The position numbers and the translations under genes were made by a program. Below the pieces are notes generated by a model. It was not told where the DNA came from. It did not search any database and saw only the letters and a list, made by a program, of their open reading frames with translations. Positions 1 to 63,373 of a DNA stretch of 63,373 nt are shown here, one piece after another. Numbering within the stretch: the first letter of the stretch is position 1; every line of letters begins with the position of its first letter. The stretch is from a virus (Duplodnaviria > Heunggongvirae > Uroviricota > Caudoviricetes), in IMG/VR virus record IMGVR_UViG_3300028854_000008, positions 1 to 63,373 of that record; one strand, 5' to 3'.

Positions 1-1260
1 TTGCGCACCAGTTACACTAGCACCTTGATTTCCTTGATTGCCCTGCGCACCAGTTACACTAGCACCTTGATTTCCTTGATTGCCCTGAGAACCAGTTGTT
101 CCAGTGCTTCCTTGTGTTCCTTGATTGCCCTGCGCACCAGTTACACTAGCACCTTGATTTCCTTGATTGCCCTGCGCACCAGTTACACTAGCACCTTGAT
201 TGCCTTGATTGCCCTGCGCACCAGTTACACTAGCTCCCTGATTTCCTTGGTGACCTTGATTGCCTTGATTTCCAGTCGGACCAGTAATTCCAAATACTGA
301 AAAATTTGCTCTAATTATGTTAAGTCCAGTGTCAGATGTATTGGTTGATCTAGCTCGTAAATCAAAAACATCCCCAGTTGTCATAGTATCAATCCCTGAT
401 ATAGTTACAGCAATTTGATAACTGGTAGAAGTTAAAAATTCAGCCATATGCTCAGTAATTAAGTTTCCATTTTTAAATACAGCAACTTGATAAATAGCTC
501 CTGGATCAGTGGTAGATAAAGAAATAGACGCTAGTGTTTCTATTGCTTGTGCAGAGCCAGTAGCATTATTTGTTAATGCTCCAGTGGAAGTATTACCAGA
601 CATTTGATTAATGTCATCTCCCAAATTCCATCCAATTCCAGACATTTGATACCATGTATTAGCAACTAATAAAGAAAAATCAGATGCGCTGCTGATAGTC
701 ATTTCTCCGTAAATATTTACTCCAGTTGGTCCAGTATTTCCTTGATTGCCCTGATTTCCCTGAGAGCCAGTTACACTAGCTCCTTGATTTCCTTGTGGTC
801 CTTGAATTGAAGATTGATTGCCCTGATTTCCTTGATTTCCTTGCGCACCAGTTACACTAGCACCTTGATTCCCTTGATTTCCCTGATTTCCTTGCGCACC
901 AGTTACACTAGCACCTTGATTCCCTTGATTTCCCTGATTTCCTTGCGCACCAGTTACACTAGCACCTTGATTCCCTTGATTTCCCTGAGAACCAGTTGTT
1001 CCAGTGCTTCCTTGTGTTCCTTGATTTCCCTGAGAGCCAGTTACACTAGCTCCTTGATTTCCTTGTGGTCCTTGAATTGAAGATTGATTGCCCTGATTTC
1101 CTTGATTTCCTTGTGGCCCAGTTATAGATGCGCCTTGATTTCCCTGCAAGCCTGCTATTCCTTGCGGTCCTTGGCTTCCAGTATTGCTTCCTTGATTTCC
1201 TTGTGGCCCCTGACTTCCAGTTATTCCTTGCGGTCCTTGAGTGCCAGCACCACCTCCACC
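1..1260. repeat. Tandem 9-nt and ~42-51-nt repeats encoding the collagen segments
   Basis: Repeated ccttgatttccttgattgccctgcgcaccagttacactagca units at about 1-290 and 725-1260. Confidence 0.95.
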
Positions 1261-1407
1261 AACGATTATTCCGCCAGGAGTATGTCCATCAGAAAGACGT
1301 AGAATGCCATCAGCTTGATCATAGAACATCCTGCCAATTTCACCCACAAAAACATTAGCATTTGTTATTATTCTACTGGCCTTTATTTTTTGGGTATACT
1401 CAGACAT
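1..1407 (-). CDS. Collagen-like (Gly-X-Y) fibre protein, 3' end truncated by the window edge; missed by the ORF track
   Basis: Manual minus-strand translation from ATG at 1407: MSEYTQKIKASRIITNANVFVGEIGRMFYDQADGILRLSDGHTPGG, then GPQGNQG repeats, a ~140-aa non-repeat beta-rich domain (about 300-720), then GASVTGAQGNQGNQ repeats. The checked segments are in one frame, which continues to position 1. Confidence 0.85.
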   Translation of the reverse strand, partial: MSEYTQKIKASRIITNANVFVGEIGRMFYDQADGILRLSDGHTPGGIIVGGGGAGTQGPQGITGSQGPQGNQGSNTGSQGPQGIAGLQGNQGASITGPQGNQGNQGNQSSIQGPQGNQGASVTGSQGNQGTQGSTGTTGSQGNQGNQGASVTGAQGNQGNQGNQGASVTGAQGNQGNQGNQGASVTGAQGNQGNQGNQSSIQGPQGNQGASVTGSQGNQGNQGNTGPTGVNIYGEMTISSASDFSLLVANTWYQMSGIGWNLGDDINQMSGNTSTGALTNNATGSAQAIETLASISLSTTDPGAIYQVAVFKNGNLITEHMAEFLTSTSYQIAVTISGIDTMTTGDVFDLRARSTNTSDTGLNIIRANFSVFGITGPTGNQGNQGHQGNQGASVTGAQGNQGNQGASVTGAQGNQGNQGASVTGAQGNQGTQGSTGTTGSQGNQGNQGASVTGAQGNQGNQGASVTGAQ

Positions 1408-1682
1408 TCAGTTACCTCATCATCTATCATGGTGGGAAGTATTCCAGCATTAGCTTGCATTCTTTTTAATTCATCACTTGGTTTATCTTCTTCAGGATTA
1501 TCATAAAAAGAATCTATGTTTGCTACTTTTTTAAGAATTTCAATTTTTTGCTGTAACGGAGGAATCATTGTAGATTGTTCAGGAGTAGTTTCATCAGTAG
1601 ATTTTTCAGGAGGATCAATAGTCATTTTTTCTATACAATCTACCAAATCAGTCAATTTTATTAAAAATTCAGATGCTCGCAT
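1383..1682 (-). CDS. Hypothetical phage protein
   Basis: 99-aa ORF; late-type ATAAATA on the minus strand at 1701-1707. Confidence 0.7.
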   Translation of the reverse strand: MRASEFLIKLTDLVDCIEKMTIDPPEKSTDETTPEQSTMIPPLQQKIEILKKVANIDSFYDNPEEDKPSDELKRMQANAGILPTMIDDEVTECLSIPKK

Positions 1683-1722
1683 ATTACTCCTCTTTATAAT
1701 TATTTATCTTAAATAATATTTA

Positions 1723-1752
1723 TTGACAATGAGTATTAGTGCATGTTACACT
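1723..1752 (+). promoter_or_regulatory. sigma70-like promoter
   Basis: TTGACA (1723) and TACACT (1747). Confidence 0.55.
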
Positions 1753-1808
1753 AAATAAAAGAATTTGTATTAAAGTTACAAATTATCTGTTTTTTGATAA
1801 ATACTATT

Positions 1809-2732
1809 ATGAAAACATGGACTACTCAAAAATTTATTGAAAAAGCTTTAAAAATTCACAATAATGTATATAGTTATGATCGAGTAAATTATACACATGG
1901 TAAAATTGGTGTTTTTATAACATGTAAAATTCATGGTGATTTTATTCAAAGACCAAACAATCATCTTCAAGGGCAAGGTTGTCCTAAATGTAAAAGTTTT
2001 AATATGAAGATTACTAAAAAAGAATTTTTATGCAAAGCAAATAAAATATATAATTATAAATATAAATATTCTGATTTTGAATTTAATTCTACAAAAGATA
2101 AAATAATTATATGTTGTCCAGTTCATGGAGAATTTAAACAATCTATTAGTAGTCATTTATCTGGGAGAGGATGTAAAATGTGTGGGAGAATTTTAGTTAC
2201 ATCTACTACTCAAAAATTTATTGCCAAGGCTAATATAATTCATAATTTTAAATACATCTATGACCAAGTAATTTATGAAAGGGCAATATTAAAAATTAAA
2301 ATTATTTGCCCTATTCATGGGATTTTTGAGCAAAGACCATCTGAGCATTTAAGAGGGAGTGGGTGTTTCAAATGTTCAGAATCTCTGGGAGAGAAAGATA
2401 TTAGTTTTTATTTAAAAAATCAGAATATTGATTTCAAAGCACAACATAGAATAGCGAATTGCAGAGATATTCGACCATTACCATTTGATTTTGCAATTGT
2501 TAAAAATACTCAATTAATGGGTTTAATTGAGTATCAAGGAAAACAACATTATCGAGCACATTCTTTTGGAAGTAAAACTATATCTGGAGAAAAATTATTT
2601 TCTTTGGTTAAAAAACATGATAAAATTAAATATGAATATTGTTTTAAGAATAAAATTCCTTTATTAATTATCCCTTATTGGGAAAGAAAAAATATTACTT
2701 TATTAATTAACGATTTTTTGGATATTATATAA
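1809..2732 (+). CDS. Free-standing homing-endonuclease-like protein: repeated Zn-knuckle (DUF723-like) units plus C-terminal PD-(D/E)xK/Vsr-like nuclease
   Basis: Three CxxHGxFxQ...HLxGxGCxxC units; C-terminal LPFDF...LIEYQGKQHY. Confidence 0.75.
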   Translation: MKTWTTQKFIEKALKIHNNVYSYDRVNYTHGKIGVFITCKIHGDFIQRPNNHLQGQGCPKCKSFNMKITKKEFLCKANKIYNYKYKYSDFEFNSTKDKIIICCPVHGEFKQSISSHLSGRGCKMCGRILVTSTTQKFIAKANIIHNFKYIYDQVIYERAILKIKIICPIHGIFEQRPSEHLRGSGCFKCSESLGEKDISFYLKNQNIDFKAQHRIANCRDIRPLPFDFAIVKNTQLMGLIEYQGKQHYRAHSFGSKTISGEKLFSLVKKHDKIKYEYCFKNKIPLLIIPYWERKNITLLINDFLDII

Positions 2733-4195
2733 TGCAAAAAACAATTTTACAAATACATGATGAAGTTAATTGTACGTTTAAAAATTTACCAGCAAATATT
2801 CGTAATGCCCTTCATATTAAAAGTAAAGTATTTAACCCAGCAAATAGATTTATACCTTCTGTAAGACTTGGAAGATGGGATGGATGCGAATATTATTTTT
2901 CATTGAGTGGAAAAACATATATTAATTTGTTGGAACCAATAATTGATTATTTAACAGAACAAAAATTTGAAATCGAATTAGAGGATTTGCGTACTTACAA
3001 TCGAGCATTTGAATTTGATAATATTGATAATAATTATATTTCTAACATTCTATGGCCAGAGAATCATTCATTATCAGGAAAACCAATTATTATCAGAGAT
3101 CATCAAACTTTTGCAGCAAACATATTATTGAATAATATTCAAGGGATTGCATCACTTCCAACAGGAAGTGGAAAAAGTTTATTGGCAGCTATTTTATCTA
3201 AAAAAGTGGAAAAATATGGAAGAAGTATTGTAATAGTTCCTAATAAAGATTTAATTACTCAAACTGAACAATATTATAATATTTTAGGTTTGGATGTTGG
3301 TGTTTACTATGGTGATAGAAAGGATTTTTTTGGAAAGAAACATATTATTTGTACATGGCAAAGCCTTGAAAAATTACATCAAACTCCAATTGATATTGGA
3401 TTATCAAAACCTATTACATTTGATGATTTTATTCAAAATGTTGTTGCAGTTATATGCGACGAGGTTCATGGTTTAAGAGGAACTATATTAAAAGATTTAA
3501 TGTGTGGGCCATTATCTAAAATACCCATTAGATGGGGATTTACAGGCACAATTCCTAAAGAATCTCATGAAATTGTTAATTTAACTATTGGAATTGGGGA
3601 ATTAGTTCATAAATTAACAACAGAATCATTGCAAACTTTGGGAATTCTTAGTAATTGTGAAGTAAAAATAATTCAAATGATAGATACAAAATCTTTTACT
3701 TCATATCATAGTGAATTGGATTTTTTGGTTACTGATCCAAAAAGATTAGATTTCATGGCAGATTTAATTAAAGAAACTGCAAAAACTGGGAATGTATTAG
3801 TGTTAGTAGGAAGAAAAGAAACTGGCAAAAAGTTGGAAATTCTTATACAAAATTCTATATTTTTATCAGGAGCCACGAAATCAAAAACAAGAAAAGAACA
3901 TTATGACGAAGTTGCTATTAGTAATAGCAAAGTAATTATTGCGACTTCAGGTATAGCAGCAGTTGGTTTAGACTTACCAAGAATTAATCATTTGTTTTTA
4001 GTTGAAACTGGAAAAAGTTGGATTAAAGTAATTCAAAGTATAGGAAGAAGTTTAAGAACTGCTTCAGATAAAAATAGTGCTATAATTTGGGATATTTGTT
4101 CAACGTGTAAATGGAGCAAGGGCCACTTAACTCGCAGGAAAAAGTATTATAGTGAACAAAAATTTCCATTTTCTATTGAAAAAATAATTTATTGA
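2732..4195 (+). CDS. uvsW: UvsW-like SF2 DNA helicase
   Basis: Walker A LPTGSGKS, motif II CDEVH, motif III GFTGT, motif VI QSIGRSLR; T4 UvsW-like N-terminus. Confidence 0.9.
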   Translation: MQKTILQIHDEVNCTFKNLPANIRNALHIKSKVFNPANRFIPSVRLGRWDGCEYYFSLSGKTYINLLEPIIDYLTEQKFEIELEDLRTYNRAFEFDNIDNNYISNILWPENHSLSGKPIIIRDHQTFAANILLNNIQGIASLPTGSGKSLLAAILSKKVEKYGRSIVIVPNKDLITQTEQYYNILGLDVGVYYGDRKDFFGKKHIICTWQSLEKLHQTPIDIGLSKPITFDDFIQNVVAVICDEVHGLRGTILKDLMCGPLSKIPIRWGFTGTIPKESHEIVNLTIGIGELVHKLTTESLQTLGILSNCEVKIIQMIDTKSFTSYHSELDFLVTDPKRLDFMADLIKETAKTGNVLVLVGRKETGKKLEILIQNSIFLSGATKSKTRKEHYDEVAISNSKVIIATSGIAAVGLDLPRINHLFLVETGKSWIKVIQSIGRSLRTASDKNSAIIWDICSTCKWSKGHLTRRKKYYSEQKFPFSIEKIIY

Positions 4196-4221
4196 CAAAA
4201 ATACATTCAAGGATATATAAT
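4192..4221 (+). promoter_or_regulatory. sigma70-like promoter
   Basis: TTGACA at 4192, TATAAT at 4216. Confidence 0.6.
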
Positions 4222-4227
4222 TAAACT

Positions 4228-4749
4228 ATGTTAATACTTAATGAAGAAAATAAAACAGTGGATTTAAATTTGATTCCAGATCAAATAGATATGTATTATT
4301 GGAGCTTAAATAATTCCATACCTTCCGCAGTAGACTATCAATGCAACCCTTTAATTATGTTGGAAAGTTTTTATGCTCCAGTAATTAAATTAAAGTTAAC
4401 TTTAGGATATGGAAAACACACCAAAACTCATTTTTTAAATGTGCCAGCAGATCATCAAATATTAATTGGCGAACCAACTCATGGAAATTTAGAAGTAAAT
4501 CCAGTATCTAGTTTAAGTTCAAGAAATTTTAAAGCATTTTCATTGAATCCATTGTCAAGTTTTATGGCTAGTTATCTAGAAATCGATGTAGAAGATGCAT
4601 TGCCAAATATTAAATGGTATCTTCCTAAGCTATCAACTGGACATTTATTATGTTTGCCATTGTATGAAGGATATAAGCCACCGTGTATATATATGGTTCG
4701 TGATATTCCTAAAAGTATGGAAACTGTAAATAGTTATAATTCGTGGTAA
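4228..4749 (+). CDS. Hypothetical protein in replication module
   Basis: 173-aa ORF between helicase and clamp-loader subunit. Confidence 0.7.
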   Translation: MLILNEENKTVDLNLIPDQIDMYYWSLNNSIPSAVDYQCNPLIMLESFYAPVIKLKLTLGYGKHTKTHFLNVPADHQILIGEPTHGNLEVNPVSSLSSRNFKAFSLNPLSSFMASYLEIDVEDALPNIKWYLPKLSTGHLLCLPLYEGYKPPCIYMVRDIPKSMETVNSYNSW

Positions 4750-4751
4750 AT

Positions 4752-5234
4752 ATGAAAAAGAAAACAACAGATTATTCTTCTTCCATAAATATTTTTAATC
4801 TTTTATCAGCAATTGACAAAAAAGATTATAATTATTTTGATAATTTAAGCGAAGAAGAACAAAAACAGATTTCTCCTTATCTACTAATGAGGTGGGGATC
4901 AACTGTTCATGGCAATAATGATATTTCAAAATATTATGCATTGTCTACTAACAGTTTTGTAAATGAAAATTTTTGGGACTATAGCAATAATAAAAAATTT
5001 TCATGGCTGTTATTATGCTCAGCATCTCCTGGAATTGGAAAACAAAAACATTATTGGTTGGGCGCTGCGAAAGGAAAAAATGAAAGTAAATTGAAAAAAG
5101 CTTTATTGGAATTAATGCCAAATAAAAAATCAAGCGAAATTGATCTAATATTAAAAGTCAACACCAAAGAAGAAATATTTGAATGGCTTAGGAGTTTGGG
5201 ATGGGAAGAACAAAAGCTGAAGGAACTAAAATAA
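4752..5234 (+). CDS. Clamp loader small subunit (T4 gp62-like)
   Basis: LLSAIDKKDYNYFDNLSEEEQKQISPYLLMRW resembles the gp62-family N-terminus; replication context. Confidence 0.6.
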   Translation: MKKKTTDYSSSINIFNLLSAIDKKDYNYFDNLSEEEQKQISPYLLMRWGSTVHGNNDISKYYALSTNSFVNENFWDYSNNKKFSWLLLCSASPGIGKQKHYWLGAAKGKNESKLKKALLELMPNKKSSEIDLILKVNTKEEIFEWLRSLGWEEQKLKELK

Positions 5235-5965
5235 AACCCAGATATGTTAAAAAAGAAAAACCTATTAAACCGCCAGTTATTTTAAATAAACGAGAAAAAT
5301 ATGAATGCCCTTGGTGCAATAGGATTTTTTCATCTGAAAAAACTCAGTTAGTTCATTTGTGCGAACAACGAAGAAGATTTCAACAAAAAGATACATTATA
5401 TGCAAGATATGGATTGCAAGCGTTTTTATCAATTCAAAAAAATTGTTTTGGTAATACTAAAAAAACTGAAGAAGAATTTCGACGTAGCGATTTTTATTTG
5501 GCGTGTCTTCGTTTCGGAAGATTTGTTTTGGATATTAATTGTTTAAATCCAACTGAATACTTAGAATGGCTGCAAAAATTAAAAGTCCCAATTGATAATT
5601 GGAATAATGATATTGTTTATTCTGCTTGGCTTCAAGATTTAGTTTTTACAGAAAATATTTGGGATGCTGTAGATAGAAGTATAAGCACAATGATGGAATG
5701 GGCTGAAGAGAATAAATTAGAATTTAATAATTATTTCAAAGAAGCAGGTGGAGCACGAATTTTATTTGACACTCAACGAGCAAAAATATCAGGTATAATT
5801 TTATATTGTAGTGATAGTGGCAAAGAATGGTTAAATAATTTATCTGCTTCTGATTTGGAAATTGTATGGCCAGTAGTTAATTCAAATAGGTGGTCAGTAA
5901 AATTTCAAAAAGACACAAATATCTTTGAAGAAGTTTGCAAAGTTTGTAATGAGGCTGGGTTATGA
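5201..5965 (+). CDS. Hypothetical protein with N-terminal C2H2-like zinc finger
   Basis: CPWCNRIFSSEKTQLVHLCE. Confidence 0.65.
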   Translation: MGRTKAEGTKIKPRYVKKEKPIKPPVILNKREKYECPWCNRIFSSEKTQLVHLCEQRRRFQQKDTLYARYGLQAFLSIQKNCFGNTKKTEEEFRRSDFYLACLRFGRFVLDINCLNPTEYLEWLQKLKVPIDNWNNDIVYSAWLQDLVFTENIWDAVDRSISTMMEWAEENKLEFNNYFKEAGGARILFDTQRAKISGIILYCSDSGKEWLNNLSASDLEIVWPVVNSNRWSVKFQKDTNIFEEVCKVCNEAGL

Positions 5966-6195
5966 AAATTATGATTCCATCAGTTAAAATGAACAGCGAA
6001 AAAGAAGTGTATATTAGTAGAATGGAATTACTTTTACATAATGAATTGTATGGATGGATGATATCATATTTTAATAATCCTACTGAAGAAATGCAATTAG
6101 CAGCAATTAAAAGTAATCCTATTAATATTAAGTTAATTGAAAATCCCACTGAAAAAGTTAAATTATTAGCGTTAGAAATGATATTGTCAAAGTAG
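5962..6195 (+). CDS. Small protein with one to two copies of the 22-aa (DUF4116-like) repeat
   Basis: NPTEEMQLAAIKSNPINIKLIENPTEKVKLLA matches repeats at 41.7, 44.9 and 50.3 kb. Confidence 0.65.
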   Translation: MKIMIPSVKMNSEKEVYISRMELLLHNELYGWMISYFNNPTEEMQLAAIKSNPINIKLIENPTEKVKLLALEMILSK

Positions 6196-6199
6196 ATAT

Positions 6200-6766
6200 A
6201 TGAAATCTGACATCGATATTGATTTTGGAAATAGAAATGAAATTCTATCATTGATAGAATATACATCTGCTGTTCTTGAAACTGGCGAAAAACATTCATC
6301 AGGAATTTACATAACTGAAGCACCAAAAAATATATTAACTGGAAATTCCAGTTTAGATTATAAAAAAGCAGAAGAACTTGGATATTTCAAGTTAGACATA
6401 TTAAATAACAATTTATATAAACAAGTAAAATCTCCAGAACATCTTGAAGAACTATTAGCAAGACCCATCAATTGGAATAAGTTAAAAGAACCAGAATTTG
6501 TGAAAAAATTAGTTCATATTGGAAATTACTCTGAAATGATTTTGAGATTAAAAGATCCTATTGATTCGATTGAAAAACTTGCGATGTTTCTTGCAATTAT
6601 TCGCCCAGGAAAAAAACATTTACAAGGACTTCCATGGAATATTATTGAACAATCAGTTTGGGAAAGAGATAATGCAGATGGTTATAGTTATAAACGATCC
6701 CATGCTCTTGCTTATTCCTTGACAATAATTATTAATATTCAACTTTTAGAAGAAAAAGCGCGCTAG
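6200..6766 (+). CDS. Minimal DnaE-like (C-family DNA polymerase) catalytic core, 188 aa
   Basis: SDIDIDF, KHSSGIYI, GYFKLDIL, AIIRPG and YSYKRSHALAY match DnaE motifs PDIDID, HAAG, KxDxL, RPG and FNKSHAAAY in order. Confidence 0.75.
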   Translation: MKSDIDIDFGNRNEILSLIEYTSAVLETGEKHSSGIYITEAPKNILTGNSSLDYKKAEELGYFKLDILNNNLYKQVKSPEHLEELLARPINWNKLKEPEFVKKLVHIGNYSEMILRLKDPIDSIEKLAMFLAIIRPGKKHLQGLPWNIIEQSVWERDNADGYSYKRSHALAYSLTIIINIQLLEEKAR

Positions 6767-6773
6767 TGAAGTT

Positions 6774-7160
6774 ATGAAAAATGGAGAAATAAAAAATAAT
6801 TTTATGAAAGAAATAATTACTGGATATAAAGCATTTCGTTTAAATAAAGATAATAAACTTTGTTATTTATTTAAAACTCATAATGGAAGCAGCACAGTTG
6901 AGTTAGATACGTGGCTAAAAACAAAATGGGTATCAGAATCTAATGGTAAAAAATATAGATCAGGATTTCATTTTTTAAGAGATAATAACTCTATTGAAGC
7001 TTTTAATAAGCTAACAAAAGGAAAGTATGTATTTATACCAGTTCAATGTAGGTCAGTGGAAGCAAAGCCTAGAAGTAGATCAAACTCGTGGTTGGCTGTA
7101 GAAATATTCATATCATCCTATACTGCGAATAATGCAATTACATCTTTTTTATTACAGTAA
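6774..7160 (+). CDS. Hypothetical protein
   Basis: 128-aa ORF. Confidence 0.6.
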   Translation: MKNGEIKNNFMKEIITGYKAFRLNKDNKLCYLFKTHNGSSTVELDTWLKTKWVSESNGKKYRSGFHFLRDNNSIEAFNKLTKGKYVFIPVQCRSVEAKPRSRSNSWLAVEIFISSYTANNAITSFLLQ

Positions 7161-7515
7161 TACTTTTTCTTTTTTTCTTTTGAGATAATGCAGCAAGTGA
7201 AGTCACTGGACCATATATAATTGTTAACTCTTTAGTAATAAATGTTTTAAATGTTGGCTGAAATTGATTCCATTCATTTTTCAAATAAATGTTAATTGGT
7301 AGCAATCTATTAGATTCAAAATACCATTTTTCTCCAAGAGATAAAAATAAACGTTTCTCTTCATCAGTTTTAAGAAGATTTATATCATAAAAACTAGTGG
7401 TAATGATATCAGCGTTCTGGATTATTCCTACCAATTCAGATTTTTCATTTCCATAAATTATGACGGACAAAAAAGGAAATTTAATAGTTAATGTTTCATA
7501 TAAAGATGATGGCAT
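7138..7515 (-). CDS. Hypothetical phage protein
   Basis: 125-aa ORF with plausible composition. Confidence 0.6.
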   Translation of the reverse strand: MPSSLYETLTIKFPFLSVIIYGNEKSELVGIIQNADIITTSFYDINLLKTDEEKRLFLSLGEKWYFESNRLLPINIYLKNEWNQFQPTFKTFITKELTIIYGPVTSLAALSQKKKRKSITVIKKM

Positions 7516-7558
7516 TTTGATCCTGTTTATTATAAAATTAACATCAGGAGTATTTAGT

Positions 7559-7756
7559 ATGAAATGTTGGAACTGTAAAATAGGAGCAAGTTGGTTATCT
7601 GATTTGCCTGAAGGCTCGTCTAAACCATTACGGAATGCAGTAGAAAAAGCATTTAGAGAATTAACAGGTCATGATGCTGAATTTACTTTTTGTGGCTGGG
7701 GAGGGGAATTAGACGAACTAGAATTAGAAGTTATAGAACTTATGGATATATCATAA
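7559..7756 (+). CDS. Small hypothetical protein (probable start 7559)
   Basis: SD-like AGGAG upstream; MKCWNCKIGASW. Confidence 0.55.
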   Translation: MKCWNCKIGASWLSDLPEGSSKPLRNAVEKAFRELTGHDAEFTFCGWGGELDELELEVIELMDIS

Positions 7757-7764
7757 ATACTTGT

Positions 7765-8559
7765 ATGTTAACAATAAAAGGTTATCTAGAGAACGAAGAA
7801 ATTAGAATTAAGGCGCAAGTGGTTGACAGTAGTTATATACACCATAACGCGGAGGTATTTGTGTATAGTACACCAATTACAATTTACTCTGGATGTAACA
7901 ATCCAATTAAGATTCAATGTTTAAATAGTGATCAAAAGAGAATTAATATTTCTAATATTTCTATTCAACTTGGTGTTTTTGAAACAAATACTGAAAATGA
8001 ATTAATAACTATTACAGCTTCACAATTTGATGCAGCAAATGGAGTAGTTGAAGCTACTTTAACTGCTTCGGATCTTTCTCCTTTGGATTTTGGATTTTAT
8101 GATATTGCTTTAATCAGCACTGATAACAATGGTAATGTTTATCCAATTTACATCGATGATAATTACGGATCTCGTTTAACTGCTACTTTAAAGAAGGGAC
8201 CAGTTCTTGCTTATGGCGATCCTCTATCACTAACTTTTCTTGACACAGTAGATGGTCTTATATCCAATGCAATTAATTTAACTAATAGACCACAAAATAG
8301 TACTCTTGCTACTATATCAGCAAACCTAATTTCATATACTGGAAATATAATTTCGCAAGGATCACTTGTTTCATTACCAACCAATTCTGACTGGGGAAAT
8401 ATATCTCAAACATACTATTCTAATGTTTCTGGACCATTTTTTCAATCAGTTAATGGAAGTTTTGCATGGTTGCGATTTTTGTTGGATAGTGCTGATCCTC
8501 ACGGTTGGGGAAATCTCTCGGCAAATTCATTTATAACAAATGGCAATATTAGGATTTAA
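7765..8559 (+). CDS. Putative virion protein (Ig/BppU-like beta-rich)
   Basis: Late motif ATAAATA at 7753-7759; Ser/Thr/Asn-rich, beta-strand-like sequence. Confidence 0.5.
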   Translation: MLTIKGYLENEEIRIKAQVVDSSYIHHNAEVFVYSTPITIYSGCNNPIKIQCLNSDQKRINISNISIQLGVFETNTENELITITASQFDAANGVVEATLTASDLSPLDFGFYDIALISTDNNGNVYPIYIDDNYGSRLTATLKKGPVLAYGDPLSLTFLDTVDGLISNAINLTNRPQNSTLATISANLISYTGNIISQGSLVSLPTNSDWGNISQTYYSNVSGPFFQSVNGSFAWLRFLLDSADPHGWGNLSANSFITNGNIRI

Positions 8560-8601
8560 TTTTTTCTTGTAATAGTTAAGTAGATTGTGTTATACTTAAT
8601 T

Positions 8602-9606
8602 ATGAATTTGATTACTCAAACTGCGCTAGATTATTGGAATCGAGCAAAAACTAAAAAAGCATCTTCTGGGTGGATTAGTCGTAATGCCCCGTGCTGCGTA
8701 AATCGTGGGCATAATCCTGATAAAAGAGGTCGCGGTGGCTTAATTCTTAATGGAGAAGAAGTTTCTATTAATTGCTTTAATTGTTCATGGAAAACTTCTT
8801 ACACGCCAGGAAAACCATTATATCCCAAATTCATTAAAACATTGGAATGGATCGGGGTTGATGATCGAACAATTTCTTCATTAAAATTAGAAAGTCTGAG
8901 AATAACAGAACCAGAAAATATAACAGCGCCAAAAATAAAAAGAGAACTAAAATCTGTTGATCTACCAGAATCATCAATGCTATGTGACAATCAAGATAAA
9001 TATCCAAAACATGTTGAATTTTTAAAGAAAAGAGGATTTATTCCAGATGATTTTCCTTTTTTAATATCTAATTCTGTAGTATATAGAAACAGAGTTATAA
9101 TTCCATTTATTAGTCAAGATACTATAATTGGTTATTCTGCTCGTTCAATTATAGATAATGAACCAATGAGATATATAATGAAAATGACTGTCCCTTTTGT
9201 ATTTGGATTAGATTTTGTAAAACCAGAATATGAATGGGTTATTCTTACTGAAGGTCTGTTTGATGCTTTGAGTGTAAAAGGATTGGCAGTAATGCATAAT
9301 GAAATCAATGAAGAGCAAGTAAATTTAATAAATGATTTACGAAAACGAATAATTGTTGTCCCGCATTTAGATAAAGCAGGATTGGTAAATTCAGATAATA
9401 GTTTAATTAATGTTGCATTGGATAATGATTGGGACGTTTCTTATCCTGAATGGAATTGCAAAGATATCAATGAAGCATATATAAAATATGGACCGTTGTT
9501 TGTTGTTAAACATATTTTAAATATGGCAACAACAAATTATACAACAATAAAATTAAAACAAAAAATGTTAAATAATGAATTAAAAAGCAAGGATGAAAAT
9601 GAGTAA
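8602..9606 (+). CDS. DNA primase (T4 gp61-like, Zn-binding plus Toprim)
   Basis: CCVNRGH...CFNC zinc site; Toprim TEGLFDALS; next to the helicase. Confidence 0.85.
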   Translation: MNLITQTALDYWNRAKTKKASSGWISRNAPCCVNRGHNPDKRGRGGLILNGEEVSINCFNCSWKTSYTPGKPLYPKFIKTLEWIGVDDRTISSLKLESLRITEPENITAPKIKRELKSVDLPESSMLCDNQDKYPKHVEFLKKRGFIPDDFPFLISNSVVYRNRVIIPFISQDTIIGYSARSIIDNEPMRYIMKMTVPFVFGLDFVKPEYEWVILTEGLFDALSVKGLAVMHNEINEEQVNLINDLRKRIIVVPHLDKAGLVNSDNSLINVALDNDWDVSYPEWNCKDINEAYIKYGPLFVVKHILNMATTNYTTIKLKQKMLNNELKSKDENE

Positions 9607-10078
9607 AATAAATTTACCCACTGAGAAGTGGGACAGAAAATATTTAGGATTGGCAAAATATATTGCAAATGAATGGAGTAAAGATCCTTCAACAAAAGTA
9701 GGAGCAGTTTTAGTTAATTATGAATATAATCAAGAGTTTATTGGTTATAATGGATTTCCCAGAGGAGTTGTAGACAGCGAAGATAGATACGATGATAGAG
9801 AGTTAAAATATAAAATGATAGTTCATGCTGAGGTAAATGCAATTCTGAAAGCTGGTTTTATTGCTAGAGGATCAACTTTATATGTATATCCTAGTTTTTC
9901 AGCTCCGCCAATTTGCAATGAATGTGCCAAATTAGCAATCCAGAGTGGAATTAAATCAATAGTTGGATTTGAACCCAATTGGTTAGATCCCATAGTTCAA
10001 CGATGGGCAGATTCTATGTCTGTTTCTAAGATGATGTTTGAGGAAGCTGGTGTAACTTGGAGAACAATAAAAGGATAA
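9593..10078 (+). CDS. dCMP deaminase
   Basis: SKDPSTKVGA, GYNGFPRG, VHAEVNA, PICNECAK. Confidence 0.9.
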   Translation: MKMSKINLPTEKWDRKYLGLAKYIANEWSKDPSTKVGAVLVNYEYNQEFIGYNGFPRGVVDSEDRYDDRELKYKMIVHAEVNAILKAGFIARGSTLYVYPSFSAPPICNECAKLAIQSGIKSIVGFEPNWLDPIVQRWADSMSVSKMMFEEAGVTWRTIKG

Positions 10079-10081
10079 ATT

Positions 10082-11449
10082 ATGGCAATGACAAAAAGTA
10101 GTGTAGAAGTTCAAAAAATATTTTTGAATTTTATGTTGAGTAATCCTACTTTATACACAAGGGTTCAAAATATTTATAATGTAGAAAATTTTGATAGAAG
10201 TTTAAAATCTGCTGCGAAATTTTTGCAAGAGCATGTCACAGAACATTCTTCCATCCCAACAACTCAACAAATAAATGCAGTTGCAAGCACTGATTTGGAA
10301 TTGATTGATGGAATAAATGATGGTCACGAACATTGGTTTCTTGAGGAATTTGAGCAATTTACAAGAATTGCTGAATTAGAACGGGCAATTCTTAAATCTG
10401 CTGATTTATTGGATAAAGGAGATTTTGGTCCAATTGAAAAGCTTATTAAAGATGCAGTCCAAATTAGTTTAACAAGAGATTTGGGGATCAATTATTTTGA
10501 TGATCCGAGGAGAAGACTACTGAGATTAAAAGATTCAAATGGTCAAGTAAGCACTGGTTGGAAAGATATCGATAAAGCTCTTTTCGGAGGATTCAATCGC
10601 GGAGAATTAAATGTATTTTGTGGCGGCCCTGGGGCAGGGAAAAGCGTTTTCCTTCAAAATCTAGCATGTAATTGGATTCTATCAGGAATGAATGGAATAT
10701 ATGTTACGTTGGAATTGAGTGCTGAATTAGTCGCAATGCGTTTGGATAGTATGATTACTGGAATCAGCAGTAAAGAAATTTTCAAGAGATTGGACGATGT
10801 AGAATTACAAGTTTCTATGGCTGGCAAAAAATCTGGAAGATTAAGAATTAAATTTTTGCCATCTGGGAGCACAGTAAATGATATCAGAGCATATGTCAAA
10901 GAATTGTCAATTCAAGAAAATTTTAAAGCTGATTTTATCTGCGTCGATTATTTGGATTTGGTAAATCCTGGTTCTTTTAAAGTTGATCAATCTGACATCT
11001 TTACAAAAGATAAGTTGGTTAGCGAAGAGTTACGAAATTTTTCAATTGAATTACGATCTTTGTTTGCCACTGCGTCACAATTAAATAGGAGTTCATTTGA
11101 AGAAATAGAATTTAATTTGGGTAATATTGCTGGCGGTATTTCAAAAGCTAATTCTGCTGATAATTTATTTGGCATTTTTACAAGCAGAATTATGAAAGAA
11201 CGAGGAGCCATTCAACTCCAGTTTTTGAAAACCAGAAATAGTTCAGGAGTCGGACAAAAAGTTGATCTTGATTTTAATGTAGATTCACTAAGAATTACTG
11301 ATTCTACAAGTTCAGGAGAAGATTCTTCGATGGCTGGAAATAATATTTTATCTCAAATTAAAAATGCACCAAAAACAGCAAATGTAAGTTCAACTGAAAA
11401 TAAACAAGATATGTTAAAAAATTTGTTATCAAGTATTAATAAAAAATAA
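10082..11449 (+). CDS. Replicative DNA helicase (T4 gp41/DnaB-like)
   Basis: Walker A GGPGAGKS, YVTLEL, CVDYLD, ASQLNR, QFLKTRNS. Confidence 0.9.
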   Translation: MAMTKSSVEVQKIFLNFMLSNPTLYTRVQNIYNVENFDRSLKSAAKFLQEHVTEHSSIPTTQQINAVASTDLELIDGINDGHEHWFLEEFEQFTRIAELERAILKSADLLDKGDFGPIEKLIKDAVQISLTRDLGINYFDDPRRRLLRLKDSNGQVSTGWKDIDKALFGGFNRGELNVFCGGPGAGKSVFLQNLACNWILSGMNGIYVTLELSAELVAMRLDSMITGISSKEIFKRLDDVELQVSMAGKKSGRLRIKFLPSGSTVNDIRAYVKELSIQENFKADFICVDYLDLVNPGSFKVDQSDIFTKDKLVSEELRNFSIELRSLFATASQLNRSSFEEIEFNLGNIAGGISKANSADNLFGIFTSRIMKERGAIQLQFLKTRNSSGVGQKVDLDFNVDSLRITDSTSSGEDSSMAGNNILSQIKNAPKTANVSSTENKQDMLKNLLSSINKK

Positions 11450-11450
11450 A

Positions 11451-12905
11451 ATGCCAAAATTAAAAATACCAATTGAATTACAAAAATATGAAAATCCAAT
11501 GAAATGGGTTAAGGAGAATTGTAATCCAATTTTATTGGAAAATAAAAAATCAAAACATATTTTAATGTATTCTGCTTTGCATCCAGAAGATTCTCCAATT
11601 TGTAAATATTCTGGATTAATTAGAAAATATTCAAGAGAATTACAAAAATTTACTGAATGTATATTGGGCAAAAAATGTCAATGTCATAAAGATAAATATC
11701 AAGAAATTGTCATGAATCGAGGAAAAACTTGCATGGAAAGATATGGAGTGGCAAACCCAATGCAAGTTGAAGAAGTTAAAAATAAATTGTCAAACACTAA
11801 TTTAGAAAAATATGGTTTCAAAAATCCATTTAGTAACAAAGAAATTCAAAATAAAATCAAAAACACTAATTTGGAAAAATATGGTTGTGCTAATCCAGCA
11901 AGCAACGACACAATAAAAGAAAAAATCCAACATACTTGGAAAATGAATTATGGATGTCACCCTCAACAAACAAAAAATGTTAGAAATAAAACAGAGAAAA
12001 CTTGTATAGAAAAATATGGAGCAAAAACTCCATTTTTGAATACTAAAATCCAAAATAAAATTAAAGATTCAATGGTGAGCAATTATGGAGTGGAATATGC
12101 TCTCCAAAGCGAAGAATTTCAGAAAAAACAACAACATACAATATCCGAGCGATTTTGTTACGATGAAGATATGGAATATTATCCTGAATTAATAAAACGT
12201 ATGGAAGATTCTATGGTAAAATTGTATGGAGTTCACCGTGCTTTAGAACTGCCAAAATTTATGGATAAATTGAGAATAACAAATCAAAGAAATTACGGAT
12301 ATGAATTCGCAAGTCAGTCTCCAGAAATAAAACTTCAAGTTAAAAATTATTTTTTAAGAAAATATGATTGCGAAAATTATTCTCAATTGCATATAAGTAA
12401 AGAATCATTGAATATATTAAATGATCTTTCTAAATTAGAAGAAGTTGTTATATCTAATGGAATTCAAAATTCTTGTGTTAAATTAGGTATTTCCGAAAGC
12501 ACTTTATATAAGAGATTACGCAAATTGGATTCTTTTGTTTGCAGAGGAATGAGAAGTATAACAGAATTAGAAATAGACAATTGGCTTACAGAAAATAATA
12601 TTTTATTTGAATCAAATAATAGAACCCAAATTAAACCATATGAACTTGATTTTTATTTCTTTAAATATAATAAAGCCATAGAATTTCAAGGTGACTATTG
12701 GCATATGAATCCAACTATTTTTGAAGCTGATGATTTTAATGAAATAAAAAATAAAACAGCATTTGAAATTTGGAAATATGATTTAAATAAATTTGAATTG
12801 AGCAAAGCTAAACATATTGATATATTTTATATTTGGGAGTCTGATTGGAACTTAAATAAAGAAAAAATTAAATTGAAAGTTCTTGACTTTCTGAAGCAGT
12901 TGTAG
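11451..12905 (+). CDS. Homing-endonuclease-like protein with EKYG repeats and a C-terminal PD-(D/E)xK nuclease
   Basis: Repeated (T/N)xxEKYGxxNP units; C-terminal YELDFY...AIEFQGDYWH. Confidence 0.7.
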   Translation: MPKLKIPIELQKYENPMKWVKENCNPILLENKKSKHILMYSALHPEDSPICKYSGLIRKYSRELQKFTECILGKKCQCHKDKYQEIVMNRGKTCMERYGVANPMQVEEVKNKLSNTNLEKYGFKNPFSNKEIQNKIKNTNLEKYGCANPASNDTIKEKIQHTWKMNYGCHPQQTKNVRNKTEKTCIEKYGAKTPFLNTKIQNKIKDSMVSNYGVEYALQSEEFQKKQQHTISERFCYDEDMEYYPELIKRMEDSMVKLYGVHRALELPKFMDKLRITNQRNYGYEFASQSPEIKLQVKNYFLRKYDCENYSQLHISKESLNILNDLSKLEEVVISNGIQNSCVKLGISESTLYKRLRKLDSFVCRGMRSITELEIDNWLTENNILFESNNRTQIKPYELDFYFFKYNKAIEFQGDYWHMNPTIFEADDFNEIKNKTAFEIWKYDLNKFELSKAKHIDIFYIWESDWNLNKEKIKLKVLDFLKQL

Positions 12906-12917
12906 TAACATCTAAAT

Positions 12918-13397
12918 ATGGAAACAAATAATATTAATTTAATTTTTGAAGATACTGAAAATGTAATTGATAATTTTCGCGGAGAATATAGATTTTTAAG
13001 CAATTTTGATATTGGCCCCAAAGATTATGAAATTAACTTGGATGGCGAAATTTATAAAACTGTAGAAGCTGCATATCAAGCTGCGAAAACATTTGATAAA
13101 TTAAAAAGAAAATTAATTCAGGACGCGCCGACTCCAGGAAAAGCAAAAAAATTAGGGCAAGAAGTATCTATTAGAAAAGATTGGGAAAGTATCAAACTAC
13201 AAGTTATGTATGATTGTTTAATACAAAAATTTTCTTATCCTTATTTTAAAGAATTATTGCTATCAACATATCCCAAAGTTCTGATTGAAGGAAATACTTG
13301 GAATGACACTTTTTATGGTGTATGTAATGGAATAGGACAAAACAATCTTGGAAAATTATTAATGGCAATCAGAGAGAAATTTATAAATGAAATGTAA
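12918..13397 (+). CDS. ybiA: NADAR (YbiA-like) family protein
   Basis: FLSNF, TVEAAYQAAK, AKKLG, QKF...LLLST...LIEGNTWNDTFYG...GQNNLGKLLM. Confidence 0.85.
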   Translation: METNNINLIFEDTENVIDNFRGEYRFLSNFDIGPKDYEINLDGEIYKTVEAAYQAAKTFDKLKRKLIQDAPTPGKAKKLGQEVSIRKDWESIKLQVMYDCLIQKFSYPYFKELLLSTYPKVLIEGNTWNDTFYGVCNGIGQNNLGKLLMAIREKFINEM

Positions 13398-13563
13398 AAA
13401 TTGTAGTTCTAATGAACAACTCGAATGCTTGTTCAATCAATTTAGTGATAGTGTCAGTATCAAATGCCCATATTGTGGGTTTAGTAAAACATTTTTATTA
13501 AGCGCATATTTATATCAATGCCCGTGTTGCAATTACCCAAATTGTGGACATAATCATAATTAA
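13387..13563 (+). CDS. Cys-rich small protein, 58 aa (not in ORF track)
   Basis: MKCKNC...CPYCG...CPCCNYPNCG. Confidence 0.5.
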   Translation: MKCKNCSSNEQLECLFNQFSDSVSIKCPYCGFSKTFLLSAYLYQCPCCNYPNCGHNHN

Positions 13564-13574
13564 GGAGAATTAAA

Positions 13575-14138
13575 ATGGAATTAACATTAAGAAAAGCATC
13601 TGCTATTCAAGAAGTTATTTTAAGCAAAATTAATAATATTGAATTGAAACCAATAATATCATTAAATGAATTTCAAGATCCCACTTCTGTTATTTTAGTA
13701 GCTCAAAATGATTTATTGACATCTCTGGCTAATAAAGTTAAGTTGTGGGATGCTTTCTATGAAATCAGAACATCTTTGGGAAAAGCAAATGCTGATGCTG
13801 GAGTTAATTCTTTATTGGCTGATCTTGCGAAATCAGAAAAATTAATTCAACTTTATACAAGCATTACAGCAAAGTCTTCATTACAAGAAAGTTTAGATGT
13901 TATCACTGGAAAACTAAAAAAGATTTCAGCCGCATCATCAAATGAATCACGATATGGATATTCAGAAACTGTTAATTCAGGAGTATTAGCTTCTCTAGAT
14001 GATTTAACGGCCAAGGTAAATTTATTATCTAAAAAGAAGCAAGATTTAAATGATAAATTATTGGAATTAAATATTAAAACTAAAATAGTATTGACTGATA
14101 AAACCAATGAAGTATTGGTTAATCTTGGAATTTTATAA
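13575..14138 (+). CDS. Coiled-coil hypothetical protein
   Basis: 187-aa ORF with AAGGAG SD. Confidence 0.75.
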   Translation: MELTLRKASAIQEVILSKINNIELKPIISLNEFQDPTSVILVAQNDLLTSLANKVKLWDAFYEIRTSLGKANADAGVNSLLADLAKSEKLIQLYTSITAKSSLQESLDVITGKLKKISAASSNESRYGYSETVNSGVLASLDDLTAKVNLLSKKKQDLNDKLLELNIKTKIVLTDKTNEVLVNLGIL

Positions 14139-14366
14139 AAGATTATAGTCATGTCACTTTGAATGACTATATATCACTCCAAAGGAGATGAGGGTTAGCT
14201 TCACTTCCTTGTTTCAGAAATGGAACATATGGATGATCGATTAATCAGCGTGATCTTACCAAAACTAATTTTTTGATTGTTGCTGGTAGGGAATATGCAG
14301 ATAATTGCTAATTGCTTATAAATTGTTGACAATTGATTATTGTCCTGCTAATTACTTACCTTTGGC

Positions 14367-14756
14367 GTGATTTATGATAGGAAAATAATGGAAAATAAAT
14401 TTATTGTAATGTGGGACGAAATTGGGTTGGAATGTATTATTCCTGTTGATATAGAACAAGTGAATAAGTATAGAAATGATTTATTGATAGCTAAATTGGC
14501 TGATGACACTGCTCCAAAAAATTCATATCTTGAAAATTTTAGCCTTACTATGGAAATGCTAACAATGCGGGCTAACGTCAATAGTCAAAGAAATTATGAA
14601 ATTTATATTTTAGATACATCTGAAGATATTAATCAAAAAACATTAGAATTTTATTTTGAAAACAACCCACAAATGATCGTTGATATTATAAGAACAACCG
14701 GAACAAAAATATTCGGTTCTGGTAGGGGCAAAAATTCAAAACCAAAAATATTATAA
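14367..14756 (+). CDS. Hypothetical protein
   Basis: 129-aa ORF. Confidence 0.6.
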   Translation: MIYDRKIMENKFIVMWDEIGLECIIPVDIEQVNKYRNDLLIAKLADDTAPKNSYLENFSLTMEMLTMRANVNSQRNYEIYILDTSEDINQKTLEFYFENNPQMIVDIIRTTGTKIFGSGRGKNSKPKIL

Positions 14757-14784
14757 GAACAGAAATAAAAAATTTAAGGATAAA

Positions 14785-15744
14785 ATGACTGACGATCAAA
14801 TTTTAAATGATATTTTGGCAGATGCCTTAGGCGATGATTCTCAAACACAATCAGAAACACAACCAAAAGATTACTATGACTCTTGTAGACAAACAGCAAT
14901 CTCCAATGAATCTATTGAATATAGACAATGGCAAATTGGATCAAATGATACTTATCGTCCAGCAGGATTAACACGGGAAGCTTTACCTCCTGGTGTTTAT
15001 TCATTTGAAAGAGATGATATGGGATTAGTCGTAAAAATTATAAAAGTTATAACAGATTCATTGATTATTTTGCCAGACAACGCCAGTGAAAAAGTATTAA
15101 TGGGAATGAAAAAGTTTTGGGAAATGGAAAGCAAATATAGAAAACATGGTTTGCTCTATAAAAGAGGAATTTTATTATTTGGACCTCCAGGATCTGGCAA
15201 AACTGCAACTATTACATTATTGAGTAAAGATTTATTGGATGCTGGTGGCATTGTGGTTATGTGTGAAGACCCATTTATAACAGCCAAAGGATTGGCAGCA
15301 ATCAGAAGAATTGAACCAAATAGAAGAATTATTTGTATCATAGAAGATATCGATGAGAATATTCAAAAATATGGAGAGCATGATTTATTGGCATTGCTGG
15401 ACGGAGAAAATCAAGTGGAAAATATAGTAATGTTGGCAACTACTAATTATCCTGATAGATTGGGAGCAAGAATAGTTAATCGACCTTCTAGATTTGATGA
15501 AAGAATTTTTGTTGGAATGCCTTCTGCTGCTGCAAGAAAAATTTATCTTCGCAAGGTGGTCGGAGAAATTCCAGAACTTGATCAATGGGTAAATGATACT
15601 GATCAATTAAGTATTGCTCATCTCCGTGAACTTTCTGCTGCTGTCAAATGTCTTGATCAAGATTATGATGTTGTTCTCAGTAGATTAAAATTGATGAAGC
15701 ACAAACTAAAAGATGTAGATGTTCCTGAAAAGGTTGGATTCTAA
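14785..15744 (+). CDS. AAA+ ATPase
   Basis: GILLFGPPGSGKT, Walker B IIEDID, ATTNYPDRL, RPSRFD. Confidence 0.9.
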   Translation: MTDDQILNDILADALGDDSQTQSETQPKDYYDSCRQTAISNESIEYRQWQIGSNDTYRPAGLTREALPPGVYSFERDDMGLVVKIIKVITDSLIILPDNASEKVLMGMKKFWEMESKYRKHGLLYKRGILLFGPPGSGKTATITLLSKDLLDAGGIVVMCEDPFITAKGLAAIRRIEPNRRIICIIEDIDENIQKYGEHDLLALLDGENQVENIVMLATTNYPDRLGARIVNRPSRFDERIFVGMPSAAARKIYLRKVVGEIPELDQWVNDTDQLSIAHLRELSAAVKCLDQDYDVVLSRLKLMKHKLKDVDVPEKVGF

Positions 15745-15745
15745 T

Positions 15746-16072
15746 ATGACAAGAGATGAAAAATATGTAAAAGATCATTGGAAAGAAATCAATGAACATT
15801 GGAAAGATAATGATAGTTATGCTCCTGATTTATTCATAGTTAATATAGGAGATGGTCATTTTTATGATAAAGATCCTAACAAAGTTTGGAAGAAAGCTGC
15901 TGAGTTTACAAAGGATACTGAAGAAGAGTTAGAAACATTAAATTATGCAACTAATTTAGTCGAAGGAATGAATAATAAATTTAGTTCTCATACTGATATA
16001 GCAACTAGTTTATATATTATTAGTTTACTTGCTAAAAGAAAGAAAAAATTAGAAGTTGGATCGTTAAAATAA
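15746..16072 (+). CDS. Hypothetical protein
   Basis: ORF directly after the AAA ATPase; probable ATG at 15746. Confidence 0.55.
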   Translation: MTRDEKYVKDHWKEINEHWKDNDSYAPDLFIVNIGDGHFYDKDPNKVWKKAAEFTKDTEEELETLNYATNLVEGMNNKFSSHTDIATSLYIISLLAKRKKKLEVGSLK

Positions 16073-16080
16073 ATCTACAA

Positions 16081-16118
16081 AGCAAAAAGGCAACCAATTA
16101 ATTGGTTGCCTTTTTGCT
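16081..16118. terminator. Bidirectional intrinsic terminator / perfect 38-bp palindrome
   Basis: AGCAAAAAGGCAACCAATT-AATTGGTTGCCTTTTTGCT. Confidence 0.8.
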
Positions 16119-16124
16119 TTGTAG

Positions 16125-16131
16125 ATAAATA
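16125..16131 (+). promoter_or_regulatory. Late-type promoter motif ATAAATA (T4 TATAAATA-like)
   Basis: Same motif just upstream of genes at 7753, 19738, 21710, 36205, 59859 and 61760 (+) and at 1701, 17977 and 19708 (-). Confidence 0.65.
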
Positions 16132-16136
16132 CTAAT

Positions 16137-16391
16137 ATGAAAACTGATACCAAATCTTTACTTGAATCTCTTATAGATATTTCTCCTTCCAAAGACAATT
16201 CATTAATTATTGAAAGTCGCGGATCACATATTATAGCAAGTGCAATTTCATTATTGGAAACAATAAATGAGTGTTATGGTGAAGAAAAAGCACTGGAGAT
16301 GGAGAAGAGATTATTGAGTTCTATTCGTTATAAAAATACTGGAAAATTTTCACGAGGAATTCGCCAAATATCAGAAGGAAAAACAATATGA
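16137..16391 (+). CDS. Hypothetical late protein
   Basis: 84-aa ORF after the late motif. Confidence 0.7.
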   Translation: MKTDTKSLLESLIDISPSKDNSLIIESRGSHIIASAISLLETINECYGEEKALEMEKRLLSSIRYKNTGKFSRGIRQISEGKTI

Positions 16392-16633
16392 TAAATGAAA
16401 TTCAATTACAATATGGAAAATCCAATAAATCAGTTCAAGTACCAAATCCTATAGTTACAGAATTAAAAAATGTTGTTGATAGATGGGAAACTGACCAATT
16501 GGAAGATGTGATGATTAGTGAAAGAAAATTAAAAGAAATTTTGGCCAATATTAAAAATACAAAACATAAAGTATCAGAAGCTAAGAATAAAGAAAGAGTA
16601 CTACTATCCACGATAGCCAAATTAAAACAATAA
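16388..16633 (+). CDS. Hypothetical coiled-coil protein
   Basis: 81-aa ORF, ATGA overlap. Confidence 0.6.
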   Translation: MINEIQLQYGKSNKSVQVPNPIVTELKNVVDRWETDQLEDVMISERKLKEILANIKNTKHKVSEAKNKERVLLSTIAKLKQ

Positions 16634-16643
16634 GAGAGCAACT

Positions 16644-17354
16644 ATGTTATTTGAATTTTTAATTAATGAGTCAAAAGCCTTCAGAAACGAAGAAACATTG
16701 CAAAAATATACTTCACAAGAATTGAGTGATATATTGTTTACGATGTTATTGACTCTGCAACTGTTGCATATTGCTCACTTCAATAAGGATATAGATAGAT
16801 ATGCGACAGAAACTTTGAAATATCCAATGTTTGATAGAGTGTATCTTTCAGGTTCAGACATGGCCAATATTATTGCAACTTTAAGAAACGCGAAAGAAAT
16901 TCTTGGAGATAAAAACGTTGATATTCCTGTAATGGAATTAAAACGTTGGTTGCGAGATATGCATTATAAAACAATGGATGATACTTTGAAAAGAATGTTA
17001 TTTGTCAAACTTCAAAATAAATTAAAGATAAAAGATAGCGCATTAACTTCTTTGAGAAGAGATATTCTTGATTCATATGATTTATCATGGAGTCAGAAAA
17101 AACGTTTTGGAGAAAAACTTTATCAAATACTGAGAAAATATCAATATAAGTGCGATATTTTGGTTTTATTACAGAAATTGATGGATAGCAGAGATGAACT
17201 GAAAGAGCATATAATAAAATTACCTTCTGGAAAATATCAACTCAGGTCAGTTAAGAAAAACAAGAAAGGCAAGACAAGAAATCTTGGAACTTTTGATAGT
17301 AGAGGCGCTGCTGAAAAACATGAATCAGAAGTAGAATATTTCAAGAACAAATAA
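16644..17354 (+). CDS. Hypothetical late protein
   Basis: 236-aa ORF. Confidence 0.7.
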   Translation: MLFEFLINESKAFRNEETLQKYTSQELSDILFTMLLTLQLLHIAHFNKDIDRYATETLKYPMFDRVYLSGSDMANIIATLRNAKEILGDKNVDIPVMELKRWLRDMHYKTMDDTLKRMLFVKLQNKLKIKDSALTSLRRDILDSYDLSWSQKKRFGEKLYQILRKYQYKCDILVLLQKLMDSRDELKEHIIKLPSGKYQLRSVKKNKKGKTRNLGTFDSRGAAEKHESEVEYFKNK

Positions 17355-17471
17355 TATATTAGTTGCAGTGTTATCAGCACTCACCAATTCAGAGTACGCC
17401 AGCTATAGATTTGTACATATGAATTTGCTATAGAGAAGATAATAAAGAAAAATTACTTAAATTACTGAAAT

Positions 17472-17504
17472 AAAAATGGAGCCAATTTAATTGGCTCCAT
17501 TTTT
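17472..17504. terminator. Bidirectional terminator between convergent genes
   Basis: AAAAATGGAGCCAATT-T-AATTGGCTCCATTTTT. Confidence 0.85.
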
Positions 17505-17519
17505 GGTTATTTGGTTGAA

Positions 17520-17921
17520 TTAGAAAGTGAAATTGGCTGCGGTTACTGCTGAAAGATTAACATTAGCAAATCCAACTGTTGCATTACCAACTACATAAAC
17601 TCCGAGTCCCTGAATTGCAGTTGTTAGATTTGTTACGTTTGCAGCATTGACACCAGAAGTAAACATTCTGACACCAACGTTAGAGTTTGCGCCATTTGCA
17701 CTAATAAGTGCAAGATTGGCTGTTAAATTTCCGAGAACTTCGATGGTGGCAGTCTGTTCAATTGTTTGAATAACTGCTGGCCATGCGCCAAGAGGACCAG
17801 TGCTAGTTAGAATACCACCGCCGTTGGCTCCGAAGTTTAGTTCAATACCATCAACTGCTTTTCCAAAAAACGCACCAGCATTACCATCTGGGGTTGGATT
17901 TACTTTAGGGAATTGTGCCAT
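17520..17921 (-). CDS. Putative small virion protein
   Basis: Gly/Ala/Asn-rich 133 aa; GGAG SD and late motif upstream (17977). Confidence 0.6.
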   Translation of the reverse strand: MAQFPKVNPTPDGNAGAFFGKAVDGIELNFGANGGGILTSTGPLGAWPAVIQTIEQTATIEVLGNLTANLALISANGANSNVGVRMFTSGVNAANVTNLTTAIQGLGVYVVGNATVGFANVNLSAVTAANFTF

Positions 17922-18019
17922 AATATTATATCTCCATACTACATTATAAGTTTTGAATCTCTCGATTCATTAATAGTATTTATACAAAGCATTAAAAATT
18001 TGCTATTTAACTCAAAAAC

Positions 18020-18928
18020 TTAGTGTGATAATATATCATCTACTTTTTCAACAAATTTTTCGGTTTTGTTTGATAATTGCTCTTTCCATTCTGAAACTAA
18101 CTTTCTCATTTTATTTGGATTGCGATCTGACCAATAATATCTTCCAGAAAGAGAATCATTATTGCTTTCTTGTTTTTGATTATACCACAAACGATGCTTT
18201 CCTTTAGTATCATTTTTTCCTTCAGCAACTACAGTTGGGTGCCATATATGCAAAATTTGGCCAGCCAAAGTTTTATGAGGACTATATAAAGTATCCATAG
18301 CCGTCATTGCTGCATGATCTTCTCCTCCCCAACCACGGAATCTAATATCCCAGCCGCCAACTATTTCAAATGCTTCTTTTGACATAAGTTGAATCATTGC
18401 TCCATACCAATGACCTATTTGTGAAGAAGGAGTACCTTTAAATGCTGTTTTATTTAAATATTCATAATCTTGCAAAGTGGAATTCAAATAAAATTGACTC
18501 TTTGGGTTAGAATTTAATAATTTTTCTGATGCTTCTTCAGTTAAACGAAATAGTTTTCTATAAGGAACAAACCATAACTTAAATCCTTTCTTTTTTGCTA
18601 ATCTAATTTCTTTAGCACACGTAATTATTGAATCGGCTGATATATATGCATCAGCATCTATAATTACAAAAATATCTCCATGTGCTTTACTAGCAGCATT
18701 ATTTACTGCCACTGATTTTGAAAATGGCAAAGAATTTAACTCTGCTTCTTTATCTTCCCCAATAATAATTTCTGCACCTGGCAAACACTTCTTCCAATAT
18801 TGATTTAACCAATTCCAGTTTTTTGATCTTTGGTCATTTTTGTCAGCAGAATGAAAAGGAACTAAAATACTAATACCATTCCCTTTTCTTCGTAATAATT
18901 TTGAAATAAAAAATTTAATATTTTTCAT
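18020..18928 (-). CDS. GT2-family glycosyltransferase (GT-A fold, Glyco_transf_7C-like C-terminus)
   Basis: ISILVPF, FSKSVAVN, IIDAD (DxD), GGWDIRFRGWGGED. Confidence 0.85.
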   Translation of the reverse strand: MKNIKFFISKLLRRKGNGISILVPFHSADKNDQRSKNWNWLNQYWKKCLPGAEIIIGEDKEAELNSLPFSKSVAVNNAASKAHGDIFVIIDADAYISADSIITCAKEIRLAKKKGFKLWFVPYRKLFRLTEEASEKLLNSNPKSQFYLNSTLQDYEYLNKTAFKGTPSSQIGHWYGAMIQLMSKEAFEIVGGWDIRFRGWGGEDHAAMTAMDTLYSPHKTLAGQILHIWHPTVVAEGKNDTKGKHRLWYNQKQESNNDSLSGRYYWSDRNPNKMRKLVSEWKEQLSNKTEKFVEKVDDILSH

Positions 18929-19688
18929 AAATATTCCTCAATTCTATAAATGCATCATATATTTCAAATTTAACATCATCTACTCGATTGCGATCAGCTT
19001 CAATCATTTTTCCGATTTCAAAAGGACAATGTATAGCAGCATTATAATCAAGAAATTTAAAAATACCTCCGTCATTTTTTAAAGCATTACATTCTTCGAC
19101 GCGACGAGGAATTCCTATAGAATCAGCAACAATCATTCCATGCAACGATGAAGTTACAATTCTTCTGCATGATGCAATTTCTTCAATTACAGTTAAAGGA
19201 TCATTCATTGGGTGTATCACTTTACAAGTAAATTTCTTTGGAATAATATTAAGAAATTTTTCAGCCAATTCAGTATCTTGCCAATGAGGTACTATACCCA
19301 AATCCCATTTTTTTTCTTGGTACTGAATAAGTTCATTTGATAAAATTGCTGGATCACCCAAAGCAAAATTTCCTGGTATATTTTTAGATGACAATGGCCC
19401 GCGCAGGGCCAGAATTTTTATGTCATTAGAACAAGGATTAAATTTTAGTTTTGAAGATTCTCTCAATAATCCAGATCCCAATATGATACCTTTCCAATTT
19501 TCTGGAACATGTTCAAGTATAGACCCAACAGAAATAATATCAGCATTCATAATGGGAACCCATTGAATGTTTTCTAAATAAGCAAATCTAGTCAACAGCA
19601 AAGGAGTTAGCCCATCTCCAAAATTTTCTACTTTCTTCCACCAATATACTTTTGTTTTTTTGTGATTTCTCATCAAATCTCCCAACAA
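18915..19688 (-). CDS. Polysaccharide pyruvyltransferase (ExoV-like)
   Basis: NFGDGLTP, VGSIL, ALRGPLS, GDPAIL, TSSLHGMIVADSIGIP. Confidence 0.8.
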   Translation of the reverse strand: MLGDLMRNHKKTKVYWWKKVENFGDGLTPLLLTRFAYLENIQWVPIMNADIISVGSILEHVPENWKGIILGSGLLRESSKLKFNPCSNDIKILALRGPLSSKNIPGNFALGDPAILSNELIQYQEKKWDLGIVPHWQDTELAEKFLNIIPKKFTCKVIHPMNDPLTVIEEIASCRRIVTSSLHGMIVADSIGIPRRVEECNALKNDGGIFKFLDYNAAIHCPFEIGKMIEADRNRVDDVKFEIYDAFIELRNIYEKY

Positions 19689-19749
19689 TATTTAATCATT
19701 ATATGATTATTTATGTGAATAATCAGATTTTAACTTCATAAATATATGC

Positions 19750-20169
19750 ATGATTGTGAAATTTTATACGTTAATTGATATAACTAAAACAAATGTAACA
19801 AGAAATTTTAAATCGCAGGGATCATTATTGTCTCAGCGAGAATGGGATTTTTTGCGCAATAAGCAACGAAATTGGGAAGTAGTTATACAATTGTTAGGAT
19901 TAAGATTTCAGCCAATGAAAATTTCTGATCCAATAAAATTAATAAATCAAAATTATAATGATTATTCTTTTGGTAATGCTTTTTCTGAAGTAAAAAATTT
20001 ATCTATATGGAAATTTTATTGTAACTATGACATAGAAACATCTATAGATTTTTTAATATCTGATTTCAATGATATTCCAATTATAAGTGGATTGGATGAG
20101 ACGATTACTTTAAATAATTCATGTTTCACTACAATCAATGAAAAAACAAATTTGTTAGTAAAAGTATAA
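19750..20169 (+). CDS. Hypothetical late protein
   Basis: 139-aa ORF after the late motif at 19738. Confidence 0.7.
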   Translation: MIVKFYTLIDITKTNVTRNFKSQGSLLSQREWDFLRNKQRNWEVVIQLLGLRFQPMKISDPIKLINQNYNDYSFGNAFSEVKNLSIWKFYCNYDIETSIDFLISDFNDIPIISGLDETITLNNSCFTTINEKTNLLVKV

Positions 20170-20200
20170 ATATATATATAGATGTAGGACGAGGGCTATA

Positions 20201-20473
20201 ATGTCACCAGAATTAGAAAAAACAAACTTAGAAGTCCACATAGAACTAACAAAAATTCGGGATCAAGCAACATCAAAAGCTATTGAAGATATCAATGATA
20301 AAATAACAAATATTCTTGGAGAAATTATAAATTTAAAAAAAGATATAAATATACTAAATGAAAAGAGAAATTCACAAATTATTCATGTTGGAGCAGCAAT
20401 TATTACACTATTGTTGGGTATGTTAGGAGCATTACTAATAAAAGTATTAATTCCTTTGTTTTTGGGGAAATAG
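20201..20473 (+). CDS. Coiled-coil protein with C-terminal transmembrane helix
   Basis: C-terminal hydrophobic IIHVGAAIITLLLGMLGALLIKVLIPLFL. Confidence 0.6.
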   Translation: MSPELEKTNLEVHIELTKIRDQATSKAIEDINDKITNILGEIINLKKDINILNEKRNSQIIHVGAAIITLLLGMLGALLIKVLIPLFLGK

Positions 20474-20481
20474 GACAAAAT

Positions 20482-21645
20482 ATGTTATTAACTGATTTTA
20501 AAAATAACGTTACGATAAATGATTTGAATTCATTATTGCAGGAATATTTTAACTATGATATTCCGTTAGAAAAACTGAATATATCAATAGCTATAAATTT
20601 ATTAGAATCTTCTCGAAAAAAAATTAATGAAGTTAAAAATAGTGAATTATTTCATACGAGTGAAAATAGTCCCTCTTATCTTGGATTACTAACTACCGAA
20701 AAATTGTTGGAAGCTTGGATTGATGCATCTCAAATACACACAGAAGATATTATTAAATTACGAGGAAAGAGCTATTATTTTAGTGGCGGCGATGGCGGCG
20801 ATTGGTATAGAGTTAATAAAACAAGTGATGGAAAAATAGTTTCTAAAATAGTTACTAGCGGTGATATAATTTCTGATTTAAATAATGCTAAAGAAGATAA
20901 AGATGAACTAAAACCAGAATCAAAACCTGAAGTTGGAGATCAATCAGAACAAGAACCAGAGCAAACACAAGTAAATAATGTTGTGCCAAAACAAGTAGAT
21001 TCAGTTCCAACAGAAAATAATCAAGATTGGAAAGATCATGCAACAAATAATATTACTCCTGCTGCTTCTCACGTTGCAAATTTTCTAGGTGCAACAGTTG
21101 GAGCATTTAAAGCTGGTTTGAAGGGAGAAGGAATTCATAAAGATTGGGGGAAAATGCTACCGTCCGTTAATCCAAAAAATATGAAGGAATTGAAAGGTAT
21201 TATTGATAAGGATTTTTTAAATCAAAACACATTTTCAAAATTAAAAGCACCACAAAAAAGTACACTTGAAAAATTTTTCGCATCAATGTATACTCCTGGA
21301 AAAATAATATCACATGATGATGTGATAAATACAATCAAGAAAAATAAGTTATTCTCCAATATTCCACCTGATGTAAAAGCACAAATTGCTGCTATTTCTT
21401 CAGTGTTAAACAAATTTGCACAAAAAACTAATGAAAGCATCATAAAAGACAAAGCAATAAATATGTTGTATGAGAATTTTAATTCTAATATTTCTTATAA
21501 TTCTTTTTCAAAACAGCAGGCCAAATTAATTTTAGAAGATGTATTTGATATTATTGAAGAACTTCATGAAAATAAGCAATATAATAATTCATTAGAAAAA
21601 ATGATTAAAACTGCTAGATCAGTTATTGATTATATTAGAGAATAA
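20482..21645 (+). CDS. Hypothetical protein (possible head-assembly region)
   Basis: 387-aa ORF with recurring xxE motifs. Confidence 0.6.
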   Translation: MLLTDFKNNVTINDLNSLLQEYFNYDIPLEKLNISIAINLLESSRKKINEVKNSELFHTSENSPSYLGLLTTEKLLEAWIDASQIHTEDIIKLRGKSYYFSGGDGGDWYRVNKTSDGKIVSKIVTSGDIISDLNNAKEDKDELKPESKPEVGDQSEQEPEQTQVNNVVPKQVDSVPTENNQDWKDHATNNITPAASHVANFLGATVGAFKAGLKGEGIHKDWGKMLPSVNPKNMKELKGIIDKDFLNQNTFSKLKAPQKSTLEKFFASMYTPGKIISHDDVINTIKKNKLFSNIPPDVKAQIAAISSVLNKFAQKTNESIIKDKAINMLYENFNSNISYNSFSKQQAKLILEDVFDIIEELHENKQYNNSLEKMIKTARSVIDYIRE

Positions 21646-21756
21646 TATATGATAATTTGTAACACAAAAATTTTATAAAGCGATCAATTATTGTTCATAA
21701 CAATTTTAGATAAATACATTATGGAATTAAATATTTAACAGATTCAGGAAAAATAT

Positions 21757-22593
21757 ATGAAAAAATTGGTTGAAAATGTAATTAAAAGTAGAGCAAGACA
21801 GATGTTACGAGAAGGCGAAGTAGAGAATGCTGAGTCTGTATTGGCTGCTAAAGATTTGGTTGATCGCCTTCAAGATACTATTGAAGAACTTGGAAAAATG
21901 TCTAATGATGAATTGCCCCATCTTGTTGACGCCATCAGAAGCAGTTTAGGAACTGACAAAGCTACAGCTTATCAGCAATCCGCTAGTTCTGTAATAAATT
22001 CTTTGCTTGATTCTGTTAAAGAAAAGAAGACTGAATTAGAAAATGCAACGCTTGTTCTATCAGGTGATGCAACTGCTGATACTTCTTCTGATTTAACATT
22101 ACCTGATGATGAATCTGGGGAAGATGTTCCAGAAATGGATTCAGATGCATTAGATAATGATTTCGCTGAACCATCTAAGACAAAAAATCCACTTGGTCGT
22201 GAACAAAGAATGCCAGCAAAAGAAAGTCTTCGTAGAAAATTTAATAAAAAATTAAATGAAGGGTTGGCGGAATCAAAGAAAATGCTGAATGCAAAGATTA
22301 TTGCAATTTCTGAAGCTTTGAAGAAGACAGATAAAAAGAAAAAGCCAATTGTTGCAAAAAGACTGGCTGAAGCATTGAGAAGTCTTGTAACTGAAGCGAT
22401 TAAGAAAGAAGCTAAAGATATAAAAAAAGTAAAAAAATTAGATAAGAAGAAAAAAGTAACAGAAACACGAGTTGCAGCCACAGTTGCAGCAAAAAAGAAA
22501 GAACAACCAGAAAAATATTGCAAAAATAAGACCTGTTTATATAGAACTGATGCAGATTATTGTCCAAAACATAAACAAACAGAAAAGAAATAA
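21757..22593 (+). CDS. Putative scaffold/prohead-core-like protein
   Basis: Helical N-terminus, acidic linker, Lys-rich tail; late motif at 21710. Confidence 0.45.
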   Translation: MKKLVENVIKSRARQMLREGEVENAESVLAAKDLVDRLQDTIEELGKMSNDELPHLVDAIRSSLGTDKATAYQQSASSVINSLLDSVKEKKTELENATLVLSGDATADTSSDLTLPDDESGEDVPEMDSDALDNDFAEPSKTKNPLGREQRMPAKESLRRKFNKKLNEGLAESKKMLNAKIIAISEALKKTDKKKKPIVAKRLAEALRSLVTEAIKKEAKDIKKVKKLDKKKKVTETRVAATVAAKKKEQPEKYCKNKTCLYRTDADYCPKHKQTEKK

Positions 22594-22605
22594 TATAGAG
22601 GAAAA

Positions 22606-23601
22606 ATGAAATTTATTTATTTGAGTATTGTTGGCTTATTATTTTCGATTTCTATGTTATCTGCTCAAAATATTTCACCAAAGCAAATTAAATGGCCTCT
22701 TATTACCGGTAGTGGTTCTCCCAGTGTTGTTGGGGCCATATGTAACTCTTCTAATTATGCTCAATCATATCAAGATATATCTGAGACTCCAAATGTTCGT
22801 TATCATTGCTCAACTGATGGATGGGAATTGGAATTTAATATCACCCAATCAGGAATAGAGTATTTGCGCCCAACAGTCGATACTAATAACCCAACATTAG
22901 TTGGAAATATAACCGGTACTTGTAGTGGTATTGGATTTAATGAAGTAGCAATAGGTCCATTAGATGCTGTATATACTGGAAAATCTGGCAACGGGCCAGT
23001 TGGACCATCAGCAACTCAAACCATAACAGGATTAAGTACATTGCCTACATATGGAGGATCTTACACTTCTATAATATTTTCAAATTGGCAACCAACAACC
23101 AATACTTACAACGGATTAGTACTGAATGTTGTTGCAGAAACATCAGGTGGGTTTGGAACAGGATCATGGTTAGCATATAGTACTGATGGTGGGGTTACTT
23201 GGAATTATGATCATATAAATGGAGGCGCTTTATTTCCAACATTAACAACTAGATCGTTTATCATTACTGGGGCTACACTTTCTAATCTTCAAGTATCTAT
23301 TTGCGCTGAAGCTAATGGTACTTTGTCGTCTCATAATACAACCAATACAATTGAAGATGTGTGGACTACTGGAACCTATGGTGGAAGTGTTGTTAAAGCA
23401 TCGTTATTTCAATCTTCTATAATTTATAGTGCTGCATTAACTCCATTGCCAGCATGTTCTTCTTCTTTGGTTGGATCACGAGCAGTGGTCAGTGATGCAA
23501 CGATTCCTACATATATGGGAACTTATGCAAGCGGTGGAGCAATTACAGCAGAAGTGATATGTAGTTATGATGGAAGTTCATATGCGTGGAAAACAAATTA
23601 A
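22606..23601 (+). CDS. Beta-rich fibre/adhesin-like protein with signal-peptide-like N-terminus
   Basis: MKFIYLSIVGLLFSISMLSAQ; Thr/Gly/Ser-rich body. Confidence 0.55.
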   Translation: MKFIYLSIVGLLFSISMLSAQNISPKQIKWPLITGSGSPSVVGAICNSSNYAQSYQDISETPNVRYHCSTDGWELEFNITQSGIEYLRPTVDTNNPTLVGNITGTCSGIGFNEVAIGPLDAVYTGKSGNGPVGPSATQTITGLSTLPTYGGSYTSIIFSNWQPTTNTYNGLVLNVVAETSGGFGTGSWLAYSTDGGVTWNYDHINGGALFPTLTTRSFIITGATLSNLQVSICAEANGTLSSHNTTNTIEDVWTTGTYGGSVVKASLFQSSIIYSAALTPLPACSSSLVGSRAVVSDATIPTYMGTYASGGAITAEVICSYDGSSYAWKTN

Positions 23602-23615
23602 ATCGGAGTTATTCA

Positions 23616-24086
23616 ATGCCTCAAAATAATAAAAAAATTGATCCAATTTTGAAAAATACTTTAATTTCAGTTCTTGCTTTTTTAAAACACAAAGCAGAGG
23701 ATAAAGGATTATCTCCAGTTATTAGTGTAACCAAACTAGTTGATTTGCTTAAATCTTCTGGAATGACAATTACTTATCAACAATTATTGGATATGACTCA
23801 TGATCAATCTATTTCTAAATCTATTAAATCCATCAATAAAAATCAAGTAACAATTTCTTTGGGAGGAGAGGAAAATGAGGAGCAACCATTGCAAGATTTT
23901 GGTGGAGAGCCAGAAAGCAGCGAAGATGAATTTAATCCAGATGATTTTCAAGCTCCTGAAGAAGATGAAGAGGGAGAAAATCCAGAAGCTGCTCCTGTTG
24001 AAAATGAAGCTGAACCGAATCAATATGGAAGACAAAAGAGCATAGTTGGCTCAATGGCTCATAGAGCTATGTCTCGACCAGATTAA
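23616..24086 (+). CDS. Hypothetical protein with acidic tail
   Basis: Probable ATG 23616 after GGAG. Confidence 0.6.
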   Translation: MPQNNKKIDPILKNTLISVLAFLKHKAEDKGLSPVISVTKLVDLLKSSGMTITYQQLLDMTHDQSISKSIKSINKNQVTISLGGEENEEQPLQDFGGEPESSEDEFNPDDFQAPEEDEEGENPEAAPVENEAEPNQYGRQKSIVGSMAHRAMSRPD

Positions 24087-24131
24087 TTAAATAACTCTTG
24101 ACTTTTATGTATAACTTGTTATAATTAATTT

Positions 24132-24827
24132 ATGTTAGTAGAAAAATTCCCATATAAACAATTATCTCGTGATACTATCAATGGTAAGAGATTTTATTCT
24201 TGTCCTGATGGTAGAAAATTGCCCAGCGTAACAACTATTTTATCTGCAACAAAAACCTCAGAAACACAAGAAGCATTAAATAATTGGAAAAATAGGATTG
24301 GTAAAGTCAAAGCTGCTGAAGTATTGGTAGAATCATCTGGAAGAGGAACACGCCTTCACTCTTTTTTGGAAAAATATATTTTAACTGGAAATACTGGAAT
24401 CCCTGGAACGAATCCTTATTCGATTCAAAGTCATAGTATGGCAAATCATATAATTAAAAATAGTTTATGTAATGCAACAGAATTTTATGGCTGCGAAATT
24501 GGATTATTTTATCCAACTATATATGCAGGATCAACTGATTGTATTGCATTATATGAGGGAGAAATAGTAATCTTGGATTTTAAGCAAAGTAATAAATTAA
24601 AAAAAGAAAGTTATTTAGATGAGTATCGCGCACAACTTTGTGCATATATGTTGGCGCATGATGAACTATATGGAACAAAAATAACTCGTGGAATTAATAT
24701 GATTTGCACCCCAGATTTACAATATCAACAATTTGAAATTAATAAACATAATTATAATAAGTATGCCGACTTGTGGTGGGAAAAATTAGAACAATATTAT
24801 GAACAGGAGATTCTCAATGGCGAATGA
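24132..24827 (+). CDS. PD-(D/E)xK exonuclease (lambda-exo/Cas4/MGME1-like)
   Basis: LPSVTTIL, RGTRLH, YAGSTDCI, ILDFKQS, AQLCAY. Confidence 0.85.
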   Translation: MLVEKFPYKQLSRDTINGKRFYSCPDGRKLPSVTTILSATKTSETQEALNNWKNRIGKVKAAEVLVESSGRGTRLHSFLEKYILTGNTGIPGTNPYSIQSHSMANHIIKNSLCNATEFYGCEIGLFYPTIYAGSTDCIALYEGEIVILDFKQSNKLKKESYLDEYRAQLCAYMLAHDELYGTKITRGINMICTPDLQYQQFEINKHNYNKYADLWWEKLEQYYEQEILNGE

Positions 24828-25245
24828 TAAAATTAAATGGCTGGGAAAACCTGAAGAAAGAATTTTAAGCATTAGGAAATTTAGAAAATATATCGATACA
24901 ATACCATTCCATCAAGCAGTTAAATTTACGCAAGAAAATTGGATCAATTGCCCAAGAATAAATAATTTACAGTTTGATATTACTGAAGTGGACCAATGGC
25001 CAACTCCTTGGGAATTATTTGGCAACTCAGTATTTTGCCAAAATTCTCAAGTGCTAGGAGCATTTTATACATTAATTTTAAGTAAACACATTGACGTTCA
25101 TACAATTGAATTGATCATTGTTGATGATATTATTAATGGTGTCAAAGGAGCAATTGTTTTAGATAAAAGCCCATTGAAATTGATTCAAGGAACACCATTA
25201 AAAACAATATCAATATCTGACTTAACAAACAAATTAGGAGAATAA
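24799..25245 (+). CDS. Hypothetical protein
   Basis: 148-aa ORF. Confidence 0.6.
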   Translation: MNRRFSMANDKIKWLGKPEERILSIRKFRKYIDTIPFHQAVKFTQENWINCPRINNLQFDITEVDQWPTPWELFGNSVFCQNSQVLGAFYTLILSKHIDVHTIELIIVDDIINGVKGAIVLDKSPLKLIQGTPLKTISISDLTNKLGE

Positions 25246-25247
25246 AT

Positions 25248-25550
25248 ATGGAAGATGAAATTTATAGTTTTAAACTTACAACTGGAGAAGAAATTATTTC
25301 AAAATTAATAGGAGAACATTGGAACAATGATTATCTCATTTTGGATGAACCCAGAACATTAATGATGGGACAAAATGGAAATTTGAGTTTAGCTCCAGTA
25401 TTATTTTCGGCTGACCCCACGCATCATATATTTTTATCTAAATCTGCTATTGCTTGCTGGTCTAAATACATTAGAGAAGAATTAAAAACTGGATACTTGA
25501 GTTCAGTATCAAAATTGGTAATTCCAAATAAAAATATTATAATGGGGTAA
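25248..25550 (+). CDS. Small Sm/SH3-like phage protein
   Basis: SFKLTTGEEIISK pattern typical of small T4-like beta-barrel proteins. Confidence 0.45.
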   Translation: MEDEIYSFKLTTGEEIISKLIGEHWNNDYLILDEPRTLMMGQNGNLSLAPVLFSADPTHHIFLSKSAIACWSKYIREELKTGYLSSVSKLVIPNKNIIMG

Positions 25551-25551
25551 T

Positions 25552-25800
25552 ATGCCTTCTTTGGCTAGAATAACTGATAAAGATAGTAATGGGGATGCTA
25601 TTACTAACGCATCGCTGTCTGTTATATGCGATAATCTTTATGCAGCCAGAAAAGGAAGCATATTGTCTGGTGGAGATTCTATATTAAGTGGGAGTTCATC
25701 AGTTAATATAGAAAATCAACCAGCAGCTATTGTTGGATCGAAAACTAAAAAAGGTTATACTATAATTAAAGGAAGTCAAACAGTATTTGTGGGGAATTAA
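25552..25800 (+). CDS. PAAR-domain baseplate spike tip (gp5.4-like)
   Basis: MPSLARITD...GSSSVNIENQPAAIVGS...GSQTVFVG. Confidence 0.8.
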   Translation: MPSLARITDKDSNGDAITNASLSVICDNLYAARKGSILSGGDSILSGSSSVNIENQPAAIVGSKTKKGYTIIKGSQTVFVGN

Positions 25801-27588
25801 ATGAGTAATTCATTGTCAGGTTTTCAAATTATGGCCGCGCAAGGTTTATTAAATGGTAATGGATTGGCTCCTCCAAATATTTCAGCAAACCTTGCGTTAT
25901 ATAATTCGTTTGCTCCTGTAAATAATTTTATTACAATTTATAATAATGCAAATGCAGCCAATGTAACTTTGCCAAATACATTATTATTGCAAAGTATTGG
26001 AGCTAATACATTTCCTCATATTTTTGGGCAAGTACCGTTTGATTTTAGTTCTGCTTTGACTCCAGGACTTTTATTTAATAAAATACCACCTAGAATTTCT
26101 TATTGGTTCGGTAATGTTGCATCCAATAGTATTTTAATACAAGTTTTAAATCAAGCACAAGTTTATTCACAGCAATCTTCTGATTTAATTAATAGTGCAG
26201 CATCTACTCAATGGCCAAATGGTCCTTCTTCAACTGCTTCTGGAGGATTTTCATCAATTGCAGGAAATAATATAACTGCTGTATCATTAGCTTTTCAACA
26301 ATTGGGTACATTGATGGATATGTCTGTTCCATTAAATGGATTTAGTAATGCTGGATGTTTTAAACAAATTTTGGATTCAGGTAATGATAGTATAGGAAAC
26401 TTGCATTTAAATTTTTTTGGAAAAACTTTCATTGATCCAATAACAGGAAATTCATATATTATTAATGCTGATTTACTAAATTTAATAATTGATAATCCAA
26501 TGGGAAGAAACGATGATGATTCATTTCAAGTTGTTGCTCTTAATCCATTGGATTTATTGCTGGGAACTATGGCAAATTCTGCTTTAACTGCAACTGGTGA
26601 CTTGGATGCTGTTGTAACATTTTTTAAAATTAATGGTTCTGCTGCATCATTAATAAATCAGTGGACTGATTGCTTAAATATTCCGTTCATGCTTGGAACA
26701 CAAGCAGCTACAGAAATTAGAACATCTTTAAATTTAAATTCCACTGATATTTTTGATGCATATGATTTTATAAAATTACTAATTTCTAATATTAAAGGTC
26801 TAAGTAATTTAATATCATTGGCTGATCTGGGAACAATAATGAGTCATATTTCTTTATTGCCAAACTCAAATTTATCAGCAATGATTTCTCCATTATCAAA
26901 TACAGATTATAGTAATTTGCAAGCGACTATGGGAAAAGGTTCAGGGGCCAATGGCAATCCAACTGTTGCTGATATATTGGGATCTACGAATCTAAATGAT
27001 GCATTAGTTAATACAATGATTGGCTTTTCTCCATTACTTATTACTTCTTTATGGGCTAATATAAGTTCAGACACTGGAAATATAGCAAATGCATTATTGC
27101 ATGGAATATCTTCTCCAGTGTTTTTAAGTAATGGAAATTCTTATACTGATATAAACTCACTGAGTTCAAATGCTGTAATATTAATAAATCAAGAATCTTT
27201 AACATTAACTAACGAAGTGTCGAATCCAAATTTATTTTCAGACTATAATGGAATAGCAGAAACTCATAATAATAGTATTTTACTATCCCCAATTGATGGC
27301 GTTGATACTTGGGATTTAACACCAGATAATATTTCATTATCTGGATTTCCTCAGCAATTAGCTTCCATGGCAATAGAAAATGTAGAAATATCTGGATTAG
27401 ATGTCATTATTCCTTTATTTGACTCAACTGTTGTTGGGCAAGCATTAAATGCAATTGTTATTGAAGCTATTAATAATAGAGCATTATCTAATGCTGGATT
27501 AATGGGAAGTAGTTTCGATGCAAATCCAACAACTTTGGCAACTTCTCCAACCGGCACAAATACTATAGGTGGCGGCAGAATAAAATAA
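25801..27588 (+). CDS. Putative baseplate/tail structural protein
   Basis: 595 aa, Asn/Ser/Ala-rich, follows PAAR. Confidence 0.5.
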   Translation: MSNSLSGFQIMAAQGLLNGNGLAPPNISANLALYNSFAPVNNFITIYNNANAANVTLPNTLLLQSIGANTFPHIFGQVPFDFSSALTPGLLFNKIPPRISYWFGNVASNSILIQVLNQAQVYSQQSSDLINSAASTQWPNGPSSTASGGFSSIAGNNITAVSLAFQQLGTLMDMSVPLNGFSNAGCFKQILDSGNDSIGNLHLNFFGKTFIDPITGNSYIINADLLNLIIDNPMGRNDDDSFQVVALNPLDLLLGTMANSALTATGDLDAVVTFFKINGSAASLINQWTDCLNIPFMLGTQAATEIRTSLNLNSTDIFDAYDFIKLLISNIKGLSNLISLADLGTIMSHISLLPNSNLSAMISPLSNTDYSNLQATMGKGSGANGNPTVADILGSTNLNDALVNTMIGFSPLLITSLWANISSDTGNIANALLHGISSPVFLSNGNSYTDINSLSSNAVILINQESLTLTNEVSNPNLFSDYNGIAETHNNSILLSPIDGVDTWDLTPDNISLSGFPQQLASMAIENVEISGLDVIIPLFDSTVVGQALNAIVIEAINNRALSNAGLMGSSFDANPTTLATSPTGTNTIGGGRIK

Positions 27589-27626
27589 TTCTTGACTTGC
27601 TTAACTATTTGTGTTAAAATCATTAA

Positions 27627-28076
27627 ATGACTAGAAAATACATAAATCTCGCAATATTGGGAAGTTTTTTGCTTTTTGGGATGACTGTTAAAGCAGAAAC
27701 TTATACCTCTAAAGACGTAACGTGTCTAGCCTCTGCCATTTATTATGAAAGCAATGGAGAACCATTAAAAGGGCAATATGCAATTGGTGAAGTTATTATG
27801 AATCGACTTCACGCAAGAATCTCAAACTCAATTTGTGGAATTGTTAATCAGCATGTTGGCAAGCATTGGCAATTTGGATTCAACTCTCAAAAAAATAAAA
27901 GAATTCCAAATAATCATCTTGATTATTTTTTAATGATTGCTCAGCATGTAATAGATGGGTCAGACAATTTGATTTTGCCCAAATATGTTCTATATTTCAA
28001 TAATCTTCCATTTCACTCTAAAAAATATCATTTATACTGCAAAATAGGACACCAATTATTTTTCGTAAAGCATTGA
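27627..28076 (+). CDS. Cell wall hydrolase (SleB/Hydrolase_2)
   Basis: Signal peptide; CLASAIYYESNGEPLKGQYAIGEVIMNR; KIGHQLF. Confidence 0.85.
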   Translation: MTRKYINLAILGSFLLFGMTVKAETYTSKDVTCLASAIYYESNGEPLKGQYAIGEVIMNRLHARISNSICGIVNQHVGKHWQFGFNSQKNKRIPNNHLDYFLMIAQHVIDGSDNLILPKYVLYFNNLPFHSKKYHLYCKIGHQLFFVKH

Positions 28077-28098
28077 AAACAATAACTTTAAAAAATAG

Positions 28099-28127
28099 TT
28101 GACATTTTTAATTTTTTGTTGTAATAT
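28099..28127 (+). promoter_or_regulatory. sigma70-like promoter with upstream conserved element
   Basis: TTGACA at 28099; CATTGAAAACAATAACTT just upstream. Confidence 0.55.
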
Positions 28128-28133
28128 TTAGAT

Positions 28134-28343
28134 ATGAATGATACTGACTCAAATAAGAAAATCGTGAATGTCAATCAGATTGTCGAAGCAATCGAAAAAG
28201 CCAATATTGTACTCGAACGAGCGAAAGCCTCTGGAAATGTTGAAGCAATTTCCACTTGGACTCGAATCTTGGCTAGTCTTCAATGGCGCTGGCGTGATGC
28301 TAAAATTGAAATGGATACTCATGGTAGATATTCATTTCAGTAA
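28134..28343 (+). CDS. Hypothetical protein
   Basis: 69-aa ORF after the promoter. Confidence 0.6.
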   Translation: MNDTDSNKKIVNVNQIVEAIEKANIVLERAKASGNVEAISTWTRILASLQWRWRDAKIEMDTHGRYSFQ

Positions 28344-28351
28344 AAGATAAT

Positions 28352-28477
28352 ATGACCAAAACGCTAACCTATATTGTGTTGGCATCAAAATGGCGTCAAT
28401 TTAAGAATGAAGATAAACTTTGGGAACTGTCTTTGGAAAATATTGAAAAGTTTCTTGAAGAAAGATTGGCAAAATAA
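28352..28477 (+). CDS. W-motif family member 1, 41 aa (not in ORF track)
   Basis: ...EDKLWELSLENIEKFLEERLAK; TAATG coupling to the next gene. Confidence 0.55.
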   Translation: MTKTLTYIVLASKWRQFKNEDKLWELSLENIEKFLEERLAK

Positions 28478-28710
28478 TGGAATATAAAGAATTAGTATTA
28501 TCTGTATATTCTGATGCTAAAATAGTAAACATTACAGGACAGCATCGCCATGATTTACGAGATGTAACTCAAGAAAATAGCAATTTTGTTGGAATAAAGA
28601 CCGCAAGAAAATATCTTGCTTATGGATACGCCTGCGGAAGCGAAAATGAACTTTGGCATCGAGTATGGATTAGAATACAGCAAGAATTGGAAAGAAAGCT
28701 TTCAAAATGA
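28477..28710 (+). CDS. W-motif family member 2
   Basis: YKELVLSVYSDA...LWHRVWIRIQQELERKLSK. Confidence 0.7.
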   Translation: MEYKELVLSVYSDAKIVNITGQHRHDLRDVTQENSNFVGIKTARKYLAYGYACGSENELWHRVWIRIQQELERKLSK

Positions 28711-28940
28711 AATCTTATAAAGCAAGAATTTTACAAATTTATCCAGGTGCTTTATTAATGGCTTCTATGGACGGCGAAGGACTTGTTTATATTGTTGATA
28801 CTTATAAAGGCGCTTTTTCTATTTTAATATTTCGGAATGCTTTTTATGATCAGAAGCTATTTGAAGAATATAAAACATCAATATGGAAGAGTTTATGGTT
28901 AAGACTTCAAGAAGAGTTGGAAAACAAACTAGCAGAATGA
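28707..28940 (+). CDS. W-motif family member 3
   Basis: YKARILQIYPGA...IWKSLWLRLQEELENKLAE. Confidence 0.7.
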   Translation: MKSYKARILQIYPGALLMASMDGEGLVYIVDTYKGAFSILIFRNAFYDQKLFEEYKTSIWKSLWLRLQEELENKLAE

Positions 28941-29116
28941 AAGTTTTGTCAGTTTATCCAACTGCTATTCGTGCAGAATTATCTGGCTGGATAACCATTT
29001 GGGATGGAAATGGTACTGGAATGTTGGCAAAATGTTATCCATATGAAAAGACTAAAGCTTGGGATTTTGCTTGGGAAGAAGTTAAAAAAAGATTGGTGAA
29101 AAAATTGGAAAAATGA
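28937..29116 (+). CDS. W-motif family member 4
   Basis: MKVLSVYPTA...AWDFAWEEVKKRLVKKLEK. Confidence 0.7.
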   Translation: MKVLSVYPTAIRAELSGWITIWDGNGTGMLAKCYPYEKTKAWDFAWEEVKKRLVKKLEK

Positions 29117-29337
29117 AAACTGCTGAAGATCGCGTTATAAAAATGTTTCGTACTGCTTATATTTCCATTCACGAATGGGAAGTGTCCATATGGAGTGGAT
29201 GTGGAAAGGGACGTTTTGCAACAGTAAAACGACAGCCAATTCTCGGAGAATTATCATTGGCAGATGACACCAAAAAAGCTTGGGAAATGGCTTGGGATAA
29301 GATTCAAGAGGATTTAATACAGAAATTGTCTGAATAA
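29113..29337 (+). CDS. W-motif family member 5
   Basis: AEDRVIKMFRTA...AWEMAWDKIQEDLIQKLSE. Confidence 0.7.
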   Translation: MKTAEDRVIKMFRTAYISIHEWEVSIWSGCGKGRFATVKRQPILGELSLADDTKKAWEMAWDKIQEDLIQKLSE

Positions 29338-29376
29338 TGGCAGGCAAGATGCTGAAAACAAACGATTTGTTTACTA

Positions 29377-29405
29377 TTGACATTTAGTGCAAGATTTGAT
29401 ATACT
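29377..29405 (+). promoter_or_regulatory. sigma70-like promoter
   Basis: TTGACA-N17-TATACT. Confidence 0.75.
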
Positions 29406-29431
29406 TTATATAGTGAAAGAGGATATAAACG

Positions 29432-31441
29432 ATGAATATTCAAGGACTTGTGAGCCAATTGAATGAGCAACTTCAGACTGCGCAGAAAGATTATTATGTT
29501 GGCACTCCATCAATTTCTGATGCTGAATATGATGCATTGGAAGTGCAGTTGATTGCTCTCGTTGAAACGAATCCTCAGTTTGCTTCGATTGCAACCGTGT
29601 TAAATTCTGTTGGCGATTCAAAAAACTCAGAAACTCGAATCCTTCACGACCGACCAATGCTTTCAATCGAAAATTATTATACTTCAGAAAGTTTTTGTGA
29701 AGCTGCCAAAAACTATGGTTATTTTCTTTTGGAAGAGCCAAAGCGAGATGGAATTTCTTGTGAATTGAAGTATGAAAATGGCAAGCTTTATCAAGCTGTC
29801 ACTCGCGGCGATGGCGAAGCGGGCGAAGATATGACTGCTCAAGTTAAGCATTGCAAAGCAATTCCTCAAACAATTTCAGTAAAATATAATGTTCGTGTTC
29901 GCGGAGAATTGGTTATGCGTAATTCAGAATTAGCGCGAATTAATTCTCTTGGTGGAAAAATTCATTCCAACACAAGGAATTTGACAGCCGGTACGATGAA
30001 ACAAAAAGATTTGAGTGTTGTTGATTCTCGTGAAATTATTTTGGTTCCATGGGATTTGTATTCTCCCACTGAAGATGCAAAACTTCCTGATAGTGCATAT
30101 GATCGCATGAAGTTGACTGAATCTTTTGGATTCCCAAAGTATGAAGGTGTTCGCATTCCCAGCGCAGAGATTCATTCAACACTAGTATCTTTGCTGGCTA
30201 CACTAAAGAATTCAGATATTACTGCTGATGGAGTTGTGATTAAAGTTGATAGTCACAAGCTTCGCAATAAGCTTGGTGTTGGAAACAAGTATACAAAGTA
30301 TCAGCATTGCTTTAAGCCGCAGAATCTTGCTGCTGAAACAACATTGCTTTCAATCGAATATGGTCTTGGTCGCACTGGAAAGATTACGCCAGTTGCAATT
30401 CTCGCTCCTGTAAATCTTGGCGGAGCAATGATTTCCCGCGCTACTCTTTGCAACGAAACATATATGGAAAATTTGGGAATTATGATTGGAGCGACTGTAA
30501 AAGTATTGCGCTCTGGAGATGTGATTCCATTTATTTGTGGTGTTGTGAATTCAAAGAATGCAAAGCCATATGTTTTCCCAACCACTTGCTTGTCTTGTGG
30601 AACAAAGTTGAAGACTGATTTGACTGCGAAGATTGTTCAGCGTTTTTGTGAAAATAGTGCTTGTCCTGGAAAAGCTGCGGAGCAGTTTGCATACATTTCT
30701 CATCGTGATACTTTAGAAATCGATTGTCTTGGCGACAGTATGGCAATTGAACTTGTTGAGCATAAAATTGTTGATATTGCAAATTTATTTGAATTTGGTA
30801 ATGATATTATTTCTAGTCAAAATAGAAACCACGGCTATCCTACAACAAATGATTTGGCAAATACATATGGTTTTCGCTCTGGTGTAAACATTCTCAAGAT
30901 GGTAAAGAGTTTGGAAACAGCCAAAAAAGCAACTTGGGATCGCTGGTTTGCTTCTCTTGGAATCGAAAATATTGGTCATTCTCTTGGAAAAGATATTGCA
31001 ATTGCATTAAATCTTACTTCAGAAGATATGAAGTCATTGCCAAAATTGCTTCTCAACTTGCCTGCATTAAATTTAAATAAGTTGGGGCCAGTTAAGACTG
31101 GCGCTATTATTGATTGGGCCAAGAATGCAAGCAATATCACTCTTTGCAATCGTCTGTATAATGCTGGAGTTCGCCCAAGTGTAAAAAATGTTCCTGTAGT
31201 TGCTTCTGGCGCTAAGTTGTCTGGTATCAAATTTGTAGTAACAGGCACTCTTTCAATTGGAACTAGAAAAGAAATTTCTGCTCAGTTGGTTGCATTGGGT
31301 GCTGAAGAATTGAGCGCAGTATCTTCGTCTTGTAATTTGCTTGTAGTAGGAGAAGATGCAGGAAGTAAATTAGAAAAAGCACAAAAGAAAGGAATTAAAA
31401 TTGTTGATGAAAAATGGGTCAAGGAAGTTTTGGGACTTTAA
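29432..31441 (+). CDS. ligA: NAD-dependent DNA ligase
   Basis: YYVGTPSISDAEYD, HDRPMLS, EPKRDG (KxDG), RGDGEAGED, DGVVIK, GRTGKITP, Zn finger, C-terminal BRCT. Confidence 0.95.
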   Translation: MNIQGLVSQLNEQLQTAQKDYYVGTPSISDAEYDALEVQLIALVETNPQFASIATVLNSVGDSKNSETRILHDRPMLSIENYYTSESFCEAAKNYGYFLLEEPKRDGISCELKYENGKLYQAVTRGDGEAGEDMTAQVKHCKAIPQTISVKYNVRVRGELVMRNSELARINSLGGKIHSNTRNLTAGTMKQKDLSVVDSREIILVPWDLYSPTEDAKLPDSAYDRMKLTESFGFPKYEGVRIPSAEIHSTLVSLLATLKNSDITADGVVIKVDSHKLRNKLGVGNKYTKYQHCFKPQNLAAETTLLSIEYGLGRTGKITPVAILAPVNLGGAMISRATLCNETYMENLGIMIGATVKVLRSGDVIPFICGVVNSKNAKPYVFPTTCLSCGTKLKTDLTAKIVQRFCENSACPGKAAEQFAYISHRDTLEIDCLGDSMAIELVEHKIVDIANLFEFGNDIISSQNRNHGYPTTNDLANTYGFRSGVNILKMVKSLETAKKATWDRWFASLGIENIGHSLGKDIAIALNLTSEDMKSLPKLLLNLPALNLNKLGPVKTGAIIDWAKNASNITLCNRLYNAGVRPSVKNVPVVASGAKLSGIKFVVTGTLSIGTRKEISAQLVALGAEELSAVSSSCNLLVVGEDAGSKLEKAQKKGIKIVDEKWVKEVLGL

Positions 31442-31457
31442 TTTGAAAGGAAATATA

Positions 31458-31716
31458 ATGGCGTATTAAAAAGCTTCAAAAACTGGTCCTATTGCTGGCA
31501 CAGTAGTTTGTGCAACTGGAACTTTTGAAAACTGATTGTGTGCTGAAGATATTAAATGTTGAATAGAAGATGAGGGAGCAATTTTATGTAAGTGTCGTTA
31601 CAGATAAATGTACTTTATTGATCGCTAGAAAGCTGGCCAAACAACTGCAAAAAGCGATTGATAAGGGAATGAAAAATGGTATTGTGATTATATGGATAAG
31701 AAATATTCAGAGGTAA
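31458..31716 (+). pseudogene. Decayed stand-alone BRCT-domain gene
   Basis: SD plus ATG, then frameshifted GPIAGTVVCATGTFEN*..EDIKC*IEDEGA...LIA...QKAIDKG. Confidence 0.6.
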
Positions 31717-31722
31717 TATAAT

Positions 31723-31986
31723 ATGAAGAAATATATTTTTTTAGGATTACTTTTATTTACAGGTTGCGGCCATAACAAATTAATGAAGATGTATGGATAT
31801 TTTTATATTCAACCGAATTATGGGACTTATGTTGTAATGTTATCAACTAGTGATGGATATGATAGTGATGGAGATGTTACTGTAACCAAAAATCTTTCTT
31901 TTGAAGAAGCAACAAATGTATGCAATAATTTAAATAAAGACTTGTCTCAGAATATAAATGTTGGCCTTAAATATAAAGATAAATAA
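31723..31986 (+). CDS. Putative lipoprotein
   Basis: MKKYIFLGLLLFTG-C lipobox. Confidence 0.65.
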   Translation: MKKYIFLGLLLFTGCGHNKLMKMYGYFYIQPNYGTYVVMLSTSDGYDSDGDVTVTKNLSFEEATNVCNNLNKDLSQNINVGLKYKDK

Positions 31987-32022
31987 CATCGTTACAAGAG
32001 TTAATATGAATGGAGAAAATTT

Positions 32023-32715
32023 ATGAAGAGATATTTTTATATTATTTTTATTCTAATTTTTTCTACTCACTATGCTTACGGAAGACCTGTGCATCATTCG
32101 CGTGGTCATTCTATAAATCATTTATTATTGCGTTCATTCATTCATTCATTCTGGAACCCAATGTTTCCTCCAAGTCATGCATCATTGATTCGACAGAACA
32201 AAGAAATAGACAGGATTGGCCTTCATCGTATCAAGAATGATAAAGAACTTACAGAACTTGTCAATTCTGGCGCGTTGGTTCCTCTTCCTCTTAATTCACA
32301 TTTGACTGTAGATCCTCGTCTTCCAGTAAATAGACGATATTGCAGACCATGGACAGCAGAATTTCTTACTAATTTAAGTGATGATTTTTATGCCAAATTT
32401 GGTTCTCCAATTAGAGTAAATTCTGCTGTCAGAACAGTAGAAGTACAAAAGAAGCTTTTAAAATATAACCCAAATGCTGCCCCAATTTCTGGAGATTCAG
32501 CATCTTCTCATTTGGCAGGACTCACTGTAGATTTGGAGCGTAAGAATTTAACTATAGAGCAAGTTAGATTTATTGAAGTTAAATTATTGCCATTGCAAAA
32601 TCAAGGACTTATTGAAATTGAAGAAGAACATCGTGAATTATGTTTTCATATTATGGTATCAGGCCGGTATGGAGATTTTTCAGAATCAAATGAAAATTTT
32701 TATAATTTAAACTAA
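32023..32715 (+). CDS. Peptidase M15-like (DUF5715-type) exported protein
   Basis: Signal peptide; VNSAVRT, SSHLAGLTVDL (HxxxxxxD), CFHIMV. Confidence 0.65.
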   Translation: MKRYFYIIFILIFSTHYAYGRPVHHSRGHSINHLLLRSFIHSFWNPMFPPSHASLIRQNKEIDRIGLHRIKNDKELTELVNSGALVPLPLNSHLTVDPRLPVNRRYCRPWTAEFLTNLSDDFYAKFGSPIRVNSAVRTVEVQKKLLKYNPNAAPISGDSASSHLAGLTVDLERKNLTIEQVRFIEVKLLPLQNQGLIEIEEEHRELCFHIMVSGRYGDFSESNENFYNLN

Positions 32716-32731
32716 ATATTTAGAGGATTCA

Positions 32732-33247
32732 ATGAAAAAATTATTTATTGCCATTGCCTTGCTCAATCCAATAATTGGATTGAGCCAAAATTTATCTTTT
32801 CCAACTGATGAAGAAATATTAAATGTAATTTCAAATGAAGAAACAAGTATTAATAATTATGAAACTTTTTTAAATACACATTCTTTATTAATTGATGCCA
32901 ATGTAATAGATGAAAATAAAAAAGAAATAAAAGCTATTCGTTATGAAATTTCATATTATAAAACCCATGGTGATAGTGCAATTTTATTAGTTTCATTACT
33001 ATCTTCTATAGATGATTTAACATTATCATCTTCAATAACTCGATCAGACATTATTACCAATGGAATAGGATATTTGGGGAAAGATAAAAATAAAGTATCA
33101 GAATGTATTGAAGCTGCCAATTTAATTTTAAAAGATCAAAAACTATTACTTGACTCCTCAGTTGATTTATTACAACTGACTTTAAAATATGTTGCAGTTG
33201 AAGAACTTATAATAAGTAGCAAATCATCCATTAAAAATAATAGTTAA
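32732..33247 (+). CDS. Exported hypothetical protein
   Basis: Signal-peptide-like N-terminus. Confidence 0.55.
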   Translation: MKKLFIAIALLNPIIGLSQNLSFPTDEEILNVISNEETSINNYETFLNTHSLLIDANVIDENKKEIKAIRYEISYYKTHGDSAILLVSLLSSIDDLTLSSSITRSDIITNGIGYLGKDKNKVSECIEAANLILKDQKLLLDSSVDLLQLTLKYVAVEELIISSKSSIKNNS

Positions 33248-33256
33248 AAGGATTAT

Positions 33257-33619
33257 ATGAATTTTTTACAAACAAATGGTGATGAGTGCAGTGTTACTGC
33301 ATTGGATATTTTATCTGCTGCATTCTTTTTTAAAGGAATGGTTTTCGGGCAAATTGAACGAGATATTCCAGAAACATTCATTATTATGGCTGACGATCAA
33401 AATAATACATTTGAATTAATTACTACTGATAATTATATTGCTTGCGTTCTATCTGAATTGGAAGAATCAATAAATGAAAAAGGTTGGAGGCCAATTGCAA
33501 TCGAATTTTGTGAAGATGACGAAGATTTCACTATGATTGATTTGCATTATTTTGGTGATCCTTCAGAAAAAGATATTGCATTGATTAATTCAATGTTTAC
33601 AGAAGATAAGGAAAAATAA
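33257..33619 (+). CDS. Acidic hypothetical protein
   Basis: 120-aa ORF with SD. Confidence 0.6.
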   Translation: MNFLQTNGDECSVTALDILSAAFFFKGMVFGQIERDIPETFIIMADDQNNTFELITTDNYIACVLSELEESINEKGWRPIAIEFCEDDEDFTMIDLHYFGDPSEKDIALINSMFTEDKEK

Positions 33620-34182
33620 TGAAAATATTTTCTATTGGTACTCGCAGTATGCTTTTTGGGGCACACTGCTTCTTTTTACACCCGTGGTTTGTAGCATTTT
33701 CTTGGTATAAACTTTATGGTTTTCCATTTGATCCCAGATTGTGGGTTGCATTTTTCTTTCATGATTTCGGATATTTTGGAAAAACCAATATGGATGGTCC
33801 AGAAGGCGAGACTCATCCTGAATTTGGTGCAAATATAATGACATTTTTATTTGGAGAAGAATGGGGAGATTTTACGAGATATCATTCTCGTTATTATGCC
33901 AAAAAGAATGGTAAGCCAGTTTCAAAATTATGTTTTGCAGATAAACTTTCATTTGTTTACACTCCAAGATGGCTTTATTTACTTATGGTTACTTTAACAG
34001 GAGAAATTTATGAATATTTGGAAAATGGAAAATCTGCTGATAATGATCATTGGAAGCCAACAGGAGATGATGCGAAAGTGTGGCATTCTCAATTAAAATC
34101 TTATTTTATAAAATGGGTTAATGAACACCGAGATGGGGTAGAGGATACTTGGACTGCTAAAAGACATTTAGGAAAAGAATAA
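33619..34182 (+). CDS. Hypothetical protein (HD-like His/Asp residues)
   Basis: FFHDFG, HSRYY, FADKLS. Confidence 0.6.
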   Translation: MKIFSIGTRSMLFGAHCFFLHPWFVAFSWYKLYGFPFDPRLWVAFFFHDFGYFGKTNMDGPEGETHPEFGANIMTFLFGEEWGDFTRYHSRYYAKKNGKPVSKLCFADKLSFVYTPRWLYLLMVTLTGEIYEYLENGKSADNDHWKPTGDDAKVWHSQLKSYFIKWVNEHRDGVEDTWTAKRHLGKE

Positions 34183-34433
34183 CAATGGTGAAAAACAACA
34201 AGTACTATTATTTTAAATGATGTATTGGCTGATGACGCTTTTAAATTTGAGTGGACATATAGCAAATAATAAATATAGGATAAAATATGAGAACAGATCG
34301 AACCGATTTTAATGAATCCTGGTTAATGGAAATGCCAGAAAGTATTGGAACTTTTGAATTATATGATATGATTGAATATAATTATTATAAGGTTGAAAAA
34401 ATCAGAATTTGCAGAATTTAGATATGTTTTATT

Positions 34434-34706
34434 ATGATACAAAAAATGGATGCCACACAATTCGATTGGATTATTTGGAGAAATGGTAACGTTTGGGATG
34501 ATTTTCATATTCCTTGTAGAACGCTTGCGTTAATTGCAAATCGTGATATACTAAGAACATATGCAATTGGATGGTGCTACGGAGAAAATTTAATTTGCCG
34601 CCCAAAAGAAAATCATGTCGCAATAATGTTTTGCAAAAATGAAAAGCAATTTTGGTTTCATTTGAGACTAAATGAATTTGAAAAAATATTTCAGGAAGAG
34701 AAATAA
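34434..34706 (+). CDS. Hypothetical protein
   Basis: 90-aa ORF. Confidence 0.55.
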   Translation: MIQKMDATQFDWIIWRNGNVWDDFHIPCRTLALIANRDILRTYAIGWCYGENLICRPKENHVAIMFCKNEKQFWFHLRLNEFEKIFQEEK

Positions 34707-34707
34707 A

Positions 34708-35667
34708 ATGATTGATGATTTAATAAATATAGGATTCTATACACTTTCAGATAATCGCTGCTTAAACTCATCTTCAACTTCAGATTTGCAGAGATGTGAA
34801 TTATTAGTCTCTTCAAGATGCAATTTCAAATGTAGTTATTGCAGAAATATCGGTGGGCCAGATATGCCTTATTCGCAGGCAGAAAATGTTGTACGTTTAT
34901 GGGCCTCGCAAAGATTAAAAAATATAAGATTTAGTGGCGGAGAACCCACGCTGTATCCTGGCATTGTAAAGCTTGTATTGCTGGCAAAAGAACTTGGATG
35001 TGAGCACGTTGCAATTTCAACCAATGGTTCTGCATCGAAAGATATGTACGATTCTTTGTTGCAAGCAGGATGCAATGATTTCAGCGTAAGTCTTGATGCT
35101 TGCTGTGCTGCTGACGGCGATGTTATGTCAGGCACAAAAGGGCAATGGGATAAAATTGTTAGCAATATTAAGTATCTTTCGTCCAAGACATATGTGACTG
35201 TTGGATGTGTATTAACAGATGCTAATGCAGATAAAGTTAACGATATTATTACTTTTGCTGATTCTCTTGGAGTGTCAGATATTCGTATAATTCCCGCTGC
35301 CCAAGATGGAGACAGGTTGAAGAATGTTTTTGTGGCAACAGAATTACTTGATAAGTATCCAATTCTAAAATACAGAATTGAAAATCTTCAAGAAGGGAAA
35401 CCAGTTCGTGGGTTGGGAAATGATGACACAGACAAGTGCGGGTTAGTATTGGATGATATGGCTGTTTGTGAAAACAAACATTATCCTTGCATAATTTATT
35501 TGCGAGAAGGCGGGCAAGCTGTTGGCTTTGTGAGTCCAAACATTCGTAAAGAAAGATTGGAATGGTATAAGAATCATAACACCAAGACTGATCCAATTTG
35601 TTCTAAGAATTGTTTGGATGTTTGTGTTAGCTTCAATAATAAATTTCAGAAATATCATTCTAAGTAA
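34708..35667 (+). CDS. Radical SAM protein
   Basis: CNFKCSYC, FSGGEPT, STNGS, SVSLD; Cys-rich C-terminus. Confidence 0.9.
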   Translation: MIDDLINIGFYTLSDNRCLNSSSTSDLQRCELLVSSRCNFKCSYCRNIGGPDMPYSQAENVVRLWASQRLKNIRFSGGEPTLYPGIVKLVLLAKELGCEHVAISTNGSASKDMYDSLLQAGCNDFSVSLDACCAADGDVMSGTKGQWDKIVSNIKYLSSKTYVTVGCVLTDANADKVNDIITFADSLGVSDIRIIPAAQDGDRLKNVFVATELLDKYPILKYRIENLQEGKPVRGLGNDDTDKCGLVLDDMAVCENKHYPCIIYLREGGQAVGFVSPNIRKERLEWYKNHNTKTDPICSKNCLDVCVSFNNKFQKYHSK

Positions 35668-35729
35668 TAAATGGGAATTACTCCCGTAATGTCGATGCAG
35701 TGACTACAGTGCTTGAAAGGAAGCAGCAA

Positions 35730-35990
35730 ATGAACGATGAGAAGTTCCCACTGAGAATCAGTAAATCGGTGGCTCCATTCGGCTATTCGATGCACGCAGA
35801 TAGAACAGTTAACACCGACAGCAATGTGACTTATAGATGCACTGGAATGATTGTTACTATTGCTGAAGATAGACAAAGAGCAAAACGGGAATACTGCCCA
35901 TTTCAAGTGTCTATCGACCCGCGAGACATGGCTGTAGACACTGCTTGCACCTTGTTCTCTCAGCATTGGGATCAGCAGGAACACGAATGA
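35730..35990 (+). CDS. Hypothetical protein
   Basis: SD AAAGGAAG; visibly higher GC than flanks. Confidence 0.5.
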   Translation: MNDEKFPLRISKSVAPFGYSMHADRTVNTDSNVTYRCTGMIVTIAEDRQRAKREYCPFQVSIDPRDMAVDTACTLFSQHWDQQEHE

Positions 35991-36216
35991 CGATCAGGCG
36001 AAAATTATTAAAATGACAAATGAAAAATTTGTAAATCAATTTATCTAGACTGTTGTGAAATATATGGAGGATTGGTGTTATATCTCTCTCTCATAGAGAC
36101 AGTATTTTTATGAACGAATATTACTGTCAAATCTTTGTGATAGAATAATCTTGGAAACAAGCATAAACTTATCTAAAAGAAGTAATGATATTTGAATTAT
36201 CATCATAAATAGTAAT

Positions 36217-36786
36217 ATGAAACTAAATGAAATAATTTTAAACGAGCATGTAGTAAATTTATATTCAAGCGAAGATAAAAATAAATATGTGTCTAAAGTT
36301 TGGGATATGCTACAATCAAGTTACGAAAAATCAGGAGGATTCAAATCAGCTTCATCCCCAGAAGAACTTATTAAAAAATCAGGCTTATGGAAATTAGTTA
36401 CTCGTAATGGAAATATAACTGCTCTTAGAATATATAAAAATCAATTTGGAAAAAAAGCAATTGCGGCTGGAACAAATGGAACTACTCAAGGCAAAATAGA
36501 TTACATGTTTATCAATAAAGAAGATATATCATTAGGAAGAGCATGGGCAGAAGTTAGTGGAGCACCAGAACATATAATGAAACGATCTGGAGCAATTCCA
36601 ATTCCAGCCAAATTTGCAGAATTTTTAACAAAGAAGCTAATATTAAAAATTAGTGATGATGGCTTTCATTATATTAGATTAATAAAAGGTGAGCCATTTG
36701 AAAAAATTATTTACGGAACTGCTTCATTGACTGATTCTGAAAAGAAAGAAGCTGAAAAATTGGATATAGATTTCAAATTAATTTGA
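36217..36786 (+). CDS. Hypothetical late protein
   Basis: ATAAATA at 36205; MKLNEIILNE start typical of this phage's late genes. Confidence 0.65.
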   Translation: MKLNEIILNEHVVNLYSSEDKNKYVSKVWDMLQSSYEKSGGFKSASSPEELIKKSGLWKLVTRNGNITALRIYKNQFGKKAIAAGTNGTTQGKIDYMFINKEDISLGRAWAEVSGAPEHIMKRSGAIPIPAKFAEFLTKKLILKISDDGFHYIRLIKGEPFEKIIYGTASLTDSEKKEAEKLDIDFKLI

Positions 36787-36829
36787 CTTTTCTATATTGG
36801 TGTTATAAAATAAGAGTAGAGGAAAAATA

Positions 36830-37396
36830 ATGTTTGTGATATATTTGCATGGTTTCGCTGGAATTGGAATGGGAGATAAAAGTCAAGCATTTGTAAATGC
36901 TTTTGGAAAAGAGCATGTTTCTTCTCCAGATTTGCCAGTTAATCCCATTGAAGTTGAAAAAATTATTAATAATATAGTTAGAAAAAATGAAGATTATCCA
37001 TTAATTTTTGTCGGAACAAGTCTGGGTGGATTTTGGGCAAATTACTTTTCTCAAAAATGGGACACTCTATGTGTAATTGTGAATCCAGCAACCAGACCAA
37101 GCAAATCTTTAAAAAAATATTTAGGAAAAACTATTAGCAAATATACCAAAAAAGAAATTATTGTAACTGAAGAAGATTTATTGGAATATGCAAAAATAGA
37201 AAAATATTTGTCAGAAAATACAAACGAAAATAATATTAGTATGTTCATTGCCAATGATGATAGTATAATTTCGCCAGAAGAAACATTAAAAAATTTGCCA
37301 AACACATCATATGTCGAATTAAAGAATGACGGCGGCCATAGATTTGAAAAATATTGGAATGAAGTAACTGCAAGAATTCAAGAATTACTTAAATAA
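36830..37396 (+). CDS. YqiA/YcfP-like alpha/beta hydrolase (esterase)
   Basis: YLHGF, nucleophile GTSLGG, NPA, GGHRF. Confidence 0.85.
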   Translation: MFVIYLHGFAGIGMGDKSQAFVNAFGKEHVSSPDLPVNPIEVEKIINNIVRKNEDYPLIFVGTSLGGFWANYFSQKWDTLCVIVNPATRPSKSLKKYLGKTISKYTKKEIIVTEEDLLEYAKIEKYLSENTNENNISMFIANDDSIISPEETLKNLPNTSYVELKNDGGHRFEKYWNEVTARIQELLK

Positions 37397-37412
37397 GTTT
37401 TAGGAGAAGCAA

Positions 37413-37954
37413 ATGAGTGTTTTTAAAAATATAAGTGCTAAATTAGAATCTAATGAACAATTTTTTCGTTGTATGTTAAGGAAAATTTGGATTTAAATAG
37501 GATAGAGATTCGATTATTAAAATATCCATTTACTGATACAACTAATAATATTTGGGATTATTTAAATTTAATTAACATTGAAACTATTATACCAAATTCA
37601 GATGAATTAGAAAAATCTGGAAATTTTATAACTGTTTACCAAATAGAACGAATTTTGTTCAAAGCCATAAATCAAATTTTTACTAATACGCATCGTGGTT
37701 TTGGTAATATTATTTTATGTGGGAAAGAATTTAAAGAAGCAATCAATAATGTAAATATTAATAATTTTAGAAAAAATTTAGATATTAAAATCATTGAATC
37801 TTCAGAAATTCCATCTAAAGAAGCAATTATAACTCGTGTTGGTTGCAGCAATAGTGATTTTCCATTTTTCTATTATGAAAATGGTGATGGTAATATTGAA
37901 TATAAAAACCATCCATATTTTCAGAAATATGTTGTTCGTTTGAAACTGTTGTAA
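37413..37954 (+). CDS. Short paralog of the C-terminal part of a gp23-like major capsid protein; apparent frameshift at T6 37461-37466
   Basis: AINQIFTNTHRGFGNIILCG resembles gp23 ANxIAxxTRRGxGNxIICS; SD AGGAG plus ATG at 37413 joins the ORF if one T is added. Confidence 0.5.
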
Positions 37955-38010
37955 TATACTAAATACATACCTGCACCATAATAAAAATTAAAATATAGAG
38001 GAAATATAAA

Positions 38011-41000
38011 TTGAACGATTTTTTAGTTAACCCACACCCATCCCAAGTTACAGTATTTGAAGACAGCTTTTCTGAAGAAGTATGGTCAAATACATATAAA
38101 AATTATAAAGACAAAGATATTAATGATACTTTTAATCGTGTTGCACAAGCAATTGCAAGCGTAGAAAAAACAGAAGATTTAAGAAAAGAATGGGCAGAAA
38201 AATTTTATGATATGATGTGTAATTTTTCTGTCGTTCCTGGTGGAAGAATTTTAGCAAATGCAGGTACAGAATTTCGTGGAACAAGTTTAATTAATTGTTT
38301 TGTTGGTCCAACTCCAAAATATGATTGCGATAGTTTATCTGGAATTTTAGAAGTTTTAAGAAGCCAATCAATTACTTTAAAGAGCGAAGGTGGGTGGGGA
38401 AAGAATTTTTCTTTTATCCGACCAAGAGGAACTTTTATTAAAGGAATTGGTGTTGAAACTCCTGGAGCAGTAAAGTTTATGGAACTATTTGACAAGAGTT
38501 CTGAAATTATTACAGCAGGTTCTGGAAAGAAAGCTTCAAATAAAAAAGCAAAAGGAAAAATAAGAAAAGGGGCGATGATGGGAATTTTGGATATTTCCCA
38601 TCCTGACATTATTGAATTTATTACTATAAAGCAAACTTCCAATAGATTATCTAAATTTAATCTTAGTATAAACTGCTCTGATAAATTTATGGATAAAGTA
38701 TTGTTAGTTAGTAAATTAAAAAAAGAAAGTGGTAGCCAGGAACAAATCGATGAAATAACATGGGATCTAATTTTTCCAGATACAACTTATGAAAAATATA
38801 AAGAAGAATGGTGCGGCGATATTCAAGATTGGCAAGAAAAAAATTATCCAGTAATTGTTTATCAAACAGTAAAAGTAGATTGGTTATGGAACCTTATTAC
38901 TCAATCAACTTATTCAAGAAATGAACCTGGAATTTTATTTTTAGATCGTGCAAATAAATTTAATGAATTAAATTATGCTGAAAAAATATTTGCAAGTAAC
39001 CCATGTGTTACTTTGGATTCATGGGTAACAACAAGTCGCGGAGCAAAACAAGTTAAAGAATTATTGGGAATTCCATTTACTGCTATTGTTGATGGTATTT
39101 GTTGGAATAGTTCTGAAAAGGGATTTTTTGTATCAGGAAATAAGCCTATTTTAAAAATAAGTACAATAAATGGCTATACCTTAAAAGTTACAGAAAATCA
39201 TAAAATAAAAATTTTAAGAAATAATAAAATTGATTGGATTGCTGCTGGAAAATTATCTATTGGTGATCAAATTTTTATTAATAATCATTCGTCAGTAGAT
39301 GTTAAAATATCTGAAAAAAATGATGCTATTGGATATGCGTTAGGATTGCTGGTTGGGGACGGAAATATTAGTGGAAAAAATGCTCATTTATGTTCTTGGG
39401 GAAATACAGAAGGAGTTAAAAATGTTCGTAATAAAGTTATGCAAGAATTGCTTCAATATGCTTCTCCAGCAAAAACTTTTAAAGGATGGCATGAAGTAAA
39501 AGGAAGAAATGAATATCGAATTCAATTTAAGGATTTGCATTCTTATGCAATATCATATGGACTTACTTCATCAAATAAACATGTAAATAAAACAATTGAA
39601 GAAGATATTTATATCAGCAAAGGATTTATTCGTGGGATGTTTGATGCTTATGGGTCTGTTCAAGGAAATAGAGATACAGGTTTGAGTATTCGTCTAAGTC
39701 AAAGCAATTTAGAAGATTTGCAAGCAATTCAACGAATGTTAGTTAGATGGGGAATTGTTTCTACCATATATGAAAACAAGAGAGATGAATGTTTGAAGGA
39801 TATGCCTGATGGAAAAGGTGGAAAAAAAGAATATCTATGTAAAGCAAATCATGAATTGGTATTATCTAAAAGTAATATAGAAAAATATTTAAATATTATT
39901 GGATTTTATGATTCAGATAAAAAAGAAAAATGTGAAAGACTTTTAACTGAATATGTTTATGGATTACATAAAGAAACATATTTAGCAGAAATATCCTCAA
40001 TTGAAAATTTTCCAAATGAAATTGTAGCGGATTGCGAAATCCCTGGAATTAATGCATTTGATTGTAATGGATTGGTAATTTCAAATTGCGGAGAGCAATT
40101 ACTTTCAAATGAAAATATTTGTTGTTTGGGATCTTTAAATCTAACTCAATTTATTAATAAAAATAGAACTGGATTTGATTTACATAAATTAGCGAAATAT
40201 ACAAAATATTTAATAAGATTTTTGGATAATGTAAATGATTATTCAGATGCTCCTCTTCCAGAATACATTAATTCAATGAGAAATAAACGAAGAATTGGCG
40301 CAGGATTAATGGGATGGGGAAGCGCATTATTTATTCTCAAAGTCAAATATGGTTCCAAAGAATCAACAAAGCTAAGAACTGAAATTTTAAAAACTTATAC
40401 ATTGGCTGGTGTTGAAGCGTCATTGGATTTAGCTGATGAAAAAGGAATGTTTAATTTATGTGAGCCAGAAAAACATGCCTTTAGTCCATATTGGGATAAT
40501 ATTGATTTGCCAGAAAATCTTCGTAAAAGAATTCTCAAGAATGGTATTAGAAATTCTTCACTATTTAGTTGCCAACCAACAGGAAATGCTGGTGTAACAG
40601 CTCAGATTGTATCGGGTGGAATTGAGCCCGTATTTATGTCTGAATATATTAGAACAGTTATCGTATCTTCAACGCCGGATCATATTAAAGATGTAACTCC
40701 AAATTGGAATCAAGGAGAATGGGCTGAGACTAATATGTTTAAATTCTCCCAAGAAGGAGATGAGCAAATTTTACGCGGTGTGGATAGTAATGGAGTTGTA
40801 TATAAAATCGATAAAAATAGAGGATTAACAAAAGAAGTTCTATGTCAGGATTATGGAGTTAGATATTTAACTAAATTTGGAGAGTGGAATCCTTCTGCTG
40901 ATTGGGCAGCAACAACTACTTCTTTATCAGTCAAAGATCATTTGGTTGAATTAGAGGGATTTGCAAAATATTTAGATAGCAGTGTATCAAAAACGATTAA

Positions 41001-41682
41001 TATTCCCAATGATTATCTATTTGAAGATTTTCAAAATATATATTTAGATGCATACAATACTGGGTATATCAAAGGATGTACCACATATCGTTCTGGATCA
41101 ATGACTTCTGTTCTTTCAGCAGTTGATCAAAAAAATGATGATATAGATGAAGAAGTTATTTTAGAAGATGTAAAATTGCCTGATAATATGTCTGCTGAAA
41201 TGAAAGTTCTGCATGATCATGAAGGTGATAGTAGTCGTAAATGGTATGTAACGATTAGTTTGAATGAAAATAAAGCACCAGTGGCAATATTTGTTCAAAC
41301 CAATGCAATGGAAAAATCAGTAACAACGAATGATGCTATTGAAAAATTATTTGCGTTGGCTAAAGTAAAAGGTATTCCAGAACAATATATAGAATCAACA
41401 TTTAAAAAATGCAATAATGATTCTAATAGTGTTAAAATTGCTAGAGCAATCGGATTATTATTACGTCATGGAGTAAGAATCAAATATATTGTTGCTGAAA
41501 TAGATAAAGTTGATGGCGTTACTTTTTCAAGTTTTCTATTTCATATTAAAAAGATGCTGGGAAGTTTTGTGAAAGATGGCGAAAAAATTGATGGGGCCAA
41601 ATGCACAGAATGTAATGGTCAACTTGTTTATGAATCAGGGTGCCAGAAATGCCTGCAATGTGGAAATTCAAAATGCGGATGA
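38011..41682 (+). CDS. nrdJ: Class II (B12-dependent) ribonucleotide reductase with intein, C-terminal TSCPD-like domain and Zn ribbon
   Basis: PGGRILANAG, LINCFV, NP-[intein]-CGEQ, CCLGSLNL, RRIGAGLMG, QPTGN, SVSKTIN, KGCTTYR; terminal CxxC...CxxCGxSKCG. Confidence 0.9.
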   Translation: MNDFLVNPHPSQVTVFEDSFSEEVWSNTYKNYKDKDINDTFNRVAQAIASVEKTEDLRKEWAEKFYDMMCNFSVVPGGRILANAGTEFRGTSLINCFVGPTPKYDCDSLSGILEVLRSQSITLKSEGGWGKNFSFIRPRGTFIKGIGVETPGAVKFMELFDKSSEIITAGSGKKASNKKAKGKIRKGAMMGILDISHPDIIEFITIKQTSNRLSKFNLSINCSDKFMDKVLLVSKLKKESGSQEQIDEITWDLIFPDTTYEKYKEEWCGDIQDWQEKNYPVIVYQTVKVDWLWNLITQSTYSRNEPGILFLDRANKFNELNYAEKIFASNPCVTLDSWVTTSRGAKQVKELLGIPFTAIVDGICWNSSEKGFFVSGNKPILKISTINGYTLKVTENHKIKILRNNKIDWIAAGKLSIGDQIFINNHSSVDVKISEKNDAIGYALGLLVGDGNISGKNAHLCSWGNTEGVKNVRNKVMQELLQYASPAKTFKGWHEVKGRNEYRIQFKDLHSYAISYGLTSSNKHVNKTIEEDIYISKGFIRGMFDAYGSVQGNRDTGLSIRLSQSNLEDLQAIQRMLVRWGIVSTIYENKRDECLKDMPDGKGGKKEYLCKANHELVLSKSNIEKYLNIIGFYDSDKKEKCERLLTEYVYGLHKETYLAEISSIENFPNEIVADCEIPGINAFDCNGLVISNCGEQLLSNENICCLGSLNLTQFINKNRTGFDLHKLAKYTKYLIRFLDNVNDYSDAPLPEYINSMRNKRRIGAGLMGWGSALFILKVKYGSKESTKLRTEILKTYTLAGVEASLDLADEKGMFNLCEPEKHAFSPYWDNIDLPENLRKRILKNGIRNSSLFSCQPTGNAGVTAQIVSGGIEPVFMSEYIRTVIVSSTPDHIKDVTPNWNQGEWAETNMFKFSQEGDEQILRGVDSNGVVYKIDKNRGLTKEVLCQDYGVRYLTKFGEWNPSADWAATTTSLSVKDHLVELEGFAKYLDSSVSKTINIPNDYLFEDFQNIYLDAYNTGYIKGCTTYRSGSMTSVLSAVDQKNDDIDEEVILEDVKLPDNMSAEMKVLHDHEGDSSRKWYVTISLNENKAPVAIFVQTNAMEKSVTTNDAIEKLFALAKVKGIPEQYIESTFKKCNNDSNSVKIARAIGLLLRHGVRIKYIVAEIDKVDGVTFSSFLFHIKKMLGSFVKDGEKIDGAKCTECNGQLVYESGCQKCLQCGNSKCG
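39004..40086 (+). mobile_element. Intein (361 aa) with LAGLIDADG homing-endonuclease domain inserted at the RNR active-site NPCxE motif
   Basis: Starts CVTLDSW, block B VTENH, LGLLVGDG and GMFDAYG motifs, ends VISN before extein Cys. Confidence 0.92.
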
Positions 41683-41692
41683 AGGGGGAATT

Positions 41693-42565
41693 ATGGGTTG
41701 GACTCAAACTATGGATGGGGACTTTGTGTGGAATACTATGAGAAAACCAAGAAAGAAATCTACAAAAAATCTGTGGGAGTTCATTTTTAATGAAAATCCC
41801 ACAGAACAGGAAAAGTTAGAGGCTGTTAAACAAAATGGTTTGCTGCTCGAATTTATTGAAAATCCTTCATATGAAATAATGACAGAAGCTGTACGACAAA
41901 ATGGAATGGCGATTAGATTAATTGACAATCCAGATGATGATTTAAAAATTGTAGCAGTTAAACAAAATGGTTATGTTTTAAAATTTATTGATATTCCAAA
42001 TGATAAAATTATAAAAGAAGCAATAAAAAAGGATTATATTCTAATTAAAACACAAAAAAATCCAAGTGAAGAAATTCAATTAATTGCTGTTAAAAAGAGC
42101 AAATCGGCATTTAAGTTGATTGGGAACCCAACAGAATTGGTTCAAATTTATTGTGTTGAGAAAGAATCAAAGCTAGTTGAATATATAAGCAATCCGTCTA
42201 TGGCAGTTCAACTAGCTTTGGTTAATAAAAATCCATATGGTATTAGATATATTAAAAATCCACCAGAAGAAATTCAATTAGCTGCGCTGGCAAAAAACAA
42301 AAATGTATTAAAATTAATAAATAATCCCAGCGAAAATATACAAATTATTATGGTTAAAAAATGTGGAAGTTCGCTTTCATTATTTCCAAATGCAAGTAAA
42401 GAAGTTCAAATGGCAGCGATCAACAAAGCTGCAACAGCCATTAAATATGTTAAATTTCCAGATGAAGAATTACAAATGACTGCTGTGCAAAAAAAGAAAA
42501 GTGCATTGAATTTCATTAAACATCCAACTGCTGCTGTGAGAATGATGGCAAAAATAGGCTACTAA
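41693..42565 (+). CDS. Solenoid protein of ~11 degenerate 22-aa (DUF4116-like) repeats
   Basis: Repeats such as NPTEQEKLEAVKQNGLLLEFIE. Confidence 0.8.
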   Translation: MGWTQTMDGDFVWNTMRKPRKKSTKNLWEFIFNENPTEQEKLEAVKQNGLLLEFIENPSYEIMTEAVRQNGMAIRLIDNPDDDLKIVAVKQNGYVLKFIDIPNDKIIKEAIKKDYILIKTQKNPSEEIQLIAVKKSKSAFKLIGNPTELVQIYCVEKESKLVEYISNPSMAVQLALVNKNPYGIRYIKNPPEEIQLAALAKNKNVLKLINNPSENIQIIMVKKCGSSLSLFPNASKEVQMAAINKAATAIKYVKFPDEELQMTAVQKKKSALNFIKHPTAAVRMMAKIGY

Positions 42566-42573
42566 TATTTGGG

Positions 42574-42602
42574 TTGACAATTGCAAATTTATTTGATATA
42601 CT
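42574..42602 (+). promoter_or_regulatory. sigma70-like promoter
   Basis: TTGACA-N17-TATACT. Confidence 0.75.
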
Positions 42603-42737
42603 CTTAATATGTTCAAGAAAAAGAGTCTACCACTGACGGATTTCTTCAGCGATACAGAGAACGCTCCAAAATTTAAAGTCAAGCGCGAATATTGCTCTGG
42701 CCCATCGCGCGGGATGATAACCACTGAGATTACTACT

Positions 42738-42836
42738 AAATCCTTTAAAATCAACAAGTTGGTTAAGAACAAAAAGAGCGGAAATTATCGTGTTCTTTCT
42801 GTTGAAAAACTCTAAGTTGTTGATTTTAAAGGATTT
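42738..42836. repeat. Perfect 20-bp inverted repeat (59-nt spacer) directly upstream of a promoter
   Basis: AAATCCTTTAAAATCAACAA (42738-42757) / TTGTTGATTTTAAAGGATTT (42817-42836). Confidence 0.9.
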
Positions 42837-42844
42837 CTTTTTTG

Positions 42845-42873
42845 TTGACTTCCATCCCAAACTTTGATATACT
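42845..42873 (+). promoter_or_regulatory. sigma70-like promoter
   Basis: TTGACT-N17-TATACT. Confidence 0.75.
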
Positions 42874-42903
42874 ATATTTGTTAGTGAGAAAGAAGAGAAC
42901 AAA

Positions 42904-43248
42904 ATGGCAAAAGTTCATCGTGGTTACATTTTTAAGACTGACGGGACAATTGTAAAAGTCCGTCCTGCAAATGGCAAGAAATTTGACTACAAAGAATTGA
43001 ATCTGGCAGTCGGCGGATACATTGAATCATTGGTCAGCGGCATCAAGAATTGTAGACAGATGTACGCAAACGAAGAGGGTATGCTGAAAAATTTGCCTCC
43101 CAATCCACATACGCAAAATATTTGCAATATGAAAGTTTACGCTATGAATGGATACACGCCGTATTGGCGCGTTTCTGGAAATATAATTTCCATTCTTTCT
43201 GAAGAGTCAACTACTGATATTCTTCCAACTGTTTCTGAAGTTCTGTAA
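42904..43248 (+). CDS. DUF3846-like protein
   Basis: ELNLAVGGYIE, YANEEG, LPPN, GN. Confidence 0.7.
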   Translation: MAKVHRGYIFKTDGTIVKVRPANGKKFDYKELNLAVGGYIESLVSGIKNCRQMYANEEGMLKNLPPNPHTQNICNMKVYAMNGYTPYWRVSGNIISILSEESTTDILPTVSEVL

Positions 43249-43263
43249 ACCAGAAAGGAATCA

Positions 43264-43455
43264 ATGAAAGATACACAGAAGTATAAAGTCGAAGGAAATG
43301 TGAATACCATCGCTGTTTTGTCGAGTGCTACAAAAGCTGAAAAGCTTGCGAGAGATCATTCTGATGAACACCAATATGCTGCGGTGTATTCGCGTGAATA
43401 TCCAGGAGCTGAATATATGCTTTATAGTTCCTTTAGAAGTGGAAGGAGAAATTAA
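43264..43455 (+). CDS. Hypothetical protein
   Basis: SD AAAGGA; coupled to the next gene. Confidence 0.6.
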   Translation: MKDTQKYKVEGNVNTIAVLSSATKAEKLARDHSDEHQYAAVYSREYPGAEYMLYSSFRSGRRN

Positions 43456-43895
43456 TGACAAGCGTATTTCCAACAACAGGAATGGTGATAATTAACTCGA
43501 ATTGGCGTAAGAGAAATGTTTCTGTTCATCCTCTTGAGCAAGCTGCTGTTGACGTTATACAAGCTATCAATGATCTTCCTGTTACAGATTATGGAAAGAG
43601 GCAAAATGAAGGAAATGGGATGGCTCGGTCTGAATATTGCTTGCAGAGAGCATTAATATTGATCAATAATCAAATTAACAAAGACAAGTTGCCAGTTCAT
43701 CCTCTTAGCATGGCTTGTAATGATATTCTCACTGTTTTGACAGAATATGCAACAGTCGATTATGCAAAGATTCAGTATGATGAAACTGTATTGAAGTCTA
43801 CTGATACTATTCTTCACAGTACACTTGATTTGGTTATTGATCAAATCGCAAAAGACAATGGAAACCAACTACCGCAGCATATCATTGTTACTTGA
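43455..43895 (+). CDS. Hypothetical protein with internal duplication
   Basis: VHPLEQAAVDVIQAINDLPVTDY / VHPLSMACNDILTVLTEYATVDY. Confidence 0.65.
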   Translation: MTSVFPTTGMVIINSNWRKRNVSVHPLEQAAVDVIQAINDLPVTDYGKRQNEGNGMARSEYCLQRALILINNQINKDKLPVHPLSMACNDILTVLTEYATVDYAKIQYDETVLKSTDTILHSTLDLVIDQIAKDNGNQLPQHIIVT

Positions 43896-43905
43896 GGAGT
43901 TAATT

Positions 43906-44214
43906 ATGAACAAATCAAAAATTACAAAAGAAATTCTCCCAATCAATGATGCAATTGATCATCCTCTTGTAGTTGGAGATTTTGTGACTGCTGTTTGGGA
44001 TAGTGGCAATCTTTGCTTATTCAAAGTAATGGGATTCGCAAAAAGAAAACGCTGGCTGTTATCTGGGGAAACTTATATTAAGCTAGATCGTGTAAAAAAT
44101 ACTGCTGCTTGGACCAGATATGAAAATGTAAAAAGGAAGCCTGTGCTCAAAAGAGGAGAGCAAGTGACTTGGGTTGATCCAAACTATGTTTTAATTCACT
44201 TTTTGAGCCAGTAA
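43906..44214 (+). CDS. KOW/SH3-like family member
   Basis: DAIDHPLVVGDFV...YVLIHFLSQ. Confidence 0.65.
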   Translation: MNKSKITKEILPINDAIDHPLVVGDFVTAVWDSGNLCLFKVMGFAKRKRWLLSGETYIKLDRVKNTAAWTRYENVKRKPVLKRGEQVTWVDPNYVLIHFLSQ

Positions 44215-44217
44215 AAC

Positions 44218-44363
44218 ATGGAAATATAATATTGAGATATATTACTAGAAGAAAAAGACAATATACTGCTTTTTATAAAAAATGACAGTGATGAATTTCT
44301 TTAGATGAAAGCATGAGAATCAATTCAAAAAGATATTGAAGAAAAATTGATGAGGCAATTATG
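44218..44363 (+). pseudogene. Possible decayed W-motif family gene
   Basis: Conceptual KA*ESIQK/DIEEKLMRQL matches the AWxxIQxxLxxKL terminus. Confidence 0.35.
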
Positions 44364-44672
44364 ACAGAAAAAGATTTTTCAAAATTCACAGGATATGATG
44401 CTTTCGGTCAATCAGTTGTCGCTGGAGATTATGTTTCTGCTCCTTTTGGAGACAATAGCGATGCTACTTTATTTGTAGTTGATCGCATACTTCCTAATTG
44501 GAAAGGAAAATATGGCTCTGGTGGAGGAATATTACTATCTATTCATAACAGAGAATCAAAATATTTGTCTGAATGGCAGCGAAGAAACACCAAATTTACC
44601 ACTGTTCGTGTCTATAAGCAAGTTGTAAAATTGCTTCCGAGCCAAGTGATGCCGTATTTGCTTAGTAAGTAA
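44361..44672 (+). CDS. KOW/SH3-like family member
   Basis: DAFGQSVVAGDYV...QVMPYLLSK. Confidence 0.65.
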   Translation: MTEKDFSKFTGYDAFGQSVVAGDYVSAPFGDNSDATLFVVDRILPNWKGKYGSGGGILLSIHNRESKYLSEWQRRNTKFTTVRVYKQVVKLLPSQVMPYLLSK

Positions 44673-44852
44673 AGGAGAAAATTTGGAACTAAATGATAAA
44701 ACATTAGCTGAATTAGCAGAATATTTGCAAATGAGATATGCTCGTTGCAATAAAAATATAGAGTTATTAGGGGACGTGCAAACTACATTGAGTTGGTTTA
44801 CCCTTATATGGGAAAGAGATTTTTTCCGTGATAAATTTTTGGAAAAATAATT

Positions 44853-45356
44853 ATGAATGAAAAAGAACAAATGGCTGCTGTTCGACAAGATGGTCGTGCA
44901 ATTGAATACATCGACAATCCAAGCGAAGCTGTGCAACTGGCTGCTGTTCAACAAAATTATCGTGCAATTCAATACATCGACAAGCCAAGCGAAGCTGTGC
45001 AAATGGCTGCTGTTCAAGAAACTAGTCGGGCAATTTGCTACATCGACAAGCCAAGCGAAGCTGTGCAACTGGCTGCTATTCAACAAAATGGTTGTGCAAT
45101 TTACCACATCAGCAAGCCAAGCGAAGCTGTGCAACTGGCTGCTGTTCAACAATATGGTCGTGCAATTCAATACATCAGGAATCCAAGCGAAGCTGTGCAA
45201 ATGGCTGCTGTTCGACAAGATGGTCGTGCAATTGTATTCATCGACAATCCAACTGAAGCCATGCAAATGGCTGCTATTCAACAAAATGGTAAGGCAATTG
45301 AATATATCAAGAAGCCAACAATTAATGTCAAATTAGTGGCTAAATTGGTGTCTTAA
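44853..45356 (+). CDS. 22-aa tandem-repeat (DUF4116-like) protein, 7 units
   Basis: 66-nt near-identical units encoding PSEAVQ(L/M)AAVQQxGRAIxYI. Confidence 0.85.
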   Translation: MNEKEQMAAVRQDGRAIEYIDNPSEAVQLAAVQQNYRAIQYIDKPSEAVQMAAVQETSRAICYIDKPSEAVQLAAIQQNGCAIYHISKPSEAVQLAAVQQYGRAIQYIRNPSEAVQMAAVRQDGRAIVFIDNPTEAMQMAAIQQNGKAIEYIKKPTINVKLVAKLVS

Positions 45357-45415
45357 AATATTCAAAACAAAGCACTTATTTTATTGTTGACAAACAACCC
45401 AAACTTTGGTACTAT
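45354..45415 (+). promoter_or_regulatory. Conserved upstream element plus sigma70-like promoter
   Basis: AAAATATTCAAAACAAAGCACTTA, then TTGACA(45387)-N17-TACTAT. Confidence 0.7.
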
Positions 45416-45421
45416 TTAATA

Positions 45422-45763
45422 GTGAGGGGAAATATGACCATTGAATTGACTCGTGAAGGGATCAATGAACAGCTCAGAACGAATGATAGAGCAGTTGCTC
45501 GTGCTCTCATTGTAATCAACAACAATCAGACTTTTGATGAGCAAGCGTGTGAGCAAACCACGCATCACAATGGAACTGGATTTACCAGTTTTGACGCGAA
45601 AATGGGAACTTCAATGGCTAATTTCTATGTAAAGTATTGCTATCTTTCGCCTAGGCAGTTGGCGTATTGGCGCAAACTTGACAAGAATGGAAACATTCGC
45701 ATTGGCAAATATTGGCGGCAACTAGTTGACGCTGCAAATGCCAAGAAAAAGGTGGCTGTTTAA
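45422..45763 (+). CDS. Hypothetical early protein
   Basis: First gene after the promoter, with SD GAGG. Confidence 0.7.
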   Translation: MRGNMTIELTREGINEQLRTNDRAVARALIVINNNQTFDEQACEQTTHHNGTGFTSFDAKMGTSMANFYVKYCYLSPRQLAYWRKLDKNGNIRIGKYWRQLVDAANAKKKVAV

Positions 45764-46473
45764 TGAAAATTAGTTTTCCGTCAATCGCCAATGAAAACTC
45801 GTATGTTTATACGTTTGACAGTTATAGCTATAACAATTCTTCAGCAATTTGTTCTGATTTTTTATATAAGAAAATAAATGACGAAAAATGGTCCCTCGAC
45901 CATTCAGTAACAGTTGATTTGTTGGGAGATTATTTGGCATCATTATCTCTCGCCATGCTATCAAATGATGATTTGAGTCGAGAAATTTCTTGGAAACTTC
46001 CTTCCGAAGTTAACAAAAATGAAATTGAATTTGCATCGTCTATAACTTATAAAAGTGGAAGCAAGACGCGCTATTATTCAATGGAATTGAGAAAAATTTC
46101 TTCAGTTCAATCAAAGAAATATGATCGCAGATTTGAACAAATAAACAGTGATATGGATGGCTCCCCAAGATCAATTTTTGAATTAATAACTGGCAATAAT
46201 GGCTGGTCTAATTTATATAAATACGGTCTTGCCGCTGAAATTCGTGACTGGTTATTTAACAATGGAAACAAACGCACAAAGCGCAAGAGTTCTTATATGC
46301 AGCCACCGGCTGAATTTTTGAATTGGACTTCTGATGATACCAAAGTTCATGAAATTAGAAATGGTTGGGAAGCTTGTAAATTTGCTATCGCTTCTTATCA
46401 AGCAAAACAAAATGTAGCGTCATCCATTTCTTGTTTTAAGAATTATGCACTTCAATCAAAGTTGGAGAAATAA
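45763..46473 (+). CDS. Hypothetical protein
   Basis: 236 aa, TAATG coupling. Confidence 0.7.
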   Translation: MKISFPSIANENSYVYTFDSYSYNNSSAICSDFLYKKINDEKWSLDHSVTVDLLGDYLASLSLAMLSNDDLSREISWKLPSEVNKNEIEFASSITYKSGSKTRYYSMELRKISSVQSKKYDRRFEQINSDMDGSPRSIFELITGNNGWSNLYKYGLAAEIRDWLFNNGNKRTKRKSSYMQPPAEFLNWTSDDTKVHEIRNGWEACKFAIASYQAKQNVASSISCFKNYALQSKLEK

Positions 46474-46793
46474 TGAAAAGATCAGAACGCCGTAAATTTA
46501 TTTCCAAACTGTTTGCAGATTTGAATTGGTTAAAATCAAAAGAAAATGCTGATCGAATGGAGTATAAAGGAATCATAGCAACTGGAATTGCGCAAGACGC
46601 AGCCGCTATGATTTTTGATTTTGCTGAAAAAGAAAATATATCTTTAATTCAATTATTGGATTGGTTAGTACTTGGTATTGCCATGCAGCGTGATCCAGAT
46701 AGCCAACTTAGAAAAGATTTTATGAAAATATGGCAAGCGATTGAACCACTGGCAGTAGAAGATTTCAGAAAAAGAATTAAAAGAGGAGAATAA
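46473..46793 (+). CDS. Hypothetical protein
   Basis: 106 aa, coupled. Confidence 0.65.
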   Translation: MKRSERRKFISKLFADLNWLKSKENADRMEYKGIIATGIAQDAAAMIFDFAEKENISLIQLLDWLVLGIAMQRDPDSQLRKDFMKIWQAIEPLAVEDFRKRIKRGE

Positions 46794-46796
46794 TGA

Positions 46797-47018
46797 ATGA
46801 TATTACTAATTTATGTCTTGTGTGGTTGCATTTACTATGGATTTAGTTATGCTTCTGGCTCTACTTTTCACTTAATGTCAACTAATTCTCAAAGTGAAAA
46901 GTTACGCGAATATTCTGAATCAGATAATAAGATAAAGCAATCATTTGCAAAATTTATGGTGATTCTAACAGTTGTTCTCAAATGGCCAGAAATTTTATTT
47001 AAAGAATTAACACGATAA
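46797..47018 (+). CDS. Small membrane protein
   Basis: Two hydrophobic segments. Confidence 0.55.
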   Translation: MILLIYVLCGCIYYGFSYASGSTFHLMSTNSQSEKLREYSESDNKIKQSFAKFMVILTVVLKWPEILFKELTR

Positions 47019-47033
47019 GAAAGGAAAATCATT

Positions 47034-47231
47034 ATGATGGGATTACTCTATAAGTCCAAAAAGTTATTGAAAGAATCAGTTGGTAAGCCTCTGCGTTATG
47101 AAGAGACTTCGATGTTTGGCGAAGAATATAAATCAAACGGAAAGTTTTGTGGCGTTGGCCCAAGTCCATATGAGCGCAAGTGGTATGCAGAAGTGACTAT
47201 GGAAAATGGTTTAATAAAGAAAGTCTCTTGA
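47034..47231 (+). CDS. Hypothetical protein
   Basis: 65 aa, SD AAAGG. Confidence 0.6.
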   Translation: MMGLLYKSKKLLKESVGKPLRYEETSMFGEEYKSNGKFCGVGPSPYERKWYAEVTMENGLIKKVS

Positions 47232-47513
47232 AAGGAGAATTTATGTTACCGCCAAAAGGTTTTAGAGTTATAAAGATTAGACAATCTCCCACTCTTACCA
47301 CTCTTCTTAAAACAGTTTTCTGTATTTGTGGAATGGCGACACTTGGAATTATTGCTTATCTTTTCATCATTTTGAGTTAAAACCATGACAAATAAAATTT
47401 GGTCATGAAAGGTAATCGACATATCTATTTAATTTTTTATTCAGATAGAATTGAACAGATTACTCCAGAATAAGCATTTATTTACAAATTATCAGAATAG
47501 AGGGAAATTTTAA

Positions 47514-48599
47514 ATGATTAATTTTTTGATTTTGTTTTTTGTTCCATTGACTGTGGCAATTATTATTCATTTGCTGTTGCACAAAAATGTGTCGTGGATT
47601 GATGTTGCTATTCAATCTGGAATTGTTGCTGCATTCATAGGAATTTCTTTGACTGTTTGCTATTATTCTACTATTACAGACACAGAAATTTGGAATGGAC
47701 AGATCACTGCTAGATCAACATATCATGTGAGTTGTTCTCACAGTTATAGGTGTAATTGCTATATAACAAGTGATAGTAAAGGAAATACTACTGAGCATTG
47801 CTCGACTTGTTATGAACATAATTATGACGTGGATTGGGAATTGGATTCTAATACTGGAGAAAAAGTTTTAATTGATCGAATTGATCGTCAAGGACTTAAT
47901 ATGCCTGATCGATGGGCCAAAGCATATATTGGCGAACCATTTTCAAGTTCTCATAGTTTTCAAAATTATATTAAGGCTAATCCTGATTCTGTTTTGTTTG
48001 GATCAACTGGTGATGTAGAAAAGTACAAGCAATGGATTCCAAAATATCCTGACACTATTTATGATTATTACCGTCATGATTCAGTAATTAATATGGGAGT
48101 TCCAAATCTTGATTTAAATGTTTGGAATTGGTTGATTCAAAATGACAATAAAATTGTGGGACCATTAAAACAAGCAAATATCATTTTGATTTTTGTCCCA
48201 TTGTCAAATCGTGACTATGTTGCTGCATTAAAAGATGCATGGTTTGGTGGAAAAAAGAATGACATTGATATTATCATTGGCTCTAAAAATGGGCATACTA
48301 TTGATTTTGTGGATGTAATGAGTTGGACAACTAATCCAGCATTTAAAGTTCAATTGAAGAATGAAATATCAACGATTGGCACACTGGATCAACGAGATCA
48401 AATTAACTCAGCAATTTTTAATACGACTAAAGATAAATTCGTTCGTTTGCATATGAAAGATATGAAATATTTAATGCGTTCATATCAACCGTCACGAAAG
48501 TCAATGATTATTATTTTTGTGATTAGTTTGATTTTTAGTATTGCGTATCCAGTAGTGAAATGGTTCGCGCTCAACAACAGTGATCCAAATGACTATTAA
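47514..48599 (+). CDS. Membrane protein with a large periplasmic domain
   Basis: Two N-terminal TM helices, Cys-rich insert, one C-terminal TM. Confidence 0.7.
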   Translation: MINFLILFFVPLTVAIIIHLLLHKNVSWIDVAIQSGIVAAFIGISLTVCYYSTITDTEIWNGQITARSTYHVSCSHSYRCNCYITSDSKGNTTEHCSTCYEHNYDVDWELDSNTGEKVLIDRIDRQGLNMPDRWAKAYIGEPFSSSHSFQNYIKANPDSVLFGSTGDVEKYKQWIPKYPDTIYDYYRHDSVINMGVPNLDLNVWNWLIQNDNKIVGPLKQANIILIFVPLSNRDYVAALKDAWFGGKKNDIDIIIGSKNGHTIDFVDVMSWTTNPAFKVQLKNEISTIGTLDQRDQINSAIFNTTKDKFVRLHMKDMKYLMRSYQPSRKSMIIIFVISLIFSIAYPVVKWFALNNSDPNDY

Positions 48600-48744
48600 T
48601 TGGATAAATCATGAATGATTTTGACATTTTATGAAGCTGTAGAAATTCATGTTATTGTAATATTTTTGATTCTTATTGGCGGAATTAGAATTGGACAAGG
48701 TTCTGTAAAGTAATTTAACTTTTAACTTTGAAAAGGAGAAGAAT

Positions 48745-49335
48745 ATGAAGTATGCTTTGATTGCAGTTGGTTTAGTAGTAGTTTTGGCTGTTCTAGTTTT
48801 TGGATCATTGGGAATTGGTTATGTTGGATTCAGTAATGATGCGAATCGTTTTGAAGCTGACATTCCTGCGCAGTATGTTCAAATGCAGAATGTATATGAT
48901 AATGGATGGAAGGAAGTGATGGAAACATCGCAAGTTCCTGAAAATTATACTGAGGATATGAAGAATGTTTGGCAAGCTTCTTTAACTGGTCGATATGGGG
49001 CGAACGGAAGTCAAGCAGTACTTCAATTTATCAAAGAAAGCAATCCCAACATGGATGCAAGTTTATATAAGCAAGTCCAGGAGAAGATCGAAGAGTTCCA
49101 TAGTACATTTTCAACTTCGCAGACTCGTATTATTAGTTTGAAGCAATCATACAATCAATATTTGACAGCCACAACTTCTGGTCGATTTTATAATATGGTT
49201 GGGCATTATCCTCATCTTCGTGTTGGTATCCCATATGGTTCTGTTGATGATTTTGCAATTTTGACCTCTGGAAAGACTACACAAGACTTCAAAAATCACT
49301 CTGCTGAGGTATTGCAGCTTAGACCAAAGAAGTAA
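48745..49335 (+). CDS. LemA-like membrane-anchored protein
   Basis: N-terminal TM then helical bundle, ending YNQY...FYN. Confidence 0.5.
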   Translation: MKYALIAVGLVVVLAVLVFGSLGIGYVGFSNDANRFEADIPAQYVQMQNVYDNGWKEVMETSQVPENYTEDMKNVWQASLTGRYGANGSQAVLQFIKESNPNMDASLYKQVQEKIEEFHSTFSTSQTRIISLKQSYNQYLTATTSGRFYNMVGHYPHLRVGIPYGSVDDFAILTSGKTTQDFKNHSAEVLQLRPKK

Positions 49336-49402
49336 CTTGTTGAAACTAAATAACTTAAAAGCCAATATTTTTATTGACATTGGCTTTTTAATTTGATATA
49401 CT
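49333..49402 (+). promoter_or_regulatory. Conserved upstream element plus sigma70-like promoter; IR AAAAGCCAAT/ATTGGCTTTT straddles the -35
   Basis: TAACTTGTTGAAACTAAATAACTTA; TTGACA(49374)-N17-TATACT. Confidence 0.7.
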
Positions 49403-49419
49403 TGTATTTAGGTGAGCAT

Positions 49420-49635
49420 ATGAGAGATTGCACTGGTGAACAGCTAAAAGCAGGAGATTATATTTTATATAATGCTATTTTCAATGATAATAATTATTTT
49501 TTCTGCGTTACTTCAACAAATAATTTTGTGACTAAAGTGAAAAATATGGAAGGAGGACGATATACAGTATCGATTCCAGAAAGAATCAAATTGCTTTCTA
49601 AAGAGGAAGCATTGATTTATAAGCTGGGACAATGA
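49420..49635 (+). CDS. KOW/SH3-like family member
   Basis: MRDCTGEQLKAGDYI...KEEALIYKLGQ. Confidence 0.7.
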   Translation: MRDCTGEQLKAGDYILYNAIFNDNNYFFCVTSTNNFVTKVKNMEGGRYTVSIPERIKLLSKEEALIYKLGQ

Positions 49636-49673
49636 CAGATAAAAATGGAACAGAGTTAAAAGTTTTTATTTGA
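49632..49673 (+). pseudogene. 13-codon stub of a KOW-family gene
   Basis: MTDKNGTELKVFI*; nucleotide junction nearly identical to 52951-52995. Confidence 0.6.
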
Positions 49674-49779
49674 AAATCAACAAAAATAAGAAGGAGGAGA
49701 ATAAAATGATATTTGTGTTTCTTGTTATATTTTTTATTTGCATCGCAATTTTTGGTGAAGTTGAAAAAGGGGATAAATA

Positions 49780-50223
49780 ATGGAAAATGAGAAGAGATTT
49801 TATATTTTGGTTCCTAAAACAGTTCAAGTGAAGACTGTAGTAAATACGCAGCATATGGTATCAAGTACAATCGAGACATATCCAGTTGAAACAATAACGT
49901 CTTTTAGAATGGTTCCTGGTCGTTTGCTGGCGCAGACTTTTCATATTGGTAGAAAGATCGAGTCGTGGCGGCGATCCTTGGGAATTCAATATGAAGATAT
50001 TACAGCAATTTCTCTCAGCGTCCGTAATACTCGTGAATTGCAAAAAGTTAGCAAGGAATTGATGAGTTTCAAGCTTCGTGAACCTGCTTTTTACGATGAA
50101 TTTTACGACACAAATCTTGATTTTTATGGTACGACTGATAGCGTTCAAACTGCGACAGTTATTGGGCCAGTTTTTAAGGAAGAGTTGGACAGTATTATTG
50201 GCCATTTAGAACTGTATGAATAA
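49780..50223 (+). CDS. Pth2-like (peptidyl-tRNA hydrolase 2 fold) protein
   Basis: GRLLAQTFH, ISLSVRNTRELQ, final TATVIGP. Confidence 0.55.
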   Translation: MENEKRFYILVPKTVQVKTVVNTQHMVSSTIETYPVETITSFRMVPGRLLAQTFHIGRKIESWRRSLGIQYEDITAISLSVRNTRELQKVSKELMSFKLREPAFYDEFYDTNLDFYGTTDSVQTATVIGPVFKEELDSIIGHLELYE

Positions 50224-50246
50224 GAAACAAAGAACTTATTTTCTTA

Positions 50247-50275
50247 TTGACAAATAAATTTATTTAGGATATTCT
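50247..50275 (+). promoter_or_regulatory. sigma70-like promoter
   Basis: TTGACA-N17-TATTCT; upstream AAACAAAGAACTTA. Confidence 0.7.
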
Positions 50276-50279
50276 TTAT

Positions 50280-50717
50280 ATGAATGAAAAAGCACAACTG
50301 GCTGCTGTTCAACAATATGGTCGTGCAATTGAATACATCAGCAAGCCAAGCGAAGCTATGCAAATGGCTGCTGTTCAACAAAATGGTCGTGCAATTTACC
50401 ACATCAGCAAGCCAAGCGAAGCTGTGCAACTGGCTGCTGTTCAACAATATGGTCGTGCAATTGAATACATCAGCAAGCCAAGCGAAGCTGTGCAAATGGC
50501 TGCTGTTCAACAATATGGTCGTGCAATTGAATACATCAGCAAGCCAAGCGAAGCTATGCAAATGGCTGCTGTTCAACAAAATGGTTGGGCAATTTACCAC
50601 ATCAGCAAGCCAAGCGAAGCTGTGCAACTGGCTGCTGTTCAACAATATGGTCGTGCAATTAAATTCATAAAAAATCCAACAATTAATGTCAAATTAGTGG
50701 CTAAATTGCTGTCTTAA
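50280..50717 (+). CDS. 22-aa tandem-repeat protein, 6 units; paralog of 44853-45356
   Basis: 66-nt units; near-identical 3' end and identical downstream flank. Confidence 0.85.
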   Translation: MNEKAQLAAVQQYGRAIEYISKPSEAMQMAAVQQNGRAIYHISKPSEAVQLAAVQQYGRAIEYISKPSEAVQMAAVQQYGRAIEYISKPSEAMQMAAVQQNGWAIYHISKPSEAVQLAAVQQYGRAIKFIKNPTINVKLVAKLLS

Positions 50718-50776
50718 AATATTCAAAACAAAGCACTTATTTTATTATTGACATTTAAACTTTAGGATGATATACT
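50714..50776 (+). promoter_or_regulatory. Conserved upstream element plus sigma70-like promoter
   Basis: AAAATATTCAAAACAAAGCACTTA; TTGACA(50748)-N17-TATACT. Confidence 0.7.
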
Positions 50777-50976
50777 GTATTTGCAGTCAAATTTTAGGAG
50801 GCGTTATGGAATATGAATTAGTGGAAGATATGGATTTTGAAAATGATGTTGTTCTGTTATTTGATGAAAACAGAACTGTTGATTTCGATGAATATGACGT
50901 AAATCTTGAATATGGAGATGAACTGGCAAAGCGCGGCGTTATTTTTTTCTTAAACTACTAAACGAAAGGAAATGAA

Positions 50977-51384
50977 ATGCTGAGCGGAAGTTGGAAGCGT
51001 GGTATGGATGCTGCATCTGCTGCGGCCCTGAGTAGCAACGGGCCGCAGAAGGGATTTCGCCTTGGCGCAGCACTTTATGCTGGTTCAAATTTGCTGGCTG
51101 CTGGGCATAATTTTTGGGGAAAGACTACTCCGATTTCCTCTTTTGATTCTTACAACGGCAATGTTCACGCGGAAATCAGTACGCTTGTGAAACGTAGATA
51201 TTACGATAAGTCGAACAATCTTATTCTCTATGTTTCGCGTACTACTACAAATTCGCGCCAAACAGTTGAGCAATATGGATGTTCCCGTCCGTGTAATCGT
51301 TGCATGTCTGCTATAAAAGTTGCTGGCGTTCGACGTGTTCGATTCTTTGACGAGAATGGCGAACCTGCTGAAATCAAACTTTAA
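50977..51384 (+). CDS. Zn-dependent nucleoside/nucleotide deaminase (second deaminase)
   Basis: LGAAL...AAGHN, VHAEIS, SRPCNRC. Confidence 0.8.
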   Translation: MLSGSWKRGMDAASAAALSSNGPQKGFRLGAALYAGSNLLAAGHNFWGKTTPISSFDSYNGNVHAEISTLVKRRYYDKSNNLILYVSRTTTNSRQTVEQYGCSRPCNRCMSAIKVAGVRRVRFFDENGEPAEIKL

Positions 51385-51490
51385 CTTGTTCATTCTAAAG
51401 GTCCAAAAATGGCTAAATTGCCCCATAAACCGCTCTAAGCCTTTGGTAATGTCTAAGTACCAGAAAGCAAAAAGAATCGCTACAAAGTCC

Positions 51491-51548
51491 AAAATAAGTA
51501 TAGTGTTTTCAACGAGATACAAATCATTGAAAACACTATACTTATTTT
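51491..51548. repeat. Perfect 22-bp inverted repeat (14-nt spacer) directly upstream of a promoter
   Basis: AAAATAAGTATAGTGTTTTCAA / TTGAAAACACTATACTTATTTT. Confidence 0.9.
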
Positions 51549-51552
51549 GTGC

Positions 51553-51581
51553 TTGACAAATAACCTAAAGTTTGGTATTCT
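51553..51581 (+). promoter_or_regulatory. sigma70-like promoter
   Basis: TTGACA-N17-TATTCT. Confidence 0.7.
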
Positions 51582-51819
51582 ATATTTGTTGGTGGAGAGA
51601 ATATGCCAGAAGCAATAGATTGGTCGAGTCGAAGGGCGATTGCGTGACGTAAGAATGACTGATAATCTGTCACTGCAAGATGGCAACACAGATTACGCTT
51701 GGGGAAAAACTTGAATCTTTTGGCTGGTCAATTCAGATTGTAATTGCATGTAAGAATATCGTGATTGCTGAAGAACGGTTGGAAGCCCTGAAGATTGACA
51801 AGTATGGACGGAGAAAATA

Positions 51820-52098
51820 ATGGACGAATTTTACAATTCGCTGAAACAGTTTGTTGATGGCTGGTGTCAGAACGAAAACAATAAACGGCGAATCAGTGAC
51901 AATATTAGTCGTTCCAATTATGAAATTTTTTGGCTGAAAAATGAAATTAGCAAATTGGAATTGAATCTTTCTAAAAAACCATCTACCATTCGCCAGATCA
52001 ATCAATACGAGCATCAAATTTTGGAGTTGAAAGTTAAGCTGGCGTTTGATCCTTGGTATGGTGCAAAGATTCAAGAGATGGAGAATGAAAATGACTGA
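51820..52098 (+). CDS. Coiled-coil hypothetical protein
   Basis: 92 aa with GGAG SD. Confidence 0.6.
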   Translation: MDEFYNSLKQFVDGWCQNENNKRRISDNISRSNYEIFWLKNEISKLELNLSKKPSTIRQINQYEHQILELKVKLAFDPWYGAKIQEMENEND

Positions 52099-52327
52099 CA
52101 AAATGTTGAAAATTCTTTTGAAAAAACTCACGCCATTTTCTGACACTAAATAATGGTATTGTTTTGCCAATAGAAATGGATTGGCTTATTAAGAATGGAG
52201 CAAAGAATCCTTATCCAAATCAAGATAACAATTTTGGTTATTGGATTAAAGGTGTAAAGACTGGTGAAGGCAGAAGTAGCTGTTTTTATTTTATTCCGTC
52301 TGGAGAAATTTTGAAACTTCTAATCAA

Positions 52328-52756
52328 GTGGCATCCGAACGAACCATCATTGCTTTAAGAAAGAGAGAAAATATGTCAAATAAGATTTTTACCGCAGAGA
52401 TGTTCACAGCGACGAAATGGGACACAGCACAGGATAAAGCTGATTTTGCTAACAAGTTTGTTAGTTTTGTTGAGTCAGGGTTCAAGGAAACACTCTTCAC
52501 GAAGAAATTTTATACTCGTCTTTCAAATTGTTTTGGACACATCGCGTCCTATAACAAGCTTGGATTTTATGATAAATGGTTTTCAGATTTTGATTCGCAA
52601 GTGCGATTTTTAAATAACGCATTGACTCATCCAAGCTTTGGTGATGCGTCATACACTTATTCAGATGTTGAAAGAGCATTGAAGATGATAATTACCAATC
52701 GCCAGATGATTTCAGGAATTACCACCAGAATGATTATGGAAAAATTGATGCGATAA
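52328..52756 (+). CDS. Hypothetical protein
   Basis: Likely starts at MSNKIF. Confidence 0.6.
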   Translation: MASERTIIALRKRENMSNKIFTAEMFTATKWDTAQDKADFANKFVSFVESGFKETLFTKKFYTRLSNCFGHIASYNKLGFYDKWFSDFDSQVRFLNNALTHPSFGDASYTYSDVERALKMIITNRQMISGITTRMIMEKLMR

Positions 52757-52971
52757 TGCGCGATAAAAATTGCAAAATATTAAAAGCAAATGACTATATT
52801 TTAATACATTTTTCATCCCAAGATGTATTGGCTCAAGTTATTGAGCCACAATCTAACAAGTTTAATCAAGCATGGTGCAGAATTCATAATGGCAATCAAA
52901 CAATTATTGCTTTGAGTGCGTGTAGTTTAATTACAGAAAACGATGCACTAATTTGGAAGCTGGCGCAATGA
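52756..52971 (+). CDS. KOW/SH3-like family member
   Basis: MRDKNCKILKANDYI...ENDALIWKLAQ. Confidence 0.7.
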   Translation: MRDKNCKILKANDYILIHFSSQDVLAQVIEPQSNKFNQAWCRIHNGNQTIIALSACSLITENDALIWKLAQ

Positions 52972-53192
52972 CAGATAAAAATGGAACAAAGTTAAAAAAT
53001 GGAGATTGGGTTAAAACATCACGTTGGCAAGAAGGTTGCTATGTTACAATAATGGGAAAAATTATAAAAATTATATACTTTGACAATCTTGCTATTATAC
53101 AAGACGATAAAGGTTTTATGATTCGTAGAGTCAGTAATGAAATTGAATTGGCCACAATGGACGAAATGTTAATCTATAAGTTGGAGAGATAA
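52968..53192 (+). CDS. KOW/SH3-like family member
   Basis: MTDKNGTKLKNGDWV...DEMLIYKLER. Confidence 0.75.
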   Translation: MTDKNGTKLKNGDWVKTSRWQEGCYVTIMGKIIKIIYFDNLAIIQDDKGFMIRRVSNEIELATMDEMLIYKLER

Positions 53193-53423
53193 ATGTTAGA
53201 TCGCTGCGGAAAAGAATTAAAAGTTGGAGATTGTATACGATTTTCTCCTAATCCTGCACACGATACTTTTGATGAAATTTCTTTTATATATAAAATATAT
53301 ACGCAGCGTTCAATGAAAGACGCGGCTATATTTAAATATAAAGATGTATTATATGCCAGAAATTCATGCGAAATAGAAAAAATTACCAATGAGGAGGCAT
53401 TAATTTGGAAATTAGAAAGATAG
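53193..53423 (+). CDS. KOW/SH3-like family member
   Basis: MLDRCGKELKVGDCI...NEEALIWKLER. Confidence 0.75.
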   Translation: MLDRCGKELKVGDCIRFSPNPAHDTFDEISFIYKIYTQRSMKDAAIFKYKDVLYARNSCEIEKITNEEALIWKLER

Positions 53424-53638
53424 ATTGCTATAAAAAGCCAATAAGAATTGGAGATTATGTTTTATATTTTGGATTTAACGCAGTGGGAATAGTTATAGAT
53501 TCAATTTCTTGCTACAACGATGAATCGTGTGTTTCATTCTTTGGAGAAAATTACAACAACAAACTTTATTGGTTGGCATCATCGCAATTAAAAATAATTA
53601 CCAAAAATGAAGCTTTAATTTGTATATTGGAAAATTAA
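53405..53638 (+). CDS. KOW/SH3-like family member (start codon uncertain)
   Basis: IDCYKKPIRIGDYV...KNEALICILEN. Confidence 0.65.
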   Translation: MEIRKIDCYKKPIRIGDYVLYFGFNAVGIVIDSISCYNDESCVSFFGENYNNKLYWLASSQLKIITKNEALICILEN

Positions 53639-53647
53639 GAAAATTAT

Positions 53648-53878
53648 ATGACAGACAAAAACGGAAAAGAATTAAAAGTTGGAGATTATGCTTGGTTTTC
53701 AATAGAAAAAATTGAAACCAAATATGATAAAATTTTAATTAAACTTACCAAAGACAACTCAACTAATTATGACTGTTTATATAGTCTTGGCGAAACTCTA
53801 AGAAAAGGTGTAGCACGACCAGAATATTGCACGTTGGCAACATTAGACGAAGTGCTGATTTATAAGTTGGAAAGATAA
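53648..53878 (+). CDS. KOW/SH3-like family member
   Basis: MTDKNGKELKVGDYA...DEVLIYKLER. Confidence 0.75.
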   Translation: MTDKNGKELKVGDYAWFSIEKIETKYDKILIKLTKDNSTNYDCLYSLGETLRKGVARPEYCTLATLDEVLIYKLER

Positions 53879-54080
53879 TGAAAGACAAAAACGGAAAAGA
53901 ATTAAAAGTAGGTGATTGGATTATTTTTCTGGAGGAATAGAACAGATCAGAGGTTTCTCTAGTATTGATTACAACTTAATAGCAATAATTAATATTGGGA
54001 TATATACTACATGGAGATTTGGAGAGGAAATTTGGCTTGCTGAGAATGATGAAATATTAATACACAAATTGGAGGCATGA
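53878..54080 (+). pseudogene. KOW/SH3-like family member split by a one-base-short T run (53924-53928); may be a sequencing error
   Basis: MKDKNGKELKVGDWIIF / GGIEQ...ENDEILIHKLEA*. Confidence 0.65.
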
Positions 54081-54142
54081 TGAAATATAGAACTGATGAG
54101 CGTATTAAATAATGATGATTATGGTTGGCACTTATTTTTCAC

Positions 54143-54171
54143 TTGACTTTACTCTTAAAGTTTGATATCAT
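54143..54171 (+). promoter_or_regulatory. sigma70-like promoter
   Basis: TTGACT-N17-TATCAT; upstream GCACTTA half-element. Confidence 0.65.
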
Positions 54172-54177
54172 TTTTAT

Positions 54178-55187
54178 ATGAAGAAATTATTTCAAACATT
54201 ATATGGGTCATCTTTGTATGGAACAGCCACAGCTAATTCTGACATAGACATCAAGGTTATTATTCTTCCTTCTTTAGATGATTTATTGCTAGGAATTTCT
54301 CCCAAGAATAAAGTCAAAAACAATAATAAAAAGTTTGGAGAAAAAAACACTGCTGAAAACATTGATATTGAGGAAATTCCATTACATATGTTTGCTAAAG
54401 ATTTTATGGAAGGACAATCTTATGCAATTGAGTTAGCTTTCGCAGTTGAATGTGTTGATGCTGAACAAGCAATTTACGATGGAAGATTTCCAAAATTTGT
54501 TTCAGAATTAAGAAGTAAATTTTTGACTTCAAATATTTTTGCTATTTGTGGTTATAGTTTGCATCAGGCGAATCTATATTCTGATAAAGGCGATAGATTG
54601 TGCGCTGCTTTTGAAGCTGAAAAATTGTATTCTGAATTTCCACTATTGGATAAAATTTCAGATCATTCTGAAAACTTCAATAAAGAGGCAAATATTGTTC
54701 AGAATAAATTTCCTAAATATTTTCAAGTGACTGAATATGCAGTTGACGCAACCAAAACTGTAATGCGCCCATGCGTTAAACTTCTTGAAAAGACTCTTCC
54801 ATATTCAAATACTTTTGAAACAAACCTTGCAACTATCAAAAAGCAGATTGGAAAGTTTGGTACAAGAGCCAAAGCCGCTTCTCTATCTGGCGCAGACTGG
54901 AAGGCAATTTCTCATAGTTTGAGAATTGTAAATGAAGGAATTGAGTTGCTTTCTGGAAAAAATTGATATATCCATATCCTAAAGAATATTGTGAATATCT
55001 GCTTAGTATTAAGCGCGGAGAACATTCAATTGAAGAAATTTCTGCCTTAATTAGTGATGGAGTTGATAAATTGAAAACTTTGTCTTTGAGTTCTAAATTG
55101 CCTGAATGCAATGCAGAACTTACAGAAAAATTCAATATTTGGTTTTTGGAATGGTTGAAGAAATTTTACAGTTTGAAGGATTGTTGA
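54178..55187 (+). CDS. Pol-beta superfamily nucleotidyltransferase, split at A6 (54957-54962)
   Basis: YGSSLYGTATANSDID (GS...DxD); C-terminal DWKAISHSLR...LLSGK / LIYPYP...IKRG continues in the shifted frame. Confidence 0.75.
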
Positions 55188-55212
55188 CATTTCTTCTAGA
55201 TTGTGGTATACT
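55184..55212 (+). promoter_or_regulatory. sigma70-like promoter
   Basis: TTGACA-N17-TATACT. Confidence 0.75.
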
Positions 55213-55381
55213 AATTATGAAAGGATTATATGACTAGTGCAACAGATTTCTATTTCAAGATTGACAAAGGCACTTTTTATTTTCCAATTATAAGCGAAGA
55301 AATTTCTTTTGATTTGGAAGATATAATGGCTTTCGCAGAAGCATATGCAAAATATGTAATTGAAGAGAAAGAAGGAAAATA

Positions 55382-56368
55382 ATGACTCCTGATTATGGAA
55401 TAATTTGCGGCAGATTTCAGATACCAGAGTTGCATGATGGCCACAGAGCATTGCTCAATGCTGTTGGGCAGTTGCATCCTAGAGTAATTGTATTCATTGG
55501 ATGTGTTCCTGCTGGTGTGGCACCGACAAAAAATGATCCTCTTGATTTTGATACCCGCCGACGGATGGTTCAACAGTTGTATCCAAGTTATGAAGTGTAT
55601 CCAATTCATAATCGCAAGAGTGATGAACTATGGAGCGCAGATTTGGATCGACTAATTACTGAAAGAGTTCCATATGGAAAAGCAACATTGTATGGAAGTC
55701 GAGACAGTTTTGCTAAGAGTTACACTGGAAAGCGTAAAGTTGTTGAATTGACACTGGCTGTTTCCAGAAATATTTCTGGAACTGATTTGAGAAATGAAAT
55801 TGCGAATGTGGTGCAGGACAGTCCAGCATTCCGAGCAGGAATTATTTATGGACAGTTGAACACGTTTGATCGCGTTATACCCACAGTTGATATTGCGATT
55901 ATTCATCGAGGACTTCCAAAAATTGATGGAGTATCCAAAAATGATAACGGCGATACATACGTTGTAAATCCAACATGCGGGATTGAACTTCTGTTGGCAA
56001 AACGAGCAGATGAAGCTGGCTGGAGATTTCCTGGTGGTCACGCTATGGGGAAAAATCGCCCGCAGAATCAGAGCTATGAACACGATGCAAATATGGAAAG
56101 TTACGAGGAAACAGCAAGCTATCCTGAAAATTTGAAGTATATTGGAAGCACCCAGATTGATGATTGGCGTTATAAGGACACCCCTGAATCTATTAAAACT
56201 GTTTTCTTTCTTGGCGAAGTTATGACATTGGCAAGTGTTGGAGGAGATGATATTGCTACAACACGATTCTTCCCAATTGAAAAAGTAAGTGAAGAAATGT
56301 TTGAGCCAGAACATAAAATATTATTCAATATGTTAATGAATTATTTAAAGAAGGAAAAGTATTTATAG
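55382..56368 (+). CDS. Bifunctional NMN adenylyltransferase / Nudix hydrolase (NadM-Nudix type)
   Basis: GRFQIPELHDGH (HxGH), DPLDF, ISGTDLR; Nudix FPGG...ESYEET...GGDD. Confidence 0.9.
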   Translation: MTPDYGIICGRFQIPELHDGHRALLNAVGQLHPRVIVFIGCVPAGVAPTKNDPLDFDTRRRMVQQLYPSYEVYPIHNRKSDELWSADLDRLITERVPYGKATLYGSRDSFAKSYTGKRKVVELTLAVSRNISGTDLRNEIANVVQDSPAFRAGIIYGQLNTFDRVIPTVDIAIIHRGLPKIDGVSKNDNGDTYVVNPTCGIELLLAKRADEAGWRFPGGHAMGKNRPQNQSYEHDANMESYEETASYPENLKYIGSTQIDDWRYKDTPESIKTVFFLGEVMTLASVGGDDIATTRFFPIEKVSEEMFEPEHKILFNMLMNYLKKEKYL

Positions 56369-56403
56369 TGCAGCAGTAAGTGAAATTATTGAAAGTCTAG
56401 AAG

Positions 56404-56589
56404 ATGAAAGAAATCTCTGATAAAGAAAAGAAAATTTATTTAAAATTCTGTGATTGGGATATTGGACCAAAAAATTATTATTCTGGCCCTGCATATTATA
56501 TTCATCCTGATACAACCAAATTTATGTTTATTGATAATGCTTTCAATTATCAAATGCAATTGGATGGGCACGATGAAATATCCAAGTAA
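56404..56589 (+). CDS. Small hypothetical protein (paralog of the next gene)
   Basis: KEKKIYLKFCDW. Confidence 0.6.
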   Translation: MKEISDKEKKIYLKFCDWDIGPKNYYSGPAYYIHPDTTKFMFIDNAFNYQMQLDGHDEISK

Positions 56590-56776
56590 AGAAGAAATGA
56601 AAATTTACTTAAAATTTTGTGGATGGTGGGAATTAAATAATGATGAGTGGTTTCCTATTCCTTTATTGTTTCCGCCAAATCCAGAGCCAAGCGAAGCTAC
56701 TGGATTTTACACAATTTTAGAAGCATTTAAATGGCAAATGAAAAAAGATGGGCAACTTGACAATTTAGACCAATAA
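56573..56776 (+). CDS. Small hypothetical protein
   Basis: KEEMKIYLKFCGW. Confidence 0.6.
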   Translation: MKYPSKEEMKIYLKFCGWWELNNDEWFPIPLLFPPNPEPSEATGFYTILEAFKWQMKKDGQLDNLDQ

Positions 56777-56785
56777 TGATATACT
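56757..56785 (+). promoter_or_regulatory. sigma70-like promoter
   Basis: TTGACA-N17-TATACT. Confidence 0.7.
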
Positions 56786-56811
56786 AAGAACATAGAAAAA
56801 GGAGATTCAAA

Positions 56812-58230
56812 ATGCCGAGGCCGCTCGTAATTAACCCACTTTTAGACGATGATAGTTATAAAAAAACTCACCCAAAAATGCTTCCAGATAATTTAACTGA
56901 GGCAATGAATTATTATTGTAATCGCGGAGGAATTTATAGCGAAGCTGTGTTTTTTGGTCTTCAGTATCAGTTAATCTCTGAATTTGAAGGGAAGTTTTTC
57001 ACTCAGGAAAATCTTGATGAAGCATATGCAGATAGCCAGATTCATTTTTATGATGGATTTCCTTATCCTAAAGAACAGTGGCAGTATATATTAGACAAAT
57101 ATGATGGAAGATTGCCTATTGAAATTAAAGCCATCAAAGAAGGACAGCCATTTAATATCTCCAATGATGGAGTAAATACTGTTGTATTTACAGTAGAAAG
57201 TACTGATGAAAAATGTGCATGGCTCCCAGGATGGTGCGAAACTCGTTTAATGCGTAATTGGTATGGTAGTATTGTTGCTACTCAGAGTCGAGAAGTTAAA
57301 AAATTGGCCAAGGAATATTTGACATTAACGGCTGATTCTTATAATTCTCTTCCATTTATGTTGCATGATTTTGGAGGTAGAGCAGTATCTTGTACTCATC
57401 AGGCTGCACTCGGAGGCGCGGCTCATCTTATTAATTTTAAAGGAACTGATACTGGAATTGCTATGAGTCTTTTGCATCAGTATTATGATGCACCACGAGT
57501 TTCTGCTTATAGCGTTCCTGCTTCTGAACATTTTGTTATGACTATGGAAGGACCAGAAGGAGAAAGAAGTGTAACTGGAAGAATTCTTGGAGTATATAAA
57601 GATGCTCCAATCGTAAGTATTGTTATTGATAGTTATGATGATGAATATTTTGTTCGTGAAATTCTTGGTGGGACATTTCGTGACCAGATTTTACATGGAA
57701 AGAGCAAAATTGTTGCAAGACCTGATTCTGGCGATCCAGAAATTAAAGTTCCAATTCTTTTGAATATCCTTGGTGATAGATTTGGTTATACCATCAATAA
57801 CAAAGGATTCAAAGTTTTGAGCCCTTGTGTTGGCATTCTTTGGGGAGATGGAATGGATATTTTTAGTATTCGCAAATTATATGAAGCTTTGCGTCTTGCT
57901 GGGTGGAGTGTTGAAAATACTGTAGTTGGAATGGGTGGCGGTTTATTACAGAAAATTAATCGAGATACGAGTCGAGCCGCGATGAAATTTTGTAATATTG
58001 TTTTAAATGGAGTAGATACACCAGTGTATAAAAAACCAAAAGATGATCCATTCAAAGCCAGCTTTGCTGGAAGGCCAGCATTGGTTTATAGTGAAGCAAC
58101 TGGTTTATATAGAACGGTTAAAGATAATGGAAATGGAGTATATGGAAATTGTCTTGAATTGGTTTTTAGAAACGGAAAAGTTCTTCGTCATCAGACATTG
58201 GAAGAAATTCGTCAGTTGGCTGATGTATAA
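56812..58230 (+). CDS. nadV: Nicotinamide phosphoribosyltransferase (NAMPT)
   Basis: DDSYKKTH, ETRL, LHDFGGR, SVPASEH, SIVIDSYD, RPDSGDP, WGDG, GMGGGLLQ. Confidence 0.95.
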   Translation: MPRPLVINPLLDDDSYKKTHPKMLPDNLTEAMNYYCNRGGIYSEAVFFGLQYQLISEFEGKFFTQENLDEAYADSQIHFYDGFPYPKEQWQYILDKYDGRLPIEIKAIKEGQPFNISNDGVNTVVFTVESTDEKCAWLPGWCETRLMRNWYGSIVATQSREVKKLAKEYLTLTADSYNSLPFMLHDFGGRAVSCTHQAALGGAAHLINFKGTDTGIAMSLLHQYYDAPRVSAYSVPASEHFVMTMEGPEGERSVTGRILGVYKDAPIVSIVIDSYDDEYFVREILGGTFRDQILHGKSKIVARPDSGDPEIKVPILLNILGDRFGYTINNKGFKVLSPCVGILWGDGMDIFSIRKLYEALRLAGWSVENTVVGMGGGLLQKINRDTSRAAMKFCNIVLNGVDTPVYKKPKDDPFKASFAGRPALVYSEATGLYRTVKDNGNGVYGNCLELVFRNGKVLRHQTLEEIRQLADV

Positions 58231-58305
58231 TTGCCAGAATAAAGTGGTAACGCTATTGGTGTTAAGATTGACAGCGGATTCTTAGGAAACTTGGAGGAAA
58301 AATAA

Positions 58306-58485
58306 ATGCACCCTTATGACCAGCTAGTAAAGGATATGCTTGCTTGGGTGCATGAGCAAAGCACACCTAAATGTTCGTGGTGCGAAAGACAATTCGCTGT
58401 TAGTCAAGGTTTTTGCTCTCAGAACTGCTGCAACGAACAAAGAGAATACGAACGTAAGCACGGTATTGCAGCCGATACTCTGTAA
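58306..58485 (+). CDS. Small zinc-finger protein, 59 aa (not in ORF track)
   Basis: GGAGG SD; CSWC...FCSQNC. Confidence 0.6.
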   Translation: MHPYDQLVKDMLAWVHEQSTPKCSWCERQFAVSQGFCSQNCCNEQREYERKHGIAADTL

Positions 58486-58514
58486 GGTATCACTGAATGT
58501 ATTAAAATAATTTT

Positions 58515-58664
58515 GGCTAGGCCAGTCTTCAGAGATTGGCTCTCTGATCGCAGTTGCTGACGGCAGAGTGACATAATATAGAGGGGTTCATACATAAAAT
58601 CCTTGCAACAGGAAAAGATATGGATGAGTATATAAAGATGGTTAAACTCCATCCCTAGCCACCA
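58515..58664 (+). ncRNA. Expanded tRNA-like RNA (150 nt)
   Basis: Perfect acceptor GGCTAGG/CCTAGCC, A-CCA end, T-arm GATGG-TTAAACT-CCATC, ~75 extra internal nt. Confidence 0.7.
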
Positions 58665-58682
58665 AATTTATAAAGGAAAAAT

Positions 58683-58880
58683 ATGAAATTTATACCAAAC
58701 TATTCAAAGGCCCCAGACATTGGCGAAGAAAAGATTAAGAGAAAATTTATAATTTTTCCTCGCCAATGCCCAATGACTGGGACATATTATTTTCTGCAAA
58801 CTTGCACATTTCACTATAAATATGGCTCATTTTGTAGCGATACCAATGATTATTGGTATCTAGTAAAAATTACTGATTAA
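58683..58880 (+). CDS. Small hypothetical protein (paralog of 59326)
   Basis: FIIFPRQCPMTGTYYFL. Confidence 0.6.
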   Translation: MKFIPNYSKAPDIGEEKIKRKFIIFPRQCPMTGTYYFLQTCTFHYKYGSFCSDTNDYWYLVKITD

Positions 58881-58893
58881 GAAAGGCAAAATT

Positions 58894-59112
58894 ATGATGT
58901 GTAATTCATGTGGAAGCATAAGAATATTGGAAGTATCTGGAAAAGTTTCAGATGCGTGTTTTATTACTTTTGCAAATGAGGAGCATGATGGATATGTTCC
59001 TTATAATTTAAGAATTGGAGGCGGGGATTATTTAGAATTTAATCTCTGTATGGAGTGTGGGAAAGTGCAAGGAAAATTTCCAGTTGCTGAAGTGAATCTT
59101 GAAGGAAGATAA
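58894..59112 (+). CDS. Small Zn-ribbon-like protein
   Basis: CNSCGS...CMECG. Confidence 0.65.
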   Translation: MMCNSCGSIRILEVSGKVSDACFITFANEEHDGYVPYNLRIGGGDYLEFNLCMECGKVQGKFPVAEVNLEGR

Positions 59113-59329
59113 GAAATTAACTATGATTTCGCTGAGCCCTCAATTGTGGCTGCCGTTTTATAGAAGAAATAAAGATGGAACTATTGTATTTAATGGTTCT
59201 ATTGGTTGTTTAACAGATGATTGTAAATACTGGAATGATAAAAGTTGTAATCCAGGAGTTAAAGACAATAATCCAGATTTATGTAAATTGCCACAAGATC
59301 CTTGGTGGCCAGATTGGAGTAAATTATGA
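59099..59329 (+). CDS. Small hypothetical protein
   Basis: 76 aa. Confidence 0.5.
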   Translation: MKEDKKLTMISLSPQLWLPFYRRNKDGTIVFNGSIGCLTDDCKYWNDKSCNPGVKDNNPDLCKLPQDPWWPDWSKL

Positions 59330-59541
59330 GATGGAAAGCACAAAAGAATATAAAAATTGGAACAGTTAGAATATTTCATCATTTTGCACTTTTTCCTATA
59401 ACTTGCCCAATGAGTGGCACTACTTATTGGTTGGAATGGGTTAATGTTTCTCAACAAATGGATTGCCCTCTTAAATGGGATTCTATAGGATTTAAGAATG
59501 ATAATAGCAAAAAATATTGGAAAGTAGTTAAAATAAATTAG
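59326..59541 (+). CDS. Small hypothetical protein
   Basis: FALFPITCPMSGTTYWL. Confidence 0.6.
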   Translation: MRWKAQKNIKIGTVRIFHHFALFPITCPMSGTTYWLEWVNVSQQMDCPLKWDSIGFKNDNSKKYWKVVKIN

Positions 59542-59548
59542 GAGAATT

Positions 59549-59791
59549 ATGAATTATTGGATAATTATTATTCCAACAGTTGAAACATTTGTTTTCTATG
59601 GATGGGAAAGAGAAGCATTTTTTGAAACTGAGAATAAATCAAAATGGTATAATGTTAAAGGAAAATATAAACTTGCAGATAAAAAAGATCCCAAAGATTT
59701 TGAAATGGTTCAATTGGAAATCATAGGATCGCAGCAAGATAGAAAAGCGCAATCTGATATTCCTTATATGCCAAGAGAGGGATGGTTTTAA
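59549..59791 (+). CDS. Small hypothetical protein
   Basis: 80 aa with AGGAG SD. Confidence 0.6.
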   Translation: MNYWIIIIPTVETFVFYGWEREAFFETENKSKWYNVKGKYKLADKKDPKDFEMVQLEIIGSQQDRKAQSDIPYMPREGWF

Positions 59792-59870
59792 ATGATTAAG
59801 TGGGAGATAAATATTTTAAAATAATTTTGCATTTATTAAAAATTTACAAATTCTCAGGATAAATAAATAT

Positions 59871-60044
59871 ATGAAGAGCATGATTACAACTGATACAATT
59901 TCTAAAAATATTTTACGAGAAGTGAAATATGATGCTACAGGAAATGTTATTACTAATGGAGAATTTATTACAGTGAAAGACGGCGGGCAAATATTAAATC
60001 AAAATAAATTTGCAGCCGCTGATAAATTCGGAGTATATTTGTAA
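59871..60044 (+). CDS. Small late protein, 57 aa (not in ORF track)
   Basis: ATAAATA at 59859; followed by a terminator. Confidence 0.5.
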   Translation: MKSMITTDTISKNILREVKYDATGNVITNGEFITVKDGGQILNQNKFAAADKFGVYL

Positions 60045-60067
60045 ACGCCAGGATTCAAAAAGATTTA

Positions 60068-60095
60068 AAAGATCCTGGCGAAAGTCAGGATCTTT
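60068..60095 (+). terminator. Intrinsic terminator hairpin
   Basis: AAAGATCCTGGC-GAAA-GTCAGGATCTTT. Confidence 0.75.
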
Positions 60096-60204
60096 CATTT
60101 GCAGTAAAGAATAGTTATCCGTTCCGCTTCACGTTAACCGAGCACTCTTTATAAAGAGAATGGAAAATATCAAAGATAACTATAATGTAGTAAAAATGTT
60201 TTAT

Positions 60205-60279
60205 GGGGCAGTAGCTCAGAGGGAGAGCGCTGCGTTAGCATCGCAGAGGTCGAGATTTCAAAATTCTCCTGCTCCACCA
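60205..60279 (+). tRNA. tRNA-Ala, anticodon AGC
   Basis: G3:U70; stem CTGCG/CGCAG, loop TT-AGC-AT; encoded CCA. Confidence 0.9.
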
Positions 60280-60353
60280 TAAAGTTTTTGCTTGGGGTGG
60301 TTACTTATTTGACAGATTTATATAAACGAATTAAAGATTGGAATGAAAAATAT

Positions 60354-60425
60354 GGGGAATAAGTGTTGATAGGAGCACGATAGATTCGCAATTTATAAGG
60401 GTGAGGGCAGTTCTCACATTCTCCA
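60354..60425 (+). tRNA. tRNA-Ala, anticodon CGC, non-canonical T-loop (GGCAGTT)
   Basis: GGGGAAT/ATTCTCC with G3:U70; loop TT-CGC-AA; no encoded CCA. Confidence 0.7.
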
Positions 60426-60426
60426 C

Positions 60427-60487
60427 AAGTTATTGAAAATAAAGCACTTATTTTTTACTTGACAAATGATCTAGAATTTAGTATTAT
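60427..60487 (+). promoter_or_regulatory. Conserved upstream element plus sigma70-like promoter for tRNA-Ala(TGC)
   Basis: AAGTTATTGAAAATAAAGCACTTA; TTGACA(60459)-N17-TATTAT. Confidence 0.75.
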
Positions 60488-60506
60488 TAAAGAGTAGCAA
60501 GAATAT

Positions 60507-60599
60507 GGGCTATGGGGCTGCTAGGGTGGCCACTGGTTTTGCACTCCAGAATCATCGAGAAATCGATACAGCGGGATTCAAATTCCCGATAGTCCACCA
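60507..60599 (+). tRNA. tRNA-Ala, anticodon TGC, with long class II variable arm
   Basis: GGGCTAT/ATAGTCC with G3:U70; loop TT-TGC-AC; V-arm ATCGA-GAAA-TCGAT; CCA. Confidence 0.85.
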
Positions 60600-60610
60600 A
60601 AAAATTTAGG

Positions 60611-60639
60611 TTGACAAACAAAGTAAAGTTTGATAGTAT
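60611..60639 (+). promoter_or_regulatory. sigma70-like promoter driving the large ncRNA and downstream tRNAs
   Basis: TTGACA-N17-TAGTAT, followed by AAAGAGTAGCAAGAA as at 60489. Confidence 0.75.
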
Positions 60640-60645
60640 AAAAGA

Positions 60646-61056
60646 GTAGCAAGAAATTGGTGCAACACAGCACGAAGTAGCACTCCAAATGCAGCGAATG
60701 AGAATTCGTTCAACAGATGGACAGACACATAATGTTTACTTGTAAAAGTGTTCTGACCTTAACGTGCCTGCGATAGTGAGTTGAATGGTGAAATGCCAGA
60801 AGAAAGTTCACCAGCCAATGAAGTTTAAAAATCGCTTTAGTAGCGATCTGATAGTAAATCAGTTCAGGAAGTATTTGACAATTGAAGAGAATATTGCAGA
60901 GCAACAGTGCTCTGTTTGAATATGAAAGTTACACCCGCCTACGTGGCAGTCCTAACTGAGACAGCATCACGACTTCAGGTGGCACGATGGTTGTAACGGG
61001 GCAAGCTTTCAGACTAATTAACAATTAGCGGCTGCGTACTGCCCGTAAAGTACGCA
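60646..61056 (+). ncRNA. Putative large (~400 nt) structured non-coding RNA
   Basis: Own promoter, no credible ORF, GC-richer than flanks, at least 10 helices including nested long-range stems; ends before an AAAGTTT spacer. Confidence 0.75.
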
Positions 61057-61076
61057 TAAAGTTTTGAAGTAAATAT

Positions 61077-61162
61077 GCCGTAATGGTGGAACGGAATACA
61101 CTTTGGACTTAAAATCCAACGCTCTTATGAGATTGAGGGTTCAAATCCCTCTTACGGCACCA
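61077..61162 (+). tRNA. tRNA-Leu(TAA)
   Basis: TTGGA-CTTAAAA-TCCAA, long V-arm, CCA. Confidence 0.92.
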
Positions 61163-61173
61163 AAAAGTTTAGT

Positions 61174-61291
61174 AGATCAATAGCTCAATTGGTTAGAGCA
61201 ACGAGATTAACAGATCAAGTCGTAAAGCCACAAGCCTAAGATACTTGAAGTCACTCGTCGGTTGAAGGTTCGAGTCCTTCTTGATTTACTA
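61174..61291 (+). tRNA. tRNA body with a 41-nt insertion in the anticodon loop (anticodon ambiguous, possibly TAA)
   Basis: AGATCAA/TTGATTT acceptor, canonical D- and T-arms, stem ACGAG/CTCGT enclosing 48 nt. Confidence 0.75.
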
Positions 61292-61300
61292 GAAAAGTTT

Positions 61301-61419
61301 AACTCTGAGTCGCAAGACTATCGAAGTGACTAGGAAACTAGCTGGCATAACGAAATATTATGTTGGACCTTGAGAGTGACCACAGATGAATCTCAGTGAA
61401 AGCTAGAGATTTCAGAGTT
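61301..61419 (+). ncRNA. Putative ~120-nt multi-hairpin RNA
   Basis: Closing stem AACTCTGA/TCAGAGTT; hairpins AGTC-GCAA-GACT, CTAG-GAAA-CTAG, GCATAA/TTATGT, AATCTC/GAGATT; flanked by AAAGTTT spacers. Confidence 0.65.
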
Positions 61420-61429
61420 ATAAAGTTTT

Positions 61430-61506
61430 GCCGCGTTCGTATAACGGATTATTATGCTCCGCCTTTAACGGAATCGATATGGGTTCAAATCCCATGCGCG
61501 GCACCA
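61430..61506 (+). tRNA. tRNA-Lys(TTT), atypical C33
   Basis: TCCG/CGGA stem, loop CC-TTT-AA, A73, CCA. Confidence 0.75.
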
Positions 61507-61520
61507 AAGTTTAGATGTAT

Positions 61521-61597
61521 GCGTTCGTCGTATAGCGGCTTATTATACTTGTCTCTTAAACAAGCTGACGTGAGTTCAAATCTCACCGAACGCACCA
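61521..61597 (+). tRNA. tRNA-Lys(CTT)
   Basis: CTTGT-CTCTTAA-ACAAG, CCA. Confidence 0.92.
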
Positions 61598-61613
61598 AAA
61601 GTTTTATAGTTAT

Positions 61614-61730
61614 GAGATTGTAGCTCAATTGGTAGAGCAACGCCCTTTTTTCGGGATGCTTCTTTGAGAGAGCATTCGATGGATGCTTTCAAAAAGGCGC
61701 AGGTTGTGGGTTCGATTCCCACCAGTCTCA
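61614..61730 (+). tRNA. tRNA-Lys(TTT)-like body with a 44-nt insertion in the anticodon loop
   Basis: GAGATTG/CAGTCTC acceptor; CGCC-CTTTT...AA-GGCG enclosing 51 nt. Confidence 0.78.
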
Positions 61731-61785
61731 CAAAGATTTGAAATTAAAACCATCTTCGCATAAATAAAGATGGAGGATCAATTAA

Positions 61786-62400
61786 ATGCCATTAGTAAAT
61801 TGTCCAAAATGTAATACTGAATTTGAGAATAAAGGAAAATGGGGAACCAAAAAATTTTGTAGTAGAAAATGTGCCAATTCAAAAGATCGGCCACAAGAGT
61901 TAAGAGATAGAGTTTCTAAAAAATTAAAAGGAAGAATTGGAAAAAGTATTTTTCTTTCTCCAGAGAAACTCATAAGTCGTAATCTTAAACTTAGAAAAAC
62001 TTGGGATTTAAAATATGAGAATATTCCATTTGAAGAACTTTCTTGGGATTTACAAAGATTGCGAGTAATAAAAGAACAAAATAATTCTTGCGGAAAATGT
62101 GAAATTACTGAATGGTTTGAAAATCCAATAACTTTAGAAGTTGATCATATAGATGGAAACCGAAAGAATAATTGTAGAGAAAATTTAATTGCTATTTGTC
62201 CAAATTGTCATAGTATTACTACAACATGGCGCGGAAGAAATAGAAAAACTGTGGATTATAAAACTGATGAAGAAATTTTAAATGTTATTTTACAAACTGA
62301 AAATATTCATCAAGCATTAAAATTTCTAAATATGGCATGTCGAGGAGCCAATTATAAAAGATTACAACAGTTAATGGAAAAAAATAATATCTCTTACTAA
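61786..62400 (+). CDS. HNH endonuclease embedded in the tRNA cluster
   Basis: N-terminal CPKC...FCSRKC; CGKC...LEVDHIDGNRKNNCRENLIAICPNCH. Confidence 0.9.
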   Translation: MPLVNCPKCNTEFENKGKWGTKKFCSRKCANSKDRPQELRDRVSKKLKGRIGKSIFLSPEKLISRNLKLRKTWDLKYENIPFEELSWDLQRLRVIKEQNNSCGKCEITEWFENPITLEVDHIDGNRKNNCRENLIAICPNCHSITTTWRGRNRKTVDYKTDEEILNVILQTENIHQALKFLNMACRGANYKRLQQLMEKNNISY

Positions 62401-62406
62401 ATTTAT

Positions 62407-62511
62407 AGCCGTATAGCTCAATTGGTTCAGAGCATTCCCCTTATTTAGGGCCTGTGCATCAGACCTTAAATAAGGGAAAGGTTGATGGTTCGATCCCATC
62501 TACGGCTACCA
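62407..62511 (+). tRNA. tRNA-Ile-like body (anticodon TAT or AAT) with a 27-nt insertion in the anticodon loop
   Basis: AGCCGTA/TACGGCT acceptor, TTCCC/GGGAA stem enclosing 34 nt, CCA. Confidence 0.8.
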
Positions 62512-62526
62512 CAAAGTTTAAATGTT

Positions 62527-62586
62527 GGCTTGTAGCATAATTGGCAATGTGTGACCCTGTTAAGGTCAAAGATGATGGTCCAGCCA
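62527..62586 (+). pseudogene. Degenerate tRNA-Asn(GTT) lacking most of the T-arm
   Basis: TGACC-CTGTTAA-GGTCA intact; T-loop and 3' T-stem missing. Confidence 0.65.
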
Positions 62587-62597
62587 AAATTTAAAGT

Positions 62598-62716
62598 TTC
62601 GCTGTAGGGAAAATATACCCCGCTGCATGAGGCAGAAAGATATTGAGGGGCTGGTCAACGGCTATAGACGCCCAGTGAGTAAATATTTGATGGTGCAAAT
62701 CCATCCGGCGATACCA
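62598..62716 (+). ncRNA. tRNA-like RNA with a ~55-nt variable-region insertion; identity unclear
   Basis: TCGCTG/CGGCGA acceptor, GGG/CCC D-stem, CTGC/GCAG arm, T-arm GATGG-TGCAAAT-CCATC, A-CCA. Confidence 0.6.
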
Positions 62717-62723
62717 ATTTTAT

Positions 62724-62858
62724 GGGATGGTAGCTCAGTAGAAGAGCAATGGCTATGAGGGGTAGTCTAGCGACGGTTAGATGAGACTCAAGTGCAAAAG
62801 TCATACGTCGAGAAGTCTGAAGGCCAAGGACATTGTGCAAATCCCTCTCATCCCATCA
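62724..62858 (+). ncRNA. tRNA-like RNA with a ~60-nt insertion in the anticodon arm and a degenerate T-stem
   Basis: GGGATGG/TCATCCC acceptor, canonical D-arm, TGGCT/GGCCA stem enclosing a long insert. Confidence 0.55.
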
Positions 62859-62930
62859 ATTTTAAAGAAAAGATGTTGGGTTCAATGGTCCGACTTCAAA
62901 CTAACGTTAAGTCAAGTTTGAATAGTTTAA

Positions 62931-63004
62931 GCGGGGATAGTTTAAATAGTAGAATATCTGAGTTTCCGCTCAGAAGATGGGTTGCAAGTACCCTAACCGC
63001 TCCA
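62931..63004 (+). tRNA. Degenerate tRNA-Gly(TCC)
   Basis: GCG...CGC-T-CCA Gly identity; two acceptor mismatches; 6-nt anticodon loop. Confidence 0.6.
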
Positions 63005-63015
63005 ATTTTATATAT

Positions 63016-63100
63016 GCGGGAGAAGCCTACTTGGTATGGCACTGGTCTTCCAAACCAGAGATGAAAATCGCTGCGAGTTCAAATCTCGTCTCCCGCTCCA
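63016..63100 (+). tRNA. tRNA-Gly(TCC) with extended variable arm
   Basis: CTGGT-CTTCCAA-ACCAG, U73, V-region GAT-GAAA-ATC hairpin, CCA. Confidence 0.88.
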
Positions 63101-63135
63101 TATTTATACATATGGAATAAAGGAAGAAAATTAAA

Positions 63136-63309
63136 ATGAAATATTGGTGTAAAAATTGTGAACATCTTCTGCCATTGAAGAACAATGAAAGAACAGAAAA
63201 TTTCAAAGAATGGTGGATAGAAAATCGAGAACAATTCAGAGAACTGCATCTCAATGGAGAGTGTGAAATAAAAACAACTCAGATACAGAAGGTGAATTTA
63301 TATGCATAA
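63136..63309 (+). CDS. Small hypothetical protein, 57 aa (not in ORF track)
   Basis: SD AAGGA; MKYWCKNC. Confidence 0.5.
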   Translation: MKYWCKNCEHLLPLKNNERTENFKEWWIENREQFRELHLNGECEIKTTQIQKVNLYA

Positions 63310-63373
63310 ACTTTTGTTTTTCTTAGCATTTGTTATAATTGTATTTGTGGTGCATATGTTGAAGTGTAAATAA

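Follow-up and report, generated by a model that had tools for sequence, protein, structure and literature searches.

To our knowledge, textbooks grant bacteria self-splicing (group I) tRNA introns only. These elements, like the introns of archaeal and eukaryal tRNAs, typically sit in the anticodon loop and are removed before decoding. Stem-loops are also removed by protein from another class of structural RNA: the intervening sequences of bacterial 23S rRNA are extra stem-loops, patchily distributed among relatives, which RNase III excises, and the resulting rRNA fragments stay unligated and yet work. The rejoining of a broken anticodon loop is known from bacteriophage T4, where PrrC, as defence damage, cuts the uninterrupted host tRNA-Lys at 33/34, Pnkp heals the ends and Rnl1 seals them. 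The closest published case to the one described here comes from Lak megaphages, in which tRNA introns termed 'enigmatic' interrupt the anticodon loop; they do not belong to group I, make the genes over-long and are patchy among related phages, and no mechanism is known for their splicing (Devoto et al. 2019, PMC6784885). The ends produced by RNase III are 3'-OH and 5'-phosphate. The enzyme requires a cut-to-loop distance of about 11 bp, losing 50-fold in reactivity at 10 bp, and excises a 28-nt stem-loop from R1.1[WC], a T7-derived model substrate of the E. coli enzyme (Pertzev and Nicholson 2006, PMC1540722). Our literature search, with limited reach into subscription journals, found no paper on tRNA splicing by RNase III plus a ligase or on hairpin mini-introns of phages.

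Here we describe a tRNA gene from an uncultured large peat-bog phage in which the anticodon loop is interrupted by a short hairpin. The phage is represented by an IMG/VR contig of 127,373 bp (33% GC, CheckV completeness ~49%), the first 63,373 nucleotides of which are referred to as the window. The contig uses the standard genetic code and carries ~33 tRNA genes, with a dense cluster around the tRNA-Ile(UAU) gene studied, together with genes of a large lytic phage: a DnaB-type helicase, a NAD-dependent ligase, an intein-bearing ribonucleotide reductase, NAMPT and an NMNAT-Nudix protein. The reductase large subunit, with its intein and a LAGLIDADG domain, is encoded at 38011-41682 (+) of the window. 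Our preferred reading, to which we assign a probability of roughly 0.55 from sequence comparison, is that the tRNA-Ile(UAU) is interrupted by a 27-nt hairpin mini-intron that is removed by proteins, with a host RNase III cut and sealing by a phage Rnl1-type ligase as the favoured means.

The gene lies at 62407-62511 on the plus strand and matches the tRNA family of Rfam (RF00005) with 58.3 bits, against a gathering score of 29. The match spans model positions 1-71, with 30 extra nucleotides that all fall within the anticodon loop, and CCA is encoded at 62509-62511. ARAGORN in its intron mode called a tRNA-Ile(tat) with a 27-nt intron, and in its default mode made no call for 62407-62511. The 5' exon (62407-62444, +), delimited by Rfam, ARAGORN -i and the alignment of alleles, comprises the acceptor 5' strand, the D arm, the 5' strand of the anticodon stem, C32, U33 and the anticodon UAU at 62442-62444; its end was drawn at register 36/37, registers 34/35 and 35/36 giving the identical product. 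The 3' exon (62472-62511, +), placed by Rfam and the alignment, runs from A37 and A38 through the 3' strand of the anticodon stem, the variable loop, the T arm and the acceptor 3' strand to the discriminator A73 and the CCA.

Removal in silico of 62445-62471 left a 78-nt RNA whose minimum free energy fold is a perfect cloverleaf (-24.2 kcal/mol), much like the folds of L044 and L005, the nearest relatives without the insert. Direct reading of the spliced tRNA gave A73, C4-G69, U12-A23, C29-G41, A37, A38 and UAU in a 7-nt loop. The six elements other than the anticodon are what we take to be the identity set of E. coli IleRS, the isoleucine identity elements of that organism being reportedly the subject of work by Nureki and co-workers in 1994. 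The exons differ from L044 by four stem changes (3-70, 7-66, 49-65 and 50-64), and since all four are compensated, with zero stem mismatches, the body appears to have been kept as a tRNA. By ARAGORN it is the only clear AUA decoder on the 127-kb contig, in whose long ORFs AUA is used at 18.9 per 1000 codons and accounts for 23% of isoleucine codons. The gene is thus functional-looking, and its product is a predicted isoleucine tRNA for AUA. A sequence-only reading had proposed a tRNA-Ile-like gene at this place, and the Rfam score, the encoded CCA and the isoleucine identity pairs bear this out. The weight it laid on the rarity of UAU turned out to be misplaced: tRNA-Ile(tat) was called by ARAGORN in six of the seven fetched phage loci with tRNA arrays, so this anticodon is nothing unusual in a large phage.

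Insert-free tRNA-Ile(UAU) genes with an identical anticodon arm are present in three other uncultured phages, two of them (L005/L041 and L044) found by searching for the predicted spliced anticodon arm. L005 is an IMG/VR phage, and L041 is the same gene on a JGI contig; L044 is a short metagenome contig in which the spacer style between tRNAs is like that of the studied phage. The third, L006, is the closest fetched relative. It is syntenic, with a NAMPT 85% identical and a downstream ORF common to both, and at the corresponding place it has an insert-free tRNA-Ile(UAU) beside an insert-free tRNA-Lys(UUU). Alignment to the insert-free alleles opened a single gap of exactly 27 nt (62445-62471), which identifies a clean presence/absence insert and predicts the mature loop CUUAUAA. 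Local repeats at the insert site account for three equivalent gap positions, the deletion of 27 nt in registers 34/35, 35/36 and 36/37 always yielding CUUAUAA and CUAAUAA arising solely from a fourth. Of the two loops first proposed for the processed RNA, UAU therefore stood and AAU was rejected, as the latter needs the fourth register, no relative matches it and all the insert-free alleles read CTTATAA.

The search for further carriers was extended to several collections. Exact and gapped patterns (5' exon, 3' exon, arm plus gap) retrieved no insert-bearing relative from viral contigs, and the ten loci matched there by a hairpin-arm pattern included none within a tRNA. A metagenome scan retrieved the studied phage again (as L042), along with two alleles that lack the insert and two chance matches, with no other insert carrier and no insert-free allele of the studied phage itself. 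A pattern scan of genome contigs for insert carriers gave no match, blastn against cultured phages nothing useful, and no further hairpin-interrupted tRNA was seen among ~150 tRNAs in six other NAMPT-bearing phage loci. The protein encoded just upstream of the tRNA-Ile gene, an HNH endonuclease, is found in identical form on 19 contigs, and the ten of these that were read, all from other samples, match the window at 100% identity wherever they overlap it. With this identity, and with no diverged insert carrier found, the sequences offer no covariation for the hairpin itself. Independent assemblies of the same phage end in or just after the tRNA-Ile gene, at 62423 (L038), 62449 (L034/L036) and 62544 (L032/L035/L039), the second of these positions falling mid-hairpin; a coverage drop at the palindrome and hidden population variation are both possible causes.

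The intervening hairpin (62445-62471, +), defined by the clean indel, the folds and a shuffle test, has ten rungs, nine pairs plus one C/A mismatch, and a 5-nt loop, UGCAU, at 62455-62459; A35 and U36 are the pairing partners of its last two bases. In the mature loop, U33-A38 (UUAUAA) form a self-complementary stretch, and the insert is an imperfect palindrome in its own right, so that with the hairpin at the centre of this stretch the two make one continuous long helix. In the folds and on direct reading, the resulting rod (62441-62473, +) pairs U33-U36 and intron bases 1-6 (62441-62450) with intron bases 20-27 and A37-A38 (62464-62473). The 34 nt between the strands of the anticodon stem (62440-62473) thereby form ten contiguous pairs, nine Watson-Crick and one G-U, followed by the C/A mismatch and by CUG/CAG capped by UGCAU. 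The initial description of an 11-bp loop helix (10 Watson-Crick pairs plus one G-U) holds for these ten pairs and for the CUG-UGCAU-CAG cap; the eleventh, in which C32 would pair with the first G on the 3' side of the stem, is in competition with the last canonical pair of the anticodon stem. A slipped 13-bp register was calculated at -22.2 kcal/mol, compared with -20.5 kcal/mol for the canonical 5-bp stem with a bulged C32 and 10 bp, a gap of 1.7 kcal/mol, and both registers are predicted to bury the anticodon UAU.

This fold is beyond chance. The whole RNA folds with z = -4.98, none of 200 shuffles being equally stable, and when only the 27 inserted bases were shuffled the observed arm energy was reached in 3 of 5000 cases. 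No second copy of the hairpin exists within the window. As had been claimed from the letters, no bulge-helix-bulge was found in the rod, which is continuous save for C32 and the C/A mismatch, its sole unpaired residues.

The proposal of a masked tRNA in need of processing fits the insert-free alleles of three phages, the cloverleaf obtained on splicing and the concealment of the anticodon in the rod. We rate the chance that the tRNA-Ile is spliced at all as slightly better than even. Removal would have to be the work of proteins. For self-splicing, 27 nt are far too few, and a bulge-helix-bulge is absent. In the primary transcript, the hairpin would stack on the self-complementary loop bases and lock the anticodon in a rod of roughly 18 bp, and the unspliced RNA could then not decode, and probably not be charged, until the hairpin was gone. 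A double-strand-specific endonuclease, most simply the RNase III of the host, would cleave both strands at the foot of the hairpin, 3' of U36 and 5' of A37, the two cuts being offset so as to leave a 2-nt 3' overhang. This double cut would free the 27-nt stem-loop and leave a tRNA body whose anticodon loop has a nick between a 3'-OH and a 5'-phosphate. Such a nick could be sealed by a T4 Rnl1-type ligase, of which the phage encodes a representative. RNase III together with the phage ligase may be the best-fitting specific route, and we advance it tentatively.

By geometry only, register 36/37 is the one in which U36 pairs with intron base 26 and A37 with U34, so that the cuts would leave a 2-nt 3' overhang and at the same time restore the mature loop correctly; the two other registers (34/35 and 35/36) would leave blunt ends or a 2-nt 5' overhang. 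RNase III, which the initial description had named for a processing assay, would be consistent with this geometry. The distance from cut to loop is 10 rungs (nine pairs and the C/A mismatch), at or just under the 11-bp minimum, and the 5-nt loop has U and U as its end bases. The four hairpin pairs beside the cut are U-A, U-A, A-U and G-U, with neither G-C nor C-G at proximal-box positions 2 and 4, where such pairs inhibit RNase III. Between the predicted cuts lie A35-U and U36-A, with no G-C pair, whereas the two corresponding pairs of RNase III sites used in vivo in E. coli usually include one (PMC6212723); by this analogy, the composition of the inter-cut pairs would count against the RNase III route.

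A close biochemical parallel, T7 R1.1[WC]/uR1.1, has ~11 bp from cut to loop, compared with the 10 rungs here; it shares with the locus the A-U rich pairs at the scissile bond and the 2-nt 3' overhang, a predicted one in the present case, and its 28-nt stem-loop product compares with the 27 nt predicted here. Such sites, however, lie in mRNA or rRNA spacers and their ends are not rejoined, whereas a tRNA would require ligation; the phage hairpin moreover has a C/A mismatch and a 5-nt loop, and its cleavage is predicted from geometry. The 23S rRNA intervening sequences are likewise patchy stem-loops of a structural RNA gene, but a tRNA, once its anticodon loop is cut, has to be ligated. In T4, a phage ligase does seal an anticodon-loop break, and homologues of Pnkp and Rnl1 are encoded here; there, the break is damage to a host tRNA at 33/34, while the step proposed here would be programmed, at 36/37 and in the phage's own tRNA. 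The Lak introns resemble the insert in being non-ribozyme, located in the anticodon loop of a phage tRNA and absent from related alleles. They differ in that the example in Table S6 of PMC6784885 is a 93-nt insert in a tRNA-Tyr, as opposed to a 27-nt hairpin, and one Lak insert looks like a tRNA; the peat-bog phage, with its 33% GC and standard code, is unrelated.

As to the enzymes, the phage encodes a T4-type Pnkp with kinase and HAD phosphatase domains, a Rnl1-like ligase (contig 105128-106228; best PDB match T4 Rnl1, 2C5U, E 4.5e-16) and a Rnl5-like ligase of the Naegleria type (contig 107201-108298). T4 also has Rnl1 and Pnkp, as does the relative G001, in which this insert is absent; the ligases are permissive and not specific evidence. 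No RNase III was found in the three phage fragments searched, and EndA and RtcB (PF01974, PF01139) are absent from the studied contig, which covers ~49% of the genome. A further frame, of the Rnl2 type, lies at contig ~81585-82244 (L001 1378-2037), ~1 kb upstream of a second tRNA cluster. It contains a single in-frame TAG and may represent a pseudogene, a gene expressed by read-through, or one that is split.

The tRNA-Ile is not the only interrupted tRNA of the contig. A tRNA-Lys(UUU) at 61614-61731 (+), recognised by Rfam, ARAGORN -i and its fold, is interrupted by 44 nt at the corresponding point of its loop, after U36; it shows a C32 bulge and U33-A38 and U34-A37 pairs as in tRNA-Ile, followed by a three-way junction with no long rod. 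The tRNA at 61174-61291 (+; 52.2 bits) has an anticodon-loop insert of 41-48 nt and C at position 37 in every register; ARAGORN calls it Ile(tat), which is doubtful, UGU (Thr) or UAA being equally possible. Beyond the window, a tRNA-Asn(GUU) with a 50-nt insert is located at contig 67295-67420 and has a counterpart in L006 at 19684-19818, where the insert is of equal length and its junctions are conserved; the stem that closes it covaries fully, and a T-arm-like hairpin lies inside it. Cutting the loop of this tRNA at 36/37 would give the alternative reading His(GUG). The Asn insert is 'tRNA-shaped' and of a different class from the Ile hairpin; the inserts of this genome are of more than one kind. 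Its conservation and covariation in L006 argue that interrupted tRNAs are maintained under structural selection in the lineage.

Several neighbouring genes are aberrant. Directly after the tRNA-Ile, at 62526-62587 (+), is a tRNA-like gene (Rfam 31.5 bits) with ~6 nt in place of the T arm and a loop CUGUUAA (GUU). It is followed at 62598-62716 and 62724-62858 (+) by CCA- or UCA-ended, tRNA-framed RNAs with very large internal insertions, the folds of which contain no normal anticodon arm.

The variety of these inserts bears on which enzyme might act. Those of 41-50 nt and longer, branched or tRNA-shaped, are unlike RNase III substrates, and this counts against the RNase III route, one shared enzyme of a different kind being more economical. 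The splicing endonuclease of eukaryotes, for instance, measures from the mature domain of the tRNA. By the same principle, a so far unknown endonuclease of phage or host could recognise the body of the tRNA and cleave the anticodon loop at a set position, leaving Pnkp and Rnl1 to heal and seal; the helix would then be incidental. One such enzyme would suffice for about five tRNAs of the genome whose inserts, of very different size and shape, are all at the anticodon. With both healing and sealing enzymes at hand, either end chemistry would be repairable, and half of the genome (CheckV 49%) is unseen. Set against this, no candidate nuclease was found on the fragment, EndA is absent from it, and the match of the Ile insert in size and stagger to an RNase III product would be left as a coincidence. 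We judge such an enzyme unlikely, if worth keeping in view.

The main rival denies splicing altogether and starts from the neighbouring gene. The free-standing HNH endonuclease (204 aa, 61786-62400, +, Pfam HNH_3) starts 55 nt after the interrupted tRNA-Lys and ends 6 nt before the tRNA-Ile, and L006 has neither this gene nor the Lys and Ile inserts that flank it. Homologues occur within tRNA clusters of Eneladusvirus jumbo phages, directly after interrupted tRNAs of 121-122 nt and different design, and in the T4-like phage ACG-C40, where the homologue (L049 1899-2507) ends 6 nt before an uninterrupted tRNA. The family is, by its genomic setting, a resident of tRNA clusters, and the stop codon 6 nt before a tRNA both here and in ACG-C40 points to a conserved habit of insertion at the 5' edge of tRNA genes. 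The idea that the family is specific to interrupted tRNAs was rejected, since ACG-C40 has the same arrangement with intact tRNAs.

In the Eneladusvirus phages, which have been cultured on Yersinia and Erwinia, tRNA genes of 114-126 nt were located at 170-283, 993-1118 and 2003-2123 of L047 and at 394-509 and 2043-2164 of L048, and they are annotated as pseudo, undetermined, or Lys and Phe. Their inserts sit between the D arm and the anticodon arm and have in common a hairpin of the type GAUUC-loop-GAAUC and then a motif that resembles ACAGCA and in some copies reads ACGGCA or GCAGCA. One of these interrupted tRNAs is directly upstream of an HNH homologue. As the phages are in culture, their interrupted tRNAs are testable.

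On the rival account, the insert is never removed, so that the gene is disabled and its RNA plays no part in decoding. The palindromic insertion of 27 bp would be an event at the DNA level, perhaps kept because it breaks a homing target site of the HNH enzyme, or perhaps just recent and neutral. The proximity of the HNH gene, the state of L006 and the company of HNH homologues and tRNA clusters elsewhere, in Eneladusvirus right beside interrupted tRNAs, all favour it, as does the fact that bacteria have no known means of excising an insert of this kind. The cluster moreover contains several defective-looking tRNA-like genes, and this abundance of aberrant neighbours raises the prior for decay. 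The exons, however, are without decay, with perfect stems and the isoleucine identity pairs in place, and the gene is the sole AUA decoder seen in an AT-rich genome in which AUA is frequent. A random insertion exactly at the anticodon in several tRNAs is itself unlikely, the Asn insert is conserved with covariation, and ACG-C40 has the same HNH arrangement without any insert. On balance we consider a disabled gene improbable. The insert may still protect the tRNA-Ile gene from the HNH enzyme at the DNA level, as in partnerships of introns and endonucleases, a link that is only suggestive. Such protection leaves the need for a solution at the RNA level if the tRNA-Ile is used.

We regard as very unlikely that the unspliced RNA is functional as it stands, as a rod-shaped tRNA mimic that would act as a decoy, drawing off anticodon nucleases of the host or defence proteins that bind tRNA, or as a latent reserve tRNA. 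A double-stranded anticodon region would resist loop-specific nucleases, the acceptor end with its CCA is kept, and phage tRNAs are known to counter defences that target tRNA (PMC10264068, PMC11464382); but a decoy has no need for intact isoleucine identity pairs or a precisely restorable loop, and the insert, confined to one phage population, brings the idea no comparative support. The classical introns, for which the position in the anticodon loop would be typical, are strongly disfavoured: a group I intron was rejected on the grounds that 27 nt cannot hold a P3-P9 core, that in each of the three registers the last base of the insert is U or A, never the terminal G of that class, and that no Rfam intron match was obtained at E <= 1 in 59800-63373, and an archaeal-type intron spliced by EndA and RtcB on the grounds that the rod is continuous, without the two 3-nt bulges separated by a 4-bp helix, and that both proteins are absent from the fragment.

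Should the insert never be removed, the locus would be of narrower interest, as a case of a tRNA gene given up, or kept masked, next to a homing endonuclease. In the protein-only route that we tentatively favour, host RNase III would excise the hairpin and a phage Rnl1-type ligase would rejoin the loop. If the tRNA is spliced in this manner, it would represent a third, enzyme-driven route of tRNA splicing, a route without known precedent among bacteria and their viruses, assembled from two enzymes long studied for other reasons. A housekeeping role would fall to the RNA ligases and Pnkp of phages, ligases of 'tRNA repair' being also ligases of splicing. The AUA-decoding tRNA would mature only where RNase III and a ligase are both present, which would place a maturation checkpoint on a heavily used codon. 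Genes of this kind are missed by standard bacterial-mode tRNA finders, as by default ARAGORN in this case, so the tRNA repertoires of phages, and the analyses of codon compensation built on them, are undercounted.
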